Shown: positions 1 through 64,000 of the stretch, piece after piece
Position numbering within the stretch: the stretch's first letter is position 1
How the letters are laid out: each line of letters begins with the position of its first letter
NCBI GenBank assembly: GCA_016193315.1
Contig: JACPSJ010000001.1
Coordinates: 727,478 to 791,477 of the forward strand
Length of the DNA: 64,000 nt
Reading direction: 5' to 3'
Source of the DNA: Candidatus Kerfeldbacteria bacterium
GTDB taxonomy: Bacteria > Patescibacteriota > Patescibacteriia > SBBC01 > CAIJZX01
Notes under the pieces: model-generated
Told to the model about the DNA's origin: nothing
What the model saw: the letters and a program-made list of their open reading frames with translations, nothing else
The model's database searches: none
Program-made: the position numbers and the translations under genes

Positions 1-580
1 AATCAACGAATAGGAAGGATACAGAGAAGACGGCCATTTGCATCACGGCCAAAGCCACGATACCCGGCAACAGGAAATCGATGTACTTCAGGTTACGGGA
101 ATTAACCGCCTGAACGTCAAGTCGGAACAGCGGCGGCGCCTGGGCCACCGCCAGTATCGTTTGATCGAGGATTTGCTGGAGCACGCTGGACGCAGTTTGG
201 GCCTGCTGCAGTTGGCCGGTATTCTGGAGCACCGTCAGCGACCGCGGGTTTTGCACCGGACCGGTGGGAATGAGATCATCCGGCACCAGCAAGACCACGG
301 TCCGATCACCGTCGTCGAGTGCGTTTCGCTCGGTGGCCTCCGGCCCGGTGGTAATATCGAAAGCCGGAACCTTCTTGAGCTGGGTCAGAAACTCCGCCGT
401 GGCCGGAGTTGGGCTATCTACCACCAGGCCAACCTTGATTTTGGGTTCGGTATCGAAACCAATCAGTCCGAAAATGGTCATGATCACGATCGGCACAAAC
501 AGGGTAAAAAACACCGCTTGCCGGTTGCGCACAAACATCTTAATCGATGAACTGGTCAGGGTGGCAAGCGTGTTGGCCAT
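1..580 (-). CDS. ABC-2 type transporter permease (N-terminal part; 3' end runs off window start)
   Basis: Minus-strand translation from the ATG at ~578-580 gives MANTLATLTSSSIKMFVRNRQAVFFTLFVPIVIMTIFGLIGF... then ...FLLPGIVALAVMQMAVFSVSF, a hydrophobic ABC-2 permease-like sequence. It lies immediately downstream of, and co-oriented with, the ABC ATPase. It is absent from the ORF track because it has no stop inside the window. Confidence 0.6.
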   Translation of the reverse strand, partial: MANTLATLTSSSIKMFVRNRQAVFFTLFVPIVIMTIFGLIGFDTEPKIKVGLVVDSPTPATAEFLTQLKKVPAFDITTGPEATERNALDDGDRTVVLLVPDDLIPTGPVQNPRSLTVLQNTGQLQQAQTASSVLQQILDQTILAVAQAPPLFRLDVQAVNSRNLKYIDFLLPGIVALAVMQMAVFSVSFLFVD

Positions 581-589
581 CGTGAACGG

Positions 590-1507
590 CTATTCGCGAA
601 GTTTTCGGCCAGTCAGCTTCAAGAAGACGTCTTCCAGCGTTGCCTGCCGCAGCTGGAGATCGAAAATCTTGAACCCGTGTTGCGCTTCAACCGCAAATAG
701 GGCCGGCAATGTCTTCTCTGGATCGATCGTCAGGAGTTTAAAGCCATGATCCTCCGCATCCATCTGTTGCACGGCCGGCAACTGCTGGATAATCTCGGTC
801 GGGGGTCGACGGTTAGCCCGAAACTCAATGGTCGAGCCGACGTCCGACTGCTTCAGCAGTTCTTGGGGTGTGCCAAGGGCAATGATGTGGGCATGGTCCA
901 TGATCGCCACCCGGTCGCAGAGGACTTCTGCTTCTTCCATATAGTGGGTGGTCAGAATCACTGTCTTCCCCTTGGCTTTAATGTTTTCAATCAAGTCCCA
1001 TAGGTTCCGACGGGCTTGCGGATCAAGGCCGGTCGTCGGCTCGTCAAGGAAAACCGCCAGCGGATCGTTGACTAAGGCGACGGCAATCGACAGCCGCTGC
1101 TTCTGGCCGCCGGAGAGTTCTTTGACGCGGCTCTTCCATTTGTCCTCGAGTTGTACCTGGCGAAGAAGCTGCATCGCATCAACCTTCCGACCGTAGAGGC
1201 TGGCGAAAGTCTCAACTAGTTCTTTCAAGTTCAGGCCGTCAAAAAAAGAGGAGGCTTGGAGCTGGACGCCGATTCGGTGCTTGACGTCCCGCGGACGATT
1301 CTTGACGCTCAAGCCGTCGAGCACCACTTCGCCGGCGGTAATGCTTTTCAGACCTTCGATCATCTCCAAGGTCGTCGTCTTCCCAGCGCCGTTTGGACCG
1401 AGGATGCCAAACGTTTCACCGCGGTGCACGGAAAATGAAATGCCGTCGACGGCCGTGAAATCGCCGTAACGCTTAGTCAGGTTGGTGACAGTAATGAGAT
1501 CGGACAT
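590..1507 (-). CDS. ABC transporter ATP-binding protein
   Basis: Walker A GPNGAGKTT, ABC signature LSGGQKQR and Walker B VFLDEPTTGLD. Paired with the downstream permease. Confidence 0.9.
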   Translation of the reverse strand: MSDLITVTNLTKRYGDFTAVDGISFSVHRGETFGILGPNGAGKTTTLEMIEGLKSITAGEVVLDGLSVKNRPRDVKHRIGVQLQASSFFDGLNLKELVETFASLYGRKVDAMQLLRQVQLEDKWKSRVKELSGGQKQRLSIAVALVNDPLAVFLDEPTTGLDPQARRNLWDLIENIKAKGKTVILTTHYMEEAEVLCDRVAIMDHAHIIALGTPQELLKQSDVGSTIEFRANRRPPTEIIQQLPAVQQMDAEDHGFKLLTIDPEKTLPALFAVEAQHGFKIFDLQLRQATLEDVFLKLTGRKLRE

Positions 1508-1513
1508 AATTGG

Positions 1514-2197
1514 CTAGAACCCAAGTTTTTCTTTCACCAATACCACGGTAATCCGACCGGGAATGCGCTCGCGGGTAATGGTCAGGATCTTGCTGATACC
1601 GCTGTGGAAACCATGGGCTTGAAAGAGCCGTTGATCTTCGAGCGGCAAACTATACTCCGGCAAACGCTGCCCAGCTTGAACATCGTTCTGGACAAGCTTC
1701 TGGCTGCCGACGACGAAGATCACGTGCGCCGCACCGGAAACATAGGCACTGAGCTGGCTGCCGGTATTCGACGCGATGAACAAATGTCCATCTTCGGTCA
1801 CGGCATGGACGCTGCCAACAGCCCAATCAGGAGTTGCACCAAGGATTCTTTTCTCTTTGGCTTGGGTGGCGGTATCCATGGCGGTTAGCTTCTGCCGCAC
1901 CGATTCGTAATGGCCAGATTCATCAATCGCCTCGGCCAAGCCGATGGCCTTGAGCGTCTGCGATTGCATCGTAAAAACCTGACCGCCGGGCGGTAAGCGT
2001 TTTAGAACTTCCTCTTTCGCTTCTGCGCCAGTCGAGACTACGAGTGCATCCATGCCGTTGGCCGTAAGCGCCGCTACCGCATTCTTCAGCCGGGCGTCAG
2101 AAGCGAGTTGGGCGAATTGTGGATTCGGCTCCATCGACTCAGGCATGGGAGGCAGCCACCGGCTGAGATACGTGGTGGCTGGATGTTCGAAACCCAC
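1514..2197 (-). CDS. LUD-domain (DUF162, LutC/YkgG-like) protein
   Basis: 227-aa ORF with lactate-utilisation LUD-fold-like sequence (…VHAVTEDGHLFIASNTGSQLSAYVSGAAHVIFVVG…). The likely true start is the internal M (MPESMEPN, ~2146), giving an 8-nt overlap with marR. Confidence 0.5.
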   Translation of the reverse strand: MGFEHPATTYLSRWLPPMPESMEPNPQFAQLASDARLKNAVAALTANGMDALVVSTGAEAKEEVLKRLPPGGQVFTMQSQTLKAIGLAEAIDESGHYESVRQKLTAMDTATQAKEKRILGATPDWAVGSVHAVTEDGHLFIASNTGSQLSAYVSGAAHVIFVVGSQKLVQNDVQAGQRLPEYSLPLEDQRLFQAHGFHSGISKILTITRERIPGRITVVLVKEKLGF

Positions 2198-2588
2198 ACA
2201 TCAAAATCTTGCCTTTTTCCCAAATTGCATCGAGTAGGGCGTCAAGATTCTGGCGCAGCGCGTCTTTCTGCCTTGGGTTGAGGACTTTGAACAAGTCGCT
2301 GAATTTCGCATCGAGCAGTTCGCCAGCGGTGGCGGCTTTCTTGGCTCCTTGATGAGTCAGGGTCAATCGACGTTCGCGCCGATTCTTAGGATTGACCGTC
2401 CGCGAAATCCACTTTTTCTCCACCAAAGGGTCAATCTGACGACTGACTGCCCCGGCGGTCAGACCGTGGAAATTGGCAATTTTCTTCTGGGAAATTTGAC
2501 CGGCATGTTGGAGCCAGCGGAGGAGCCGGTACTGCGCAAAGGTCAGGTCGGCGCCTTCGCGGAGAGTTTGAACAGCGATCCGATCCAT
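2139..2588 (-). CDS. MarR family transcriptional regulator
   Basis: Winged-helix MarR pattern: LTFAQYRLLRWLQHAGQISQKKIANFHGLTAGAVSRQIDPLVEKKWISRTVNPKNRRERRLTLTHQG. Start trimmed to the internal M (MDRIAV) of the 183-aa ORF. Confidence 0.75.
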   Translation of the reverse strand: MDRIAVQTLREGADLTFAQYRLLRWLQHAGQISQKKIANFHGLTAGAVSRQIDPLVEKKWISRTVNPKNRRERRLTLTHQGAKKAATAGELLDAKFSDLFKVLNPRQKDALRQNLDALLDAIWEKGKILMCGFRTSSHHVSQPVAASHA

Positions 2589-2752
2589 GAGGAAGGTTAA
2601 TTTATGAATTTTGATGCTGATATCTTTACTCGGGTTCTGGGAATATGTCATAGGTATCCACAGTTTACAGATCAACAGTTTACATGTCAAGTATTAACGA
2701 AAGCTGGCCCGTGACTTACCGATTGGGCTGGCGAGGTTAGGGTTATGACTGT

Positions 2753-5185
<2,433 letters not shown>

Positions 5186-5433
5186 CTAAGTGTAGCACAA
5201 AAGCGGCTGATTGGGCAAGGCTCACGAACTTGACAGTATACCCTCTTTTTGCTACAGTCGCCAGGCCTCAAAAACGCCCGTTTGCACACTGGTTTCCACC
5301 CACGGCTTGAAAGGAGGGAGCGTCGTGAACAAACGACGAAAACGATTGGGCGCTCCCATGGATGGAAGCGAGCATGTGCTGGATCAGGCTCGGCGCGAGG
5401 CCCGGGAGCTTGCCCGGCGACCAGACCGTACCT

Positions 5434-6738
5434 TCAGGAGACTGCAGCGGGTTCGTCGACGTCTGACTCGCTCGACGTCAGCCGGAACTCGCCCGCTTGC
5501 ACGCGGGCGATAAAGGCACCGTCTCTCGTGCGGTAGAAATGGCTGAGTCCTTCCCGCACCACCTCCGCCTGGGCATCCTGGTGGAGGGTTTTTTGTTCTT
5601 GCGCCAGGCCGGCCAGATGCTGCTCCAACGCCAGCAGCTCATCCAAGACGGCGGGATCGGCCTGCCGGCCGGCCAACACCTTTCGTTCGAGTGCAATCTG
5701 CGCTGACAACTCTTCGACCACCATCCCCCGAAAGACGGCTGGATCCCGATACTGCGCCGCCAGCCGTTCGGCTTTCTCCAGCGTGGCGAAATCAGTACCC
5801 GGCTGGTCAGCCGCCGCATCAAGCAGCGCCAGGTGGCGATACATGCGTTCCGCGCGGCCCGGATCGATCGATAACACCCCGCGATAGAACCACTCCCCGG
5901 CCGCGAGATGCTCGGTGCCGTATTTCAGCTGATCGTGGGGTTGTTCAACCAGGCGCTGCAATTTTGCGGCGATCTGCTCTTCGCTGGCGCCGATGGTGAA
6001 ATCGATGCCAAGGCTAACCTGCCGCGCCTGCCCCTTGCCATCAACGAATTCCAGGCGTACGACCGCGTCCACGCCCCGGACATAGTCGTCAAACTTTGTG
6101 GTCGGGTGCGATTCCACGAGGGTCCGTTCACCGAACACGCGGGCTCGTTCCAACCACGGGAAGAAAGCCGACTCGAGCCGGTCCGTGACTTCAAAGAATC
6201 TTTGGCCCCGTTCTGATTGGGCCTGCCGCACTTGTTCCACCCGCCCGACCCGGGCCGCGTCCTCGAGCCGATACTCGATTGGGTGGCCGTCGCGACCGCG
6301 TGGGTCACGTTCCGTCGTCCACTCGCGAAATCGTGCTTCGGCTAGATGGTCAGCCCGAGCTGCCAGGCGACGATTTTGTTCAGCCAGGGAAACCGATCGG
6401 CGATCCTCCTGCAGGCGGCGATATTCCCGGAGCTGTTCCGCGATATTCCAGCGGAGATCGGCGGGTGCGATCGGCTTGGCCCGGAACCGCTTGCCTTCGG
6501 CCCGGGCCTTGTGGCCGGTTCGTTCCAAGACCTCGCCCAGGGTCCGGGCCTTATCCACGCCGGCTGCCTGCAGCTCCGATACCAGTCGGCGTTCAAAGCG
6601 CCCCAGCTCCTGATCGGGGATGGCTTCCAGATCCTTGGCTGAGTACCGTGCCCAGGCTTCAATCCCCTGTTCTGTCCAGGGCAGGGAAATCTCGGGGTGG
6701 ATAACCATGGTCTGAGAATTAACGGATTGTGGCGCCAA
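5434..6738 (-). CDS. hypothetical protein (Arg/Glu-rich, predicted coiled-coil)
   Basis: 434-aa ORF in the pheST-gyrB minus-strand array, with a 20-nt overlap with pheT. No motif I recognise. Confidence 0.45.
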   Translation of the reverse strand: MAPQSVNSQTMVIHPEISLPWTEQGIEAWARYSAKDLEAIPDQELGRFERRLVSELQAAGVDKARTLGEVLERTGHKARAEGKRFRAKPIAPADLRWNIAEQLREYRRLQEDRRSVSLAEQNRRLAARADHLAEARFREWTTERDPRGRDGHPIEYRLEDAARVGRVEQVRQAQSERGQRFFEVTDRLESAFFPWLERARVFGERTLVESHPTTKFDDYVRGVDAVVRLEFVDGKGQARQVSLGIDFTIGASEEQIAAKLQRLVEQPHDQLKYGTEHLAAGEWFYRGVLSIDPGRAERMYRHLALLDAAADQPGTDFATLEKAERLAAQYRDPAVFRGMVVEELSAQIALERKVLAGRQADPAVLDELLALEQHLAGLAQEQKTLHQDAQAEVVREGLSHFYRTRDGAFIARVQAGEFRLTSSESDVDEPAAVS

Positions 6739-8947
6739 GCTTCACCAGCCCATCTTTGATCGTGGCTTCGAGTTTGTCAACCTCGGCTTTCATTAAGGTC
6801 CGGTCGGGGGATTGAAAGATGAGTTCGAAGGTCAGGCTCTGCTGCTGCCCTTGCTGAAATTGATCGATTTTCCTAATGGTCGTCAGGAGTCCTCCGCCCA
6901 GCCGGCGCAATGTTTCATGAATACTCGGGGCCGATAACCGGCGGGGAATCCAAAGAGAAATATCTCTTTTGACTGACGGAAATTTCGATCGGGCCTGGTA
7001 TTTTTTCGGCCCCCACCCTTGGTTGATGTCGTCGAGATTGAATTCTACCCATTCGAGATCCCGTCCTTTCATTTGGTCGTGTGCGATCGGGCGCAGCAAA
7101 CCCGTCACTCCAAGCGCTTCCTGGAATAACCGTAGGTCCTCTTCAAGCCCAAGACCGCCCCCGGTTTTGTGACATCGCCCAAGGGCCAGAATCCATGGTT
7201 GAAGTTTCATCTCTTTGCCAAACACACGCCCGACCTCAAAAATCCTTGTATCGTGCCCCGCATCCGCGGCGGACATAAGAATACGGCGGATACCGGGTTT
7301 GAGGCTCAGCCGAAGGTATTGCTGCGTCTGATCAAGCGGGTTCGCGACTCTTACGTGTGCGTTGCGGTCTCCGGCATTGGAACTCTCGTCTCCACCGTAA
7401 TACGTATGGGTGATAACCTCAAGAAAACCTAAACGAGCCAGCGTGTCTCTCAGCTGATCCTTCAAGACAAGTGAGAATGGTAATGGTTTGGGGATCGACG
7501 GCGCCGTCGGCCACGACTCCAGAAGATGCTCGTATCCCACCATCCGCCCCACTTCATCCACGAGGTCCTCGGGAACGGTCGCGTCAAGCCGCCACTCCGG
7601 CACCGTGACCTTCCATGACTTCGACCCAGCTACCTTGAAACCAAGTTTGCCTAAGGTGGCTTTGCTTTTCGCGGCGGCAATGTTCGTCCCTAGGCGTTCC
7701 TTGACGTACTTTGGGTTGAAGGTGATGATTTTGGATTTTGACTTCACACCGCCAACCCGGACACTCCCCTGTTCCAACGTTCCGCCGCAAAGTTCAACGA
7801 TGAATGACGATGCAGCTTCGCTCGCTTCCTCCGGCAAACTTTGCCACAGTCCGCGTTCGAACCGTTTTGACGCTTCGGAGACTAAACCAAGCTTCCGCGA
7901 CGTCCGGCGGATCGAGATCGAATCAAAAATAGCCGCTTCGATGATGATGTCCTTGGTCGCATCGGACACCTCCGAATCGCGTCCGCCCATGATCCCGGCC
8001 AAGGCGGTCGGGCCGCGCGGGTCGGCGATGACGAGCATACTCGGATCCAGCCCGCGCGTCTGGGCATCAAGCGTGACGAGTTTCTCACCCACCCGCGCGG
8101 TCCGGACCACAATTCTTCCGTCTGACACTTTGGCGGCGTCGAAGGCATGGAGCGGCTGGCCGTACTCCAGCATGATGTAGTTCGTGGCGTCGACCACGGC
8201 GTTGATCGGCCGCATGCCGGCCGAGCGGAGACGTTGCTGTAACCAAGCGGGTGACGGACCGAGTGTTACGCCGTGGATGACTCGCGCCATGTAAACCGGA
8301 CATTGTTTGGGTGCCAGAACTTGGACCGCCACCGATCGCCCGGCCGGACGTTTGGCTCGGGGCGGTGCCGGTGAGGTTAGTTTTGGAGTCGTTCCGAGTA
8401 TGGTTCCTATTTCCCGCGCCAATCCTCGCACCGACAGCAAATCCGCCCGATTGGCCGGGATGGCCAGGTCGAGAATAACGTCCGACGCCCCGAGCACGCG
8501 CCCCAACGGCGTTCCGACTTTGATCGCGGTATCCAGAACCAGGACCCCGGCATGATTGTATCCTAGTCCAAGTTCATCCTCGGCGCAGATCATACCACCT
8601 GACTGAACGCCACGGATGGTTCGCGATTCGACGATTTGGCCGTTGGCGAGTTTCGCCCCCACCAATGCCACTGGGACCTTTTGGCCAACTGCGATATTCG
8701 GCGCGCCGCAGACGATCTGGCGTGGTCGGTCGCCGGGCTTGGTTACGACCTCGGCCAACTGCAGTTTGTCGGCATTCGGATGCGGCTTGATGGAAACGAT
8801 TTTGCCGACCACAAACTTCTCGAACTGACCGCGTCGATCAATCAGCTGCTCGACTTCCAGCCCGTGCATCATCAACGTCGCCACCAACTTCGGAGTCGGC
8901 GGCAAGCGGGGCAAGAATTCTTTCAGCCAAGAGAGGGGTAAGAGCAT
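6719..8947 (-). CDS. pheT: phenylalanine--tRNA ligase beta subunit
   Basis: 742 aa. N-terminal tRNA-binding OB fold (…KIVSIKPHPNADKLQLAEV…), B3/4 and B5 domains, and a C-terminal anticodon-binding domain. Confidence 0.9.
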   Translation of the reverse strand: MLLPLSWLKEFLPRLPPTPKLVATLMMHGLEVEQLIDRRGQFEKFVVGKIVSIKPHPNADKLQLAEVVTKPGDRPRQIVCGAPNIAVGQKVPVALVGAKLANGQIVESRTIRGVQSGGMICAEDELGLGYNHAGVLVLDTAIKVGTPLGRVLGASDVILDLAIPANRADLLSVRGLAREIGTILGTTPKLTSPAPPRAKRPAGRSVAVQVLAPKQCPVYMARVIHGVTLGPSPAWLQQRLRSAGMRPINAVVDATNYIMLEYGQPLHAFDAAKVSDGRIVVRTARVGEKLVTLDAQTRGLDPSMLVIADPRGPTALAGIMGGRDSEVSDATKDIIIEAAIFDSISIRRTSRKLGLVSEASKRFERGLWQSLPEEASEAASSFIVELCGGTLEQGSVRVGGVKSKSKIITFNPKYVKERLGTNIAAAKSKATLGKLGFKVAGSKSWKVTVPEWRLDATVPEDLVDEVGRMVGYEHLLESWPTAPSIPKPLPFSLVLKDQLRDTLARLGFLEVITHTYYGGDESSNAGDRNAHVRVANPLDQTQQYLRLSLKPGIRRILMSAADAGHDTRIFEVGRVFGKEMKLQPWILALGRCHKTGGGLGLEEDLRLFQEALGVTGLLRPIAHDQMKGRDLEWVEFNLDDINQGWGPKKYQARSKFPSVKRDISLWIPRRLSAPSIHETLRRLGGGLLTTIRKIDQFQQGQQQSLTFELIFQSPDRTLMKAEVDKLEATIKDGLVKLGATIR

Positions 8948-9028
8948 CCCGTTAGACGTTATCTAATTCAAGGCTCTGAGGCCGAAACAGACAAATCGTA
9001 GTGGGTAGCGGACGTCTAACGGGGAACA

Positions 9029-10030
9029 TCAAAACTGCTGTAAGAATTCCAAATTACCGCTGTAGAAGAGTCGGATGTCAGGGATGCCATACTCGAGCAT
9101 GGCCAGGCGATCAAGGCCCATCCCAAAGGCAAAGCCTTGCCACTGGTTCGGCTTCAAGCCCATCGACCGAACGACATTCGGATGGACCAGGCCAGCCCCG
9201 AGGATTTCTAGCCATTGACCCGGCTTGCTTGGCTGTTTCCACCACAGATCGAGTTCGATCCCCGGTTCGACAAATGGGAAGAAACTCGGGCGGATACGGC
9301 TCGGTTTCCCCGGATAGAGTCGATCCATGAAGGCTTTCAAGGTCGTCACTAGGTGGGCCATCGTCACTTGCCGATCGACCAACACGCCATCGCACTGAAA
9401 GAACATAGACTCGTGCGTGGCATCGGTCGCTTCGTGTCGGTAGACTTTGCCGATTTCAACGACTTTGAAGGGTGGTTTGACGCCGTAACTTTTTGGCCAC
9501 CGAATTTGGACGGTCGAGGTATGGGTACGGAGAACAAGCTCCGGGTGATCCTGGATAAAGAACGTGTCTTGTACATCTCGGGCCGGATGGTCAGGCGGCA
9601 CGTTCAGATCGTCGAAATTAGTCTTCGCTTCCTCGAGCTCCGGGCCTTCGTAGACGTCGTAACCGAAACTCCGCCAAATCTCCATCACCCGCCGACTGAA
9701 TAACGTCAGCGGATGGAGGTGACCGCGTTCCGGACGTCCGACGGGCAGCGAGCGATCAATGGGGCGGTCGCTCGTCGGTAGACTCCGCCGCCGTTCGATG
9801 AGTAATGCTTCGATGCGCCGTTTGACCTCATTGGCTTGCCGCCCAAGACCACGCCGTTCCTCCAGCGGGAGATGTGGCAGCGTCTGCAGCGCGGTGGTGA
9901 TCTTACCTCGCCGCCCAAGATACTCAACCCGCACCGCCTCCAGTGCCGGCAAAGTGGCGGCTTGACGAACGGCGATGCTGGCCGCCTGTTCGAGTGCCCT
10001 TAGATACGCTGGCGTCAGTCGAATGATCAT
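9029..10030 (-). CDS. pheS: phenylalanine--tRNA ligase alpha subunit
   Basis: 333 aa. Class II motifs (…FFPFVEPGIELDLWW…, GFAFGMGLDRLAML). Confidence 0.9.
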   Translation of the reverse strand: MIIRLTPAYLRALEQAASIAVRQAATLPALEAVRVEYLGRRGKITTALQTLPHLPLEERRGLGRQANEVKRRIEALLIERRRSLPTSDRPIDRSLPVGRPERGHLHPLTLFSRRVMEIWRSFGYDVYEGPELEEAKTNFDDLNVPPDHPARDVQDTFFIQDHPELVLRTHTSTVQIRWPKSYGVKPPFKVVEIGKVYRHEATDATHESMFFQCDGVLVDRQVTMAHLVTTLKAFMDRLYPGKPSRIRPSFFPFVEPGIELDLWWKQPSKPGQWLEILGAGLVHPNVVRSMGLKPNQWQGFAFGMGLDRLAMLEYGIPDIRLFYSGNLEFLQQF

Positions 10031-10419
10031 GGATTCCTGATGCGGCGGCTGTCGGTGGCGAGGTAGAAGAACTCAACCATCAGCACCAGCAGCGCCAGGA
10101 CGACCGCCGTCCACCACCGGAGCAGGCGAGCAGCCTGGAGGAGGAGGGCCAGGATTGTCCCGCTGCTGAGAATGATTGCTTCCCGGAGCGCAATCTCGAC
10201 CTGTCGAAAAAGTACTTTCTCTCGATCGAGCCAGTAGCGAACGAAAAATCCGAGCAGGGTAATCGTGCCGAGTAGAGCCAACCACAAGCTGAGATAGAAC
10301 AGGGCCGGAGCGACCGCGCCATTCGTGAATGGGTTGAGCGTCGTCAAGACCAGCCACCAAGCGGTCCACGACATGATCGTGCCGGCGCCAAGGATGATCA
10401 GGAATTTCGCCAACGACAT
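10027..10419 (-). CDS. small integral membrane protein (4 predicted TM helices)
   Basis: 130-aa hydrophobic ORF. ATGA overlap with the pheS start. Confidence 0.5.
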   Translation of the reverse strand: MSLAKFLIILGAGTIMSWTAWWLVLTTLNPFTNGAVAPALFYLSLWLALLGTITLLGFFVRYWLDREKVLFRQVEIALREAIILSSGTILALLLQAARLLRWWTAVVLALLVLMVEFFYLATDSRRIRNP

Positions 10420-10452
10420 ACGACCAGTTCAGTATAACGATTTTGCCAGCCC

Positions 10453-11064
10453 TTGACAACGGAAAACAGTCGGCGTAGACCAAAAACAGAAGCCCTTTCC
10501 ATCATCAACCCAAAGGAGGTGATCCTGGTGGTGCGGCTGGCTTCGTCTATTGAAACGCGCCGGTACAAGATGGCGTCGGCGATCGGCTTGGCCATCAGAG
10601 CCACCCAATCCCGCCCCGTCGTCAGGTGCCGCCGATTCCGGTTGCCGGCCTCGTTCCCAGTCGTCGAACGAGTGGACCATTTTGTCCGCCGCTTTGCTCG
10701 GCGGAATGGCATGACCGAGGACAACCTCATCCGGTTCAGCCTAGCCGTGGCCGAGGCGACCACCAACGCCGTCCAGCACGGACGCCAACCAGGACGGATC
10801 CAGTTCCTGTTTCTGGCCGTGGGGTTCTCGGGGCTGCGACATTTCAGTTGCTCGATCGACAACGCACCCCGCCTCAATCGAGCGCGACCAGCCCTGCCGC
10901 GAACCCAGCAGATCCGCCGACCGTTGACCCTTAGTACCGCGCCGCGTGGTCGGGGACGCCGGATCATCTATCAGATGGTGGACGGATTCCTGGCCATTCA
11001 TGTCCGGGCCCGCGGGCACGAATGCCGCCAGGTCGTCCTGACGCTGGATCAAATCGATCCGTAA
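10453..11064 (+). CDS. GHKL-type anti-sigma regulatory factor / serine kinase (RsbW/SpoIIAB-like), possibly degenerate
   Basis: N-box AVAEATTNAVQHG closely resembles RsbW AVSEACTNAVQHA. A G-rich box RGRGRRIIYQMVDGF lies downstream. The likely start is the internal M (MASAIG…). Arg-rich composition lowers confidence. Confidence 0.45.
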   Translation: MTTENSRRRPKTEALSIINPKEVILVVRLASSIETRRYKMASAIGLAIRATQSRPVVRCRRFRLPASFPVVERVDHFVRRFARRNGMTEDNLIRFSLAVAEATTNAVQHGRQPGRIQFLFLAVGFSGLRHFSCSIDNAPRLNRARPALPRTQQIRRPLTLSTAPRGRGRRIIYQMVDGFLAIHVRARGHECRQVVLTLDQIDP

Positions 11065-11150
11065 CCCCTGCCTAGCCGGCGGGGGATTTTTCCGTGGTTG
11101 GCGCCTTGACAACAGACGACCAACAGCGCTAGGTTGTACGGGTTGTTTGC

Positions 11151-11298
11151 GGCGGGGTGCTCGAGAGGATGATGAGATGCCGACTACGCGGGTCGGTAGG
11201 TCCCAGAGCCACGATGCAGAATCTCAAGCTGTGTCCGCAATGCGGAATGCCTCCTTGAGAATCTGGGGCCCATGGGTTCGAATCCCATCCCCGCCGCC
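11151..11298 (+). tRNA. tRNA-like gene with ~115 nt of extra internal structured sequence (isotype unresolved)
   Basis: Perfect 7-bp acceptor GGCGGGG (11151-57) / CCCCGCC (11289-95). Canonical T-arm ATGGG-TTCGAAT-CCCAT directly 5' of the 3' acceptor strand. Discriminator G, then CC. D-arm-like CTCG-AGAGGATGA-TGAG. The interior holds a 6-bp hairpin (gccgac…gtcggt) and a 12-bp hairpin (cagaatctcaag…cttgagaatctg) not explainable by a 76-nt cloverleaf. Confidence 0.3.
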
Positions 11299-11447
11299 TC
11301 GTATGCCCACCAACATCCTGATCACGTTCCTTTAGCGCCTGTCGCTCAGCTTGGAGAGTCACACCTTGCCAAGGTGGTTGCCGGAGTTTTCCACCCCGCA
11401 CCCATCGAGGTGCGGTGGACGTTCCTCTCAGGCGCTTCAACCTGTCA

Positions 11448-11625
11448 GCTCGGGTAGCTTAGCCCGGTAGAGCGTCTGATTCGTAATCAGATGGTCGCCG
11501 GGTCGCGGCGGGTTGAGGAACAAAGCAGATGAACTGCTTCATCTGCGTCCCGACGCGACGGGCGTCGCCATGTTTCGAAGGAACGGCGACGCCCAGGGCC
11601 ATGCCAAATCCGGCCCCGAGCTCCA
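11448..11625 (+). tRNA. tRNA-Thr(CGU) gene interrupted in the T-loop by a ~100-nt insertion
   Basis: Acceptor GCTCGGG (11448-54) pairs perfectly with CCCGAGC (11615-21), followed by discriminator T and encoded CCA. D-arm GCTT-AGCCCGGTA-GAGC. Anticodon arm TCTGA-TTCGTAA-TCAGA (anticodon CGT). Variable loop TGGTC. T-stem 5' strand GCCGG (11497-501). Then ~100 nt of hairpin-rich sequence. Then T-loop remainder CAAAT plus T-stem 3' strand CCGGC (11610-14) abutting the acceptor 3' strand. Confidence 0.5.
11524..11552 (+). repeat. 27-nt hairpin repeat, copy 1 (aagcagatgaactgcttcatctgcgtcc)
   Basis: 9-bp perfect hairpin gcagatgaa/ttcatctgc with loop ctg, inside the tRNA-Thr T-loop insert. Near-identical copy at 34841-34869. 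Both copies are followed by a second hairpin whose loop contains atgYttcgaagga. Confidence 0.5.
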
Positions 11626-11711
11626 AGTCTTACCCCCCATCACTCGATGTGGGATTTTTTTTATCGTCCGAAACTCGCAATCTTTTGGCAGCCGCGCTAC
11701 GCACCGAACCC

Positions 11712-12209
11712 CTATCGACAAATACCTTTAACCTCCATCACCTCAGCGATCAGCGTACGGCGCCGATATATGATTTCATGCTTTTGGATCGAACTGAATG
11801 CCCGCGCGAGGGCGATTTCTGAAACTTCATAGCGAAGCCCCGCGAAGCTTGCGTCACCTTCAATGAGGCTGGCTTTCTTTCGTTGCCACCGCTGTCGACG
11901 CGCCCACCGCAAGAATTTGTAAACCTGCTCGCTGTCTTCTGATTTCACGACATATCCCCAGTAGTGCGTCTGCCAACACGGTCGCGCCCGATACCAAACT
12001 GTCGTTACGCCGCTGAAAGGATTTGACCCAACCCACACATCCTCCCAAAACCACCGTCTGGTCCGTGGTCTGCCGCCGCGAGGATATTGCAAGATATCTA
12101 CACCCGGCCTGGTTTTCCTTTTCAGGCTTCGCGCCTCGGCATCATAACCATTGTGTTTTGCTTCCTCCATGAAACGTATGATTTGCCTGTAGGTCGGATA
12201 CTTGTTCAT
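11712..12209 (-). CDS. hypothetical protein
   Basis: 165-aa ORF (…WFWEDVWVGSNPFSGVTTVWYRARPCWQTHYWGYV…), moderately AT-richer than surroundings. Lies between the interrupted tRNA cluster and the helicase-nuclease. Confidence 0.4.
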   Translation of the reverse strand: MNKYPTYRQIIRFMEEAKHNGYDAEARSLKRKTRPGVDILQYPRGGRPRTRRWFWEDVWVGSNPFSGVTTVWYRARPCWQTHYWGYVVKSEDSEQVYKFLRWARRQRWQRKKASLIEGDASFAGLRYEVSEIALARAFSSIQKHEIIYRRRTLIAEVMEVKGICR

Positions 12210-12215
12210 AAACCC

Positions 12216-15206
12216 TTAGACGGCTCTAAATTCACAGATTTCTCTGTAATCACAAAACCTACAAACCATCGGACTCGGCGTGGCCCGAAAATCGCCAGAC
12301 TGGATTTTCTTGACCGTGCCCCGAATCCAGTCGAGCGTGGTGGCTGAATCCCTGGCTGACGGTTTCATGGTCTTGGCTTCGTTCGCATCGATGAAGTAGT
12401 ATGCCAGTTCTTTCACCTCAGCGTTGAGAATCGATGGGTCTTGCGCCGCTAAAGCGTAGATGAGCAGCTGGTACTTATCGTCTTTTTCAAATTTTTCTTT
12501 CATTTTTCCTGTTTTGTAGTCGACAATCCTTACTTCCCGTTTATGCGCAGATTCGTCTGCCACATTCGTAGATTCGTTATCTGAATTCGTGGTCTCGTAG
12601 TCATCAACCCGGTCAATCTTACCGCTAATCACAAACTGATCGACTTTGAGATTGAATGTTTGCTCCAGCCGAAGCACGTTCGGCATGGCCTTGGTCGTTT
12701 TCTCGTACCACATCGATAACGCATCCTTCCCTTGTTGATAGTACTTTTTGCGTTCCGCTTTCGTCGGATACCATTCGTCGATGAATGATCGATCGTAGAT
12801 TGTCCAAAGTTCCGGTAAGGTGACTAATTCTTTGCTGTCGCCTTTGTTCTTCTGCCGCTCCTTCCAGAGCATGAAGAAGTTGTAGAGCGTTTGATGGATC
12901 GAGGAGCCATACGATAAAACATGACTCCCCTTTTTCGGCACCTGGAGCACGAAGGCGTAGCGGTACTTCCAGGGGCATTCGTTGTAGGTTGCCAGCTTGG
13001 TGAAGCTGAAGCTTTTTTCTCGTTTGGCGTAGGCCGCAAGCTCTTTCTTCTCAGGTGGGGTGGGGCGGAATTGACGATCGGGCGGCGGTCGTTTCCTCGC
13101 GGCGCCGGGCCCAGTGCCGACTTCAGCCGGCGGAGTTAATAATCCCAATTCATACAGAAACGGTGACGGCTTTTTCCGCCGCTGCCCGCCATAGTCTTCG
13201 GCCAGGGTGAAGAACACGCCGTCCCGGGCGCGGGTAATCGCCACATACATCAACCGTCGTTCTTCCTGCACGTGGGCGTCGCCTTGGGGCAGGATTTCTC
13301 GGACCAGGGCATCAGGTACTGGGATCGGATCTTTGCGGTCCAGGCCGGGAAAACGCTGCTCCACGACGTTGCCGATGAACACATAAGGAAACTCCAGCCC
13401 TTTGGCCGAGTGGATGGTCATGATTTTGATGGTGTCCGGACTCGATGTTCCCAAATCATGCTCGAGACCGCCGCTATCGCCGGATTCCGTAACATGGTCG
13501 ATGTACCGCAAGAATGTTTTGACCGTCGCCGGACGCTCGCCGTGTTGGAAGATCTCAATGAGTTTGAACACTTGTCTCAGCAGCGCGACCTGCTGCTGAG
13601 ACTGAACCGATTCTTCTTTCGTGATCGACTGTAAATAGCCCGAGTCGTTGAGGAAATGGAGTAACACTTCGCCGACGGGCTTCGTGTTCGCCAGTTCGGT
13701 ATGCTTGGCCACTAGCTGCTTCAACCTGGCGATCCCGTGGCGACTTGCGTCGCTGCAGGCTACATCATCGTGCTGCAGCTGTTCGAACAACGACCGCGTT
13801 TTCTTCTTGGCTCGGTACGACAGTTCAACCACATCGCCGTGGTCAATACCCCAGATGGGCATGGCCAGGACCCGATAGAGTGCGGCGTTCTCGTGGTAGT
13901 TGTCGAGTAGTCGCAGATAGGCCAGCACGTCCAGCACCAGCGGCTTGGTAAACAACCCGCGGGCCGCCAGGAAGACGTAAGGCCAGCCGCGGCGTTCAAA
14001 CTCATTGACAAACATTTGGGCATGGTCATTCGCCCGCACGAGAACACAAAAAGAATCCCAGCCTAAACCCTTATTCCTTAACCGTAAACCCTCAATCTTC
14101 TCCGCTGCTCCACGCGCTTCAGCTTCTTGGGTATCAACACGAATGTCGCCAATCTCACCCTTTCCTTCACGCTGGGCTTTGAGTTTCTTCACCACCGCGG
14201 TGCCATCCACGAGTTGTTGTTTTGCCTCGAGCCGATCAGGATTGTTTTTTTGGATGAAGGCATGAGCTACATCGAGGATTGACTGTTTCGTCCGGTAGTT
14301 CTTGGTTAAGACAACCACCCTTGACTCCGGGAAATCTTTCTTGAACCCCAAGATGTTGGAGACTGACGCCCCGCGGAACTTATAAATCGACTGGTCATCG
14401 TCACCCACGACGGTCAAGTTATTCCTCGCTGCACCAATTAACTTAATCAACTCATACTGCGCCCAGTTCGTGTCCTGAAATTCGTCGACGAGAACATACT
14501 GAAATTGCTGCTGATATTTTTGGAGAATGGCCGGGCGCCCACGCAGCAACCGCAAGCAGTACAAGATCAAGTCGCCAAAATCGAGGGCGTTGCTGTCCAG
14601 CAGCAGTTGGTTGTACCGTTCGTAGGCCTTAGCTAGTTCCAAAACTCGATCCGCCTCGGCCCGGTCAGCCGTCAATCCCTTTTTGCCCTTGGCCGCTGAT
14701 TTAGCGTACTTCAAGTATTCGGACGGCGAAATATCTTCGTCTTTGAGGCGCGAGAAGTGTTTCACAAGCGCGGAAATAAACTTTGTCGGGTTGCCAAGTG
14801 GTCGGTAATAATCCAGGGCGAATGCATCAAGATGTTCACGGATCAACAGCCACTGGTCGGTTTGCGACAATAGCTTAAAATCGTTTGATAAACCGATATC
14901 GAGCGCGTGCGCCTGCAGCAGTCGCTGCCCGAAACTGTGAAACGTCATGACCCACAAGTCGAGGTAACCGAACGGCAAAATCCGTTCCACCCGATCTTGC
15001 ATTTCGCCGGCAGCTTTGTCAGTAAAGGTCAGGGCTAAGATGCTATCCGACGGCACATGTTCATTCATAATCAAATGCGCCAGCCGTTCGGTAATAACGG
15101 TGGTTTTCCCAGTTCCAGCCCCGGCGACGATCAATAAGGGCCCGCGGCCGTGCGTGATGGCGGCTTGTTGTTCTTTATTTACTTTTTCAGGAATGACGCC
15201 GGGCAT
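12216..15206 (-). CDS. UvrD/PcrA-family SF1 helicase fused to C-terminal PD-(D/E)XK RecB/Cas4-type nuclease domain (AddA/RecB-like single-chain helicase-nuclease)
   Basis: Walker A AGAGTGKTT and UvrD motifs (TFTDKAAGEM, VLVDEFQDTN, VGDDDQSIYKFRGA, TIHSAKGLEF). C-terminal nuclease core with a Cys cluster (CPWKYRYAFV… and CRFCDYREICEFRAV at the extreme C-terminus) typical of RecB-family/Cas4 Fe-S nucleases. Contains the ETTNSDNESTN repeat insert. Confidence 0.85.
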   Translation of the reverse strand: MPGVIPEKVNKEQQAAITHGRGPLLIVAGAGTGKTTVITERLAHLIMNEHVPSDSILALTFTDKAAGEMQDRVERILPFGYLDLWVMTFHSFGQRLLQAHALDIGLSNDFKLLSQTDQWLLIREHLDAFALDYYRPLGNPTKFISALVKHFSRLKDEDISPSEYLKYAKSAAKGKKGLTADRAEADRVLELAKAYERYNQLLLDSNALDFGDLILYCLRLLRGRPAILQKYQQQFQYVLVDEFQDTNWAQYELIKLIGAARNNLTVVGDDDQSIYKFRGASVSNILGFKKDFPESRVVVLTKNYRTKQSILDVAHAFIQKNNPDRLEAKQQLVDGTAVVKKLKAQREGKGEIGDIRVDTQEAEARGAAEKIEGLRLRNKGLGWDSFCVLVRANDHAQMFVNEFERRGWPYVFLAARGLFTKPLVLDVLAYLRLLDNYHENAALYRVLAMPIWGIDHGDVVELSYRAKKKTRSLFEQLQHDDVACSDASRHGIARLKQLVAKHTELANTKPVGEVLLHFLNDSGYLQSITKEESVQSQQQVALLRQVFKLIEIFQHGERPATVKTFLRYIDHVTESGDSGGLEHDLGTSSPDTIKIMTIHSAKGLEFPYVFIGNVVEQRFPGLDRKDPIPVPDALVREILPQGDAHVQEERRLMYVAITRARDGVFFTLAEDYGGQRRKKPSPFLYELGLLTPPAEVGTGPGAARKRPPPDRQFRPTPPEKKELAAYAKREKSFSFTKLATYNECPWKYRYAFVLQVPKKGSHVLSYGSSIHQTLYNFFMLWKERQKNKGDSKELVTLPELWTIYDRSFIDEWYPTKAERKKYYQQGKDALSMWYEKTTKAMPNVLRLEQTFNLKVDQFVISGKIDRVDDYETTNSDNESTNVADESAHKREVRIVDYKTGKMKEKFEKDDKYQLLIYALAAQDPSILNAEVKELAYYFIDANEAKTMKPSARDSATTLDWIRGTVKKIQSGDFRATPSPMVCRFCDYREICEFRAV

Positions 15207-15274
15207 GGCGTTATTCTACCACGAACAGAAAAAGCCCCACGAGGTCATAGCCCGTGGGAGCAGAGAAAGAGTCG

Positions 15275-16036
15275 TCATCGAGGTCGACCAGAAGCCAACC
15301 CTGGTGGCGGAACGTAGAAGGCGACGATTTCGGCGTCGGTCAGTCCGGCCAGGTAGCTACCAGCGAAGCCGCGATCCAGCTCCCGCAAACGCCCGAAGAC
15401 CCGCTCCGGAAAGTCTGCTTGGCCGCTGTGCGCGTAGAGCGTTAGCCAGAGCAGGCCGTGGACGTTCCGCTGGTAATCAGGATCGGACGAGTCGAGCTTG
15501 AGGATTCTGCCCCGACCGAGGTTCTGACCGTTGACAACCAGTACGTTCTCGAACAGAACGCGCATCAGGCCTCCATACCACTCCAGAATCCGCTGGCACC
15601 CTGGGTTGTCCGGAAACTGGTGCTCGTCGAACAGCCCGATCTTGTCATCGAAGTTACGGAGTTCGATCGGTTCGTCGTCCAGTAAGCCTTCGACACCGCC
15701 TTCGGTCGCATACGTGACACTGAAACCGAAGTGTTCGATGACGGCCGCGTTGGCGACCCGAATGACGGTACGTCTGGCTGGCCAGTCGAGGATACCGATG
15801 GCAACCCTGACGCCAACTTTGTTTCGGTCAACATCAACCCAAATGGGCTGGCGCCCGCGTTGCCGCTCCTCATCGAGTAGCCGCATCCACTCCGGCCATT
15901 GCTCTTGACATGATTGGCAGGTAATCCGGCCAGCATCATCGGTGTATCGTTCTCCACTGGCCATCGTGTCTTCGGCCCCACATGCTGGACAAGCACCAAG
16001 TAATCGCATCATCCCCCCTTGGAAAGATCGACTCAC
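15275..16036 (-). CDS. hypothetical protein with N-terminal CxxC…CxxC zinc ribbon
   Basis: 253 aa with N-terminal zinc-ribbon motifs: GACPACG…ITCQSCQ. Confidence 0.45.
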   Translation of the reverse strand: MSRSFQGGMMRLLGACPACGAEDTMASGERYTDDAGRITCQSCQEQWPEWMRLLDEERQRGRQPIWVDVDRNKVGVRVAIGILDWPARRTVIRVANAAVIEHFGFSVTYATEGGVEGLLDDEPIELRNFDDKIGLFDEHQFPDNPGCQRILEWYGGLMRVLFENVLVVNGQNLGRGRILKLDSSDPDYQRNVHGLLWLTLYAHSGQADFPERVFGRLRELDRGFAGSYLAGLTDAEIVAFYVPPPGLASGRPR

Positions 16037-16246
16037 CCTTCTTACGCTTCGATGACAAGAAAGTCAAATCCGTTAGAATTTGAGCGACAGTGGTTTTCCC
16101 GAAAGAGTTAGAGGAAGCTTAAATTCTTAGTTTTTTCGCACCGCCATCTCGGCCACTTCTAGCGTGGTTAAGCCCGAATAACGCTATGTCAACTTCGCGG
16201 TTACAAAAATCACCTGTTCGGCAGGAGCAGAACGGCATCCTTAGAC

Positions 16247-16495
16247 TTACGCAATCGCCAACTCGTCTTCGGTGGCGATCCCCTTCTTGACCAGGATGTC
16301 GCGGATTTTTTCGTGTTGGGCCCGAAGCACCAGCCATTCTTCGTCATGCCGGCGGACAATTTTCACGACGCCATCGACAGTCGTCGTCAGGAGACGAAGA
16401 TCGTGCTTGATGTCTCTGGTATCTCGCTTAATCGGCTCGACTTCTTTAACGACTATCTCCCGAATGCCTTTGAGGTCTTGATTCGTGAGCGGCAT
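16247..16495 (-). CDS. small hypothetical protein
   Basis: 82-aa charged, alpha-helical-looking ORF. Confidence 0.35.
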   Translation of the reverse strand: MPLTNQDLKGIREIVVKEVEPIKRDTRDIKHDLRLLTTTVDGVVKIVRRHDEEWLVLRAQHEKIRDILVKKGIATEDELAIA

Positions 16496-16571
16496 GGTGG
16501 GGCAAGGATAACGCTAGCTCCCAGCGATGTCAAGCGGTGACTAACATGAAGTTACAGGTCGCTCCCTCAGT

Positions 16572-16988
16572 CTAATGAATTTCCTTAAACGCCACCCCCC
16601 CTTTCCTTTCCAAGGTCGCCAGAAAGGTGCCGACTCTAACATCCGGTGCGGTTTGTTGAACCAGCTTCTTGGCTTCTATCAAATCTGCGCGGTGTCGTTC
16701 GATCTCGGCTGATTCATCGGGAAAAATCTTCCCATATGCCCCGCAATCGCGGTGGTTGATGATGATCACTTCCTCAATCTGATGGAGGTGTTTGGCGATC
16801 TTGATTTGCCGCAGGATAAACTCTCGGTCGGTCGGATGATTGGGGTCAACCAGGTTTTTGGCAGCTCCAGCCACAGACACATCGTCGTACTGATCAAGTA
16901 ATCCCCGTTGCTTCATGAAATGCACGATTTCGTGAATGAATCGGAAATCGAGGCAGTGGAGAACGAGGGCTTTCGCTTGGTGTGGCAT
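16572..16988 (-). CDS. beta-carbonic-anhydrase-like small protein (CxDxR … HxxC motifs)
   Basis: Start at the internal Met (MPHQAKALVLHCLDFRF…EVIIINHRDCGAYG). The long N-terminal extension in the ORF track is probably not coding, because an intrinsic terminator sits inside it. Confidence 0.35.
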   Translation of the reverse strand: MPHQAKALVLHCLDFRFIHEIVHFMKQRGLLDQYDDVSVAGAAKNLVDPNHPTDREFILRQIKIAKHLHQIEEVIIINHRDCGAYGKIFPDESAEIERHRADLIEAKKLVQQTAPDVRVGTFLATLERKGGVAFKEIH

Positions 16989-16995
16989 CGTTTGG

Positions 16996-17026
16996 AATAA
17001 AAAACGGACTGGTAGTCTACCAGTCC
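16996..17026 (-). terminator. rho-independent terminator (minus strand) after hypothetical gene 17051..17695
   Basis: Minus strand reads ggactggtagactaccagtcc (7-bp stem) followed by gttttttatt. It lies ~25 nt after the stop and ends 8 nt before the next start codon. Confidence 0.55.
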
Positions 17027-17050
17027 AAAAGGGCGGGAGCAAGTGAGCCG

Positions 17051-17695
17051 TTAGGCGGCCACCAGATCGAGTAGCCCCGGCGCCACGCGCTCCAGAAACT
17101 GCCGATCGCTGGAGCGCATGACCGTTGTGATCGGCAACTCGTCGAAGAGTGAATGTCGGCAGGCGATGACGCGCGTTTTCTGATGTTCGCGGCCAAGCTT
17201 GTCGTAACGACGGTGCCAGGTGATGCAAACTCTGATCGGTTCCGGGGTCCACTGTTCCTCCTCGGCCGCCCGGAGAATGACTCGTTGACCATCGCGAGAC
17301 AGCCACTGCCGCTGGGCGACAGTCACGCCCTCCTCGGCACACCAACCGCATTCTTCACCGTGGGCCCCGGCGAAAAAAATCCTGATTCCGCGTTTCTCAA
17401 CGGCGGTCCGGAACTCCCCGAGCATGAAGCGGGCATCACTGAGACGGTAGTCAGGACAGCGAGGAGACAGGCGGGTGATGCCGCCGAAGAACGGAACCGG
17501 CAGGGTCAGACAACGAACGACGCGTTCAATCTCCTCCTTCTTGTTCCAGTACGTCCGGTCGTCATTGCAGTCGTTGACGCCGACCAGCGTGTACGTTCCG
17601 GAAGGCCGACGGAGCTTAGTGTAGACGCCTCGGTCGGCTAGGGCCACACTAACTAACGCCCCGGCCGGCTGCGGTTCTGACGGATGGAACATCAA
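17051..17695 (-). CDS. hypothetical protein
   Basis: 214-aa ORF followed by an intrinsic terminator. Confidence 0.45.
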   Translation of the reverse strand: MMFHPSEPQPAGALVSVALADRGVYTKLRRPSGTYTLVGVNDCNDDRTYWNKKEEIERVVRCLTLPVPFFGGITRLSPRCPDYRLSDARFMLGEFRTAVEKRGIRIFFAGAHGEECGWCAEEGVTVAQRQWLSRDGQRVILRAAEEEQWTPEPIRVCITWHRRYDKLGREHQKTRVIACRHSLFDELPITTVMRSSDRQFLERVAPGLLDLVAA

Positions 17696-17892
17696 CCCTC
17701 CTTGATGACCGGGTAAACTCGGTGGTCATAACGTGCCAGGCCGCCCTCTTCATGCCGGTACTGCGGGTGGCGGTCAGTGACCTCGTCCACGGAACCGTGC
17801 GCTCTGACAAGCCTACGGTAAAGTTGCAGTAGGCTGACAACTTTGGAATCTGTCAGGGTACCCTCCTTGTGCGGGTGCGATCGGGCAACAAA

Positions 17893-17933
17893 AGAACCAA
17901 CAAAAAGCCGGGACCACCGATACTACCTGGTCC
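17893..17933 (-). terminator. possible terminator of atp operon (minus strand)
   Basis: Minus strand has ggaccaggtagtatcggtggtcc (6-bp stem ggacca/tggtcc), then cggcttttt gttggttctttt. About 40 nt after the atpC stop. Confidence 0.3.
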
Positions 17934-17970
17934 AAAGAGGTTTGTCAATCCCGTCAGAATTGGATCAGCT

Positions 17971-18426
17971 CTATTCCGGCCGAACCCCCTCGTGCGTGAT
18001 TCCGTGGTGTCCGCGATGGCGGAAACGCCGGATCACATGCAGCCGGGCCAAGTCGCGTTCGAGCTTGGCCAGCATCCCGGCGTACTCCTCAACATCGACA
18101 TGCTTCGCCTGCTTCAACTGCTCGGCCCGCTGTCGTGCCTCTTCAGCCCGTTGTTCATCAATCTCTTCCACGTGCTCGGCCGTGTCCGCCAAAACTGTAA
18201 GTTTCTGGCCATCGACCTCCACAAAACCGCCGCCGATGGCATATGGGTGTTCTTGACTGTCCTGGCGGATGATCATGGCCCCCGGCTTGAGGACCGCCAC
18301 CAAAGGCATGTGCTGAGCTAAGACCGTGATTTCACCTTCTGTGGTTGGTAAGGTAACACTTTCAACGACGTTTTCGTAGACGACACGTTCGGGAGTGGTG
18401 ATGACGAGGCGAAAAGAGGTAGCCAA
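17971..18426 (-). CDS. atpC: F0F1 ATP synthase subunit epsilon
   Basis: FRLVITTPERVVYENVVESVTLPTTEGEITVLAQHMPLVAVLKPG. Last gene of the atp operon. Confidence 0.9.
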   Translation of the reverse strand: MATSFRLVITTPERVVYENVVESVTLPTTEGEITVLAQHMPLVAVLKPGAMIIRQDSQEHPYAIGGGFVEVDGQKLTVLADTAEHVEEIDEQRAEEARQRAEQLKQAKHVDVEEYAGMLAKLERDLARLHVIRRFRHRGHHGITHEGVRPE

Positions 18427-18440
18427 TCGACAGGTAATAA

Positions 18441-20726
<2,286 letters not shown>

Positions 20727-20734
<8 letters not shown>

Positions 20735-22223
20735 GGGGACTGGAAAAATCCTTGATCAGTTTGTTCAGTTGCTGCTCCAAGTCCTCAGACAAATTTCCAG
20801 ATTTCATCAAAGATTGCTGCCACTGTTGTCCACTCGTGTCGAGCCAGCGATGGAAATCATGTTCCCATTGCGACAGCGATTCGACAGCTACCCGGTCTAG
20901 GTGCCCCTGATTGGCAGCATAGAGAATCGCCACCTGATGTGGCGCAGACATTGGCTGGTATTGTCCCTGCTTCAGGATTTCCGTGATTCGTTTTCCGCGA
21001 TCAAGCTGCTGACGGGTCGATTCATCGAGTTCCGAACCAAACTGGGCAAAGGCGGCCAATTCGCGATACTGGGCTAAGGCTAAACGAATCTGGCCGGCCA
21101 CCTTTTTCATGGCTGGCGTCTGGGCGGCCGAACCGACCCGCGACACGGACAACCCAACATTGAGTGCTGGCCGGATGCCTTGATAGAAAAGATCTGATTC
21201 CAGGTAAATCTGACCGTCGGTGATGGAAATGACGTTGGTCGGAATGTAGGCGGAAACGTCACCGGCCTGGGTTTCAATGATCGGCAACGCGGTCAACGAG
21301 CCGCCGCCGTGTTCTGGACTGAGCTTGGCCGCCCGCTCCAACAGCCGGGAGTGAACGTAGAAAATATCACCGGGATACGCTTCCCGACCAGGTGGCCGGC
21401 GGAGGAGGAGCGACACCTGACGATAGGCCCAGGCGTGTTTCGACAAATCGTCATAGACCACCAGGACGTCCTGGCCCTGGTCCATGAAATACTCACCCAT
21501 GGCGCAGCCAGCGTAGGGCGCCAAGTACGATAGGGCCGCCGGATCTGAGGCGCCAGCCACGACCACCGTCGTGTATTCCATCGCTCCCGTCGCTTGCAAC
21601 TTGGCGACAATCCGGGCCACTTTCGATTCCTTCTGCCCAATAGCGACGTAGAAACAAACGACTTGTTGCCCGGCCTGGTTGATGATGGTATCGATGGCAA
21701 TCGCGGTTTTGCCGGTTTGACGATCGCCAATGATGAGTTCGCGCTGGCCGCGGCCGATCGGGATCATCGCGTCAATCGCCTTGAGGCCAGTTTGCAGCGG
21801 CGTATTGACTGATTGACGGCTCATCACTCCCGGCGCGATTTTCTCCACCGGATACGTTTGGTTGGCTGCTATCCGACCTTGACCGTCAAGCGGCTGCCCG
21901 AGCGGGTTGACGACCCGACCAGTGACGGCCGGACCGACTGGCACTTCGAGTAGTTGACCGGTGGCTTTGACCATCTGGCCTTCGGCAATACCGACATCAG
22001 AGCCGAGGAGAATAACGCCGACGGTGTCCTCCTCAAGGTTGAGTACGACTCCCGGCACACCGTTGACAAACTCGACCATCTCCGATGAACGCACCTGGCC
22101 CAAACCAGCCACCCGGGCAATTCCATCACCAACTTCAAGCACCGTCCCCACGTGTTCGCGTTTGGCGGTAGTTTGGAAACTCTGAAGTCCCGCCGTCAGT
22201 TGGTCAATCAGCGATTCAGACAT
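20727..22223 (-). CDS. atpA: F0F1 ATP synthase subunit alpha
   Basis: [19 protein letters not shown]-loop, 498 aa. 8-nt overlap with atpG. Confidence 0.95.
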
Positions 22224-22228
22224 GGCGG

Positions 22229-22621
22229 TCAGGTCTGAGACCAGTGGGTCTGTAACCTTTTGAGACGGGTGGCGATGGAACTATCGATGAAGGTGTCGCC
22301 GTGGCGTAGCTGCCAGCCGCCGCGGAGCGGCGGATCAAGAATTGCATCAACGGTCACTTGGCCAAGGTACTTTTGCAGCCGCGCCGCCCATTCGGCTTGA
22401 TTGATCGATCGGGCAGTGGTCAGGGTCACTCGAGTGAGGCCGGCGGCTTGATCCTCCAGTCGGCGAAGGTGGGCGAAGATGCGTGGCCATAACTTGCCGG
22501 CGCGATGACGCGAGACCAGAAGGATTCCATTCCGCACCACCTGCCAACGTTGGTTCGGTTTGGCCCGCTTCCAGGACTGGGAGAGAACCTCTGCGTATTG
22601 ACTGGCCGACAGGCGCTTCAT
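22229..22621 (-). CDS. atpH: F0F1 ATP synthase subunit delta
   Basis: C-terminal …[16 protein letters not shown] typical of OSCP/delta. Start placed at the internal [13 protein letters not shown], abutting the upstream HD gene. Confidence 0.7.
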
Positions 22622-23097
22622 GATTGGGCCGCTGGTCCGGTTGACCACCGCTGGCGGAGGGCAATCTTTGCGCTCTGCCACAAGTCGACCGCCCAGATCA
22701 GATTATCGGCCGACCACACAATCCACGCTTCCCGTGTCTTCGGCAACATCCGGCCCCAAGGCCAGAAGTGCGTGCGGATTGCATGCAGGACCGTCGGATG
22801 TTCACCATAGGCGCTAGCCGCCTGCAGAGATATCCGGAAATGGTGCTGATCAGCGTTGACGAAATGCCGACGCTCCGGCATATGGCCATGGTACCAGTCG
22901 TGCAGAAAGCCTGCCCGAGCAGCGATATTGGCGTTGGCGTGAAAGAAAACCGCCAGCCGGTACGATAGTTTCCCGACGGCATAGCAGTGGCTAAACCGAT
23001 CGCGTTTCCAGTGATGATTCCGAGTTTCCCGCAGGCGTTGAATGTCTGGATGGTCCAACAGGTCGGCGATGTATTCTTCGTAAGACTTTATTCTCAC
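22618..23097 (-). CDS. HD-domain metal-dependent phosphohydrolase
   Basis: HCYAV…FLHDWYHG (H…HD motif). Embedded between atpF and atpH. Confidence 0.6.
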   Translation of the reverse strand: MRIKSYEEYIADLLDHPDIQRLRETRNHHWKRDRFSHCYAVGKLSYRLAVFFHANANIAARAGFLHDWYHGHMPERRHFVNADQHHFRISLQAASAYGEHPTVLHAIRTHFWPWGRMLPKTREAWIVWSADNLIWAVDLWQSAKIALRQRWSTGPAAQS

Positions 23098-23105
23098 GGC
23101 GGTGG

Positions 23106-23603
23106 TTATTTCAGCCCCTCGAGCGCACGACGAGAGAACCGACGATCGAGATCTTCATCGAGTTCCTGATCGATCACTTTGCCCGTCGCCTGTACCACCA
23201 GGCTAGCTAGTTCACGCTTGGCTTCGGTCACCAGCTGCGCCTGCTGGCGGGCCAGCTGATCTTTCGTGCGGGCCAGGAGACGCGCTGACTCAGCCTGGGT
23301 TTCAGCCAGTTGTTGCTGACGGAGTGTTTCAGCTTGGCGCTCGGCCTGGTGGACCAGGCGCAAGGCTTCGGTCTTGGCTTCTTCCACGAGACGTTGCTTT
23401 TCTTGTTGCCAGACCTTGAACTCTTCTGCGGACTGCTTGGCCTTGGCTAAGCTATCGGCAATCGCTTGGCGGCGTCGATCGAGGAGATTGATGATCGGCC
23501 GGTAAGCAAACCGCCGCAGGATCCAGAGGACGATGCCAAACGTGATGGTGTTGGCCACCAGCAGCTTCCAGTCGATGCCGAGGGTGCGGATGAGTTCGTC
23601 CAT
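23106..23603 (-). CDS. atpF: F0F1 ATP synthase subunit b
   Basis: N-terminal TM helix, then a long charged coiled coil. 165 aa. Confidence 0.85.
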   Translation of the reverse strand: MDELIRTLGIDWKLLVANTITFGIVLWILRRFAYRPIINLLDRRRQAIADSLAKAKQSAEEFKVWQQEKQRLVEEAKTEALRLVHQAERQAETLRQQQLAETQAESARLLARTKDQLARQQAQLVTEAKRELASLVVQATGKVIDQELDEDLDRRFSRRALEGLK

Positions 23604-23661
23604 AACAGTTCAATGAATGCCGGCTACTAACCTCCTACCTTAAACCTCTCACCTCTACTCC

Positions 23662-23904
<243 letters not shown>

Positions 23905-23936
23905 TCATCAGATGAGTAAGTTCCCATCATCGTCGA

Positions 23937-24683
23937 TTAATGTTCCTCGGCCGTCGCCGCGATTTTGAAAAACACCAGCGTGAGGAGGGCAAAAACGAAG
24001 GCTTGAATCAGGCCGACGAAAATCTCCAGAAAATAGAATGGTACCGGCGCCAGTAACGGGACCAGGCTGGCAATGACGAGCAGCAGCACTTCGCCGGCGA
24101 AAATGTTACCGAATAACCGGAACGAGAACGAGATCATCTTGGTGAACTCGGAAATGAACTCGATCAGGCCAACGAAGGTAAAGATTGGATTCTTGAGATT
24201 CAGAAATTTCTGGCCGTATTTCTTGGCCCCGACCGCCAAGATCCCAACGACCTGAGTTCCGATGACTGAGATCAGGGCGATGGCCAGGGTCATATTGAGA
24301 TCAGCCGACCCGGAGCGGAAGAACGGCACGAACGTTTCCCGACCATGCTCGATTTCCCGCCAGCCAATGGGGCCGAAGAATGGCAACAAACCCAACCAGT
24401 TCATGGTCAGGATGAACAGGAAAATCGTGGCCACGACCGGAAAAAAACGCCGCGTTTGTTGACGATCGTTGGTCACCGAATCGACCAGTCCCAACAGACC
24501 ATCGACCGTGGCTTCGGCCGCCACTTGCCAGCGCGAAGGCACAGCCTGTAGGCGCCGAGTCGCTCGCCGCGCCACGATGGCAATAACCGCCACCGCTGCC
24601 AGAGTGCCGATCATGCTATTGGTGATCGGAAAGCCGAGCACGTGAGCGATCGGTTCAGCCGCGAGTGAGATCGAGAGATTCAT
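23937..24683 (-). CDS. atpB: F0F1 ATP synthase subunit a
   Basis: FRLFGNIFAGEVLL motif. Start placed at MNLSISLAAEP; the upstream extension in the ORF track overlaps atpZ. Confidence 0.85.
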   Translation of the reverse strand: MNLSISLAAEPIAHVLGFPITNSMIGTLAAVAVIAIVARRATRRLQAVPSRWQVAAEATVDGLLGLVDSVTNDRQQTRRFFPVVATIFLFILTMNWLGLLPFFGPIGWREIEHGRETFVPFFRSGSADLNMTLAIALISVIGTQVVGILAVGAKKYGQKFLNLKNPIFTFVGLIEFISEFTKMISFSFRLFGNIFAGEVLLLVIASLVPLLAPVPFYFLEIFVGLIQAFVFALLTLVFFKIAATAEEH

Positions 24684-24958
24684 GGCTTCCGGTCCGAACG
24701 GTTGGAACTTTGTTCGATGTCTTTGAGCAAACGACGAAATTTTCGAATCAGGAGTAAGGTTGTAGCCGCGACGGCAATCGCCATACCGCTCAGCAGCAGC
24801 CACGGCGAGGTGCCCAACGTTCGGTCGGCCAACCGCCCTCCCAGTCCGAACATGACCAGCGGCACGACTATCATCCAACCCAGTTCCCAGGCCAGGTTCA
24901 GCGCCTGCCAGAACGGTGAACGAGCGTCCTTGGTCATGCCGGGGGCGTAGTTATCCAC
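24680..24958 (-). CDS. AtpZ/AtpI-like small membrane protein of ATP synthase operon
   Basis: 92 aa with two TM helices. ATGA overlap with atpB. First gene of the operon. Confidence 0.6.
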   Translation of the reverse strand: MDNYAPGMTKDARSPFWQALNLAWELGWMIVVPLVMFGLGGRLADRTLGTSPWLLLSGMAIAVAATTLLLIRKFRRLLKDIEQSSNRSDRKP

Positions 24959-25424
24959 TTCTCAAGGCGCCTACAGACTACTACTTTTTTGATGATCTTT
25001 CAAGACGGCAAAAAGAATTCCGCTAAGATTAGCCACGGCAGCACTTGACGAGAAACACGTAAAGTCTTACGGTCGTATGGTTTTCCGGTTTCGACCAAGG
25101 AGGGGAGGATCAGTGGTCAGCGATCAGTCCTTTGACTACGAATACGAGGCGATGGATTCCGGCCTCTGGCATCGTTTTGCCCAATCCAGCCTGGACTTCG
25201 TTGTTCTCGCGTTCGGCCCCATGCTACGGGCACTCGATTCGTTGTTCGGCTAAATCTGACGGCCCCTCGGCCGTCTTGTTTTTTGAAGCCGGACGTCGAT
25301 GCCGTGCTTGTGTTTGTGAAAGTCTTGATCGCCGGAGATTCTGATGTACATTGGGTTAAGGATTTAGGATGAAAGACTTCATGCCAGTACTTAACAAAAA
25401 CCTTAACCCTAAATCCTAAACCCA

Positions 25425-26519
25425 CTATTCCACATTCGGCTTCTCCAACACTACCGGCTCTGCTTTTTCTCCGGCCTCAGCGATCTTTAACACGTCTTTG
25501 TCGATGCTCTTGAACTGTTTCAGGGCTGCCTCATAGGTGTTCTGCGTGGTATCGATTTGCTTGCCTAGTCGTTCCATGTACCCTTCGTATGACTGCAAGT
25601 GTTTCGCCAAGACTACAATGTTCTGCCTAATTTCCTTGGCTGATTCTTCAATCTGCAAGGCTCGCAACCCCTGCAAGACGGTCTGCAGATAGGCAAAGAA
25701 TGATGTCGGCGAGACGATGATGACGTGCTTCTCCTTGAAGGCGTAGTCGATCAAGTCGCGCGAGGACACGCCGGTTTGGCCGACTTGGTGGACCAGCAAA
25801 TCATAGTAGATCGCTTCAGCTGGAATGAACATGAAAGCGAAGTCCATGGTGTTTTCGGCCGGACGGATGTATTTTGACGTTTCATCGATCCGGTTCTTGA
25901 GGTCCTGTTTGAACTGCTTTTCGATTCGTTCATGTTCCGACCCAGCCGGCAGCTCGACCAACCGATTATAGTTTTCCAGGGAGAATTTAGCATCGATAGG
26001 AATCACCTTATCTTGAATAAAAATCGCCGCATCAACGATCTCGCCGTCGCGGAATCGGTATTGCAACTTGTAGTGTTTTGGCGGCAGCACGTTTTTTAAA
26101 ACCGTTTCCAGGTAATACTCCCCCAGCACGCCACGCTGTTTTGGATTGTTCAACGTGTCTTGCAGGCGTTTCAGCTGGTCAGCAAAATTCACCACCTGGC
26201 GGTTTGTTTCATCCAGCTTCGTCAACCGTTCGGTGACGTCACGGACGATCTTGGTCGTTTCACCAAACATTCTGGTGCTCTCGCCGAGTTGGGACTGGAT
26301 GGATCTTTGAACCGACTCGGTTTGACGTTCGATGCGCTCGTTCAGCGCCTTGAGGTCCTCTTTCAACAACAAGGCCGCCGGATTGCTCGCCGCCTGGTCT
26401 TTCATGTCTTGTAACAGCTTCGACGTACCGGCCAGTCGCTGGCCCAGGATCACAAACCCAACCACGACCAGTCCCAGGCCAATCAGCAGAATCGTTGTCA
26501 GTGCCGGATCCACAACCAA
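25425..26519 (-). CDS. rmuC: DNA recombination protein RmuC
   Basis: N-terminal TM helix, coiled coil, conserved …QRGVLGEYYLETVLKNVLP… and C-terminal nuclease-like region. Confidence 0.85.
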   Translation of the reverse strand: MVVDPALTTILLIGLGLVVVGFVILGQRLAGTSKLLQDMKDQAASNPAALLLKEDLKALNERIERQTESVQRSIQSQLGESTRMFGETTKIVRDVTERLTKLDETNRQVVNFADQLKRLQDTLNNPKQRGVLGEYYLETVLKNVLPPKHYKLQYRFRDGEIVDAAIFIQDKVIPIDAKFSLENYNRLVELPAGSEHERIEKQFKQDLKNRIDETSKYIRPAENTMDFAFMFIPAEAIYYDLLVHQVGQTGVSSRDLIDYAFKEKHVIIVSPTSFFAYLQTVLQGLRALQIEESAKEIRQNIVVLAKHLQSYEGYMERLGKQIDTTQNTYEAALKQFKSIDKDVLKIAEAGEKAEPVVLEKPNVE

Positions 26520-26632
26520 ACTGTATCAACCCACTCCGCGCTTGACAAGCCGCGTTCGAGCTGGTAGCCTCAGGGGTCGCCGACTCTGAAACTGATTCCG
26601 TTCATTCTCATCCCGCGAAAAAGGAGGTTCGT

Positions 26633-27421
26633 TTGAGTGGAGAGAAGACGAGGAATTTCGGACATCCGGGATTGACGCGGGCTGATCATCGGTTTCCCTG
26701 GAAACTGCACGGCCCGTTCGGTTTCGGGCGGGACTTCCCGGCGCAACTGGAAATCCCCTTCTTGGCCGCCCTGGCCGAGACGGTGGAAGCCGAGCGGTCC
26801 GTCCGCGGGAGGCTCCGACGGTTTGTCCACCGCGCCGCCACCCGGAACCTCTGGCAGCGGGAGGTACACTTGTCGATGGTCCGGGCGAATGCTTCCCCCC
26901 TCACTATCGATCTGGAGACCTTCCAAGCCGGACTGTCCCACCTGATCCCCCGGCTCGTCTACGACGGGCTGACGCTCGAGCATCTGGTCTACCACCCGAC
27001 TCGCCCGGAGTCGTTCCAACCCCGCGGGCGACCGATCGTGATGAAATGGTCCGGGTATCCCCTGGCGCAAGGCGTATTCTTTCACCTGGCGCCGCACCTC
27101 ACCCCGGAAGAATTGGCTCAGCCCGAGACGGCCTGGAACCGTCTGCAGACCTTGGCCCGCTGGAACTTCCAACATGGCTGTCGGCGCCGATTCAAGCGCG
27201 GTGACGCCCGCTACCTGCGCTATCGGATCAATCTGGCGCTCGCCCTGTACGAACGCTGGCTGCGGCTGCAAAGTGACGTCCGGCAGGGGGAAGCTTGGTT
27301 GCCGGAGCAACTGAGAACTTCACCGCCCCACCAAGCGCTGTTCCGTTCCTTTCTGGAAGTCTTCCGTCTGTATCTTCGCATCGATCTTCGCTCCGCGCTG
27401 ACCGATCTACGCTCCAGCTAA
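26633..27421 (+). CDS. hypothetical protein
   Basis: TTG start 5 nt after AAGGAGG (26621-27). 262-aa protein-like composition. Preferred over the antisense 26570..27310 ORF, which is Gly/Pro/Gln-rich. Confidence 0.5.
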   Translation: MSGEKTRNFGHPGLTRADHRFPWKLHGPFGFGRDFPAQLEIPFLAALAETVEAERSVRGRLRRFVHRAATRNLWQREVHLSMVRANASPLTIDLETFQAGLSHLIPRLVYDGLTLEHLVYHPTRPESFQPRGRPIVMKWSGYPLAQGVFFHLAPHLTPEELAQPETAWNRLQTLARWNFQHGCRRRFKRGDARYLRYRINLALALYERWLRLQSDVRQGEAWLPEQLRTSPPHQALFRSFLEVFRLYLRIDLRSALTDLRSS

Positions 27422-27538
27422 CGCTGGGGCTTTTTTCTTCCCGATTACCGCCGAGGGATTCAACAGTTGACAACGTCAAGCCGCCTCGGTAGGGTGTAGT
27501 CGTTTCCGTCTCTCGAATGGAATGGAGGGTTCACGAAC

Positions 27539-27982
27539 ATGTCTGCACTTTCCGAACAGCTCACCACCTTGGCCCTGGTGGTACTCAGCGGCTGGCCAAT
27601 TGTCGCCCTCTACGCCTGGCGATTCGCTCTGGCCTGCCGGCGTCTCCGAGGCCAGCGTTTGGCCACCGGCTGGACTGGGCCCGGGGAGCCGATGATGGAC
27701 GTTATCACCTGGACCCGGGTCGGCAACTGGCTGCTGTCGATCATCCCGATGGTCTGGGTGGGGCGCCTGATGATCGAGCTGCGGCCCGGCTTGAATCCAT
27801 CCTCCGGCTCGGCCTCGGCCACGGCCCAACTAGCCGGCGTGGTCAATCTGCTGCTGCTAGGCCTGGTCGCCGAATGGATCTATGACCACTTCGAACACGA
27901 CTGTGAAGCCCGGCTGGCACGTCTCACGTCGGCGGGTGGATCCGTCCTTCCGGACCGCATCCCCAGCGCCGCGGCTGTCTAG
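27539..27982 (+). CDS. hypothetical membrane protein
   Basis: ATG preceded by GGAGGG. 3-4 predicted TM helices. Confidence 0.5.
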   Translation: MSALSEQLTTLALVVLSGWPIVALYAWRFALACRRLRGQRLATGWTGPGEPMMDVITWTRVGNWLLSIIPMVWVGRLMIELRPGLNPSSGSASATAQLAGVVNLLLLGLVAEWIYDHFEHDCEARLARLTSAGGSVLPDRIPSAAAV

Positions 27983-28785
27983 ACAGCCGTTTTTTTTAAG
28001 CCAAAAAATTGTTCCGCCGCGCGGGTGGTTGCTTCGGCTACCTGCTGATAGGGAATCGCCCTCAACCGAGCGATAGCTTCGGCCACCAATGGTGCGTGTG
28101 CTGGCTCATTCCGCTGCCCCCGATGCGGCACCGGCGCCAAAAACGGGGCGTCGGTCTCGATCATGATTCGTTCGATGGGCGCGCGCCGAGCGACCTCCTG
28201 CATCATCTCGCTCTTGGGGAAAGTCACAATGCCGGTAAACGACAAGTACCCGCCGAGTTCCAGAAACCGCTCGGCGCGCGCCCAGTCCCCGGAGTAACAA
28301 TGCATCACAAACCGCGAAAACTGGTGACGAGCCAACAATGTCAACACCTCGTCGTAGGCATCGAAGACTCCGTGGCGATCGCGGACGTGGACAATGAACG
28401 GCCGCTGACGTTGACTAGCCAACAACAAGTGCTGCTCAAGCACGTCGGCCTGAAGTTGCCTGGCCTCGACGTCATCCGGTGCCAGACGAAAGAAATCAAG
28501 GCCTGATTCACCAATGGCTACGACTTTTTGGTGGTCGAGCATGGCGGCCAGTTCGGCCGGATTTACTTGGTCAAGGTCACCATCAGTCGGATGGACGCCG
28601 ACCGCCGCCCAGACCGGCTGGGTCGGGTATTGTTCGGCCAAACGGATGCCGGCTCGGCTGTCTTCCAGCGTCGTGCCGACGCAGATCAAGCCTATTCCCT
28701 GGTCCAGGGCGCGGCAAATTACGGCGTCGCGGTCAGCATCATACTGCGCCATCTGAGGGTGGCAGTGGGAATCAACCAATTGCAT
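27979..28785 (-). CDS. tatD: TatD family hydrolase
   Basis: VDSHCH N-terminus and TIM-barrel metal-ligand pattern (…VAIGESGLDF…, HVRD, IETDAPFL). Confidence 0.85.
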   Translation of the reverse strand: MQLVDSHCHPQMAQYDADRDAVICRALDQGIGLICVGTTLEDSRAGIRLAEQYPTQPVWAAVGVHPTDGDLDQVNPAELAAMLDHQKVVAIGESGLDFFRLAPDDVEARQLQADVLEQHLLLASQRQRPFIVHVRDRHGVFDAYDEVLTLLARHQFSRFVMHCYSGDWARAERFLELGGYLSFTGIVTFPKSEMMQEVARRAPIERIMIETDAPFLAPVPHRGQRNEPAHAPLVAEAIARLRAIPYQQVAEATTRAAEQFFGLKKTAV

Positions 28786-28788
28786 TTT

Positions 28789-29319
28789 CTACCGCGGCAA
28801 AAACCGGTCAATCGCCTTTTCCGCTCCCTTGAGCGCCGGCGGAAATAATGGCACCAGCCAGGCGGCCACCGTCATCAGCATCTTGGCCCACGATGATTCC
28901 GCGATCGCTTCGCTTAGACGCGGACCAAGCGGCAAGCGGACGGCGTACTGCAGCATGACTCCCAGGAACAGGGCGCCCTCAAGAAAACCAAATGCTGCTC
29001 CGCCCAGTCGGTTGACCAGTTTCATCCCCGGCACGATGGCGACGAGATTGAAAATTCGGTTGACCAAGACAAACAGTAACCCAATCAAGCGGGTGACCAG
29101 TAGAAACAACAAGAAAAAGGCGGCGATCGAGGCCCAAACTTCTTGGCCGGCGAAAACCGGTGTCAGAACCTGACCGAATTGATCGGCGTAGTGAGAGGCC
29201 ACGATGACGCCGACGAGCAACCCCACCACACCGCCGATCGACTGAATCAAACCAGTCCAAAAACCGCCCCAGACGAAGCTGAACAGGGTCAGGAGGAGCA
29301 ACCAGTCGAGCCAGGACAT
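28789..29319 (-). CDS. cvpA: CvpA family membrane protein
   Basis: MSWLDWLLLLTLFSFVWGGFWTGLIQSIGGVVGLLVGV… Four TM helices, 176 aa. Confidence 0.7.
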   Translation of the reverse strand: MSWLDWLLLLTLFSFVWGGFWTGLIQSIGGVVGLLVGVIVASHYADQFGQVLTPVFAGQEVWASIAAFFLLFLLVTRLIGLLFVLVNRIFNLVAIVPGMKLVNRLGGAAFGFLEGALFLGVMLQYAVRLPLGPRLSEAIAESSWAKMLMTVAAWLVPLFPPALKGAEKAIDRFLPR

Positions 29320-29328
29320 ATTTCTACC

Positions 29329-30780
29329 CTACTCTTTGAGCCGTGACTCATCAAGTCGGGGGAATAACGGCTCGGCTTTCTTGACCGGCTCAACAAATAC
29401 TTGCTGGATTTTCATCGATGTTTCAGGTAAGTACGGTGTCAGCAGTTCGGCAATATTCAGAACTCGGCTGGCCAGGTCGTTGAGAAACTCCTTGAGCTTG
29501 TCTAGCTGCCCTTTCGCCGCCAGTGTCCACGGTGCCACGTCATCGATGCGCTTATTTGCATCGGCAATCATGGCCCAAATAATCGCCAGTGCCGCATCGA
29601 ATTTGTATTGACTCGTGTTCCGAGTTACTCCGTCGCTCCGCGACGCGTCTACGAATACAGTATTCTTATCGAATGATCCGCTCACGTACTTCTCCAGCAT
29701 ATTAGTCACCCTCGACACCAAATTCCCCAAGCTATTCGCCAAATCCGACGTATAGGCGGCCTCGAAACGCTCGATCGTGAAATCACTATCCTCAAACGGG
29801 CTGACCTGCCGCAGCAGGTAGTACCGCAGCGCGTCGGTGCCATACCTCTCCGTCAACGAAGACGGATCGACGACATTCCCTAAGGATTTGCTGATTTTTT
29901 GGCCGCCCGACGTAATGAATCCGTGAATGACGATTTGTTTCGACGGTTCAAGGCCGGCGGACAACAGCATTGCCTGCCACATGGCTGCCTGTTGCCGTAG
30001 ATTATCTTTTCCGGCGAACTGTGTGGATGGCCACCACGCAGCGTACTTTTCATTCGGCCAGCCCAACGCTGACACGTAGTTAATCAAGGCGTCGAACCAG
30101 ACGTACATTACGTGCTCGGTATCATCAGGGACCGGCACGCCCCAAGGCAACTTGTCCTTGAGCCGGGAAATGCTGAAGTCTTCCGGGCCTTGTTGAACAA
30201 AATTCCTAACCTCTTTCAAACGGTATCCCGGCACCACAAAATCCGGGCGTTGTTCATAGATGTCCAAAAGCGGCTTACGGTATTTCGAAAAACGGAAAAA
30301 GTAGTTCTCTTCGTCAATCGTTTCCAATTCAAGGTTGGGGTGAATCTGACAGCGACTGTTTTCGTCGAGTTCGGAGTTGGTCTTCTCCAACTCGCACCCA
30401 ACGCAATACTTGATTACGTACGCCTTCTTGTAGATATCGCCGGCGGCGGCACAACGCCGCCAAAACTCCTGGGCGGCAGCGATATGCTTCGGGTCAGTGG
30501 TGCGGAGAAAACTGTCATAACTGAGGTTGAGGGCTTGCCTCAGACGATCAAATTTGGCGGCGTTCTCGTCAACGTAAACTTGCGGATCTTGACCTGCTGC
30601 TTGCGCGGCACGATAGATCTTCAGCCCATGTTCATCGGTGCCGGTATTGAAAAAGACTTCGTCTCCCTGCTGGCGATGCCAACGCGCCATCACGTCGGCC
30701 TGGATGATTTCGAGGGCAAAGCCAATATGTGGCTCGGCGTTGACGTACGGCAGGGTGGTGGTCAAAGACAGCTTAGTCAT
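29329..30780 (-). CDS. metG: methionine--tRNA ligase
   Basis: HIGF(A)-type N-terminus (PYVNAEPHIGFALE), KISKS motif. 483 aa. Confidence 0.9.
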   Translation of the reverse strand: MTKLSLTTTLPYVNAEPHIGFALEIIQADVMARWHRQQGDEVFFNTGTDEHGLKIYRAAQAAGQDPQVYVDENAAKFDRLRQALNLSYDSFLRTTDPKHIAAAQEFWRRCAAAGDIYKKAYVIKYCVGCELEKTNSELDENSRCQIHPNLELETIDEENYFFRFSKYRKPLLDIYEQRPDFVVPGYRLKEVRNFVQQGPEDFSISRLKDKLPWGVPVPDDTEHVMYVWFDALINYVSALGWPNEKYAAWWPSTQFAGKDNLRQQAAMWQAMLLSAGLEPSKQIVIHGFITSGGQKISKSLGNVVDPSSLTERYGTDALRYYLLRQVSPFEDSDFTIERFEAAYTSDLANSLGNLVSRVTNMLEKYVSGSFDKNTVFVDASRSDGVTRNTSQYKFDAALAIIWAMIADANKRIDDVAPWTLAAKGQLDKLKEFLNDLASRVLNIAELLTPYLPETSMKIQQVFVEPVKKAEPLFPRLDESRLKE

Positions 30781-31451
30781 GATCGCGGTCCAACCACCAA
30801 GACAATCTCCCCCCGCACCTCGTCAGGATGATGCTGAAAATGTTGGTGCGCCTCGGCCGCCGTTCCAGACACAACCGATTCATGAATCTTGGTTAATTCC
30901 CGGCAGACAGCGATCCGACGATTCGGCATCATCGTGGCCAACGCCTCGAGGGTCTTCATCAGTCGGTGTGGCGATTCGTACACCACTACCGTTTCTTCGG
31001 TGGCGGCGATTCTCCGAAGCAGCGTCGGCCGACCCTTTTTGTGCGGCAAGAATCCGACAAACCAAAACCGGTCGGCCGGAAAGCCGCTGAGGGCTAAGGC
31101 GGCGGTCAAAGCTGAGGGCCCAGGTACCACCTCAACTGGAATTCCGCGCTCCCGAGCGCCGGCCACCAGCCGACCGCCAGGATCGGCTATCCCCGGCATG
31201 CCGGCGTCAGTCACCACCGCGACCGGCTGCCCCGCCGCGACCCGATCAAGCACCCCTCCCAGATCATCAGGCCGGGAATGCTGATGCAAACTGATCACCG
31301 GTGTTGTCAGGTGGTAGTGGGACAAGAGTTTCCGGGTCACACGCGTGTCTTCGCAAGCGACGAGTGTCACGGTCTGCAATATTCGCTTCGCCCGCTGGCT
31401 AAGATCTTCGAGGTTGCCGATCGGCGTGCCTACCAAGAACAGCCGGCCCAT
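30777..31451 (-). CDS. rsmI: 16S rRNA (cytidine1402-2'-O)-methyltransferase
   Basis: LFLVGTPIGNLEDLSQRA…ACEDTR tetrapyrrole-methylase fold typical of RsmI. 4-nt overlap with metG. Confidence 0.85.
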   Translation of the reverse strand: MGRLFLVGTPIGNLEDLSQRAKRILQTVTLVACEDTRVTRKLLSHYHLTTPVISLHQHSRPDDLGGVLDRVAAGQPVAVVTDAGMPGIADPGGRLVAGARERGIPVEVVPGPSALTAALALSGFPADRFWFVGFLPHKKGRPTLLRRIAATEETVVVYESPHRLMKTLEALATMMPNRRIAVCRELTKIHESVVSGTAAEAHQHFQHHPDEVRGEIVLVVGPRS

Positions 31452-31461
31452 GATGACAGGC

Positions 31462-32508
31462 TTAGGTCTTGGGGGTTTCCAGCCGAGCTTCTTCGACTTT
31501 CTTTTCTTCCAAGAAATCGCCCAAGAAGGTGGTGATGATAATGATCGTCGGTACCGCCAGGATGATGCCGATCAATCCGGCCAGCTTGGCGCCGATCAGG
31601 ATGGCGATGATGACGATCACCGGGTTGAGGCCGGTTGCCCGCGACATGACTTTCGGCACAATCAAGTTGTTCTCCAGCTGTTGAATGACAATGTAGAGAA
31701 TCAGCACCCACAATGCCAGGAGCGGGTCTTGCGACAGGGCCACAATAATGGCCGGAATGGCACCGATGAGCGGACCGACGATCGGTATGAGTTCGGTCAC
31801 TCCGGCAATCAGCGCCAGCACCAGCGCGAATTTTACCTGCAGGAGCGACAGGCCGAGGTAGGTCAGGACGGCGATGATCAGGCCGAGCAGGAGTTGCCCC
31901 CGTAGCCACGAACCAAGACGGTCCTCGATCCGGTTGAACAGCTGGGTCAAATACGGACGGTGCCTGGCCGGGGCCAGATCGACCGCCAATCGCTTCATCC
32001 CCTTTTCTTCCATCGTTAAGTAAAAGGTTAAAACAAGAACGCCGATGAACGACAGTAGACCGCCGAAGAAGCTGAACAACCGCGTGAAAATGCCTTGGGT
32101 GAATTGGCTGAGACCTTGCGTGAGAGACTCGAGTGCGCGTTGGAGTCCGGTCACCGCCGAACTGTCCTGATAGTTCTGAAACAGGGCAAACCCCTTCTCG
32201 TACAGCTGCGGGAAAGCCTTGGTGAATTGGGCCAATTGGTCAACCACGAGCGGCACGAACAAGATGACAATCAGCGACAGCACGGCCACGATGCCGACGT
32301 AGATGATGGCGATCCCGGCCGCGCGGGGGATCCCCCGGCGTTCGAGGCGGGTGATCGAGGGGTCGATGGCCGCCGCCAGTACGAGAGCCACGAAAATGAC
32401 CAGGGCCACGTCGCGCACCACGTAGAGAAACTGAAGAATCAACAGGATGCCAACGATCTTCAGAATCGTCAGAGTCGAGATGTTGACCGTTTGGGTGGGT
32501 TGGGCCAT
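31462..32508 (-). CDS. AI-2E family transporter
   Basis: 348 aa, ~8 TM helices. PerM/YhhT-like pattern. Confidence 0.75.
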   Translation of the reverse strand: MAQPTQTVNISTLTILKIVGILLILQFLYVVRDVALVIFVALVLAAAIDPSITRLERRGIPRAAGIAIIYVGIVAVLSLIVILFVPLVVDQLAQFTKAFPQLYEKGFALFQNYQDSSAVTGLQRALESLTQGLSQFTQGIFTRLFSFFGGLLSFIGVLVLTFYLTMEEKGMKRLAVDLAPARHRPYLTQLFNRIEDRLGSWLRGQLLLGLIIAVLTYLGLSLLQVKFALVLALIAGVTELIPIVGPLIGAIPAIIVALSQDPLLALWVLILYIVIQQLENNLIVPKVMSRATGLNPVIVIIAILIGAKLAGLIGIILAVPTIIIITTFLGDFLEEKKVEEARLETPKT

Positions 32509-32549
32509 GCTCCTAGCCTAGGCTTTTCAGCCGCAAAAAGCAACCGTCG

Positions 32550-33818
32550 TTAGACGGCGCGCACTATGGGTATAAATGGTTTCGGATCTTTGAACGGACC
32601 GAGCATCGCCAACCGCATGGCCGTCGGCCGGAATAATTGGCGGGCCACTCGCTGAACATCGCGAGCCGTGACTTTCATAATCCTGCCCATTACCTGATCG
32701 GGTGTTTCAATCTTCGGATGGAATAACGCTTGGCGTCCGTACCAGGAAGCGATGGCATCCGAATCTTCAAGATCGAGAATCATCTTGCCGCGGAGGAATT
32801 CCTTGGTTCGCTTTAGCTCGGACGAAGGCACCGGTGTCGACTTCACCTTTCGCAATTCGCTCGTCATGACGCGCAGCGCTTCGGCCACTCGACTCTTTTC
32901 CAGGCCAGCTTGGACCATAAAGGTGCCAGTATCTTCATAGGGATTCACCGAGGCGCTGACGGAATACGCCAAGCCACGGCGTTCGCGGACCTGGATGAAA
33001 AGTCGCGAGCTCATGTTACCGCCGAGGAGAACGCTCAGGACGCTGGCCGCCGGTAGCCGTCGATCTGTGTAACGGAAACCTTTGACCCCGACCGCCAGCT
33101 GCACCTGCTCCGAATCTTTCCATTTCAGCTTGACCGGAGACGTCGCGGCCGGGCGATAGGGCCGGGCCACACTCTGGTGAGGCTTACTCGGCAAGGAACG
33201 GAAAAAACGCCGCAGCTCCGTGTCCAGTCCATGTCCGATTCTCCCGGCCACCACCACCCACATGTTGCGCGCCTGGTAGTGCCGGTCACGGAATTGAATC
33301 AGGCTGGTGCGGCTGACGCGACGGATAACCTCTCGCGGGCCAGCAATATTCCAACCGAGCGGATGGTGGTCGCCGAACACGGTGGTTTCGAACAGGTCAT
33401 CAATCGACATAACCGGGTTGTCCTCGTAGAGATTGATTTCTTCAATAATCACGCCTCGTTCGCGTTCAATTTCTTTGGGCGCGAAGAGTGAATTTTGCAA
33501 CATATCGCTGACTACGTCGAGCGCTAGTTCGGTGTGCTCGTGATTGATCTTGACATAGTACCCGGTCCAGTCTTTACTGGTAAAGGCATTATACCGGGCG
33601 CCGACGCCATCGAGCAGGCGGGAGATGGCCAAGGTCGACGGCCGCCGCTTCGTGCCTTTGAACATCAAATGTTCGATAAAATGGGCGATGCCGTTGGTGC
33701 GGCGCGTCTCGTAGCGCGAACCGACTTTGGTAAAAACAAAGACCGTCACCGCTTTCGTATCATGGAGCGGGACGAGCAGCAAGCGCAACCCGTTCGGCAA
33801 CGTCTCGACTTTCATCAC
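32550..33818 (-). CDS. M16 family zinc peptidase (pitrilysin-like)
   Basis: Inverted zinc motif HFIEH near N-terminus (GIAHFIEHLMFKGT). 422 aa. Confidence 0.85.
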   Translation of the reverse strand: MMKVETLPNGLRLLLVPLHDTKAVTVFVFTKVGSRYETRRTNGIAHFIEHLMFKGTKRRPSTLAISRLLDGVGARYNAFTSKDWTGYYVKINHEHTELALDVVSDMLQNSLFAPKEIERERGVIIEEINLYEDNPVMSIDDLFETTVFGDHHPLGWNIAGPREVIRRVSRTSLIQFRDRHYQARNMWVVVAGRIGHGLDTELRRFFRSLPSKPHQSVARPYRPAATSPVKLKWKDSEQVQLAVGVKGFRYTDRRLPAASVLSVLLGGNMSSRLFIQVRERRGLAYSVSASVNPYEDTGTFMVQAGLEKSRVAEALRVMTSELRKVKSTPVPSSELKRTKEFLRGKMILDLEDSDAIASWYGRQALFHPKIETPDQVMGRIMKVTARDVQRVARQLFRPTAMRLAMLGPFKDPKPFIPIVRAV

Positions 33819-34492
33819 GGCGTGTCCTTGATGATGAAAACTTTTTGTTGGCTGACCAGATAGCTGGTCAGTTCGAAATTCTGGCCGCTCGACGTATAGC
33901 CGTAGTAATGAGTCGGATGTTCGGGGTCGATCGGTTCGTTGAAGCTGCCGCCGTAAAAATCCTTCAGCGTCTGGTAGAGAACGTCGGCGGTGCCGCGATC
34001 AAGTCGGATCTGTTTGCCGCCGGTTGAGGGGTAAGCGCGTTTGACGGCGTAGTACGCTTTCAGTCGGTATTTCAAGCTGATCAAATCTTGCTGGCGAAAA
34101 ATATCGGTTAGGCTAGAGGATTGGTCGACCAACCGCTCCTTGTCACGCTGCTCCTGGCGGTTCAGCTCGGCTTGCGTGGCGGAGTCGATGGCTAAGTAGT
34201 CGCCGCTGTTGAGGGCATTGCCATTGCCCAAGATACCGTTAACGCTGAGATTGGCGTTGCTGGTATTCTTGTTGATTACAGCGTTGGCATTCGGCACCAC
34301 CGTGGAGGGGATTTTTGACTCGTTGGCGGCCTTCTCGGCCTGCTGTTGTCCCTGCTTCAAACCGATCACCAGCCCGACGCTCAAACCGACCACGAAGATC
34401 ACCGGGTAGAGCAGGAGAGTAATAATTTGGGCCGGCGTCAGCTTTCGTGATTTTTCCGGCAACGCGGTGGCGGGGTCGATCAGGACAGGCAT
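33815..34492 (-). CDS. hypothetical membrane-anchored/secreted protein (Asn-rich)
   Basis: N-terminal TM helix, then an N/S/T-rich linker and a C-terminal domain. 4-nt overlap with the M16 peptidase. Confidence 0.45.
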   Translation of the reverse strand: MPVLIDPATALPEKSRKLTPAQIITLLLYPVIFVVGLSVGLVIGLKQGQQQAEKAANESKIPSTVVPNANAVINKNTSNANLSVNGILGNGNALNSGDYLAIDSATQAELNRQEQRDKERLVDQSSSLTDIFRQQDLISLKYRLKAYYAVKRAYPSTGGKQIRLDRGTADVLYQTLKDFYGGSFNEPIDPEHPTHYYGYTSSGQNFELTSYLVSQQKVFIIKDTP

Positions 34493-34554
34493 GGTTGTTG
34501 GTCTTACTGAAAACTAGTCTAGCATATTTAGCTACTTTCCCCTAAGGCCGCGGC

Positions 34555-34930
34555 GAGCGATCGGGAGCCGCGACAGAAAAATACCTGGTCGCGAGGAACG
34601 TTTGCAAGACTGGGTCTGGTGGGGTCGGGGCGGCATTACGCGGAGCGGGATAGCGAGTAAATTGCTTTACTCGCGGCCGCCGAGACGGGCCGAGCTCTGT
34701 TTCGGAGGAATAGCGAGGCCCAAGAGGCAACGAGCAAACGGACGATCGACACACAAGGGAAGGGAGGCAGTCCCGACCGCGAAAGCGCGTCGGGACGGTC
34801 GGAACGGGCCGTAGACCGGCAGCCGAAGGCCAAGCAGATGAACTGCTTCATGTGCGTCCGGTCGGAGGTGGGCCGGCCGATGCTTCGAAGGAGCCGGACG
34901 GCTCAGGGATACCATCGGTTTCCCTCCGAG
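34555..34930. ncRNA. candidate structured non-coding RNA (unclassified)
   Basis: ~390 nt with no convincing ORF between two co-oriented genes. Very GC-rich with many perfect hairpins (e.g. gtcccgaccgcgaaagcgcgtcgggac; cgcgagtaaattgctttactcgcg). Contains copy 2 of the 27-nt hairpin repeat. Confidence 0.25.
34841..34869 (+). repeat. 27-nt hairpin repeat, copy 2 (aagcagatgaactgcttcatgtgcgtcc)
   Basis: 27/28 identity with 11524-11552. Followed by a second hairpin with loop atgcttcgaagga, as in copy 1. Confidence 0.5.
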
Positions 34931-34931
34931 A

Positions 34932-36674
34932 CTACCACGACCCCCCACCACCCCCGCCAAAACCGCCGCCGGAGAATCCACCGCCACCGAACCCAGACGA
35001 ACCGCTGGCCGCCGGCGGGGCGAAGCTGCGGAGCGTGCGAGCGGAAAAACTGTTCATGGCCGACCACAACATCAGACTGTTGAAACTACCAGGGTATGAT
35101 CCGTGATACCACGATGGCGGCGGCTGGTTGAGGCCGGCGAAAGCCTGACTCCACTTCTCGGCCACGCCAAAGGCCATGGCGTACGGCAAGTACTGTTCAA
35201 AGATATTCTGGCGCTCCTGCCATTGTAAACGATACTTCTCGGCCTTTTCCAGAAACAGCTTGAACCCGCGGGCGTGCCAGAAGGCAGTCACGCCTTTTGA
35301 GGTGCGCTTCGGCATGACGCCGGCGAAAACGATGATCAGCAGCCCGATGATGGCCAGGCCGAGCTGCGGGAAAAGCGTAAACGCCACCACCAGCCCGAGT
35401 ACCAGCACGCCGCCGCCGACCAAGCCGGCTCGCACGCGCGCTTGTGACGGATCAGTCAGAAAGTACCCTTGTTCGGCTACCTGGCGGTAGAGATCCGATT
35501 GGATGGCCCGGACGTCGTCGGCGAAGGCGCCCTTTAGTTCAGACAGCCGGACGGAATCGCCGTCGGCAAACAGACCTGATAGCAGTTGGCGTTCATGTGC
35601 CCGGAGCGGTGGGTCGTCTTTTCGTTTACGCCGGCGAAGTTCGTAATCAGTTGACGCGGCCAAACCGAGCAGTTTCTTCTCTTTTGTTTCGGTAATGTCC
35701 ACGTAACCGCGAACGGCCAAGTCGATGATGGTGGCGACCACGTCGCGTTGATTGGCGCGTTCGTCAAAGAGGACGCCCATCTCACCCGGCGTCATCCCGG
35801 GCGGCGGGTCGTACTGGGCGATGACCGTGCCCGGCCCGGCCGGATCGCGACCCTGCCGCTTCCAATATCGCCACAGCCAGACCGCCAAGATCAGCGGCAA
35901 GGCAATATCGCCGATGATGACGGCCGGTCCTGACCGGAAAACAGCCCGCCATCCCGGCCCCAAACCGCCGCCCTGCCGAAGCTGGTCGTAGTTGCCTGGT
36001 TTCGTCACCACTCCGGTGGGCCAGCCGACGACCACGGTCAGGTAGTCGTTGCTAGCGAATGTGGCGCTCGAGATATCGGTGGTGAATCGGCACTCTTCAC
36101 TCTTCGACCCCACGGCGCCGGTGAAACAGCGAGACTGCAATTCATTGATGGGTACCTGTCCCGGCAACCTGACGGTGGCGTCGACTTGCCGAATCGGCAC
36201 TTCCCAGTCCGAACCGGTGACGTTCCAGTAGAGTTCGTCGTAGTCGTCAAAAAAGTTAACCGCCGCCAGCGCGCGGTAGCGAAGGGAATACGTGTGTTCG
36301 CCGCTGATCGTGCGATCAGGATCGCCTATTTTCCAGCGAACCGTGTCGGCGAATGACGATTGTTCGTACGGCACCGATCCCCCATCAAGAGTAATCTCAT
36401 CCAGTTCAATCGGCACGCTTATCCGATCAGCTCGATCTGTGGCGTAACGAAACGGTAGGTCACGGAAAATACCGTGCTTCGGCACAAAAAAATTGACCTC
36501 GATCGTTTCCGTGACATCAATCGAAGCGTCGGACTGAACGGTGACCGCTGAATGAAAGCGACTGATCGCCCAGTCGGCGGCCGTGGCCGGCCGAGCTATC
36601 AGGAATCCGACGACCGCGGTCAGAACAAAGTAACTACGCCAAGCGCTCACGGAGATAGTCGACCAGTTCTCCAA
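34932..36674 (-). CDS. DUF2207 domain-containing membrane protein with C-terminal Gly-rich tail
   Basis: N-terminal signal/TM, large extracytoplasmic domain, TM helices around LPLILAVWLW and VLVLGLVVAF, C-terminal GFGGGGFSGGGFGGGGGGSW. Confidence 0.65.
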   Translation of the reverse strand: MENWSTISVSAWRSYFVLTAVVGFLIARPATAADWAISRFHSAVTVQSDASIDVTETIEVNFFVPKHGIFRDLPFRYATDRADRISVPIELDEITLDGGSVPYEQSSFADTVRWKIGDPDRTISGEHTYSLRYRALAAVNFFDDYDELYWNVTGSDWEVPIRQVDATVRLPGQVPINELQSRCFTGAVGSKSEECRFTTDISSATFASNDYLTVVVGWPTGVVTKPGNYDQLRQGGGLGPGWRAVFRSGPAVIIGDIALPLILAVWLWRYWKRQGRDPAGPGTVIAQYDPPPGMTPGEMGVLFDERANQRDVVATIIDLAVRGYVDITETKEKKLLGLAASTDYELRRRKRKDDPPLRAHERQLLSGLFADGDSVRLSELKGAFADDVRAIQSDLYRQVAEQGYFLTDPSQARVRAGLVGGGVLVLGLVVAFTLFPQLGLAIIGLLIIVFAGVMPKRTSKGVTAFWHARGFKLFLEKAEKYRLQWQERQNIFEQYLPYAMAFGVAEKWSQAFAGLNQPPPSWYHGSYPGSFNSLMLWSAMNSFSARTLRSFAPPAASGSSGFGGGGFSGGGFGGGGGGSW

Positions 36675-37968
36675 TCGCCACGTCAGTTTGCTTCATCGAA
36701 TCGCGCTCGCGGACCGTGACCGTGCCCTTGGGGCGTTTGCCGCCTTCGAGGGTGTCGAAGTCGATGGTCACGCAGAACGGCGTGCCGATTTCGTCTTGGC
36801 TATAGTACCGCTTGCCGATGTTGCCGCGATCATCCCAAGCCACCATGAAGTGCGATTGGAGTTGGTGAAAAATATCCCGCGCTTGCTTGACCAGGGGCGG
36901 CTTGTTTGCCAAGAGCGGAAACACCGCGACTTTGTACGGTGCCAACCTCGGGTGCAGTTTTAGGACCAAGCGGTCATCCTCTTGGTGGTAGGCCTCGATC
37001 AGAAAGAACAGCAGCGAGCGATCGACGCCGGCCGAGGTTTCAATGTCCCACGGCAGAAACACGTCGCCGCTCTCAGGGTCTCGGTATCGAACGTCCTGCC
37101 CGGAAAATTCTTGGTGCCGCTTGAGATCCCAGTCCCCGCGATCATGGATGCCGATGAACTCCGCCCAGCCGAAGGGGCTGTGGTATTCGATATCGAACGC
37201 TTGCTGAGCATAGTGGGCTCGCTCTTGAGGCCGGTGCTCATGCCATCGCAAGTGCCGCGGGTTTAATCCGTACCTCACATACCAATCCCAACGATCCTGT
37301 TTCCAGTACGAAAACCATTTGTCAGCCTCTTTGTTATCCGGTCGAATGTAGAACTGCGTCTCCATCTGTTCAAACTCGCGGCTGCGGAAGGTAAAATTCC
37401 CAGGGGTTATTTCGTTGCGAAAGGCCTTGCCGATTTGGGCAATGCCGAATGGGATTTTGACCCGAGTGGTATCGAGAATATTCTTGAAATTCACCTGCGC
37501 TCCGTTGGTGATTTCGCCGCGCAGATAGATTTGCTGTTTTTCGCCCTCGATCACGCCGAGGAAGGCCGGTACCAGCAGATTGAACTTTTTTGGTTCGGTC
37601 CAGCTGGCTTTCTTGTTGGGGTGGGTGGTGGCGTGAGCTTTAATTTCACCTTCATGGTCAGCCCGAAAACGCTGATGACAAATTTTGCACTCGATCAATG
37701 GATCAGTGAAAGCTTCGACATGCCCAGAAGCCTCCCACGCCCGGGGGTTCATCATGATGGCCGCATCGATGCCAACCATGTCTTCGCGTCGCTCGACCAC
37801 ATCGGTCCACCAGGCGTCTTTGATACTCTTTTTAAAGAGTGCGCCGAGTGGACCATAATCCCAGGTACCAGCCAAGCCGCTGTAGATTTCTGAACCTGGA
37901 TAGATAAAGCCGCGCCGTTTGGCAAAACTGACAATCTCGCCCATCAAGTTCGGTTCCGGCGCCGCCAT
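36634..37968 (-). CDS. glyS: glycine--tRNA ligase (single-chain type)
   Basis: …EIVSFAKRRGFIYPGSEIYSGLAGTWDYGPLG… class II core and anticodon-binding domain. Start placed at the internal MAAPEPNLMGEIV of the 468-aa ORF. Confidence 0.85.
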   Translation of the reverse strand: MAAPEPNLMGEIVSFAKRRGFIYPGSEIYSGLAGTWDYGPLGALFKKSIKDAWWTDVVERREDMVGIDAAIMMNPRAWEASGHVEAFTDPLIECKICHQRFRADHEGEIKAHATTHPNKKASWTEPKKFNLLVPAFLGVIEGEKQQIYLRGEITNGAQVNFKNILDTTRVKIPFGIAQIGKAFRNEITPGNFTFRSREFEQMETQFYIRPDNKEADKWFSYWKQDRWDWYVRYGLNPRHLRWHEHRPQERAHYAQQAFDIEYHSPFGWAEFIGIHDRGDWDLKRHQEFSGQDVRYRDPESGDVFLPWDIETSAGVDRSLLFFLIEAYHQEDDRLVLKLHPRLAPYKVAVFPLLANKPPLVKQARDIFHQLQSHFMVAWDDRGNIGKRYYSQDEIGTPFCVTIDFDTLEGGKRPKGTVTVRERDSMKQTDVAIGELVDYLRERLA

Positions 37969-38036
37969 GATAACCTCAATGGTAGCAAGAATTGGACAAA
38001 ATTCAAGAGGGATTTCGAAATGAAAAACACCCGTCG

Positions 38037-38579
38037 TCATGCGGCGGGTGGTTCGCTCGGGCCTCCGGTCAATGTGCTCGGGCGGACCGCGCCGGTCGGC
38101 TCTGGACTTGGAGTTCCGAGAACGGTCTCAATCGAACCGCGCCATTCGAACCGCACGAACCAACTGCGATTCTTCGGTTGCCCTTCGACCGGCGGCGACT
38201 CCGTCGAACCGAGAGAAACGTTCGTATTCCGCTGGAAGTGCTCCTGGAGAGCCGGGTTAGCCCTGAAGAGGGCAGAAATCAACCAGGTGCACAGCCGACC
38301 AGGGGGAGTCAGCTTGCCTTCGGACAATTGACGATACTCGCTGAGCGACTCCATCACCGGTTGTGGAATCCAAGTCCCGACTGCTTGGCCCTCCGGAATC
38401 CGCCCGCCGAGTTTTTCCCCCACCTCCTGGCTGAAGGAAAACGTTAGATCCCCGCCAGCGGTCCGAAAGTACTGGATCCACTGGTGTCCGAGCCGCAACT
38501 GGTCTTCGTCCGTGAGCTCCAATTTGGAGCCCGGCCGCTCCGGTTCGATGTGGACTTCGGGTCTGGTTACCACCGGCAT
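38037..38579 (-). CDS. hypothetical protein
   Basis: 180-aa ORF downstream of clpC-like and upstream of glyS. No recognisable motif. Confidence 0.35.
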   Translation of the reverse strand: MPVVTRPEVHIEPERPGSKLELTDEDQLRLGHQWIQYFRTAGGDLTFSFSQEVGEKLGGRIPEGQAVGTWIPQPVMESLSEYRQLSEGKLTPPGRLCTWLISALFRANPALQEHFQRNTNVSLGSTESPPVEGQPKNRSWFVRFEWRGSIETVLGTPSPEPTGAVRPSTLTGGPSEPPAA

Positions 38580-38738
38580 AACCCCTCCTTGTGAAAGGTC
38601 GCAGATATTGTGGTCGGCGACACCTTATCGAAAGCCGGACCGTTTGTCAACAGCAGCGAACCACCTGCTTCCGGACGCTTCAGGAATTGGACACCAGCCG
38701 ATCGCCTAGCGGTCGGCGTTTTTCTTCACGCCGAGTGG

Positions 38739-41474
38739 TTATCCCACCGGCTTGGCTTTCTCCACCCGCAGCGTGCCGCCCGGCTCGAGCACGGCCACGT
38801 CGCGCCGGCCCAACTGTCCCTGGAGGAGAAATTTCGCAATCGCGTCATCAACCCGCTCTTGGACCAGCCGACGGAGCGGGCGGGCACCGAAGACTGGGTC
38901 GTATCCAGTTTGGGCCAGTTCGGCGATCGCTTCCGGCGAAGCTTTGAGGGTGATGCCCTTCGTCTGCAGATGTCGGGCGATCTCGTTGATCATCAGGCCG
39001 ACAATCTTGACAATCTGGATCGGGCTGAGTGGCTTAAAGACCACGACGGCATCAAAGCGGTTGAGGAATTCCGGTCGGAAGTACTGCTGGAGAATGTCAT
39101 TGATCAATTCTTGTTTGATCGTTTCCATCAACGCACCTTCGCGGAGTCGATTCTGAATATGCTGCGTGCCGGCGTTGGAGGTGGCAATGATGATGACATT
39201 GGTGAAATCAATGGTCCGTCCGGAAGCATCGGTCAACCGTCCGTCGTCCATCACCTGGAGAAAAAGATTGAGCACATCGGGATGGGCTTTTTCTAATTCA
39301 TCGAGCAGGACCAGTGAGAACGGTCGGTGCCGGACTGCCTCCGTTAGCAGGCCGCCGCTGGACCCGCCGTAGCCCGGCGGGGCGCCGAGTAGACGGTGGA
39401 TGCTGGCGATGTCTTGATACTCCGACATATCGAGCCGGACCATCGACGTGGCCGAGCCAAAGTAAACGGCCGCCACGGTTTTCGCCAGCTCCGTCTTGCC
39501 CACGCCGGTCGGCCCGAGAAAAAGGAAACTGGCGATCGGGCGTTTGGTGTCGCGGATTTCCGCCCGGGCGCGACGGAGGGCATTGGATACAGCCTTGACC
39601 GCTTCATCTTGGCCGACGATCCGACCATGGATCTCGTCTTCGAGGTGCAGCAGCTTCGACTGTTCGTCGGCGGTCACACTTCGGACGTTGATCTTCGATT
39701 GCTCGGAAATAATAGTCGCTACGTCGTCACCTAGGACGAGCGCCCGTGGGCCCCGGGCCCGGCGAGCTAGGGTAGCGGCTTCGGCCAGAATCTCTAGGGC
39801 TTTCCCCGGCTGCGTTTTTTCGTGGAGGTAGCGCTGCGACAATCGGACGGCTCGGTCAATGGCGTCATAGGTAAAATATACTTCGTGCTTCGCTTCCAGG
39901 GCGCCGATTCGCGACTCAACCGCGACGATCGATTGTTCTTCATCCATTTCCGGGACTTCCACCAGTTCGAACGCGCCGCTCACGCCGCTGGGCTCGATCA
40001 GCCGCCGATAGGCGCTGACCTGGGCAGTGGCCGCGGACAAAAAGGTTCCACGTTGCAGTTCTTCAGCAATCATATGGGCTGCATCCAGCCCGCCGCCGCT
40101 CGACGACACACCGACCAGTTGGTCGAAGTCTTCAATCGCCAACACGATATTCCCCGCCCGAACTAATTCCTGGATGATGAGGGCCACCCGTTCTTCCAGC
40201 TCGCCCATCCCACCAGCCCCGGCCACGAGCGCCGCCGAGGATAAGCTGACCAGCCGCTTGTCTTGGAGGATCGTCGGCACATCCTCGGCCACCATTCGCT
40301 CGGCCAGTGCGTTGAGGACGGTCGTTTTGCCGACGCCGACATCGCCCACCAGCATCACGCTCCGCCGGCCGCTGGCCATGATCCGGAATATTTTTTTCAG
40401 CTCCTCGTCACGGCCGATGACGTAGGGCAGTACCCCTTCGCGAGCACGGCGAGTCAAATCAAGGCTGAAACGATCGAGGACCGGCGTGGCCGAAGCGGTG
40501 TAACCACGATCAATGACGCCGCGCGGCTTCATGGCTGCCCGCTGCCGGTACCGTCGCAGCCTCGTCCGCAAGTCTTCCTGAATCAACAGCCAGGCGATGA
40601 CGTGTTCGAGCCGCTGTTCATCAACTCCCAATTCGTACAATAGTTCCCGGGCCGGATCTTCCAGTTCGCTGATGGCCGCCATCAAATACGGCGGTGTGAC
40701 CCGATCTAAGCGGTCGCCGGCGGCCCGTCGAAAAGCGTGGATGAGCAAAGTTCGCGTGGCCAGACTCGGCACCGGGTCAATCGAGCCAGACGGCTGGTGG
40801 CTATCGAATGTGGCTAGGCGCTCGCGCATCGTGTCCGGCCTGAGCCCCATGCGCACAATCATGCTGGCCACCTGTGGTGTGGTGGTCAACACGTGGAGGA
40901 CGTGGGCGGGGGTCATTTCCGACCGCCGGCGTTGCTGTGCCAAGAACCAGGCCTGATCCATAATCCGGAGCGCTGCTTCAGAGAAGCGACTGCCCACATC
41001 GAGGTGTCTTGTGCCCGCTGTCCAAGCCTGATCGACCGGAAGTTGATCGGTCCCGGGCGGAATGCGCGGATAGAACATGGTTTCCCGCTCCAGGCGGTAG
41101 TAAAGGTAGAGCGCGGCCACGATCCCGAGCCACCAAGCAGCCAAACTGACGTCGCGGGCGAGCCAGGTGAGCAGCAACTGCCCATCGAGCAAAGCGCGGT
41201 AGAGAACGGGTCCGCCCAAAACCGCGCCGCCGATAACAAGCAGCATTAACAGCCCGGTGATGAGTAGTTTGATGACATGCTCCTGGCGTCGCTCGGCGAT
41301 GGTCAGAGCGTTGATCGGATGAGACCATGACCACCAGCGCCCGGCCCACCAGGTGGCCAGGCCCGCCCCCTGACAGGTAGGGCAGGTTCGGGTTTGCCGA
41401 CGCTGGTCGACCAGCATCCCGTGTCCGCCACAAGTTAGGCAGCGGGCCAGTTCGGCGGATGGCGAACCAGCCAT
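38739..41474 (-). CDS. ClpC-type double AAA+ Clp ATPase with N-terminal zinc ribbon and two transmembrane helices
   Basis: N-terminus CLTCGGHG…CPTCQG, then two hydrophobic helices (IKLLITGLLMLLVIGGAVLGG; LAAWWLGIVAALYLYY), then a Clp_N repeat pair. D1 Walker A GDVGVGKTT. Short middle region. D2 Walker A GPTGVGKTE, sensor and C-terminal domain. Confidence 0.85.
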   Translation of the reverse strand: MAGSPSAELARCLTCGGHGMLVDQRRQTRTCPTCQGAGLATWWAGRWWSWSHPINALTIAERRQEHVIKLLITGLLMLLVIGGAVLGGPVLYRALLDGQLLLTWLARDVSLAAWWLGIVAALYLYYRLERETMFYPRIPPGTDQLPVDQAWTAGTRHLDVGSRFSEAALRIMDQAWFLAQQRRRSEMTPAHVLHVLTTTPQVASMIVRMGLRPDTMRERLATFDSHQPSGSIDPVPSLATRTLLIHAFRRAAGDRLDRVTPPYLMAAISELEDPARELLYELGVDEQRLEHVIAWLLIQEDLRTRLRRYRQRAAMKPRGVIDRGYTASATPVLDRFSLDLTRRAREGVLPYVIGRDEELKKIFRIMASGRRSVMLVGDVGVGKTTVLNALAERMVAEDVPTILQDKRLVSLSSAALVAGAGGMGELEERVALIIQELVRAGNIVLAIEDFDQLVGVSSSGGGLDAAHMIAEELQRGTFLSAATAQVSAYRRLIEPSGVSGAFELVEVPEMDEEQSIVAVESRIGALEAKHEVYFTYDAIDRAVRLSQRYLHEKTQPGKALEILAEAATLARRARGPRALVLGDDVATIISEQSKINVRSVTADEQSKLLHLEDEIHGRIVGQDEAVKAVSNALRRARAEIRDTKRPIASFLFLGPTGVGKTELAKTVAAVYFGSATSMVRLDMSEYQDIASIHRLLGAPPGYGGSSGGLLTEAVRHRPFSLVLLDELEKAHPDVLNLFLQVMDDGRLTDASGRTIDFTNVIIIATSNAGTQHIQNRLREGALMETIKQELINDILQQYFRPEFLNRFDAVVVFKPLSPIQIVKIVGLMINEIARHLQTKGITLKASPEAIAELAQTGYDPVFGARPLRRLVQERVDDAIAKFLLQGQLGRRDVAVLEPGGTLRVEKAKPVG

Positions 41475-41477
41475 GGT

Positions 41478-41849
41478 CTAGGCCGGAATGAGTTGACGGA
41501 TGAGCATCCCCACGGCCACGACTGGCACCAAGAGCCACAGCAGGAAGAGGAACACGATCACACCTGACCAGACAGTCAGCACGGCCAGCGACCAACCGAT
41601 CAGGAGGAGACGGAAGAAAAAACTGATGATCCGCCCGCTCCGCGAATAATCGGCGTACATCGGTTTGCCGATGTTGATGATCAGAAACCGCAGCCCAAGA
41701 CGATCGACCATACCCCACCACTGTCGCACGGTCCGGCGCCAGGTCAGACGCAGGCCATCGCTATACCACCAGACGGGAAAATACAAGATTTCTCCGATCA
41801 CCTCGCGAAGAACAAACGATAGGGTTCGACCAGTCAGCGACTTAGTCAT
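41478..41849 (-). CDS. small Trp-rich membrane protein
   Basis: 123 aa with 2-3 TM helices, directly upstream of the clpC-like gene (4-nt spacer). Confidence 0.45.
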   Translation of the reverse strand: MTKSLTGRTLSFVLREVIGEILYFPVWWYSDGLRLTWRRTVRQWWGMVDRLGLRFLIINIGKPMYADYSRSGRIISFFFRLLLIGWSLAVLTVWSGVIVFLFLLWLLVPVVAVGMLIRQLIPA

Positions 41850-42014
41850 GGAGAATTTTTCTTACTTTACCATTTTCCGCCGGCTCAGCCAAGGAAAAGC
41901 AGGCAGGGGGAGGCACCGTCGATCGTTTGCGCGCTCGGCGGTGCCTTTAGAGATGCTGGGTACTTGTATCTGTCCGCCAAAGACTGATTCCCTTCATGAC
42001 GCGACCTCCCGGTG

Positions 42015-42419
42015 CTAGTGGTCTTTCTTGGTATCGACTGTCCGTAGCCGATCCCACTGAACCCGTTTGTGACTGTCATTCTTCATCAGGACCACCCCCC
42101 ACTCCGGCTCGAAGCGACAGCCATTCTCCTCCATCTTCCAAGGCTCGGGTGGTAGGCTGCGGCCGATAACCGCGAGCAGCATCCCGCTTTCAAGGTTGCC
42201 ATCGGCACCAGGAAACATTACGGTGTCGCCTGGTTTGAAGCCGCCTCCGACGTCGCCCTTGAGCGTGAAGCTGAGGTCATCTCGTCCGTAGCTGAACAGG
42301 GCCCGATTGTATCCGTCGAGGGTACTCCAGACCCGATCCCGAGGCCAGCGCTGACCGATTCCAGTTGTGACTTCGTCGGTCAAAACTTCTAGTTCTGTAG
42401 CAGCAAGCAATGCAATCAC
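42015..42419 (-). CDS. hypothetical protein
   Basis: 134-aa ORF, no motif recognised. Confidence 0.35.
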   Translation of the reverse strand: MIALLAATELEVLTDEVTTGIGQRWPRDRVWSTLDGYNRALFSYGRDDLSFTLKGDVGGGFKPGDTVMFPGADGNLESGMLLAVIGRSLPPEPWKMEENGCRFEPEWGVVLMKNDSHKRVQWDRLRTVDTKKDH

Positions 42420-42586
42420 CTCCTAGGAAGGACAGATTGTGAAACAGCATCCCCTGTGCCTTCCACAATACAAGAGGCCTGGGTCATGTCAAGTGTGAAG
42501 ATCCATCATTTGACTACGGCCCCAAAAAAAGGTAGACCGAGATCAGCCGTCGTTCCTTCAACCCTGACTCGAGGAGGTGATCATCT

Positions 42587-43393
42587 ATGGCTGCCTGGGC
42601 CCATGTCCTGGTTGCCCTCTTCGTCGTCGTCGTCATCGCTATTGCGTTGGCCCTTGGTATCGAGCGGTCGGTGTACCGACTCGTCCGAGTCGTCGGCCGC
42701 CTCTTCGATCTCGCTTGGCGGCTGATGATGACCGTCCTGGAGTTCCTGGCCCGCCTCGGTCACCGGTTGCGGGCGTTCGTCTACCGGCTCGAGCCGCTGA
42801 CGGACTATCTGCCCTTCGGGGCCGACACGCAGACGGCTCTCCGTGGACTGCTGATGGTTGGCGTCGCCATGCTCATCGCCGAACGTCGTTTTCCCTTGGC
42901 CCTGACCATTTTCATTCCGGCCTGGATGCTCGACTTCACCGATGGCATGACGGCCAAGCGTCGCGGACCAACGCGGATCGGGAAGTATCTCGATCCAGCC
43001 ATCGACATCCCGTCGATTGTGCTGCTCGCTTCGTTGCTGTGGCCATACTACCACCGGCAGTGGCTGGTCCTGGCGGCCGGGGCGCTGGCCATCTTCCGGG
43101 TCCTGCTGTTCGGACTGTACCACCTGGTGTTGGCTAAGCGCATCGGTCTCGGCATCCTGCCGAGTCACATCGGCGGACAGACGAAGATGTGGTTCATTGC
43201 CATCAGTTTTGGTCTGATACTACTCAACCCCCGGTCGTCGGCTACGGTTCGGTGGGCCGAAGTGTGTCTGTCAGTGGCTAACGCTCTCGAGGCCTTAGCG
43301 CTGATCGGCCTGGGCCGACGCGTCGTCCAAGGCCGGACCAGCCGCCAAGCGAAAACCCGTCCTGAGCAGCAAGTGCCGCGGACGGGAACCTAG
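42587..43393 (+). CDS. CDP-alcohol phosphatidyltransferase family protein
   Basis: Signature DFTDGMTAKRRGPTRIGKYLDPAIDI (D-x2-DG-x2-AR-x8-G-x3-D-x3-D). Multiple TM helices. GAGGAGG RBS before the ATG. Confidence 0.75.
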   Translation: MAAWAHVLVALFVVVVIAIALALGIERSVYRLVRVVGRLFDLAWRLMMTVLEFLARLGHRLRAFVYRLEPLTDYLPFGADTQTALRGLLMVGVAMLIAERRFPLALTIFIPAWMLDFTDGMTAKRRGPTRIGKYLDPAIDIPSIVLLASLLWPYYHRQWLVLAAGALAIFRVLLFGLYHLVLAKRIGLGILPSHIGGQTKMWFIAISFGLILLNPRSSATVRWAEVCLSVANALEALALIGLGRRVVQGRTSRQAKTRPEQQVPRTGT

Positions 43394-43421
43394 CTACCAC
43401 TCGCCGCCGGGCGAGTGTTTC

Positions 43422-45539
43422 TTATTCTTCGGCCGCCGCCACTGTCCCCTCTCCCGCGGCCTGTGGATCATTAGGGACATCGGTCGTCAGCGACGGTTGG
43501 CTGACCTCCAGCGTGCGGCCAGAGAAGCTGTCCGTCGCTTTGGCCGCGGCCGTATTCGTCAGCACCACGGAATTTCCCACCTGAGTATCGTTGGGGGTGA
43601 TGGAAACTTCAAAGTAAGCAACCAACGTTGGCAAGCGCGACCCAGTCCCGGGCGGCACCTTGTTGAGCGTCCAGCTGACCGTCCGCTCGTCGGGGTCGAT
43701 GCGAATATCGCCGGCATCGCGACCGATATTCTTCCCGGTCCAGAAAACGTGGGTTGGGAGGGCGGCCGTGACTACCATGTTCGCCGCCTCACTGGTCGTG
43801 TTGGTCACCCGCCAGAAAATCCGGTAACTCGTGGTTTGGCCGACCACCGGCGGGACGGGGCCCTGTCCGTAGGCCGAGCCCTCATCACTATAGTACCGAG
43901 CTTCGGCTTGGAAACCGAAGGTGGTTACGATCTTGGTCGTAAATTCAATCGGGGGCGTTCCCTCAGCCGGAGTCGGCAGTGTCGGCGAAGAGACTGCCAC
44001 CCGGGCCACCACCCGCTGGTTCACATCATCGTCGCTGTCAACAGTTAGGCTAGCCACGGTCCCGACCGCCAACCGAATAGTCACATCCTGCCCGGGCTTG
44101 AGCAGCTCCAGACCGAGAACCTGATCCTTGGTCCAGGTCAAACTGCGATTGTCAACCTTGGCCTTGGCTGGGTTTTCTAGCTCAGTCAGGTCGAGGGCCG
44201 CACCATCAAGGGTCACGGTCGCAGCGATGTCGCTGATTTCCACGTCGCTCTCGTTGGCAATACGAATCGTGTAATTAAGGGAAGTTCCGAGTTCCGCCAC
44301 GCTTAACTCTGTTTGACCGTTGACTGCGACCGAGGTGGTCAGACCGGTATTCACCAAGATGACTAAGATAGCTTGCTCCGCCTGGAGATCAATTGTATTG
44401 GTGGCTGTCACCAGGCCAGCTCTGGCCGTCAATTCAAAGGTGTCACCCACATCACCGACCATCGATCCGGTGACGGTAATCGTGCCTTTGGTGTCCTGGG
44501 CGATCGAGTCCAGCCGCCAGACACCGGTGCCAGTTCGCGATTCCGGGCCGGTGGCTGGGTTCGTCCCCGTCACCTCCAAGCCATCAGGGTAGACCGCTTC
44601 GATTTGCACGTTGGCCAAATCACGGTTAGCCGTGTTGGCGTAGCCGATGGTCCACGCGCCGCTGGCGCCGGGGGCCAATTTCTTCGGTCCGTCGAGCGTC
44701 AGAGTGAGGATCGAAGAAGTAATTTTGGTCTTGGCCTCGGCCGTCGTCTGGAATTCGGAGTTGAAATTGGCTGGTCGGTAGGCCAAGGTGGCGCTAAACG
44801 CCCGCGCGGTGTTGACCGAGCCAAAAATAGTGCCTTTGATCGTCATCGTCGCCACCCGGCCACTGGCAATCGTCCCGAGATCGAAGGCGTTCTGGAAATC
44901 ATTCGTGCTGGCACGGCTCGTTTCTTGCACCGTAAAACCTTCCGGATACTCGATGGTTAGTTCCGCCCGCACGAGGTTGACTGGTTCGAGGTTCTGGTAC
45001 TTCGCGGTCAGCACAATATCGTCCCCCGAGGCCACCTCGGCCGGCGCTTCAAGTTCGAGTTGGACGCTGGCGCCGCTGAATTGGTTGGTCCGGTTAAAAA
45101 CGAAAAAACCGCCGACCGCTGCCAGGGACAAAACCGTCAGCGAGCCGATTACCCAGCCCCACGGGAATGGCCGTCCGCGGCTGCGTTCGAGCCGGCCCAT
45201 GCCCACTGGGGGGGAAGGTGGGGGGGCGCCATGTAGGACCGGCTCCAGTCCGCCGGAATCTAGTTTCTCGTCAGCTCGAGGCTGAGGCTCAGCCGCCGCA
45301 TCGCCGACGGCGACCGGCACTTTCCGACCTGATCCCATACGCTTTGTTGTCCGGCCTCGACCTTCGGGCGGCGAGCCTTCGGCTGGCTCAACTTCGGGGT
45401 GGTCGAGATCAGCCAAGAACGCCGAGACGTCGGCGTTTGAGTATTTTGCTGATGCCGGTCGACGAGCGCTCACGGTGCTTTTTGGTTTCGCCATGACCAC
45501 TAGTCTAACCCGAAACGGCGGCCCCTGACAACCGCTCAA
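43422..45539 (-). CDS. large membrane-anchored surface protein with DUF11/CARDB-like beta-sandwich repeats
   Basis: 705 aa. N-terminal low-complexity cytoplasmic tail, single TM (WGWVIGSLTVLSLAAVGGFFVF), then repeated T/V/S-rich Ig-like segments. Confidence 0.5.
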   Translation of the reverse strand: MSGCQGPPFRVRLVVMAKPKSTVSARRPASAKYSNADVSAFLADLDHPEVEPAEGSPPEGRGRTTKRMGSGRKVPVAVGDAAAEPQPRADEKLDSGGLEPVLHGAPPPSPPVGMGRLERSRGRPFPWGWVIGSLTVLSLAAVGGFFVFNRTNQFSGASVQLELEAPAEVASGDDIVLTAKYQNLEPVNLVRAELTIEYPEGFTVQETSRASTNDFQNAFDLGTIASGRVATMTIKGTIFGSVNTARAFSATLAYRPANFNSEFQTTAEAKTKITSSILTLTLDGPKKLAPGASGAWTIGYANTANRDLANVQIEAVYPDGLEVTGTNPATGPESRTGTGVWRLDSIAQDTKGTITVTGSMVGDVGDTFELTARAGLVTATNTIDLQAEQAILVILVNTGLTTSVAVNGQTELSVAELGTSLNYTIRIANESDVEISDIAATVTLDGAALDLTELENPAKAKVDNRSLTWTKDQVLGLELLKPGQDVTIRLAVGTVASLTVDSDDDVNQRVVARVAVSSPTLPTPAEGTPPIEFTTKIVTTFGFQAEARYYSDEGSAYGQGPVPPVVGQTTSYRIFWRVTNTTSEAANMVVTAALPTHVFWTGKNIGRDAGDIRIDPDERTVSWTLNKVPPGTGSRLPTLVAYFEVSITPNDTQVGNSVVLTNTAAAKATDSFSGRTLEVSQPSLTTDVPNDPQAAGEGTVAAAEE

Positions 45540-46302
45540 AACGCATCACTGACTGGAGAACCTGGTCGCTCTGCAATGGTCGATCAAGCGTTTGTTCTAT
45601 CACCAGCCGCAGCAGCTGACGGACCTGACGAAAAATCTGTCGCTGATCATTCGGCTGACCTTCGTTCCGGAGGTAGTCGACGGTGTCCGTCGAAAGAGCC
45701 ATGTATCCAGCCTGGGCCTCAGCCCGATGGACGAATCCATGGAGCGGCTGGAAGACCAGGTCATCAGCCGACAACGGACGATGGCAAAAACCACATCGCT
45801 CAAGTGATGGCGCAAACCCTTCGTGCTGTAGAATCTGCCAGGCCCGGCGAAGAAGAAGCAGCCATCGACGTCCGCTTGACCATACAATCTCGCCGGTCAT
45901 TGCTTCGAGCATCTGCACGACCAGCGGGTACAGGCCGGGTTCCGGCTGGTTCGGTTTCGTCACGCGCTCGACGAGTTCAAACAGCCACTGCGCACTGACC
46001 AAGGCGATGAGGTCTGATCGCAGCCTTGGCCATCGTCGCCGGATGATGCTGCCGGTGACCACGTCGACCACCCGACCATTGGCCACCATCATGTCGACTT
46101 CCATCAGCGGCTCAAGTGACCCGCCGAGTTTGGAAATGCTCTTCTTCGTGCCGCGGGCGCGAATCTGCTGCTGGCCGAGATTCGGTGTCAAAACCACCAA
46201 TTGCCGGTCGTGTTCGCGATCGTCCGTGTGCCGGAGAATGAGCGCTTTGGTGCGGATGACAGTGGACACGATGTCCAGTATACCACGGGTTCTTGACACC
46301 AA
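45505..46302 (-). CDS. recO: DNA repair protein RecO
   Basis: OB-fold N-terminus, CGFCHRP zinc motif, 265 aa. Confidence 0.7.
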   Translation of the reverse strand: MVSRTRGILDIVSTVIRTKALILRHTDDREHDRQLVVLTPNLGQQQIRARGTKKSISKLGGSLEPLMEVDMMVANGRVVDVVTGSIIRRRWPRLRSDLIALVSAQWLFELVERVTKPNQPEPGLYPLVVQMLEAMTGEIVWSSGRRWLLLLRRAWQILQHEGFAPSLERCGFCHRPLSADDLVFQPLHGFVHRAEAQAGYMALSTDTVDYLRNEGQPNDQRQIFRQVRQLLRLVIEQTLDRPLQSDQVLQSVMRFERLSGAAVSG

Positions 46303-46394
46303 TGCTGGGCCTGGGTAGGCTCCGATCAGCCCATCACATGGTCAGTCGAAACGCGACTGATCGAGGTGGGAAGCTCTTTTCATGAGGTGGAATC

Positions 46395-47708
46395 ATGGCT
46401 CGAATCTTCAGCACCAGCGACGCCGAACGCGGTCAGCTCATGGGCCTCCTGGGTGAGGCGATCCGGCGCATGACCGAGGGGTCAGTCCCACACGAAATCA
46501 TGGATCAAGCCTTGCGGTCGGTCGCGTTCTGGAAGTTGCCGTGTGTTGTCAGGCCACTTGTGCCTGGCTATGGATCACGGCTGTTGGATGGTCACCCGGA
46601 TCTTTACGCCACACCGAACGGGGTCATCTACCAATCTGGTGGCTCCATCATGCTGAGTGAGTGGAATCGCCCTGATCCGTGTATCCTGTGCTCCGTCCGG
46701 GATCTCATCGAAGCTTCAAAACAATTCTGCGTTATCCCCAAAAACGATGGCGTGGTCGTCGCCGAGGAAGGCCGGATCGTCTTCTGCCGTGAACACCTGG
46801 ATATCCGCCTGTACGACGGACCTGGCGCAGTCCACAACGCCTATGACCACCCCGACGGAGTCGCCCTAGTCACGGATCAGGACGTATTGATCCTGACGCT
46901 CGACGCGGTAAACCGGTACGAGTTCCGAAGGGTCGACCCCCATGAAGGATCCACCTGGAAATCCAGTGCCACCTGGCTGGTCGAGCAGGATGGCGGCGTA
47001 TTCCACTGCTATGGACGGCGGGGAATATATCACTCGCTGGTGATCGGCCACGTGGATTTTTGGCAGCCGCACGCCCGTGGCATCGTCTTCCGGCGAGAAA
47101 GGTCGTTCTTCCTGGTCAGGCCAGAAGACCTGAGCCAGGTCGAGCTTTTCACGGGCGACTTCAGCCCGCTCTGGGACCGTCGCCACCAGAAGGAAGTGGA
47201 CTTTCTCTGCTTGCCCCAGGGGATTATCATCAATGCCCGGTGGGAAGGCGGCTGCGCGCTGCTGTACTGCGATAAAAACGGGCAACGGCCGATCGTAACC
47301 GGCGAACATTTCCTCGGTACCGCCGAAGTGGACGTCGATCCGAATGGGTACGTCGTCTACAAACGCGATGGGCTCCATCGGGTCATCCCCGGTCAGTGGC
47401 CGAACCGAAGCTGCCGGCCGGTGCCCCAGTCTCGGCCACCGAACCTCCCGCACCTCAACCCGCCTGACCCCAGGCGGTTTTTTATTCCGACGTTGCGTCG
47501 GAATAACCCTGAGCGCGACTCGCGCGAAGGGTCTCCGTTTCCAACGGTTTTGACAAGTCTTGTTTCCGGCCGTAGACTTGCTCACGTCACGATGGCTGTA
47601 CTTTCCCCTTTCCAGGAGGAGCGTCATGGGATCCGAAATATTGCATATGACGGATGGTGTCTACCTTTCCACCGCCGAGGCGGCCCGACGCTTGGACGTC
47701 AGTCCTAG
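46395..47708 (+). CDS. hypothetical protein
   Basis: 437-aa ORF with protein-like composition for ~340 aa. The C-terminal ~90 codons are low-complexity and overlap a predicted promoter, so the true 3' end is uncertain. Confidence 0.4.
   Translation: MARIFSTSDAERGQLMGLLGEAIRRMTEGSVPHEIMDQALRSVAFWKLPCVVRPLVPGYGSRLLDGHPDLYATPNGVIYQSGGSIMLSEWNRPDPCILCSVRDLIEASKQFCVIPKNDGVVVAEEGRIVFCREHLDIRLYDGPGAVHNAYDHPDGVALVTDQDVLILTLDAVNRYEFRRVDPHEGSTWKSSATWLVEQDGGVFHCYGRRGIYHSLVIGHVDFWQPHARGIVFRRERSFFLVRPEDLSQVELFTGDFSPLWDRRHQKEVDFLCLPQGIIINARWEGGCALLYCDKNGQRPIVTGEHFLGTAEVDVDPNGYVVYKRDGLHRVIPGQWPNRSCRPVPQSRPPNLPHLNPPDPRRFFIPTLRRNNPERDSREGSPFPTVLTSLVSGRRLAHVTMAVLSPFQEERHGIRNIAYDGWCLPFHRRGGPTLGRQS
47551..47579 (+). 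promoter_or_regulatory. sigma70-like promoter (TTGACA-17-TAGACT)
   Basis: ttgaca agtcttgtttccggccg tagact. ~45 nt upstream of the AGGAGG + ATG of the HTH gene. Confidence 0.4.
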
Positions 47709-47895
47709 CACGGTCCGTCGCTGGATCCACCGCGTTCGAAGCCGGAGCCGGAAGTGCCCGCCAGTCTTGAAGCTGCTCAAGATCACGTACCTTCGATACG
47801 TGGAGAGTGATCATCGGGAATGGTACCTGGAACGCGAATCCGTAGCCGCCCTCAAGCGCGCCCTCCGTGCTCGCGTTCGCGCCCCGGCCAAATGA
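47626..47895 (+). CDS. helix-turn-helix DNA-binding protein (MerR/excisionase-like HTH)
   Basis: AGGAGG RBS 6 nt before the ATG. LSTAEAARRLDVSPSTVRRWIHR HTH. 89 aa. Confidence 0.55.
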   Translation: MGSEILHMTDGVYLSTAEAARRLDVSPSTVRRWIHRVRSRSRKCPPVLKLLKITYLRYVESDHREWYLERESVAALKRALRARVRAPAK

Positions 47896-47913
47896 TACGG
47901 CGGGGTTTTTCTT

Positions 47914-50900
47914 TTAGGCCCGCGCTAAACCAATATCGGCTTTTTTACCGTCCAGCTCGATGGTGGTTTTGTGGCTGACTCCGTCGAGACTCGGCGACGC
48001 GGTTTTCGCCCGAACCTCTGGCAAAATTCGCTGGGCGTACCGCTCCACCACCTGACCGGCCAACGTTTTAGGCTGCACATACAGGACGATTTGATCGGCC
48101 GGCTTCAGGCCGGCAGTTTTTCGCAAGGCGTTGATCTCACGCACCAGATCACGAACCATCCCCTCTTCTTTTAGTTCATCGCTGACCGTCGTGTCGAGCG
48201 CCACTCGATCAGACGACATCCATTCCTTGCCGGACGGCAGCGACTCGGCCACGTGAATCTCTTTGACGTTCAGTTCTTCACGCACGATCGAATCAAGGTC
48301 AGGCCGGAGCGCGGCCGTCATCACCAATTGCGCCAGCGGTTGTCGTACTTTCAAGCCGGCTTTGGCCCGCAGCGCATGGCCTTGCTCAACGATCTGCTTG
48401 GCCAGCGCCATGTCGCTCAGCAGCCGCGCGTCAATTTCGCCGACCGATGGCCAGTCTTCGAGGTGGACAGATTCTTTGTCACCGCCAACAACGTGGTACA
48501 CATGCTCCGCCAAAAATGGGATGAACGGAGCCATCAGTTTCGACAACTTCCGGAGCACGTGCTGCAGTACGACGCTGGCCACTTGCATTTCATCCGACTT
48601 GAATCGATCCCGGCTCCGCCGGACATACCAGGTTGAAAGATCGGTCACGAACGCGCCAATGGCTCGCGCCGCGCCGGTAATGTCATAGTGCTCTAGACGC
48701 TTGGTCACGTCTTTCGTCAGGACATTGACCATCGAATGAACCCAGCGGTCGAGCGGGTGGTTCGCCCGACCAACATTCGTAGATTCGTAGCTCCTATTCG
48801 TAGGTTCGTAGTTTTTATTTGTAGATTCGTAGAGTTGCCAAAAACTGACTACGTTCATCAAAATCAAGAATGTTTTCTTCACCCCTTCGCCAACAATCTT
48901 CGGGTCAAAGTTTTTCGTGTCCCACGGCTGGTTGGCCGTGTACATGAACCAGCGCAGAGCATCAGCGCCGTGCTTGGCAAACAGCTCGTCCAGATCACCG
49001 TAGTTCTTTAGCGATTTTGACAACTTTCGACCTTGGGTGTCGTTCAGGTGGCCGAGCACCAGGACGTGCCGGTACGATGATTCCTTCACCGCGCCGGCGC
49101 GCTGGAGCAAGGTGCTGATCGCCAACAAGGTATAGAACCAGCCACGCGTTTGATCGATCGCTTCGGAAATGTAGTGGGCTGGATAGCTTCCGGCACCGTC
49201 GATCTGGTTCTTGTGCTCGAACGGGTAGTGCCACTGGGCAAACGGCATGGCGCCGGAGTCGAACCAGGCGTCGGCCACCTCCGGAACACGTTTCATGGTG
49301 CCGTGGTGACATTGCGGGCATGACCATGCCAGACCATCAATAAAGGGCCGGTGGGGATCGAAACTGCCATCCGACTGGAATACCGTGGCCGGAAATTTCA
49401 ATTCGATCGGCCGGCCGTTTGGCACGTCCTCCAGTCGGGTTATGGTCGGCGCCGGCTGCAGGGATAAAGCCCACTCCGTCACCAGAATCGGGTCGGCGTG
49501 GGTGACGATGACAAAGGTTTTTCCTTCGTGCTTGGCATCGAGTTCGCGCAGAAAACTGAGCATCCGCTGACGAATGTCGGTCCACGTTTCTCCCCCGGGT
49601 GGTGCGTCGTGCACCCGTTTCGAACGATCACCGAACGTGGCGTGGAATTCGGCAATCGTTTTTCCTTCAAAAACTGGTCCGATGTGGTACTCGTTGATCC
49701 GTTTGTCCTCGGTCACGGCGATGCCCAGCTCTTGACCAATAATTTCAGCCGTTTGCCTGGCCCGGAGAAACTGTGAGGAGTAGATGGCGTCAATCTTTTC
49801 CGGCTCCAATTTCTGCGCTCCGCGTTGGGCTTGTTTTCTCCCCGACTCAGTCAGGGGACACAAATTTTTGTTGGCTGGTTCGGTGTTGAGCGTATTGTTC
49901 TCGTTGTTCGTGGATCCGCCGTGTCTGACGAAGAAATAGCGATTCCTGGTCGGTAGCCGATCGAGTAAGTCTTGGTAACTGCCGAGGCACTCCTGGTGCC
50001 CACACTGATCACATCGCCAGATCGGCAGCGGCGTCCCCCAGAAGCGCTCGCGCGAAACAGCCCAATCCTTCACCTCTCGCAACCACTCCCCAAAGCGTCC
50101 GGCTTTAATGTGCGCCGGGTGCCAATTGATTTTATTATTGTTCGCGATCAGTTGATCGCGTAGCTTCGACATCTGAATGAACCACGACGTTTTGGCGTAG
50201 TACAGGAGCGGATGTTTGCAGCGCCAGCAGAATGGATAATCGTGGGTGTAGTTCTCAATCTTGTACAACTTGTGATGCTTCTCCAGCCAGTCAACAATCT
50301 TCTTTTGCGTCTGACCTTTGGCATCGCGAACCTCCAAACCAGCCCACGGCTTTACCAACTCGTCGAACTTTCCTTGCAAATCGACGGTGTGGATCGTGGG
50401 CAAGTCAAGTTTCTTCCCCAATTGAAAATCATCTTCGCCGTACATGACTGCGGTGTGGACGACGCCGGTGCCTTCGTCGGTGGTGACGAAGTCGGCGGGC
50501 ACAATAGAATAGGCGTGTTCGTATTCCTGAGCCCACCGGCGAAGAATCTCTGGTGCCGTAAGGCCGGTCGGTTCCAGAGACCCTTCGCTTCGCCGCGGGC
50601 TTCGCTCAGGGATACGGCTCTTCCCTACTTCACGCAAATCCAGAAAATCAAACAGCGGCTTGTATTTCTTCCCGACCAGTGCGGCACCGGAAACGGTTTT
50701 TGCCACCTGCTCCTTCCTGAATCCTAAATCCGGCATTCGGTTCTCGGCCAAAATGTAGTACTCGTCGCCGCGCCGAACCCGGGCATACCGAATCTTTGGA
50801 TCCACAGCTAGCGCCACGTTCCCCGGCAGCGTCCACGGCGTCGTCGTCCAGGCCAGCACAAACGTTCTCGGTTCATCAACTAGTTCGAATTTCACATACG

Positions 50901-51501
50901 CTGCTGGCTCGGTTATCCGTTCGTACCCTTGGGCGACTTCATGACTCGACAGGGCCGTACCGCACCGCGGGCAATACGGCACGACTTTGTAATCCTGAAC
51001 CAACAGTTTCTGATCCCAAATCTGCCTGAAAATCCACCATAGTGTTTCAATGTATTCCGGCTGATAGGTGATGTACGGGTGCTCGAGATCGAGCCAGAAC
51101 CCCACGCGCCTGGTCATCTTCTCCCACAAGTCTTTGTACTTCCACACCGATGCCTTGGCCTGGGCATTGAACCTCTCGATGCCGTACTTCTCGATATCTT
51201 TCTTGCCGGAGATGCCGAGTTCTTTTTCGACTTCTATTTCAACCGGCAGCCCGTGCGTGTCCCAGCCGGCTTTGCGCTCGACACGATAGCCCTGCATCGT
51301 TTTGAATCGCGGAATGATGTCCTTGAACGCCCGGGTTTCAACGTGCCCGATGTGCGGGATGCCGTTGGCCGTTGGTGGTCCGTCGTAGAATACAAAGTCT
51401 CCTTTCGGTGAGGGTTTCGCTAGCGTTTTCTTGAAGATGTCTTGGGCTTCCCAATCCTTGAGAATCTGTTCCTCGAGTTCGGGAAATTTGGGGATGGGCA
51501 T
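47914..51501 (-). CDS. ileS: isoleucine--tRNA ligase with inserted histidine-phosphatase (phosphoglycerate-mutase-family) domain
   Basis: HIGH (PHIGH), KMSKS (KLSKS), CP1 editing domain and C-terminal anticodon-binding region. 1195 aa, versus ~940 aa typical. In-frame insertion at aa ~497-731 carrying RHG and downstream catalytic His of the PGAM/histidine-phosphatase fold (motifs in findings), bracketed by two CxxC pairs. Confidence 0.9.
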   Translation of the reverse strand: MPIPKFPELEEQILKDWEAQDIFKKTLAKPSPKGDFVFYDGPPTANGIPHIGHVETRAFKDIIPRFKTMQGYRVERKAGWDTHGLPVEIEVEKELGISGKKDIEKYGIERFNAQAKASVWKYKDLWEKMTRRVGFWLDLEHPYITYQPEYIETLWWIFRQIWDQKLLVQDYKVVPYCPRCGTALSSHEVAQGYERITEPAAYVKFELVDEPRTFVLAWTTTPWTLPGNVALAVDPKIRYARVRRGDEYYILAENRMPDLGFRKEQVAKTVSGAALVGKKYKPLFDFLDLREVGKSRIPERSPRRSEGSLEPTGLTAPEILRRWAQEYEHAYSIVPADFVTTDEGTGVVHTAVMYGEDDFQLGKKLDLPTIHTVDLQGKFDELVKPWAGLEVRDAKGQTQKKIVDWLEKHHKLYKIENYTHDYPFCWRCKHPLLYYAKTSWFIQMSKLRDQLIANNNKINWHPAHIKAGRFGEWLREVKDWAVSRERFWGTPLPIWRCDQCGHQECLGSYQDLLDRLPTRNRYFFVRHGGSTNNENNTLNTEPANKNLCPLTESGRKQAQRGAQKLEPEKIDAIYSSQFLRARQTAEIIGQELGIAVTEDKRINEYHIGPVFEGKTIAEFHATFGDRSKRVHDAPPGGETWTDIRQRMLSFLRELDAKHEGKTFVIVTHADPILVTEWALSLQPAPTITRLEDVPNGRPIELKFPATVFQSDGSFDPHRPFIDGLAWSCPQCHHGTMKRVPEVADAWFDSGAMPFAQWHYPFEHKNQIDGAGSYPAHYISEAIDQTRGWFYTLLAISTLLQRAGAVKESSYRHVLVLGHLNDTQGRKLSKSLKNYGDLDELFAKHGADALRWFMYTANQPWDTKNFDPKIVGEGVKKTFLILMNVVSFWQLYESTNKNYEPTNRSYESTNVGRANHPLDRWVHSMVNVLTKDVTKRLEHYDITGAARAIGAFVTDLSTWYVRRSRDRFKSDEMQVASVVLQHVLRKLSKLMAPFIPFLAEHVYHVVGGDKESVHLEDWPSVGEIDARLLSDMALAKQIVEQGHALRAKAGLKVRQPLAQLVMTAALRPDLDSIVREELNVKEIHVAESLPSGKEWMSSDRVALDTTVSDELKEEGMVRDLVREINALRKTAGLKPADQIVLYVQPKTLAGQVVERYAQRILPEVRAKTASPSLDGVSHKTTIELDGKKADIGLARA

Positions 51502-51606
51502 AAGAAAATCCAGTCAGATTCAGCGATCCGACCTCCTACTCCCAACGTCTGACCTCTGAATTGCGATATATCAGATCGCCCTTCTATTGTACCCCCAAAC
51601 GAGGTG

Positions 51607-51942
51607 CTAGTCAAAAAAAGCTTTCCCGACTACGAGGGCGATAATCAACGTCATGCACCCAATGAAATACCCCACACCACCGGTGAGAATAGCTTTGGGC
51701 CACCTTTGCTTGGATCGGTGCGGGGGTTGAAGCGATGAGGATGAATCAGAATGCACCGGCCTTCCGAAGGCGCTCCGACCCAAGCACCACAGTACCAGAA
51801 CAAATAGCGTCGCGGTCCAAATGATAACCACGGGGAACAGGACATCATAGAGAAACGACCACATGGCAAGTACCGATGTGGCACCAATGAGCCACGAAGC
51901 TGGTGCAACTCGCTTGTCGGAAAGCACACTAATCACTATCAT
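51607..51942 (-). CDS. hypothetical membrane protein
   Basis: 111 aa, three hydrophobic helices. Confidence 0.35.
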   Translation of the reverse strand: MIVISVLSDKRVAPASWLIGATSVLAMWSFLYDVLFPVVIIWTATLFVLVLWCLGRSAFGRPVHSDSSSSLQPPHRSKQRWPKAILTGGVGYFIGCMTLIIALVVGKAFFD

Positions 51943-52027
51943 GGTAGATCGATCGTATTAAGTTTTTTCGACTTAGTCAATCCACAACTGATGACAAGAA
52001 AAATCCCAACTTCTTTCGAAGTCGGGT

Positions 52028-52612
52028 CTAGTGCGGCACGAGTTTCAGGTGGTTGGCGTGGGCCCAACGGGAGAGAATCTGGTGCCCCACCAGATAGACC
52101 AGGAGCATGAACATCAGCGCTGGGCCACGGCTGGCGATGAAGTTGCCGGTGAACCATTGCCGGTCGAACATCCACGAAAGCAGGAAGGCGCCGGCCACGG
52201 CATCGAATTGGTCGACCAGGAACCACGGCTGACCGCGGTCGAAACCGATCCGCCGCTTGATCAGCGACTTGGTCAAGTCGCCAAGGAGGGCACCAAGCGC
52301 CAACCAGCCCATGTGTCGAATGAACTGGAAATCGTCGATCTCCCAGATCCGGTACAGGCTGGGCATACCACCGGGCGTCAACGCCAGCATGGCCAGTGTC
52401 CAGGTCGTCAGGACCCCGAAGAACACGCCGCCGAAAAAACCTTGCCAAGTCTTGCCATCGCCGAGGAGACGACGGCCATCGCCAGCGCACCAACCGAAGT
52501 CCATTGGCCGCCCGCCGCCGAGCACCACCGGCAGCATGTTGGCCAGCAGCAGCGGCAGGCTGAGCCAGGTGACAAGCGCACAATCTCCGAGGAACCCCAA
52601 GACATAGGACAC
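52028..52612 (-). CDS. CarS/DUF46-like (CTP-dependent cytidylyltransferase family) integral membrane protein
   Basis: 194 aa. GDGKTWQGFFGG and C-terminal GDLTKSLIKRRIGFDRGQPWFLVDQFD resemble CDP-archaeol synthase / short CdsA-like enzymes. Confidence 0.5.
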   Translation of the reverse strand: MSYVLGFLGDCALVTWLSLPLLLANMLPVVLGGGRPMDFGWCAGDGRRLLGDGKTWQGFFGGVFFGVLTTWTLAMLALTPGGMPSLYRIWEIDDFQFIRHMGWLALGALLGDLTKSLIKRRIGFDRGQPWFLVDQFDAVAGAFLLSWMFDRQWFTGNFIASRGPALMFMLLVYLVGHQILSRWAHANHLKLVPH

Positions 52613-52695
52613 GGTCCACCTCGCGGGTGTGGGTGGAATTCGAAAGGACGAGGAACGACAGTCGCCGCTACCCTACCCCAGACGTATTATCTCCG

Positions 52696-53850
52696 TCAAG
52701 CCCGCAGTCGTGCGATTATGTCTTCGTAGACACGGAGCGTCTGTTTCGCGGTCGCCATCCAGGAGAAATGACGGGCTCGTCGTCGCCCGCGCTGAGCAAG
52801 TTCCGCGGCAAACTTCGGATTGGTCAACAATCGATGCATGGCCCGGGCCAAACCTTGTACATCTGTCGGTTCAAAGAGGAGCGCGGCATCGGCCGCTACT
52901 TCAGGTAATGAGGAGCTGGTCGAGGAGATAACTGGTGTACCTAACGACATGGCTTCCAGGATCGGCAGTCCAAAGCCCTCGTAGAGCGAAGGGTAGACAA
53001 AGGCCATGGCTTCCTCGATCAACTTGACTTTGTGGTTGCGGGTGACGGAGCCAAGAAAACGCACCGCACCTTCCAGTCGCAGTTCTCGTATCGCTCGGAG
53101 TTGTCGCTTCCCGCGGCGGCCAAGGCTGCCGGCCAAGACGAGTTTGACGTCGCCCAGTTCAGTCTGATGATGCCATAGGTCACGCCACGCTTCGAGTAGT
53201 GTCCGGATGTTCCGCCGTGGCTCAATCGTGCCGACGAATAGCACGAACCGTTCCGGCAGGTGGTACACTTTCCGCACATCATCATCCGCATCCTCAAGCG
53301 GCAAGATCGCTACATCCGCGGCTTCCGGAATAACTACGATTTTCTCGACCGGTACGTCAAACTGCTCACGAATGTCGCGTTTGGTTGATTCGGACACGGC
53401 GATCACTCGCTTGGCTCGGCGGAGTGACCGCGGGACGAGGACGCGGGTGGAGAAAACCTGGGTCGGGAACCACTCGGGATACTTGTAGCTGACCAAATTA
53501 TGAACGGTCACTACGCTGGGTCGACGGTAGCCCAGGGGAATGATATTGGCCGGGGCATGAAAAAGATCGAGCCGCGCCCGGAGCAGCACGGCGGAGACGA
53601 GCATCTGCGAGTAAGCGATCGGCAGGAATCGACCATAACTCGAGAAGGGGAAAAAACGAATCTTGACGTTCGGCCGCTGGAACTCCTGTGTCCCCTCCGC
53701 CGCCATCCGATAGTCGAAGAACAAGACGTACTGATTAATATCGTCTTGTTCCAGCAAGGCCTTGACCAGGTGGTACGTGTAGTGCCCGACCTCAGCGCGT
53801 CCGCCCACGGCGGGGCTCAAAACTGTCCGACAGTCAATCCCAATCCTCAT
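52696..53850 (-). CDS. glycosyltransferase family 4
   Basis: GT-B fold with MRIGID… N-terminus and C-terminal E-x7-E-like region (…EGFGLPILEAM…). Confidence 0.8.
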   Translation of the reverse strand: MRIGIDCRTVLSPAVGGRAEVGHYTYHLVKALLEQDDINQYVLFFDYRMAAEGTQEFQRPNVKIRFFPFSSYGRFLPIAYSQMLVSAVLLRARLDLFHAPANIIPLGYRRPSVVTVHNLVSYKYPEWFPTQVFSTRVLVPRSLRRAKRVIAVSESTKRDIREQFDVPVEKIVVIPEAADVAILPLEDADDDVRKVYHLPERFVLFVGTIEPRRNIRTLLEAWRDLWHHQTELGDVKLVLAGSLGRRGKRQLRAIRELRLEGAVRFLGSVTRNHKVKLIEEAMAFVYPSLYEGFGLPILEAMSLGTPVISSTSSSLPEVAADAALLFEPTDVQGLARAMHRLLTNPKFAAELAQRGRRRARHFSWMATAKQTLRVYEDIIARLRA

Positions 53851-54093
53851 AGTGCAGCATAGTCGCTAATTACTGCGGGAATAAGGTTGTCTCTCCGCCG
53901 GCCGCGCGTTGACCCGCCGGTCCGCTTGGAGTCGCACCAATCTGTTTTGGCGCCTGGTGATGAACATCGTGACCGGTGCGGATGACAATCAGAGTATATG
54001 ACGATCACGCCAGCATGCAAATGCCCGATCCCGAGCGGCCGCGGCGAGTTTGGATTCCTCGGGCACGGTGGCTATGATCCCGCGTCCGGCGCC

Positions 54094-55656
54094 TCACGCA
54101 CCGCCCCCGCGGTCGTGGCGGGACAATCGCGGACTGAATAACTGTCCGAGCTGGGTCAGTTCTTTAACCTTGAGCAGCCTCAGCGAGGCGCCGAAGACGA
54201 CCAGGCCGAGCGCCGCTGACAGCGCCGCCCGAATGGCCTGGTTGGTGAGCGTCGGAGAAAACGCCGGCCCGAAATAGGCAAAGACTCCGTACGCCGCCAG
54301 CCCACAGAGTCCGCCGGCCAAAAAAACCTGGCCCAGGAAGGGGACAAAGGTGGTGCTCGTCCAGGACAGCCGGCGATGAACGGCCACCAGCCCGACCACC
54401 GCAGTCATGATAGCCCCCAGGCTGTAGGCCAGCGCCAGCCCTAAACCATTGTACGTTTTGCCAATGGCCAGATACCAAAGCAGCGCTGTGGTGGTGCCGA
54501 TGATCGTGATCAGCAGCGGAGTACGGGTGTCTTTTTGAGCGAAGAAAATACGGTTGAATATTTCTACGACGCCGAAAGCGACCAAGGAGAAGGAAAAGAA
54601 TGCCAGCGCCGTGCTGATCCCCAGGACCACGGATGGCAACCCCGCGCTCCGCTGGTACACAATTTCAATCAGGGGGACACGTAAAACGATCAGCAACACG
54701 CTCACTGGGACCAGCGCGACGGTGATTGATTTCATGCCAAACAGCGACAACGCGCCAAGCTGCTGGCGGTCATTTGACCTGGCCAGGTCGGACAAACACG
54801 GGAAAACGACAGTCGCCAGCGAGGCGAACAAGAGATCGAGAAATACCTGCTGAATCCGGAGGCCGTACGTCAGGAAACTGTAGGTCCCATCGGCTTGGTA
54901 GGAACTGAGGTGCATCATGACCAAGAAGTTAAGGTTAAAGACTACGGCCGCAGCGAAAACTGGCCAGCCAACGGCACCGATCTGACGGAACAGCGGGGCC
55001 AGGCCGGCAAACATCACCCGCGACACGACCAGGCGTGACCGAGCCGCCCCAGCCACGAGCAGCAACTGGACCACCGCCCCGACCAGCGTGCCCCACGCCA
55101 CGGCGCCGATCCCCGCGGTTTTGTATAGCAGAACTATGACCACTAAAATCATAGCGTTGCCGATCAATGGCAACGCGCCTGGTAGGTAGAACCGTTTTTC
55201 TGCGTTCAGCAAGGCGGAGACAAAAAAACTCAATGGCATGGCCACTAAGAGCGGCGACATGATCCGGACCAGGCGCACGGTCAGCACCTGTGTCGTCACG
55301 TCACTGCCCGCACTGACCAGCTGGACGACCCACGGCGCGACCAGGCCCAACACCGCCACCGACAGCACCAGCACCATCGCCATCAGCGTCACGATGCCGG
55401 AAAACTTCCGCCAGGCCTCGGCGGTCCCGTGCTGATCCCGCTCTTGAATAAACAAGGGAATGATGCTGGCGGTGATCGTTGGCGCGACGAACGAAAACAG
55501 AAAAGTGGTGATGGTCAAAGCAGTGAAGAAGGCGTCCGTCCGGTGATCGGCGCCGAACAGCGCGGCCACCAACGGGTCGCGCACAAAGGCCAAGACTTTG
55601 GCTAGTAGCACCAGCAGGATCAAGACGGCGCTGACGGCCATGATGTTCCGTTTCAT
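54094..55656 (-). CDS. murJ: lipid II flippase MurJ
   Basis: 520 aa with ~14 TM helices. MviN/MurJ N-terminal pattern (…LAKVLAFVRDPLVAALFGA…). Confidence 0.85.
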   Translation of the reverse strand: MKRNIMAVSAVLILLVLLAKVLAFVRDPLVAALFGADHRTDAFFTALTITTFLFSFVAPTITASIIPLFIQERDQHGTAEAWRKFSGIVTLMAMVLVLSVAVLGLVAPWVVQLVSAGSDVTTQVLTVRLVRIMSPLLVAMPLSFFVSALLNAEKRFYLPGALPLIGNAMILVVIVLLYKTAGIGAVAWGTLVGAVVQLLLVAGAARSRLVVSRVMFAGLAPLFRQIGAVGWPVFAAAVVFNLNFLVMMHLSSYQADGTYSFLTYGLRIQQVFLDLLFASLATVVFPCLSDLARSNDRQQLGALSLFGMKSITVALVPVSVLLIVLRVPLIEIVYQRSAGLPSVVLGISTALAFFSFSLVAFGVVEIFNRIFFAQKDTRTPLLITIIGTTTALLWYLAIGKTYNGLGLALAYSLGAIMTAVVGLVAVHRRLSWTSTTFVPFLGQVFLAGGLCGLAAYGVFAYFGPAFSPTLTNQAIRAALSAALGLVVFGASLRLLKVKELTQLGQLFSPRLSRHDRGGGA

Positions 55657-56705
55657 GGTGCGACGGAACTATAGAGTGTCTCCAGCCGGCCAACCAGCGC
55701 CGACCAGGAATGTTCTGTGACCAACGTCTGCTGAGTCTGGCTGGTTGGTTGATGGTCAACTGGTAGTTGCCGGATCCAGTCGAGCCAGCGGCCAACATCA
55801 TCCAGCGACGCGTAGCGAATTACTTCGCCATACACCGCCCGCAGCGATGGTATGTCCGCCGCAATCACCGGGGTTCCACAGGCCAGTGATTCTAGAATCG
55901 GGAGCGCGAAACTCTCGTCGATTGAAGGTTGCAGCAGGCCACGGGCGTTCTGGTATAGCGCTACAAGCTGGGCGCTACCGAACTCGAGACGGGGGGTAAA
56001 AGAAAAATGGGCTGACACGGTACGGCCACGTAGGGCTCGCCGAAAATCAATGGCGGCCGCACCGACCACGACGCACCTGATGCCGGCCTGCTCGATGATC
56101 GCGTTCAGCAAGGGTACGTTTTTGTACGGCGCCGCGCTCCCAACGTACAGCAGGTAATCGCGGGTCGGATGCGCGGCCGGCACAAATCTGGTCACGTCCA
56201 CCCCGTTCGGGATGATTGACAGACGGCGCGGATCGACATGGAATCGTGATCGGATGCGGCTGGCCACGTCGGGGCTAATAGCCAGAATCTGCTGGGCGCG
56301 TTTGATCGAACCTGGCACCACGAACATCTTACTCCACCATTGCCCGGGGGCGAACCATTCGGGATGGGTGTAAATACTGATATCGTGCGCCGTGGTGACG
56401 AACGGCTGATAGTAGGTTAATGGCACGTTTAAGTGGGGGAAATGCATCAGGTCGAACCCCTGAGATCGTAGTCGTGAGGGAAAGTAGCCGTGCTCCCAAA
56501 TGACTGGCAGAAACCGTTTGACGCGTCCGCGAACGGACAGTGTTTTGATCGTCGCCGGTATCCAGGTTGTATCCTGAGCCCGGTCGACCACGGCCGTGTA
56601 CGAATGCCGCGTGCCATAGCGCCCAAGCGAACGAACGAGGTCGAACGTGTAACGGCCGATCCCGCCAGCCGAGGCGGCGTTTCTAGCGTCGATGCCGATA
56701 CGCAT
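55653..56705 (-). CDS. glycosyltransferase family 4
   Basis: MRIGIDARNA… GT-B fold, …ESFALPILESLACGTPVI… 4-nt overlap with murJ. Confidence 0.8.
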   Translation of the reverse strand: MRIGIDARNAASAGGIGRYTFDLVRSLGRYGTRHSYTAVVDRAQDTTWIPATIKTLSVRGRVKRFLPVIWEHGYFPSRLRSQGFDLMHFPHLNVPLTYYQPFVTTAHDISIYTHPEWFAPGQWWSKMFVVPGSIKRAQQILAISPDVASRIRSRFHVDPRRLSIIPNGVDVTRFVPAAHPTRDYLLYVGSAAPYKNVPLLNAIIEQAGIRCVVVGAAAIDFRRALRGRTVSAHFSFTPRLEFGSAQLVALYQNARGLLQPSIDESFALPILESLACGTPVIAADIPSLRAVYGEVIRYASLDDVGRWLDWIRQLPVDHQPTSQTQQTLVTEHSWSALVGRLETLYSSVAP

Positions 56706-56851
56706 GGAAAGGGAAGAAGATAGATTTAGGATTAAAGATTTAGGTCCGGTTTTAGGCCTTTAGCGCTCCCCTGGTGCAACTTTAATCTTTAACCTTAAAC
56801 CTGCCGGGCCTCACATCCTCTCCGGGCAACTGACGCCCATCAATCATAGCA

Positions 56852-57343
56852 CTATTCGGCCCACCGGATTTCTAATGTTTCATCATCCTCTGCCCCCTGG
56901 CCGTAGTAACGATGAACATCAAAGTGGAGGTATGGGCCTAACCCACCAAGCCATCCGGTGGCACCAGCGTATCCAATAACTTGTCCTCGGCTGATCGTAT
57001 CGCCCACCTTGACAAGTGAACCATGTTGTTTGAGATGTTCATAAATCGAATACTCCTCTCCTTCGTGTTGGATTTCTATGTAATTTCCCATTTGGTCGAA
57101 GCGCGGATCGTCCCCGCCCTGATCAGAATCTTGTCGGACATCAACCACCACCCCTCCGCGGGAGCCCCTAATTGGAGTTCCGACAGGAATAATAAAATCG
57201 ACTGCCTTCTGAAGACGGCCTTTGTGAGCGGGCGATCGATCGAACGTCATTAGAGCTGCAGCAGATGCATCCACCGGGCGGTTATATTTACCTTGAGTTT
57301 TCATAAGGAAGGTTGGGCGGGAATTCACATTCTTTCGGGGCAA
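56852..57343 (-). CDS. M23 family metallopeptidase
   Basis: HxxxD/HxH pattern (…GNYIEIQHEGEEYSIYEHL…GYAGATG…YLHFDV). The start may be the internal MKTQGK, which would avoid overlap with argS. Confidence 0.7.
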   Translation of the reverse strand: MPRKNVNSRPTFLMKTQGKYNRPVDASAAALMTFDRSPAHKGRLQKAVDFIIPVGTPIRGSRGGVVVDVRQDSDQGGDDPRFDQMGNYIEIQHEGEEYSIYEHLKQHGSLVKVGDTISRGQVIGYAGATGWLGGLGPYLHFDVHRYYGQGAEDDETLEIRWAE

Positions 57344-58947
57344 GTTACACCCATCAACCCCAACACTCTCTCCAGCACCTGGCGTGTCACTCGAACTAGC
57401 TGCAACCGGTGAGCCCAGACCGTGCCTGTATCAATCACTCGGCATTGGGTGTAGAATTCGTGGAACTTGGTCGCTAAGTCAAGACTATAGAACGGCAGTT
57501 TTTGGGTTTCGTGGCTAACTGCAACCTCCGCCACCACGGTCGGGAAGTAGAGCAACGCCTTCACCAACCTCAGTTCACTCGGCTGCGGCGGTTCTTTTGA
57601 TCGCTGGACTGGCAGGCTGGCCGCGTTTTTCAGAATGCCCGCCAACCGTGCCCCCGCGTACTGGACGTAGTAGACCGGATTTTTTTCCGACCGCTCTTTG
57701 GCCAGGGTGATGTCAAAATCCATGTGCGTATTCGGCGCGTGCATCAAGAAAAAGAATCGCGCTGCGTCCAGACCGACTTCGTCAACCACTTCTTCCAGGG
57801 TGACATACGTGCCTGCCCGCTTTGACATCTTCACCTCGTGGCCATCACGGATCAGCCGCACCAGCTGGACAATTTCCGCGTCGAGTTGATGGGCGAAGCC
57901 GAGCGCGGCCATGGCCGCCTTCAGGCGTCGAACGTAGCCATGGTGATCGGCGCCGAGGTACAAAATCTCCCGCTTGACGCCGCGGATGGCGAATCGATCC
58001 CAACGCAACGCGATGTCTGACAGAAAATACGTTTTCTCACCGTCCTTCTTGATCAGCACCCGATCTTTATCGTCGCCAAAAGCCGTCGTCCGGAACCACA
58101 GCGCGCCGTCTTTATGCGCCAATAAATCATGGCGCCGGAGTTCGTCAACTACTTTCACATCGAGCTTCTCGGCATACAAGCTGCTCTCCCGAACCCAGCG
58201 GTCAAACTCGACCTTCAATTTCTTCGCTACCACGCGCTGGATATCACGAATCATGATGTTCAGGATTCGACTTTTGATCCGATCACGAATGGTCATCATG
58301 TCCTGGAGTTTCAAGCGATCGATCTTCAGCTGTTTCGCCAAGTCGGTAACGTATTCTCCTTGGTAGCAGTAATCGGGATACTCGGTCGGTATTCCTTTGA
58401 ATTGGAAATATCGGCGAATGACCGATTCGGCCAGGATGTTGACCTGTTGGCCGATATCATTGAGGTAGAACTCGCGGCTGACCCGCCACCCGCTGATGGC
58501 CAACACATTCGACATCGTGTCACCAGCAAAAGCGCCGCGGCCATTGCCGAGCGTCATTGGCCCGGTTGGGTTGGCGGAGATGAATTCGACCAAGATTTTG
58601 CCGCCCCGTCCGGCATCGTTGTGTCCAAATTTTCGATCAGCCGCGATCTTCGGAGCATAAGACATCAGCCATTTCGGCGATAACCAAAAATTAATGAAGC
58701 CCGGACTGGCCACCTCGGCTTTGGCGAGAATCGATACCTTGCCCATCTGCGCCAGGATGTGTTGCGCGACTTCTATCGGCGGTTGTTTTACCATCGGGCC
58801 GAGCTTCAACGCCACCGACGAGGCGTAGTGGCCGAACCGCTCGGCTGGCGCCGGCTCGATTGCCACCTCGACTTCCCCAACCGCTGGGTACGCTCGGCGG
58901 ATTGACTCGGACAATAACTGACGCAATCGGTCGACCGGCAGAATCAT
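57325..58947 (-). CDS. argS: arginine--tRNA ligase
   Basis: Class I Rossmann core (…ANPTGPMTLGNGRGA…), DALR anticodon-binding C-terminus. Start placed at MILPVDRLRQLL, directly after a TATAAT box. Confidence 0.85.
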   Translation of the reverse strand: MILPVDRLRQLLSESIRRAYPAVGEVEVAIEPAPAERFGHYASSVALKLGPMVKQPPIEVAQHILAQMGKVSILAKAEVASPGFINFWLSPKWLMSYAPKIAADRKFGHNDAGRGGKILVEFISANPTGPMTLGNGRGAFAGDTMSNVLAISGWRVSREFYLNDIGQQVNILAESVIRRYFQFKGIPTEYPDYCYQGEYVTDLAKQLKIDRLKLQDMMTIRDRIKSRILNIMIRDIQRVVAKKLKVEFDRWVRESSLYAEKLDVKVVDELRRHDLLAHKDGALWFRTTAFGDDKDRVLIKKDGEKTYFLSDIALRWDRFAIRGVKREILYLGADHHGYVRRLKAAMAALGFAHQLDAEIVQLVRLIRDGHEVKMSKRAGTYVTLEEVVDEVGLDAARFFFLMHAPNTHMDFDITLAKERSEKNPVYYVQYAGARLAGILKNAASLPVQRSKEPPQPSELRLVKALLYFPTVVAEVAVSHETQKLPFYSLDLATKFHEFYTQCRVIDTGTVWAHRLQLVRVTRQVLERVLGLMGVTCPERM

Positions 58948-58954
58948 GCGCTCA

Positions 58955-58960
58955 TTATAC
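58955..58960 (-). promoter_or_regulatory. -10 box TATAAT ~7 nt upstream of argS ATG (near-leaderless)
   Basis: Minus strand reads gtgTATAATgagcgcATG. Lies in the 45-nt divergent spacer with smpB. Confidence 0.35.
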
Positions 58961-58992
58961 ACTACCCCTTGAAGCCGTGATACACTGCGGTC

Positions 58993-59439
58993 ATGCCCAC
59001 ACTCGCTACGAACCGCGACGCTCGACATCGCTATCGCATCCTCGAAACCCTCCAGGCTGGTATGGTGTTGACCGGTCCGGAGGTAAAATCAATCAAGGAT
59101 GGCAACGTGTCTCTCAAGGGCAGCTATGCCACCATCATCGGCCGTGAGCTGTGGCTGGTCAATGCCCATGTCGGCGCGTACAAACCGGCTGGGCCGATGA
59201 AACACGACCCGACCCGCAGCCGCAAGCTGCTGGTCCGACGGTCGGACATTGATCGGCTGATCGGCACGCTCAAAAGCCAGGGCGTAACCTTGGTGCCGCT
59301 GTCGGTATTCAGCCACCGCGGATTGATCAAAGTCGAACTCGGCCTCGGTCGGGGCAAAGGGAAAAAAGACAAGCGTGAGACAATCAAGCGTCGAGAAGTC
59401 GAAAGAAAAATCGGCCGGGCGCTCCGTCAGAAGGTCTGA
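58993..59439 (+). CDS. smpB: SsrA-binding protein
   Basis: …RYRILETLQAGMVLTGPEVKSIKDGNVSLKGSYATIIGRELWLVNAHVGAYKP… with a basic C-terminal tail. 148 aa. Confidence 0.9.
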   Translation: MPTLATNRDARHRYRILETLQAGMVLTGPEVKSIKDGNVSLKGSYATIIGRELWLVNAHVGAYKPAGPMKHDPTRSRKLLVRRSDIDRLIGTLKSQGVTLVPLSVFSHRGLIKVELGLGRGKGKKDKRETIKRREVERKIGRALRQKV

Positions 59440-59555
59440 CTTCACGCCAAACACCCGGTGGTCGCCCGGGGTTGACCCCGTTAGAGCGACCTTCGAAATA
59501 CTTCAAATGCAGGGTTAGTTAGAAAGAAATCTTTCTCGCTCACGCTCTAACGGGG

Positions 59556-59900
59556 TTGACGGAAAAACAAGATCAGAGTAAATTCTCGGTCATCTTAGCA
59601 CGTTCACCGCGGTCAGCGCGATCGCGCTGCATACCGAATCATGGGAGGGAGGAGTCCACCATGGTCATCCCCGACCCGTCCGAATGCGACGAGCGTGAAC
59701 TGCCCTTTTGGCTCAGGTTTTGGAACACGGCCCTGGTTGCGGCACTGCTTGTCCCCCTGGCGGTTCTGCTCTACAGCCGGCCGAATGTCATCGTGGCGCG
59801 ATACTGCATCTGGATTTTCTTCGCTGGCACCGCCGGACTCGTCCTCACGGCCTTCATCGCCTATCTTCAAACCGGGCCAGCTCCCCGCTCGACTACATAA
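59556..59900 (+). CDS. hypothetical membrane protein
   Basis: 114 aa, two TM helices. Followed by an intrinsic terminator. Confidence 0.4.
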   Translation: MTEKQDQSKFSVILARSPRSARSRCIPNHGREESTMVIPDPSECDERELPFWLRFWNTALVAALLVPLAVLLYSRPNVIVARYCIWIFFAGTAGLVLTAFIAYLQTGPAPRSTT

Positions 59901-59918
59901 CGTCGGCGGTTTTTTATT
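59885..59918 (+). terminator. rho-independent terminator
   Basis: ccgctcgac-tacataa-gtcggcgg (8-bp stem with a 1-nt bulge), followed by ttttttatt. The stop codon lies in the loop. Confidence 0.55.
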
Positions 59919-59945
59919 GACAAAACTATTGATTTCCGTTACACT
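59917..59945 (+). promoter_or_regulatory. sigma70-like promoter (TTGACA-17-TACACT) upstream of ssrA
   Basis: ttgaca aaactattgatttccgt tacact. ~110 nt upstream of the mature tmRNA 5' end. Confidence 0.4.
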
Positions 59946-60056
59946 GATTTTCTGAACGTTGGACATTCGCTACAAGCAGGAGTCAGCTCTCGGAAATCTG
60001 AGGTCCGGGTTTGGACTTTCTGACTTCCGACCTCTAACCCCCGACCTCTGCTCGTC

Positions 60057-60460
60057 GGGGATGTACAACAGTTGATCGATCGTTGACAGTCCATCGCGCT
60101 CATGCCGACACGCCCACGCCGTCGTTACTGTGTGGGAACATGAGAAGTGCCAATACACTTTTCAGCAGGCTGAAGACCGCGGTCGCTTCGGCGTTCCGCG
60201 CGCCTTTGCTTGCGCCTGCCTTTGCCTAAACAGTAAGGGCCATCCGTCCGGTTGACTCCGACTAGACCGATCGCGGGTGTCACCTCAGTCGGACCAGTGG
60301 TGAAACGTTCAGACTCATCACCGCGTACCTTCTGAACACCGTCGTCAGGATTCTTGTCCGTTCTTGACCTGATGGCGCGTACTGAGAACGGGCTGAGCAT
60401 GGAAGCCAGCGTGATGGATGGTCCGTCGAGACGCGGGTGCAAGACCCGCCATCTCCACCA
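60057..60460 (+). ncRNA. ssrA: tmRNA (transfer-messenger RNA)
   Basis: 3' end GCGGG-TGCAAGA-CCCGC (T-arm) + CATCTCC + A + CCA (60458-60). 5' GGGGATG forms a 7-bp acceptor with G3:U70 wobble. 5' uugacaguccauc pairs with gauggUccguc just before the T-arm (helix 2). In-frame Ala-rich tag candidate …AFRAPLLAPAFA-stop (stop at ~60227-29). smpB lies 600 nt upstream. Confidence 0.7.
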
Positions 60461-60622
60461 GGTAAAATGCCGCCGCAGGCGGCATCACCTGGCAAGCCAC
60501 GGCGTGGCGAAGCCAGGTGTTCCGCGCAGCGGAATTACCTGGTGGCCAGGTGGTCGCGTTGCGCGACTTTACCTGGCAAAGTATCAAAGTATGTATGTGG
60601 CTTGGGCTAAGTCCATTTCACG

Positions 60623-60880
60623 ATGTTTTACGTTTACCTCATTGAAAGTCAGCTCGATGGCTACTGGTACATCGGCTTCACGACTCACCTCAATAAGCGC
60701 GTTGCCAAACATAACCGCGGCGAAGTGACTTCGACTTCTTCTCGAAAGCCGTGGCGCCTAATTTACGCCGAGTTCTATCGGAACAAGTCTGACGCACTGG
60801 GTCGCGAAAAGTTTCTAAAGTGCGGCGCCGGCCTGCGTTTTCTAAAAAAGCAACTCCGCCACCACCTTAACGGCCGTTGA
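60623..60880 (+). CDS. GIY-YIG nuclease family protein
   Basis: MFYVYLIESQLDGYWYIGFTTHLNKRVAKHN…WRLIYAEFY matches the GIY-YIG core (GIY…YIG…R…H/N…E). Confidence 0.6.
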   Translation: MFYVYLIESQLDGYWYIGFTTHLNKRVAKHNRGEVTSTSSRKPWRLIYAEFYRNKSDALGREKFLKCGAGLRFLKKQLRHHLNGR

Positions 60881-60919
60881 CACCCAAAACAGCGATCATA
60901 GACTGGGCATGAAAGAAGA

Positions 60920-61543
60920 ATGACACATCGCCCAGGACTTACCCTCACCCCAGTCCTCATCGCCTTCCTAGCCGTGGTGGCGTTTTTGGTGGTCTTGAAT
61001 TTTTCCATTCCGGCAGCCAAGCAGTCTGCCTCCACGAACCGCAATACGAGCAACACCTCCTCCTACGTTCCGGCCCCTGGCCACGAGAACGTCAATGAGA
61101 TGGTTGTGGTGAATGCGAATTCTACGAATGTGAATACGAACGTTGCGAATGTAAACGCTCCATCCGACCTCACCGCCGGCTGGACGACGTACTCGAACTC
61201 GACGCTGGGTTACTCAATTCAATATCCACCCGATTGGACGCAATCTGTGGTTGACGATGCCGTTCTCATCGTGCCGCCAGAAACAGTGGTCGCCGGGTAC
61301 GCCGAGGGTAGTATCCGTCTGCTGGTCCAAAAAGTCCCCACCATCTCAACTGACCTAGTGACAAATTCAAGCAACATTACCATCAACGGCCTGTCGGCGA
61401 CCCAGCAAACGGAAGGGGGCTTACGAATATACACTGCCACATACTTCCAGAAGGGCAACGAGTATGTTCAGGTTATTTACGAACAAGACGCAAACAGACC
61501 AGAATTCCCCCTCATTCTTACATCCTTTGCCTTCACCCAGTAA
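60920..61543 (+). CDS. hypothetical membrane-anchored extracytoplasmic protein (Asn/Thr-rich linker)
   Basis: N-terminal TM, NANSTNVNTNVANVN repeat linker, ~130-aa C-terminal domain. Confidence 0.5.
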   Translation: MTHRPGLTLTPVLIAFLAVVAFLVVLNFSIPAAKQSASTNRNTSNTSSYVPAPGHENVNEMVVVNANSTNVNTNVANVNAPSDLTAGWTTYSNSTLGYSIQYPPDWTQSVVDDAVLIVPPETVVAGYAEGSIRLLVQKVPTISTDLVTNSSNITINGLSATQQTEGGLRIYTATYFQKGNEYVQVIYEQDANRPEFPLILTSFAFTQ

Positions 61544-61708
61544 ATGAGCCAAAAAACCACCCCTTGCACCCCAAACTCCCCTCCGCTATACTGATTTCCA
61601 GATTCTGCCATCGTTGACTAGTAATCCCCACCACAATTCAGACTAGGTGCTCGACACCCCTCAGTAATGCTGGGTCGAGCGCCCTGAGCCAGTGCTCGGG
61701 CATCGTTC

Positions 61709-62269
61709 TTGGACCTCCCTCGCGGAGGGCCTGGTTTAGCATTTAGACTGTCAGCTATTCCACCGAAACGCTACAGAGTAAACCAGCAGATTCGCGTGCC
61801 GCAGGTCGTCGTCATTGACGATCAAGCGAAGCATCTGGGCGAGATGGACACCGTCCAGGCCCTGGCCCTGGCCCAGGAGCGGGGTTTGGATTTAGTCGAG
61901 GTGGCGCCGATGGCTCGGCCACCAGTCTGCAAAATCCTCGATTTCGGGGCGTTCATCTACCAGCAGGAGCGGCAGCAACGGAAAGCGCGGGCCGGGCAGA
62001 AGAAAGTCGACCTCAAGGGGGTCCGCCTCACCTTCGGCATCGGTCACCACGACCGGGAACGCCAACGCCTCTTGGCGCTCAAATTCCTCGAGGAAGGCCA
62101 TAAAGTCCAGGTAGAATTGCGTCTCCGCGGCCGCCAGAATGCCCATCGTCAACTCGCTCAGAAAAACGTTGGCCAGTTCATCACTGATCTTGGTGATCAG
62201 GTGGTGACCGAACAACCTATCAACATCCTCGGCAATCGGATTACGGCAATTGTGGGGAGAAAGAAATAA
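61709..62269 (+). CDS. infC: translation initiation factor IF-3
   Basis: …[48 protein letters not shown]… The true start may be a downstream non-ATG codon (ATT before IPPKRYRVN), as is common for infC. Confidence 0.8.
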   Translation: [186 protein letters not shown]

Positions 62270-62354
62270 TTCTCCCCATCGCGCGCCCACGGTGGGCCGA
62301 AGGTTTGGCCCCGTCCTTGACGTCAATTAGTTGATTCGGTATTATTGCCCTCTC

Positions 62355-62552
62355 ATGCCCAAACTCAAGACCCACCAAGCCACCGCCAAGCGCGTCCGGT
62401 TCACCGGTCGCTCCCGTTTGTTGAAGCGCAAAGCCGGGCAGGATCATTTCAACGCCCGCGAATCCGGCGTGACGACGATGCGGAAACGCCGAGACGTGTC
62501 GCTCCACCCAGCTGACGCCAAGGCGGCTCGCCGGCTTGCCCCCTATCGCTAG
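62355..62552 (+). CDS. rpmI: 50S ribosomal protein L35
   Basis: MPKLKTHQATAKRVRFTGRS… Start placed at the internal M of the track ORF. Confidence 0.85.
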   Translation: MPKLKTHQATAKRVRFTGRSRLLKRKAGQDHFNARESGVTTMRKRRDVSLHPADAKAARRLAPYR

Positions 62553-62563
62553 ATTCTTGCGCT

Positions 62564-62908
62564 ATGAGAGTCAAGCGGGGAGTCACACACCTTCGGCGCC
62601 GAAAGCGCCTGTTGAAGTTGACGAAAGGCTACCGCTGGCGTCGAAAAACTTCGATCCGTCTGGCCCGCCAAGCGGCCATTCGCGCCGGTCAGCACGCGTA
62701 CCGTCACCGCCGGCTGAAGAAACGGGACTTCCGGGGCTTGTGGCAAATCCGTATTAACGCCGCCGTCCGGCCGTTTGGCTTGAACTACAGTCAGTTCATC
62801 CATAAACTCAAGAACGCTCAGGTCGAGGTCGATCGGAAAATCTTGGCCCAGTTGGCGGTCGAGCAGCCCGAGGTTTTTCGGGCCATCGTTCAGAAGATCA
62901 AGAGTTAG
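62564..62908 (+). CDS. rplT: 50S ribosomal protein L20
   Basis: MRVKRGVTHLRRRKRLLKLTKGYRWRR…. Confidence 0.9.
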   Translation: MRVKRGVTHLRRRKRLLKLTKGYRWRRKTSIRLARQAAIRAGQHAYRHRRLKKRDFRGLWQIRINAAVRPFGLNYSQFIHKLKNAQVEVDRKILAQLAVEQPEVFRAIVQKIKS

Positions 62909-63083
62909 ACGGGTATCCAAAGACAGCTTACAGCCTTGTGGCTGAGGGTTGTTTGTAGTGGGCCCGAACCCGCACCAGGCCCTTGACTTGATCGGGGGTG
63001 CGCAGCAATCTCTCCCCCGTGACCCCGTATGGTTCTCGCTTCGCTCGAACCATGGGGCAGGCAAGAGGGCTCGTTTCGCTCTG

Positions 63084-63158
63084 CGGACCCAAGGGGATTT
63101 GAACCCCTGATCTTCTCCGTGACAGGGAGACGTGTTAACCGGGCTACACTATGGGTCC
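63084..63158 (-). tRNA. tRNA-Asp(GUC)
   Basis: Minus strand: GGACCCA-TA-GTGT-AGCCCGGTTA-ACAC-G-TCTCC-CTGTCAC-GGAGA-AGATC-AGGGG-TTCAAAT-CCCCT-TGGGTCC-G. CCA not encoded. Coordinates ±2. Confidence 0.7.
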
Positions 63159-63640
63159 GCAGAGCGGATGAACTTTGCTGCGTGCCTCGCCCGTAAATTC
63201 GCGTTAGCGAATTGTACGGGCTTAACCACTACACCAACGGTCCGCATGAAGCGGGACAGGCCGGGAGACTCTAGATAAAAAGAATGGAGACGTGCGTCAG
63301 TCCCGCACCCGAGTGAAACGAGCGGTGCGGGATTAACCGGACTACAGTATGGGTCCGCGTTTGCGCCAGGTTCTTCTTGGCATGCCTGGCCCGTAGACCG
63401 GCGCGCGGCGACGGCTGTACGGAGCTAGCTGGGTTTCATTACGACACACTCTGCGAGCCATCACCGGCCTGGAAATTTGGCAGGGCGATTGTAGCATGGA
63501 AGTCGACATCCGTCCAGCCGCCTAGCAAACGCAAACCAGACCGGGCCGGAAACGTAGGCCGCCGGGTCCAACCACTATCCCAACCACCAGCCCACGGAGA
63601 TCGACGACTATTGCCCACCACCCTCGGCCGTGTATTTCAA

Positions 63641-63669
63641 TCGACACGTCTAATCGCTTATCGTATACT
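63641..63669 (+). promoter_or_regulatory. sigma70-like promoter (TCGACA-17-TATACT)
   Basis: tcgaca cgtctaatcgcttatcg tatact. 20 nt upstream of the pilM-like ATG. Confidence 0.4.
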
Positions 63670-63689
63670 GGAAACGCGGCTTCGAAGAC

Positions 63690-64000
63690 ATGAACCTCTC
63701 GTCGCTATTTCTCAACGAACAACCTATTGCCGGTCTTGAGGTCAGAGACACCTGCCTCCGATTGGCCCTGCTATCAACTCCTGGCGGCAAACCCCAGGGT
63801 GCGCAACTGCGGGCCGTGGCCGAAGAAAACCTGCCGGTCGGAGTTATCCGGCAGGGCGTGCTTCACGATCCGCGTTCGTTTGCCCAATCCCTCAAGAGAC
63901 TGAGGGCCAGGGCGGGCGCGAGGATTCGCTATGTCATCCTATCCTTACCGGCCGACGTCGTCTACAGCCGGGTCTTTTCTCTCCCCGGTACCCTCGACGC
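63690..64000 (+). CDS. pilM: type IV pilus assembly ATPase-like protein PilM (N-terminal fragment, continues past window end)
   Basis: MNLSSLFLNEQPIAGLEVRDTCLRLALL…LPVGVIRQGVLHDPRSFAQSLKRL…RYVILSLPADVVYSRVFSLP matches the PilM/FtsA-like N-terminal actin-fold pattern. No stop in window, hence absent from the ORF track. Confidence 0.5.
   Translation, partial: MNLSSLFLNEQPIAGLEVRDTCLRLALLSTPGGKPQGAQLRAVAEENLPVGVIRQGVLHDPRSFAQSLKRLRARAGARIRYVILSLPADVVYSRVFSLPGTLD

Follow-up and report, generated by a model that had tools for sequence, protein, structure and literature searches.

A histidine phosphatase nested in a type-2 isoleucyl-tRNA synthetase of Candidatus Kerfeldbacteria, one state of an apparently undescribed association with class Ia synthetases in CPR bacteria

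Introduction

Few enzymes are as conserved as the aminoacyl-tRNA synthetases, and new catalytic domains in their bacterial cores are rare. With respect to the synthetase described here, an isoleucyl-tRNA synthetase (IleRS) of type 2, the closest known proteins are Priestia megaterium IleRS2 (8c8u) and the Thermus thermophilus enzyme (1ile), which have the same domain order, HIGH/KMSKS and editing motifs, both zinc knuckles and a DUF5915-type C-terminus. While the ileS product aligned to 8c8u with E=1.7e-223, its second knuckle loop, about 7 residues long in 8c8u, is about 197 residues longer, and it carries in addition a disordered insert in CP1.

The extra segment in the knuckle shares its fold, at 25-28% identity, with Geobacillus PhoE (1h2e/1ebb), mycobacterial GpgP/Rv2419c (4pz9, 6s2q), a glucosyl-3-phosphoglycerate phosphatase, and Hydrogenobacter PspA (4ij5), a phosphoserine phosphatase. 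It also has the same catalytic Arg-His...Arg...Glu...His set, a length of about 200 aa and a short cap. These three are free-standing enzymes, whereas the IleRS phosphatase is nested in a loop or translationally coupled to ileS, has a signature of its own ('N-[RK]-Y-F-x-x-R-H-G' and 'H-x-D-P') and reaches no equivalog cutoff. The bifunctional RNase H/acid phosphatase of the Rv2228c type (NF005567) similarly joins a nucleic-acid enzyme to a CobC/PhoE-like phosphatase, but as an end-to-end RNase H fusion, and our insert scored 72.9 bits on that model, below the cutoff of 326 bits. Type-2 IleRS with an internal extra catalytic domain are also represented by NF040702 ('ileS_w_GNAT'), from the same CPR lineages and often together with His_Phos; there the inserted enzyme is a GNAT, while the protein studied here scored 271.6 against 1999 bits and had no GNAT Pfam match. 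In ATP sulfurylase-pyrophosphatase and other "product-removal" fusions, a PPi-releasing adenylyl-transferase is joined to a bona fide inorganic pyrophosphatase. The present case likewise combines a PPi-releasing adenylyl-transferase with a phosphohydrolase, although the latter is a putative histidine phosphatase and at most a candidate pyrophosphatase.

No literature on GNAT-inserted or His_Phos-inserted IleRS was found, and a literature search on histidine phosphatase, PGAM, CPR or domain insertion in connection with IleRS or tRNA synthetases turned up no prior description. A sequence-only reading of this DNA had stated that it was aware of no described synthetase with an embedded PGAM-fold phosphatase, and we too found no paper describing one.

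Results

The ileS product is a type-2 isoleucyl-tRNA synthetase

The window, by which we mean the whole 64-kb stretch of DNA that was analysed, contains the ileS gene whose features are collected in Table 1. The complete 1195-aa product was matched by the NCBIfam ileS model TIGR00392 with 837.7 bits (cutoff 621.4), the insert notwithstanding. Pfam domains follow in the order tRNA-synt_1, His_Phos_1, tRNA-synt_1, Anticodon_1 (aa 918-1056) and DUF5915 (aa 1100-1194), the C-terminus being that of type 2 (DUF5915) and not the IleRS1 zinc-binding domain. K826, S828 and K829 of the KLSKS motif were invariant in a 75-sequence alignment, and the family alignment showed the same for W218-T224 of the editing motif WTTTPWT (aa 218-224) and for G344, G346, H349 and D358 of the GTG-x-VH...G-x-x-D motif, which reads 'GTGVVHTAVMYGEDD' in the CP1 editing domain of the window protein. 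Both Cys4 zinc knuckles are conserved, the first formed by C177/C180/C425/C428 and the second by C497/C500/C728/C731. The AF2 model of the full-length protein had a pLDDT of 90.5 and a pTM of 0.86. Judged by these motifs and domains, ileS encodes a bona fide type-2 IleRS, whose catalytic, editing and anticodon-binding parts appear intact and which looks to be a working enzyme. The MupA and MupB exception models scored the product at 771 and 725 bits (cutoff 1900), and it is a type-2 homologue of these mupirocin-resistance enzymes and not a member of their group. Proteins of this kind are currently annotated merely as "class I tRNA ligase family protein".

Table 1. Position of ileS and of the features within it, in window coordinates
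Feature	Position	Strand	Details
ileS ORF	47914..51501	minus	1195 aa; type-2 isoleucyl-tRNA synthetase with nested phosphatase
HIGH signature motif	51343..51354	minus	aa 50-53, from translation
Disordered insert of the CP1 editing domain	50521..50634	minus	aa 290-327, ~38 aa; unrelated to phosphatase
CDQC, first CxxC of native knuckle	50002..50013	minus	aa 497-500
Histidine-phosphatase module	49375..49965	minus	aa 513-709, ~197 aa; alignments to 8c8u, P0047 and P0095
Pfam His_Phos_1 (PF00300) match	49468..49935	minus	aa 523-678, E=1.1e-34
RHG motif (R526, nucleophile H527, G528)	49918..49926	minus	aa 526-528
R580, phosphate-pocket arginine	49762..49764	minus	aligns with Arg in PhoE '...SGRALETAE'
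E604, probable general acid ('INEYHIG')	49690..49692	minus	aligned to PhoE 'LREIHLG'
H668, second catalytic histidine ('VTHADP')	49498..49500	minus	aligns with His in PhoE 'IVTHG'
CPQC, second CxxC of native knuckle	49309..49320	minus	aa 728-731
KMSKS-type motif 'KLSKS'	49012..49026	minus	aa 826-830, from translation
Low-complexity stretch 'STNKNYEPTNRSYESTNVGR'	48766..48825	minus	aa 893-912, ~20 aa

A histidine phosphatase occupies the loop of the second zinc knuckle

In the alignment with 8c8u, aa 328-512 correspond to residues 294-474 of the solved chain and aa 710-1086 to residues 482-851, and because of this break the inserted block is placed at about aa 513-709. The phosphatase therefore occupies the loop of the second CxxC...CxxC zinc knuckle, in the CP2 region and directly before the WFDSG strand, the same alignment confirming the position between the CP region and WFDSG that had been read from the letters. 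An inserted block had been correctly recognized there, but its proposed limits (aa 497-731, 49400-50015) were slightly too wide and included native knuckle residues. Nor is the excess a single block of about 250 aa. It amounts to about 210-240 aa relative to relatives of 955-986 aa and falls into three pieces, namely the ~197 aa of the phosphatase, the ~38 aa of the CP1 insert (aa 290-327), which is absent from 8c8u and had pLDDT <50 at aa 295-325, and the ~20 aa near aa 893-912. The last lies at the loop ("site C") where other CPR IleRS, by alignment, accommodate a phosphatase or kinase; pLDDT fell below 50 at aa 904-907. The two CxxC pairs that had been said to bracket the domain are present, but they are the synthetase's own zinc knuckle, as both also occur in 8c8u, where 'CPVC' aligns with CPQC, and in insert-less orthologues such as P0047. 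Among 103 insert-bearing IleRS, C497, C728 and C731 were each found in all 103 and C500 in 99.

The presence of an in-frame PGAM-superfamily histidine phosphatase in an IleRS was borne out by the Pfam match (E=1.1e-34; 120.3 bits with the whole protein and 124 bits with the segment taken alone, cutoff 21.7), the TIGR00392 score (838 bits) and the 8c8u alignment. R526, H527, R580 and H668 were invariant in 103/103 insert-bearing IleRS, and position 604 was E in 96 and D in 7. Among aligned domain copies of all kinds (n=396), the RHG arginine was present in 385 and the histidine in 384, the rest being nearly all gaps, and the catalytic set was intact in 367/377 copies of all kinds. This conservation and the mapping onto PhoE support the claim of intact catalytic residues, with one change: by the PhoE alignment the probable general-acid glutamate is E604, and E638 in 'GGETW' belongs to a different conserved motif. 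A structure prediction, which had been proposed as a check, gave pLDDT 94.3 and pTM 0.91 for the knuckle with its insert, and Foldseek returned a probability of 1.00 to GpgP, PspA, PhoE and dPGMs (alpha/beta phosphoglycerate-mutase-like fold), the best matches being GpgP, PspA and PhoE (TM 0.75-0.79) with mutases ranking lower. The insert thus appears, from its residues and predicted fold, to be a complete and active histidine phosphatase of branch 1. As had been reported, its base composition is that of the host gene, with GC 0.555 and GC3 0.655 in the insert and GC 0.554 and GC3 0.678 +/- 0.026 in the remainder of ileS.

The domain had been given the signature of cofactor-dependent phosphoglycerate mutase. 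It does lie within the PGAM superfamily, and its top NCBIfam phosphatase-type match is dPGM_arch (94.9 bits), as might be expected had the organism's glycolytic mutase simply been fused to IleRS. We regard such an origin as most improbable. Scores on the mutase equivalog models (NF038349, NF002339 and NF002901) fell far short of the cutoffs (94.9 vs 225, 31.3 vs 316 and 46.6 vs 261 bits). Substrate-binding motifs specific to dPGM are 'ERHYG', 'HGNS' and a C-terminal tail. Where the first two would be expected the insert has 'NEYHIG' and 'THADP', and the mutase tail is lacking in its closest structures, which are phosphatases of some 200 aa. In likeness the module stands nearer to PhoE, GpgP and PspA, all of them small phosphatases, than to the mutase; equivalog cutoffs were also missed for CobC (75.4 vs 162.9 bits), PspA (69.7 vs 350) and SixA (33.9 vs 74.5).

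Most close homologues share the architecture and some orthologues lack the domain

Homologous fusions, for which the sequence-only reading had suggested a search, were found in 103/119 close homologues. An identical protein was present on two independent Logan assemblies and in one NCBI MAG. An assembly artefact or chimera, raised earlier together with a frameshift as a concern, was ruled out by this identity across independent assemblies and by more than 100 like homologues. One homologue of 1251 aa without PF00300 (P0083) was considered as carrying an alternative insert and was rejected as an internal duplication or assembly artefact. As to age, divergence of the insert follows that of the IleRS core (r=0.87), with identities of 43% and 60%, respectively, the insert evolving faster. 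P0095 and P0051 are 81% identical and syntenic and differ by a clean indel of about 200 aa, the P0095 locus having no phosphatase gene; the picture for P0047 is alike. Since close orthologues do without it, IleRS can function in the absence of the domain.

The insert is an internalised gene that elsewhere stands upstream of ileS

Gene order was compared at 80 loci from GTDB species of Patescibacteria. These were found with a tight alignment of 8 phosphatase sequences, used because a diverse 24-sequence alignment gave no conserved stretch, and are biased to the 'SHGDPLW' subclade. A phosphatase gene of about 195 aa adjoined the start of ileS at 43/80 loci, mostly with overlapping stop and start codons (a 4-nt overlap in 21/41), while at 23/80 the phosphatase was inserted within ileS. 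At one locus a standalone phosphatase adjoined argS, and the 13 remaining loci showed no ileS, 6 having truncated flanks and 7 being one relocated subclade. The usual order in most Paceibacteria-type Patescibacteria is argS - phosphatase - ileS - recO. None of the 23 insert loci had a second phosphatase copy, a separate gene and an insert never occurring in one locus. Comparison thus shows the insert to be the internalised form of the ~195-aa gene upstream of ileS, and the insert in IleRS represents one of the states in which, across the lineage, this phosphatase is associated with class Ia synthetases. Synteny of ileS with recO, two unrelated housekeeping genes, is also conserved in these genomes. 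At locus L003 the phosphatase is missing and a Y1 transposase gene lies directly upstream of ileS.

The main rival to a functional tie is that the phosphatase is a tolerated passenger, an ordinary upstream gene captured by loops of CPR class Ia synthetases that admit whole neighbouring or mobile genes, harmless and assured of expression, with no role in aminoacylation. We consider this possible, though on balance doubtful. The conserved synteny of genes as unrelated as ileS and recO, the transposase at L003, the clean recent loss or gain with IleRS retained and the faster evolution of the insert all fit a passenger. On the other hand, the mutationally easiest fusion, N-terminal read-through, was seen at 0/43 upstream-gene loci, yet internal insertions recur at four IleRS sites.

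Related phosphatases recur at other sites and in other synthetases

Related copies also occupy three other loops of IleRS, so that A, A2, B and C are all used as sites, and a single protein may hold up to three copies. ValRS carries the phosphatase at the homologous CxxC knuckle in P0265, which scored 973 bits on PRK05729 (cutoff 704), and L092 has the same architecture; a ValRS fragment (P0122) has four copies. C-terminal fusions to ArgRS were seen in three clusters, and one IleRS (P0445) has a HAD phosphatase at site B without His_Phos. In IleRS of the Gracilibacteria and Peregrinibacteria type the same loops also accommodate domains of the GNAT, P-loop kinase, serine hydrolase, DUF559 endonuclease and IS200 transposase kinds, and some IleRS pair His_Phos with AAA_33/AAA_18 kinase domains. 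Among the best 150 of 15,766 relatives, long proteins (at least about 300 aa) were nearly all class Ia synthetases, full-length or fragments, and the remainder were phosphatases, either standalone (~190 aa) or in tandem (260-470 aa). Events were counted on NJ trees that are rough and are taken qualitatively only.

These observations bear on the passenger reading from both sides. The range of unrelated domains, from GNAT, an AAA_33/Zeta-like kinase and a serine hydrolase to HAD, the DUF559 endonuclease and the IS200 Y1 transposase, favours permissive loops, and the rare ArgRS fusions could have arisen when one gene was read through into its neighbour. Against mere tolerance stand the ValRS of L092, where the domain sits in the homologous knuckle even though valS has no phosphatase gene beside it, the multi-copy insertions kept with intact catalytic residues, and the substitution of a non-homologous HAD phosphatase in one lineage. 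Moreover, hardly any long protein among the best 150 relatives was something other than a class Ia synthetase.

All hosts (IleRS, ValRS and ArgRS) bind tRNA, and the phosphatase might free the 3' ends of damaged or toxin-modified tRNA of a 2'/3'-phosphate (or pyrophosphate) and so allow charging by the attached synthetase. In the lineages that also insert a P-loop kinase, the pair would resemble the repair enzyme polynucleotide kinase-phosphatase. The confidently packed full-length model (pTM 0.86) agrees with such end-healing, which we nevertheless judge unlikely. Its action on bound tRNA would depend on geometry, against which the variable site, copy number and free-standing form speak; the nearest structures are capped small-molecule phosphatases, and the loci showed no ligase partner. 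The inserted copies are near-neutral and not basic (median pI 6.7), which leaves the idea of RNA binding by the insert unsupported.

Enzymes tethered in these loops might instead protect the synthetase by inactivating natural-product inhibitors on site, the phosphatase dephosphorylating an inhibitor or pro-drug. GNAT enzymes such as MccE and RimL detoxify aminoacyl-adenylate mimics, and GNAT, kinase and serine-hydrolase domains occupy the same loops. In addition, 55/103 insert-bearing IleRS have the GxHH variant of HIGH, which is linked to mupirocin hyper-resistance (PMC10485003). The window protein, however, keeps the canonical HIGH, and the phosphatase is far commoner than the other inserted enzymes. 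As we know of no IleRS, ValRS or ArgRS inhibitor with a phosphomonoester, self-protection seems very unlikely.

Discussion

Association of this phosphatase with class Ia synthetases is a widespread and apparently undescribed partnership in CPR bacteria. We lean, by a little, towards a phosphatase that is functionally tied to these enzymes and not merely parked beside one, since the same or an analogous phosphatase is repeatedly joined to them (IleRS, ValRS, ArgRS; HAD in P0445). Given the variable position and copy number and the existence of a free-standing form, selection seems to be for proximity of phosphatase activity and its co-production at a ratio of 1:1 or higher, and not for precise geometry.

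By analogy with its family the insert should be an autonomous phosphohydrolase. Family chemistry would have H527 attack the phosphate to give a phospho-histidine intermediate, with R526, R580 and H668 holding the phosphate and E604 protonating the leaving group. With respect to substrate we can offer only a speculative guess, a small diffusible phosphorylated product of adenylation, with pyrophosphate placed first and a nucleotide phosphate second. To our knowledge the histidine phosphatases of branch 1 have been described as phosphomonoesterases or mutases and not as pyrophosphatases. No match to an E. coli-type Ppa was found in the 64-kb window, which is about 7% of the genome. A His_Phos-ATP sulfurylase fusion occurs among the relatives, but its general-acid position is Gln, and for this reason it was down-weighted as support for the pyrophosphate idea; to judge from that residue, such copies may be a different subfamily.

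Taken further, and put forward tentatively, the phosphatase could be a dedicated CPR partner of class Ia synthetases, either encoded upstream in translational coupling or nested in one to four copies, and replaced by HAD in one lineage. Its target would be a phosphorylated product or by-product of aminoacylation; an example would be local removal of pyrophosphate, in place of a soluble pyrophosphatase or in addition to one. In a wider sense, IleRS and ValRS of CPR could be scaffolds for a tethered toolkit of enzymes that modify small molecules, namely phosphatase, acetyltransferase, kinase and esterase.

A catalytically intact phosphatase repeatedly tied to IleRS, ValRS and ArgRS across a large, poorly understood radiation of minimal genomes provides a testable handle on a step tied to tRNA charging in CPR, and on the nesting of whole enzymes into loops of essential proteins. 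It also matters for annotation, as metabolic reconstructions may take the free-standing copies for phosphoglycerate mutase. If the domain is only a passenger, it would be a striking natural case of tolerance to domain insertion, useful to protein engineering. If the phosphatase clears pyrophosphate or another product, it would represent a new way to drive aminoacylation.

The inserted domain of the window IleRS

A histidine phosphatase in-frame within the window IleRS, as proposed by the sequence-only reading, was confirmed by profile searches. Pfam divided tRNA-synt_1 into two stretches with His_Phos_1 between them, followed by Anticodon_1 and DUF5915. The His_Phos_1 match (PF00300, aa 523-678; E=1.1e-34) scored 120 bits against a cutoff of 21.7 and, the insert notwithstanding, the protein scored 838 bits against the NCBIfam ileS equivalog cutoff of 621. 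The insertion point was established by alignment with 8c8u, a structure of the Priestia megaterium type-2 IleRS, in which aa 328-512 corresponded to chain positions 294-474 and aa 710-1086 to 482-851; approximately 197 inserted residues thus stand in place of a loop of approximately 7 residues. This region falls within the CP insertions, immediately before the catalytic core resumes with its second half (2023 IleRS2 structure paper, PMC10485003). The CDQC (aa 497-500) and CPQC (aa 728-731) pairs do flank the phosphatase as first described, but they aligned with 'CEGC' and 'CPVC' of 8c8u and, since such pairs are found in both 8c8u and insert-less relatives, they belong to the synthetase's own second zinc knuckle, the loop of which is referred to here as site A. 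The features are presented in the table.

Features of the window IleRS and RNA genes of the window
Feature	Protein position (aa)	Window position	Strand	Remarks
ileS ORF, 1195 aa		47914-51501	minus	
Canonical HIGH motif	50-53	51343-51354		
Extra CP1 editing-domain segment, ~38 aa, Arg/Ser/Pro/Glu-rich	290-327	50521-50634		missing in 8c8u
Inserted phosphatase block, ~197 residues	513-709	49375-49965		8c8u alignment
Low-complexity stretch 'STNKNYEPTNRSYESTNVGR', imperfect repeats	893-912	48766-48825		at site C
tmRNA gene		60057-60460	+	Rfam 65.5 bits; absent from ARAGORN output
tRNA-Asp(GTC) gene		63083-63158	-	

The base composition of the insert (GC 0.555, GC3 0.655) was like that of the remaining gene (GC 0.554, GC3 0.678 +/- 0.026), as had been noted from the sequence. 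The IleRS was found unchanged on two independent Logan assemblies and on an NCBI Kerfeldbacteria MAG (857-kb contig), which rules out a chimera or other assembly artefact. Among the homologues, the 1251-aa 'IleRS' P0083 contains an exact internal duplication of ~230 residues and is probably such an artefact. The low-complexity stretch of the window IleRS coincides with the site C loop, host to phosphatase or kinase domains in other IleRS of Patescibacteria (CPR), and could be a remnant or a mere variable loop.

Catalytic residues and fold

The knuckle segment fell into two length classes across the 119 closest IleRS homologues, 238-299 aa in 103 proteins and 52-68 aa in 16. R526, H527, R580, E638, R646 and H668 were invariant across the 103 insert-bearing IleRS, and position 604 was always Glu or Asp. 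Alignment with the small histidine phosphatase PhoE placed the RHG motif at R526/H527 and the second His at H668, as first proposed, and the pocket Arg at R580. The general acid by this alignment is probably E604 ('INEYHIG'); the 'GGETW' Glu highlighted earlier is a separate conserved motif residue. The complete catalytic set was present in 367 of 377 domain copies of all kinds. The canonical HIGH motif of the window IleRS was replaced by a swapped GxHH variant in 55/103 insert-bearing and 10/16 insert-less relatives, a variant tied to mupirocin hyper-resistance in IleRS2 (PMC10485003).

AlphaFold modelled the knuckle with its insert at pLDDT 94.3 and pTM 0.91, and the full-length protein at pLDDT 90.5 and pTM 0.86, with low confidence only at aa 904-907 and at aa 295-325 of the CP1 segment (pLDDT <50, predicted disordered). 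The closest folds by Foldseek were the small phosphatases GpgP/Rv2419c, PspA and PhoE (TM 0.75-0.79), with true mutases ranking behind, and the insert scored below every mutase, CobC, PspA and SixA equivalog cutoff in NCBIfam. By the fold ranking and the missed cutoffs, the domain is a small histidine phosphatase of a separate subfamily and not a phosphoglycerate mutase; that a glycolytic mutase has been fused to IleRS is, on the same evidence, highly improbable.

Free-standing relatives and linkage to ileS

When the insert alone was used as query against 1.84 billion representative proteins, 15,766 relatives were recovered, 1,418 with E below 1e-10. The best 150 were mainly IleRS or fragments thereof, together with ~50 standalone ~190-aa proteins of 35-40% identity. 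A family-pattern scan of GTDB species-representative genomes gave 317 relatives, and the best 80 loci, the majority labelled Patescibacteria, were classed at ORF level. In 43 of the 80 a separate gene of ~190-200 aa preceded ileS; its end lay at -13 to +54 nt relative to where the ileS alignment begins, except at two further loci counted in this class, which had a tandem second copy between the phosphatase gene and ileS. The phosphatase lay within ileS, at the same knuckle, in 23/80 and adjoined argS in 1/80. No ileS was seen in the remaining 13, six of which had truncated flanks and seven of which formed a single subclade with relocated genes in variable context. The phosphatase stop codon overlapped the ileS start by 4 nt at 21/41 loci. 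One standalone gene (P0135) lay 7 bp 5' of an insert-less ileS; the pair was preceded by argS and followed by recO.

The ileS gene was uninterrupted in loci with a standalone phosphatase gene, and no second copy was found near ileS at the insert loci, nor elsewhere within the 64-kb window. Both states are found in complete Patescibacteria genomes, the insert for example in CP179887.1 and the upstream gene in CP179888.1. Insert and IleRS core diverged in parallel (r=0.87). These either/or locus states and the parallel divergence mark the insert as the ileS-linked gene in internalised form.

Other arrangements were also observed. Tandem pairs of phosphatase genes lay 5' of ileS in two species (L028:5995-7176, L075:5998-7180), and single ~400-aa proteins consisting of two tandem His_Phos domains were seen (P0124, P0127, P0183, P0213, P0227). 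In a Gracilibacteria-type genome a standalone tRNA_edit (YbaK/ProX-like) trans-editing gene began 1 nt after an insert-less ileS (L091:8109-8585). Several loci and proteins of CPR-specific architecture (L010, L042, L083, L085, P0054, P0066, P0076) were labelled WOR-3, Pacearchaeota, Acutalibacteraceae, Binatia, Baltobacteraceae or Marinimicrobia and are probably mis-binned MAG contigs.

Gain and loss

Syntenic orthologues without the domain were found (P0047, P0095); in P0047 the corresponding loop reads 'KLGKKLPK'. P0095 was 81% identical to the insert-bearing P0051, with one clean indel (~200 aa) falling exactly at the insert site, and its locus had no phosphatase gene. A rough NJ tree placed the insert-less IleRS at scattered points among those bearing the insert. 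For IleRS function, at least some lineages can dispense with the domain. Immediately 5' of the insert-less ileS of P0047, in the place taken by the phosphatase gene in relatives, lay an IS200-type Y1 transposase gene (L003:3413-4054), and Y1_Tnp domains were in-frame within IleRS P0459 and P0481; these occurrences may hint at a relocation route for the phosphatase gene.

Other sites, synthetases and inserted enzymes

Phosphatase domains occupied three other IleRS sites by alignment, namely A2 just past the second CxxC, B after 'HYPF' and C directly before the anticodon-binding domain, with up to three copies per protein. Such IleRS came from Gracilibacteria, Peregrinibacteria and Peribacteria, in which lineage ~90 of the 120 nearest IleRS carried His_Phos; one (P0445) had a HAD-family phosphatase at site B without His_Phos. 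A bona fide ValRS (P0265; 973 bits, cutoff 704) carried the phosphatase (aa 438-602) within the homologous CxxC...CxxC knuckle. A second ValRS of this architecture lay beside an insert-less IleRS (L092:12319-13204, start of a 1337-aa gene), and a ValRS fragment (P0122) had four copies. C-terminal fusions to ArgRS were rare, forming three clusters among the 120 nearest ArgRS (P0200 at L004:10001-12070, directly followed by recO; P0271; P0272) and plausibly arose via read-through of an argS-phosphatase arrangement. Related domains also formed the N-terminal part of fusions with PUA_2 plus ATP sulfurylase (P0217, P0269, P0270) or with a DUF7178 protein (P0246), with Gln or Pro aligned at the general-acid position.

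In Gracilibacteria- or Peregrinibacteria-type IleRS the same loops also held a GNAT acetyltransferase, an AAA_33/AAA_18/Zeta-toxin-like kinase or a serine hydrolase, and the CP1 region a DUF559 endonuclease or IS200 Y1 transposase domain (examples of other in-frame domains: P0390, P0430, P0445, P0451, P0478, P0481). These proteins reached 1859 aa; an 'ileS_w_GNAT' model already exists in NCBIfam. This assortment of unrelated domains supports the view that the phosphatase is a passenger in a permissive loop which accumulates neighbouring or mobile genes, as do its clean losses. Against this, N-terminal read-through fusion, the easy route, was seen in none of the 43 upstream-gene loci despite recurrent internal insertions, and we regard the passenger explanation as rather unlikely.

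Functional interpretation

We lean towards an accessory enzyme functionally tied to class Ia synthetases. Besides the missing read-through fusions, this is favoured by the occurrence of the same domain at the homologous loop of two paralogues of ancient divergence, by multi-copy forms with intact catalytic residues, by substitution with a non-homologous phosphatase in one lineage, and by the narrow host range; the losses and the other passenger domains count against it. Given the variable position and copy number and the free-standing form, any coupling would probably be via a diffusible small molecule. The phosphorylated small molecules among aminoacylation substrates and products are ATP, AMP and pyrophosphate, and removal of pyrophosphate would be the sole obviously beneficial option. 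To our knowledge this is without precedent among branch-1 histidine phosphatases, and pyrophosphate or a nucleotide is proposed as substrate only tentatively. Repair of tRNA ends by the phosphatase is improbable, and detoxification of an inhibitor still more so.

Public entries for these proteins are named 'class I tRNA ligase family protein' or bear JGI composite automatic names, and a phosphatase partner or insert of IleRS was not found described in the literature searched, including PMC10485003 and a 2026 paper surveying how IleRS domains evolved. A synthetase with an accessory domain is of a known kind; the interest of the present case rests on the breadth and recurrence of the phosphatase association.

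Follow-up and report, generated by a model that had tools for sequence, protein, structure and literature searches.

The window, by which is meant the whole 64,000-nucleotide stretch of Candidatus Kerfeldbacteria DNA analysed here, carries short segments built of repeats in three unrelated genes. The original prediction regarded all three as copies of one Thr-Asn-coding repeat forming AT-rich islands, and its description of their composition holds, the segments in ileS, in a helicase-nuclease gene and in a surface protein gene having 36%, 44% and 42% GC respectively compared to 55%, 52% and 53% for the genes themselves.

The ileS gene (47914-51501, minus strand) encodes a protein of 1195 residues, and the array, located from the sequence and the orthologue alignment, occupies 48775-48832 on the same strand, in the linker between SFWQL and HPLDRW that immediately precedes the Anticodon_1 domain (from residue 918), where it is read as Y891-ESTNKNYEPTNRSYESTN. 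The predicted ctacgaat-type units prove to be three pairs of octamers of the CTACGAAT type, at 48817-48832, 48796-48811 and 48775-48790, separated by unrelated 5-nt spacers at 48812-48816 and 48791-48795. The plus strand reads ATTCGTAG ATTCGTAG CTCCT ATTCGTAG GTTCGTAG TTTTT ATTTGTAG ATTCGTAG and the peptide encoded on the minus strand is LYESTNKNYEPTNRSYESTNVG. Tandem Repeats Finder reported it as the top repeat of the 64-kb window (period 21, 2.8 copies, score 81). Mismatches affect only four of the 48 positions of the octamer pairs (16 nt each), while the spacers AAAAA, AGGAG and GTTGG are mutually unrelated.

The second array, also correctly predicted, lies at 12551-12600 (minus strand) in the gene for a 996-residue UvrD-type helicase fused to a PD-(D/E)XK nuclease (12216-15206, minus strand). 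It has the 8/13-nt spacing and the frame of the ileS array, giving DYETTNS DNESTNV ADESAHK; the window sequence is ATTCGTCT GCCAC ATTCGTAG ATTCGTTA TCTGA ATTCGTGG TCTCGTAG and its translation DDYETTNSDNESTNVADESAHK. The insert corresponds to residues 868-889, between a strand bearing IDRVD and a strand bearing IVDYK, and its core of 27 nt, ACGAATTCAGATAACGAATCTACGAAT on the coding strand (12564-12590, minus strand), takes the place of a single GGT codon in the closest orthologue (codon-level comparison with P0122/L276); no target-site duplication is visible at the insert in that comparison. The AlphaFold2 model places residues 874-886 in a coil of pLDDT <50 between strands 858-869 and 890-898, and the expectation that the segments fall in loops or linkers is upheld for both genes.

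The third segment (61109-61160, plus strand) belongs to a small membrane-anchored protein. It is the linker NANSTNVNTNVANVN, rich in Asn and Thr, in which CGAAT-like hexamers recur with a codon-phased spacing of 6/9 nt. It shares with the helicase array the 12-mer TCTACGAATGTG, one base longer than the 11-mer ctacgaatgtg that had been noticed. Homologues of 28-39% identity have linkers of the type NTNTxSNTNT ahead of a conserved TAGWKTYTN domain, so that, as expected of an ancient low-complexity Asn/Thr linker, the segment occupies the same position in distant homologues and keeps codon phase. The original prediction had itself contrasted its repeat with an ordinary ancient linker present in distant relatives, and it is the latter description that suits the third gene; this site is probably an ordinary linker and not the element found in ileS and the helicase.

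One DNA repeat in two genes

The segments of ileS and the helicase represent one and the same DNA repeat. Both are made of the octamer CTACGAAT, with the core TACGAAT, arranged as pairs plus 5-nt spacers (8 + 8 + 5 = 21 nt), they share the reading frame x-Y-E-S-T-N-x, and they have the exact 16-mer ACGAATCTACGAATGT in common. Within the window the 8-mer is found 8 times against 0.93 expected, and the 16-mer CTACGAATCTACGAAT, with up to three mismatches, six times against 0.30 expected, five of the six being in ileS and the helicase. Among 5-mers, clustering in at least four copies at two separate sites is confined to ATTCG and to TTCGT, which overlaps it with a shift of one base, and simulation predicts a cluster like that in the helicase 0.003 times per window. 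It might be argued that unrelated low-complexity segments have come to look alike by coincidence, given that the third site looks like an ordinary linker and that, by our own estimate, about one exact shared 16-mer is expected per 64-kb window between arbitrary positions. However, all of the above counts are against this, periodicity and frame agree as well as sequence, and a second genome has the array at the corresponding position of ileS, making coincidence scarcely credible.

Convergence at the level of the peptide is also very improbable. Under that explanation the Y-E-S-T-N heptad would have a function, for instance as a site of modification or binding, and would have been acquired separately by the two proteins, and the identical frame and near-identical peptide ESTNV in both genes are in keeping with it, but the two genes also use identical rare codons (TCT is a rare Ser codon in this genome, at 9%), the peptide is missing from nearly all orthologues and the loop is modelled as disordered. 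Given the peptide and the codon usage of the genome, the probability of at least four occurrences of ACGAAT is 0.004 for ileS and 0.0008 for the helicase, and that of the shared 16-mer, given both peptides, is 0.013. Furthermore, the ileS of a relative (66% identical) has CTACGAAT CCACGAAT AAT CGACGAAT CTACGAAT at the same site and reads its octamers in all three frames, as TN, PRI and DESTN. Selection for the Thr-Asn reading is not supported, the unit being one of 8 nt that the relative uses in every frame, and the 8/13-nt spacing, which is not codon-based, together with the three frames of the relative and the unrelated spacers, establishes that the repeat is a DNA-level one. The common ACG-AAT orientation to which the original prediction drew attention is certainly seen in ileS and the helicase, but it is nothing special because the opposite strand, ATTCGTAG, contains a TAG stop.

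Both arrays are lineage-specific additions to loops that tolerate insertions and deletions. The orthologue alignment that had been proposed as a check shows the ileS insert in only one of 59 IleRS orthologues and the helicase insert in none of 64, P0125 among them, and the flanks of both arrays are conserved coding sequence. Across the 3' junction of the relative's ileS array an 18-nt run, ACGAATCTACGAATGTTG, is the same as in the window, whilst the rest of the loop cannot be aligned; the neighbour-joining tree is star-like and does not group the two array-bearing ileS sequences as sisters. In the source genome the analysis covered the window and a further 561 nt. The window has only two copies of the array, both one-armed, with neither an inverted arm nor a target-site duplication in either, and 39 kb of sequence of the two nearest relatives contained no array. 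Logan contigs assigned to the same population number six; they come from four sequencing runs, match the window at 100% identity and lie outside both arrays. IleRS and the helicase are each the sole member of their 90% cluster. A word search among proteins, with the repeat peptides joined end to end, found no further array-bearing proteins of the source genome, though its sensitivity was poor as it missed IleRS and the helicase too, and all that it returned was small, spurious ORFs lying on pure (CTACGAAT)n arrays. Kerfeldbacteria ileS genes also contain GC-rich hairpin inserts.

TACGAAT arrays in other genomes

Scans of other genomes and of metagenomes with the 16-mer alone, in which the genome collection gave no Kerfeldbacteria match, yielded 182 unique sites, of which 68 have at least four units; among these 68 the spacing is mixed in 49 and an inverted arm is present in 28. 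Arrays with the TACGAAT core are found in many phyla, on contigs of between 28% and 68% GC, and the core is conserved in units outside the search selection. Their arms are convergent in 25 cases and divergent in 6, and 13-nt gaps are rare in the non-coding arrays. The elements of other genomes, the only place where two-armed copies occur, are some 90-160 nt in length, have inverted arms and are mostly intergenic and multi-copy, several copies being carried by some genomes. One gammaproteobacterial genome (L002) has TACGAAT palindromes in insertions at the tips of 23S rRNA helix 25 and helix 45, at model positions ~583 and ~1218, the locations of the two classical intervening-sequence sites. 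An in-frame array is also present in a protein linker of a member of the Saccharibacteria, likewise bacteria of the candidate phyla radiation (CPR).

No target-site duplication is visible around the three L002 copies, and a plasmid BLAST search with one L002 element gave no match. No Rfam family matches the arrays, only rRNA and tRNA genes being matched, in the foreign loci, and the core TACGAAT repeat was not mentioned in the literature searched by sequence. A 77-bp inverted repeat of P. gingivalis and a C. difficile spacer returned by the literature searches are chance matches, and about 12 genome matches are the LeuRS coding motif MDTFVDSSWYF on the opposite strand, again a coincidence. A connection with CcrM and GANTC was dismissed, C following only 39% of units. 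There is some likeness to the tRNA T-loop (GTTCGAATC compared to CTACGAATC).

An important consideration is whether each array could have grown where it stands, from a seed belonging to the gene itself (in the helicase loop, for example, an ancestral GAC GAA for Asp-Glu) that was expanded by replication slippage, the likeness between the genes being convergent. The 21-nt tandem repeat detected in ileS would suit such an origin, as would the alignment of the third helicase unit, DESAHK, with the ancestral DEKTKK, which implies that an ACGAA-like sequence pre-existed at that site. Pure (CTACGAAT)n microsatellites are known in other DNA, and in viral contigs the tandem octamer is no more frequent than two control octamers (12 matches against 30 and 18), whose seeds also lie within arrays. 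However, slippage would copy the spacers along with the octamers and leave a head-to-tail, evenly conserved unit, whereas in ileS the octamers are near-identical and the mismatches cluster in the 5-nt spacers. Slippage of a single unit would break the frame, since 8 nt is not a whole number of codons, and neither the 16-18-mers shared by the two genes and the relative's ileS nor the rarity of such a cluster (0.003 per window) is readily accommodated. Local growth is therefore considered unlikely. The original prediction had left open whether the repeat was microsatellite-like and expanding or a mini-insertion; a mini-insertion that is tolerated as a linker is a better fit than chance or peptide convergence, but a plain microsatellite does not agree with conserved pairs and unrelated spacers.

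It may also be asked whether the arrays are retained in genes for a function of the DNA, as iteron-like binding sites of a protein that recognises TACGAAT. Conserved octamers with free spacers would be expected of such sites, a period of 21 bp is close to two helical turns, the core persists at 28-68% GC with mixed spacing and mainly convergent arms, and the 18-nt run is identical in two ileS genes whose proteins are 66% identical. On the other hand, the arrays are missing from most orthologues, the 21-nt period would follow equally from the need to keep frame, 13-nt gaps being rare in non-coding arrays, and neither a partner protein nor a recurrent neighbour, a transposase for example, came to light at 32 array loci (ORFs of at least 80 residues within 1.5 kb of the array). 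Retention for binding is thus thought to be slightly less likely even than local growth.

Relation to known elements and proposed origin

Rickettsia palindromic elements (RPEs) are short dispersed repeats of lineage-specific occurrence, carried in frame by housekeeping genes that are unrelated to one another and situated where the fold allows them (PMC10969869). The window arrays share these properties and, as expected of an in-frame MITE, the same repeat stands in frame in two unrelated genes, at a loop site in each. However, RPEs are ~150 bp long and palindromic and have a conserved peptide, whereas the window copies are 27-58 nt of 8-nt units, one-armed and devoid of palindromic or terminal-inverted-repeat structure, with a frame that varies between genomes. 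The GC-rich hairpin inserts of Kerfeldbacteria ileS resemble RPEs more closely than the TACGAAT arrays do. The tandem repeats of Borgs lie in genes, have lengths divisible by three and add disordered hydrophilic segments, and the regions that they form arise independently (PMC9879509). The in-gene arrays of the window are likewise kept in multiples of three and add hydrophilic segments that are disordered in the AlphaFold2 model. Borg repeats, which are reportedly perfect direct repeats, differ in that the TACGAAT motif recurs across loci and phyla and has imperfect units and unrelated spacers.

The foreign TACGAAT elements, being ~90-160 nt, inverted-arm, mostly intergenic and multi-copy, are reminiscent of REP/REPIN, BOX, ERIC and Correia MITEs, and GTAG, the tetranucleotide typical of REPs, is contained in ATTCGTAG. 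REP families, however, are extragenic and species- or genus-specific, whereas the TACGAAT core spans phyla and each arm is built from a series of 7-8-nt units; in the window the copies lie inside genes and lack a palindrome, and the neighbours in the 32 loci revealed no transposase, of the RAYT type or any other, linked to the arrays. The IS5 inverted repeat GGAAGGTGCGAATAAG, with ends taken from E. coli K-12, is absent from the ends of the window arrays, and a link to IS5 was rejected as it fits one foreign sub-type only (L035/L054/L216), whose ends, GGTGCGAATAAC, resemble it. The likeness to 23S intervening sequences in helices 25 and 45 concerns the gammaproteobacterial genome and is not a feature of the window arrays.

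The identity of the DNA repeat in two genes, its lineage-specific presence, its location in loops and its occurrence in many other genomes as a multi-copy element, often with an inverted arm, are all observed. The explanation that best accommodates them, to which we would give a probability of about one half, is that the ileS and helicase arrays are coding-region copies of a dispersed mini-repeat that were captured in frame, in the manner of RPEs. In the Kerfeldbacteria lineage, DNA coding for loops would have received one-armed blocks of three to six units, the coding copies deriving from such elements rather than originating on the spot, and they may have arrived either through an insertion resembling transposition or as copies of another array made in the course of repair or replication. 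The blocks would have survived because three conditions were satisfied: an orientation free of stops, ATTCGTAG having TAG; spacers of 5 nt (3 nt in the relative) that would return the 8-nt units to frame, giving 21-nt super-units; and a hydrophilic Y-E-S-T-N peptide placed in a disordered surface loop tolerant of changes in length.

A wider and distinctly more doubtful reading is that the TACGAAT arrays might constitute one coherent, undescribed family of mini-elements, with convergent arms of 7-8-nt units round a short loop, distributed across bacterial and archaeal phyla. Its members would be recognised by some conserved protein, a recognising factor being implied by the conservation of the core across genomes of 28-68% GC, and would have colonised intergenic spacers, 23S intervening-sequence sites and the loops of essential CPR proteins; together with the GC-rich hairpin inserts they might be a main source of lineage-specific loop insertions in the Patescibacteria. 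Inserts of this kind shift alignments and inflate the apparent divergence of marker genes, ileS being an example. If the proposed origin of the arrays is right, essential enzymes in the reduced genomes of the CPR would owe new surface loops to short DNA repeats of a selfish or structural kind, which would explain why lineage-specific insertions are found at the same hot spots in CPR orthologues.

A repeat shared by ileS and the helicase-nuclease

The window is gene-dense, with a GC content of about 57%, and exact protein matches assign it to a metagenome-assembled genome of Candidatus Kerfeldbacteria (Patescibacteria). The original prediction placed repeat-built inserts in three of its genes: ileS (47914-51501, minus strand; IleRS of 1195 aa, MBI2984792.1), the gene for a UvrD-type helicase fused to a PD-(D/E)XK nuclease (12216-15206, minus strand; 996 aa, MBI2984755.1) and that for a membrane-anchored protein of 207 aa without a Pfam match (60920-61543, plus strand). 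In the ileS array (48775-48832) the plus strand reads ATTCGTAG ATTCGTAG CTCCT ATTCGTAG GTTCGTAG TTTTT ATTTGTAG ATTCGTAG, that is, on the coding strand, three pairs of CTACGAAT octamers with 5-nt spacers between the pairs, translated as YESTNKN YEPTNRS YESTNVG; it is the top tandem repeat of the window (period 21, score 81). The helicase array (12551-12600), ATTCGTCT GCCAC ATTCGTAG ATTCGTTA TCTGA ATTCGTGG TCTCGTAG, is built in the same way, with ATTCGT units spaced by 13, 8 and 13 nt, and is read in the same frame as DYETTNS DNESTNV ADESAHK. Octamer, 8/13 spacing, frame and an exact 16-mer (ACGAATCTACGAATGT) are all common to the two arrays, which bears out the proposal that they are the same DNA repeat, and both are indeed AT-rich islands (36% GC in a gene of 55% for ileS, 44% in one of 52% for the helicase). 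Both are one-armed, and no target-site duplication was found at the window copies. Four sequencing runs yielded six further contigs of this population, identical to the window, and all lie outside both arrays.

Chance is an extremely remote explanation for this resemblance. Within the window the 8-mer ATTCGTAG occurs 8 times against an expected 0.93, and the 16-mer CTACGAATCTACGAAT, allowing up to three mismatches, 6 times against 0.30, with five of the six in ileS and the helicase. ATTCG and its one-base-shifted overlap TTCGT are the sole 5-mers that cluster (at least four copies) at two separate window sites, and one helicase-like cluster was observed where 0.003 are expected per simulated window. 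Selection for the encoded peptide is also improbable, given the unusual codons, the 8- and 13-nt spacings, which are not divisible by three, and the frames used in a relative. TCT makes up 9% of Ser codons in this genome. Of the eight S-T-N tripeptides encoded in the window, however, three are spelt TCT ACG AAT (ileS, the helicase and the surface protein have one apiece), and a fourth, also in ileS, is TCT ACA AAT. When codons were redrawn for both peptides, the probability of at least four ACGAAT was 0.004 for ileS and 0.0008 for the helicase, and that of the shared 16-mer was 0.013. At the same place in ileS of the relative, on Logan contig L001, the sequence G CTACGAAT CCACGAAT AAT CGACGAAT CTACGAAT GTTGA is read as A-TN-PRI-ID-ESTN-V, one octamer thus being used in all three frames. 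Spacing, codon choice, redraw probabilities and these three frames together point to a repeat of DNA rather than of peptide. The common coding orientation that had been noted is real and follows from the TAG within ATTCGTAG, which blocks read-through of octamer runs on that strand, whereas (CTACGAAT)3 translates as LRIYESTN; the Thr-Asn reading is not the feature under selection.

The suggestion of an expanding microsatellite fared less well. The 16-nt octamer pairs of ileS mismatch at 4 of 48 compared positions, whereas the spacers (AAAAA, AGGAG, GTTGG) show no relation to one another, and recent 21-nt slippage would have duplicated the spacers as well; the array is therefore no plain microsatellite, and growth by local slippage is unlikely. 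An identical 18-nt run, ACGAATCTACGAATGTTG, whose end lies 4 codons before HPLDRW, is present in ileS of both the window and L001, in a loop otherwise unalignable between them. The two IleRS proteins are only 66% identical, and a neighbour-joining tree, star-like in shape, does not make them sisters. The motif has thus either been kept by active maintenance or been added recently and independently at the same spot. A function as a DNA-binding site is given a still smaller likelihood than slippage.

Variable loops and the third site

The proposal of lineage-specific insertion in loops was upheld for both arrays. The segment bounded by SFWQL and HPLDRW is hypervariable among 60 IleRS sequences (baseline length, about 12 residues), and the octamer array occurs there in the window and L001 only; other lineages have different inserts, mostly GC-rich. 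In a solved IleRS structure (8c8u) the corresponding point is occupied by a loop of 19 residues, directly before the anticodon-binding domain. The helicase insert was found in none of 64 orthologues, including P0125, which probably comes from the same genome as the L001 ileS. In the closest orthologue GGT stands in place of the 27 nt ACGAATTCAGATAACGAATCTACGAAT (12564-12590), the net gain of the insert over this orthologue being 11 codons. Residues 870-889 are predicted by AlphaFold2 (mean pLDDT 81.5) to be a coil, with pLDDT below 50 at 874-886, joining strands 858-869 and 890-898, on which lie the nuclease's invariant residues D865, D868 and D896-Y-K898.

The third site (61109-61160; GTGAAT GCGAAT TCT ACGAAT GTGAAT ACGAAC GTT GCGAAT GTAAAC) could not be retained as the same insertion, since its unit spacing of 6 and 9 nt is codon-phased and an Asn/Thr-rich linker of the same kind (for example NTNTVSNTNAAT or NTNTTSNTNTET) precedes the conserved TAGWKTYTN domain in homologues at 28-39% identity, a finding that the original prediction had itself named as counter-evidence. 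The protein differs in length from its closest homologue by just 2 residues. The 11-mer reported as shared with the helicase is genuine and is actually a 12-mer, TCTACGAATGTG; because this is mildly surprising, the site is described only as probably an ordinary linker. Just upstream of this gene is a small free-standing GIY-YIG ORF (85 aa; about 60623-60880, plus strand), and L001 has a similar one near argS.

Two further features of IleRS were observed. A complete His_Phos_1 (histidine-phosphatase) domain (E = 1e-34) lies within it at residues 523-678 (49468-49935, minus strand), and in the precomputed Pfam column is present in most of the best 120 IleRS matches, among Kerfeld-, Uhr- and Komeilibacteria and other Patescibacteria. 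A second hypervariable site, after DFLDL (residues ~289-327; 50525-50640, minus strand), holds an insert of about 95 nt that is GC-rich, is read in frame and forms a hairpin (minimum free energy of -49.9 kcal/mol; z-score, -2.6). It is single-copy in the window, and relatives have other inserts at this site (for example RATPPHRGGE or VGAGLKPAPT) or none. In the ileS of the closest relative (L277) one GC-rich hairpin motif is in frame at both hot spots, the first reading CCTCCCCTC-AGGC-GAGGGGAGG and the second CCCCTCC..GGAGGGG, which suggests that Kerfeldbacteria have another family of mini-repeats read in frame, closer to Rickettsia palindromic elements. GC-rich inserts such as ATAGGGAPPDGGPREAV, SGGAGPDSAG and PLRKEGGSPG are found in helicase orthologues too.

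The repeat in other genomes

The 16-mer alone was sought in 185,579 species genomes (87 loci) and JGI metagenomes (more than 120 loci). Arrays of at least four CGAAT units contain 68 of the 182 unique sites; 49 of these combine spacings of 7-10 and 16-18 nt in place of a single period, and 28 are accompanied by an ATTCG arm in inverted orientation, which is downstream in every case and so convergent, with loops of 3-88 nt. In units outside the selection, A stands at position -1 in 85% and T at position -2 in 66%, which gives a core of TACGAAT that holds in contigs of 28-68% GC. A 13-nt gap is rare beyond the window (2 cases), and so the 8+13 = 21 pattern seems due to frame constraint. Counted less strictly, with every seeded site included, 25 cases were convergent and 6 divergent, the latter all of one type and, where labelled, from Anaerolineae or Chloroflexota. 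These divergent loci (L005, L009, L033, L063, L151, L253) read (ATTCGTAG)n, spacer, (CTACGAAT)n; several lie between a stop codon and the ribosome-binding site and ATG of the gene directly downstream, which in L009 resembles purA.

More than one copy per genome was seen in L002, L035/L054, L057, L071 and L051. The gammaproteobacterial L002 has a 23S rRNA gene of 4.1 kb and TACGAAT palindromes of about 90 nt at 1909-1998, 4535-4624 and 5317-5406, two in insertions at 23S helix tips (model positions ~583 and ~1218, the classical intervening-sequence sites) and the third between the 23S and 5S genes. A Saccharibacteria protein (L030, 87-1130, minus strand; 347 aa) has an in-frame ACGAAT array as its inter-domain linker, FNTNIRMDTNLRMSTNKTES, followed by PSPKGRES..PLGEAGG..SPLGRAGGG, which resembles GC-rich hairpins in translation. 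In a group of elements of about 160 nt (L035 5268-5403, L054 3133-3267, L216) the outer ends, GGTGCGAATAAC ... ATTCGCACC, are similar to the terminal inverted repeat of IS5, which in E. coli K-12 reads GGAAGGTGCGAATAAG; such IS5-like ends mark one foreign sub-type only. Long pure arrays also occur, as in a 5.9-Mb genome (L089, 4020-4190; 15 octamers, then 3 inverted units), and yield spurious LRIYESTN-repeat "proteins" from gene callers (P0241-P0254), one in cultured Pseudomonas sp. PB106. About 12 genome matches (L008, L025, L026, L028, L032, L039, L052, L060, L076, L079, L085, L088) were rejected as a coding coincidence on the opposite strand of the conserved class I synthetase motif MDTFVDSSWYF, which belongs to LeuRS; this coincidence contaminates any motif scan. 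In viral contigs the octamer was no commoner (12 matches) than two controls (30 and 18), which also formed arrays, but as perfect tandem runs lacking any inverted arm. Among ORFs of at least 80 aa within 1.5 kb of the arrays at 32 loci, no gene family recurred as a neighbour; Rfam and a plasmid search likewise gave no match linked to the arrays, and literature searches returned no publication tied to them.

Proposed in-frame capture of a dispersed repeat

The best-supported reading, with a probability of roughly one in two, is that a dispersed octamer repeat has entered two indel-tolerant loops by in-frame capture. The arrays behave like Rickettsia palindromic elements in this in-frame capture (PMC10969869) and like the repeat-made disordered regions of Borgs (PMC9879509), but fall outside both classes in having a unit of 8 nt, one-armed copies and a frame that is not fixed. 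Captured copies would be filtered by stop-codon avoidance, restoration of the frame and tolerance of a hydrophilic, disordered peptide.
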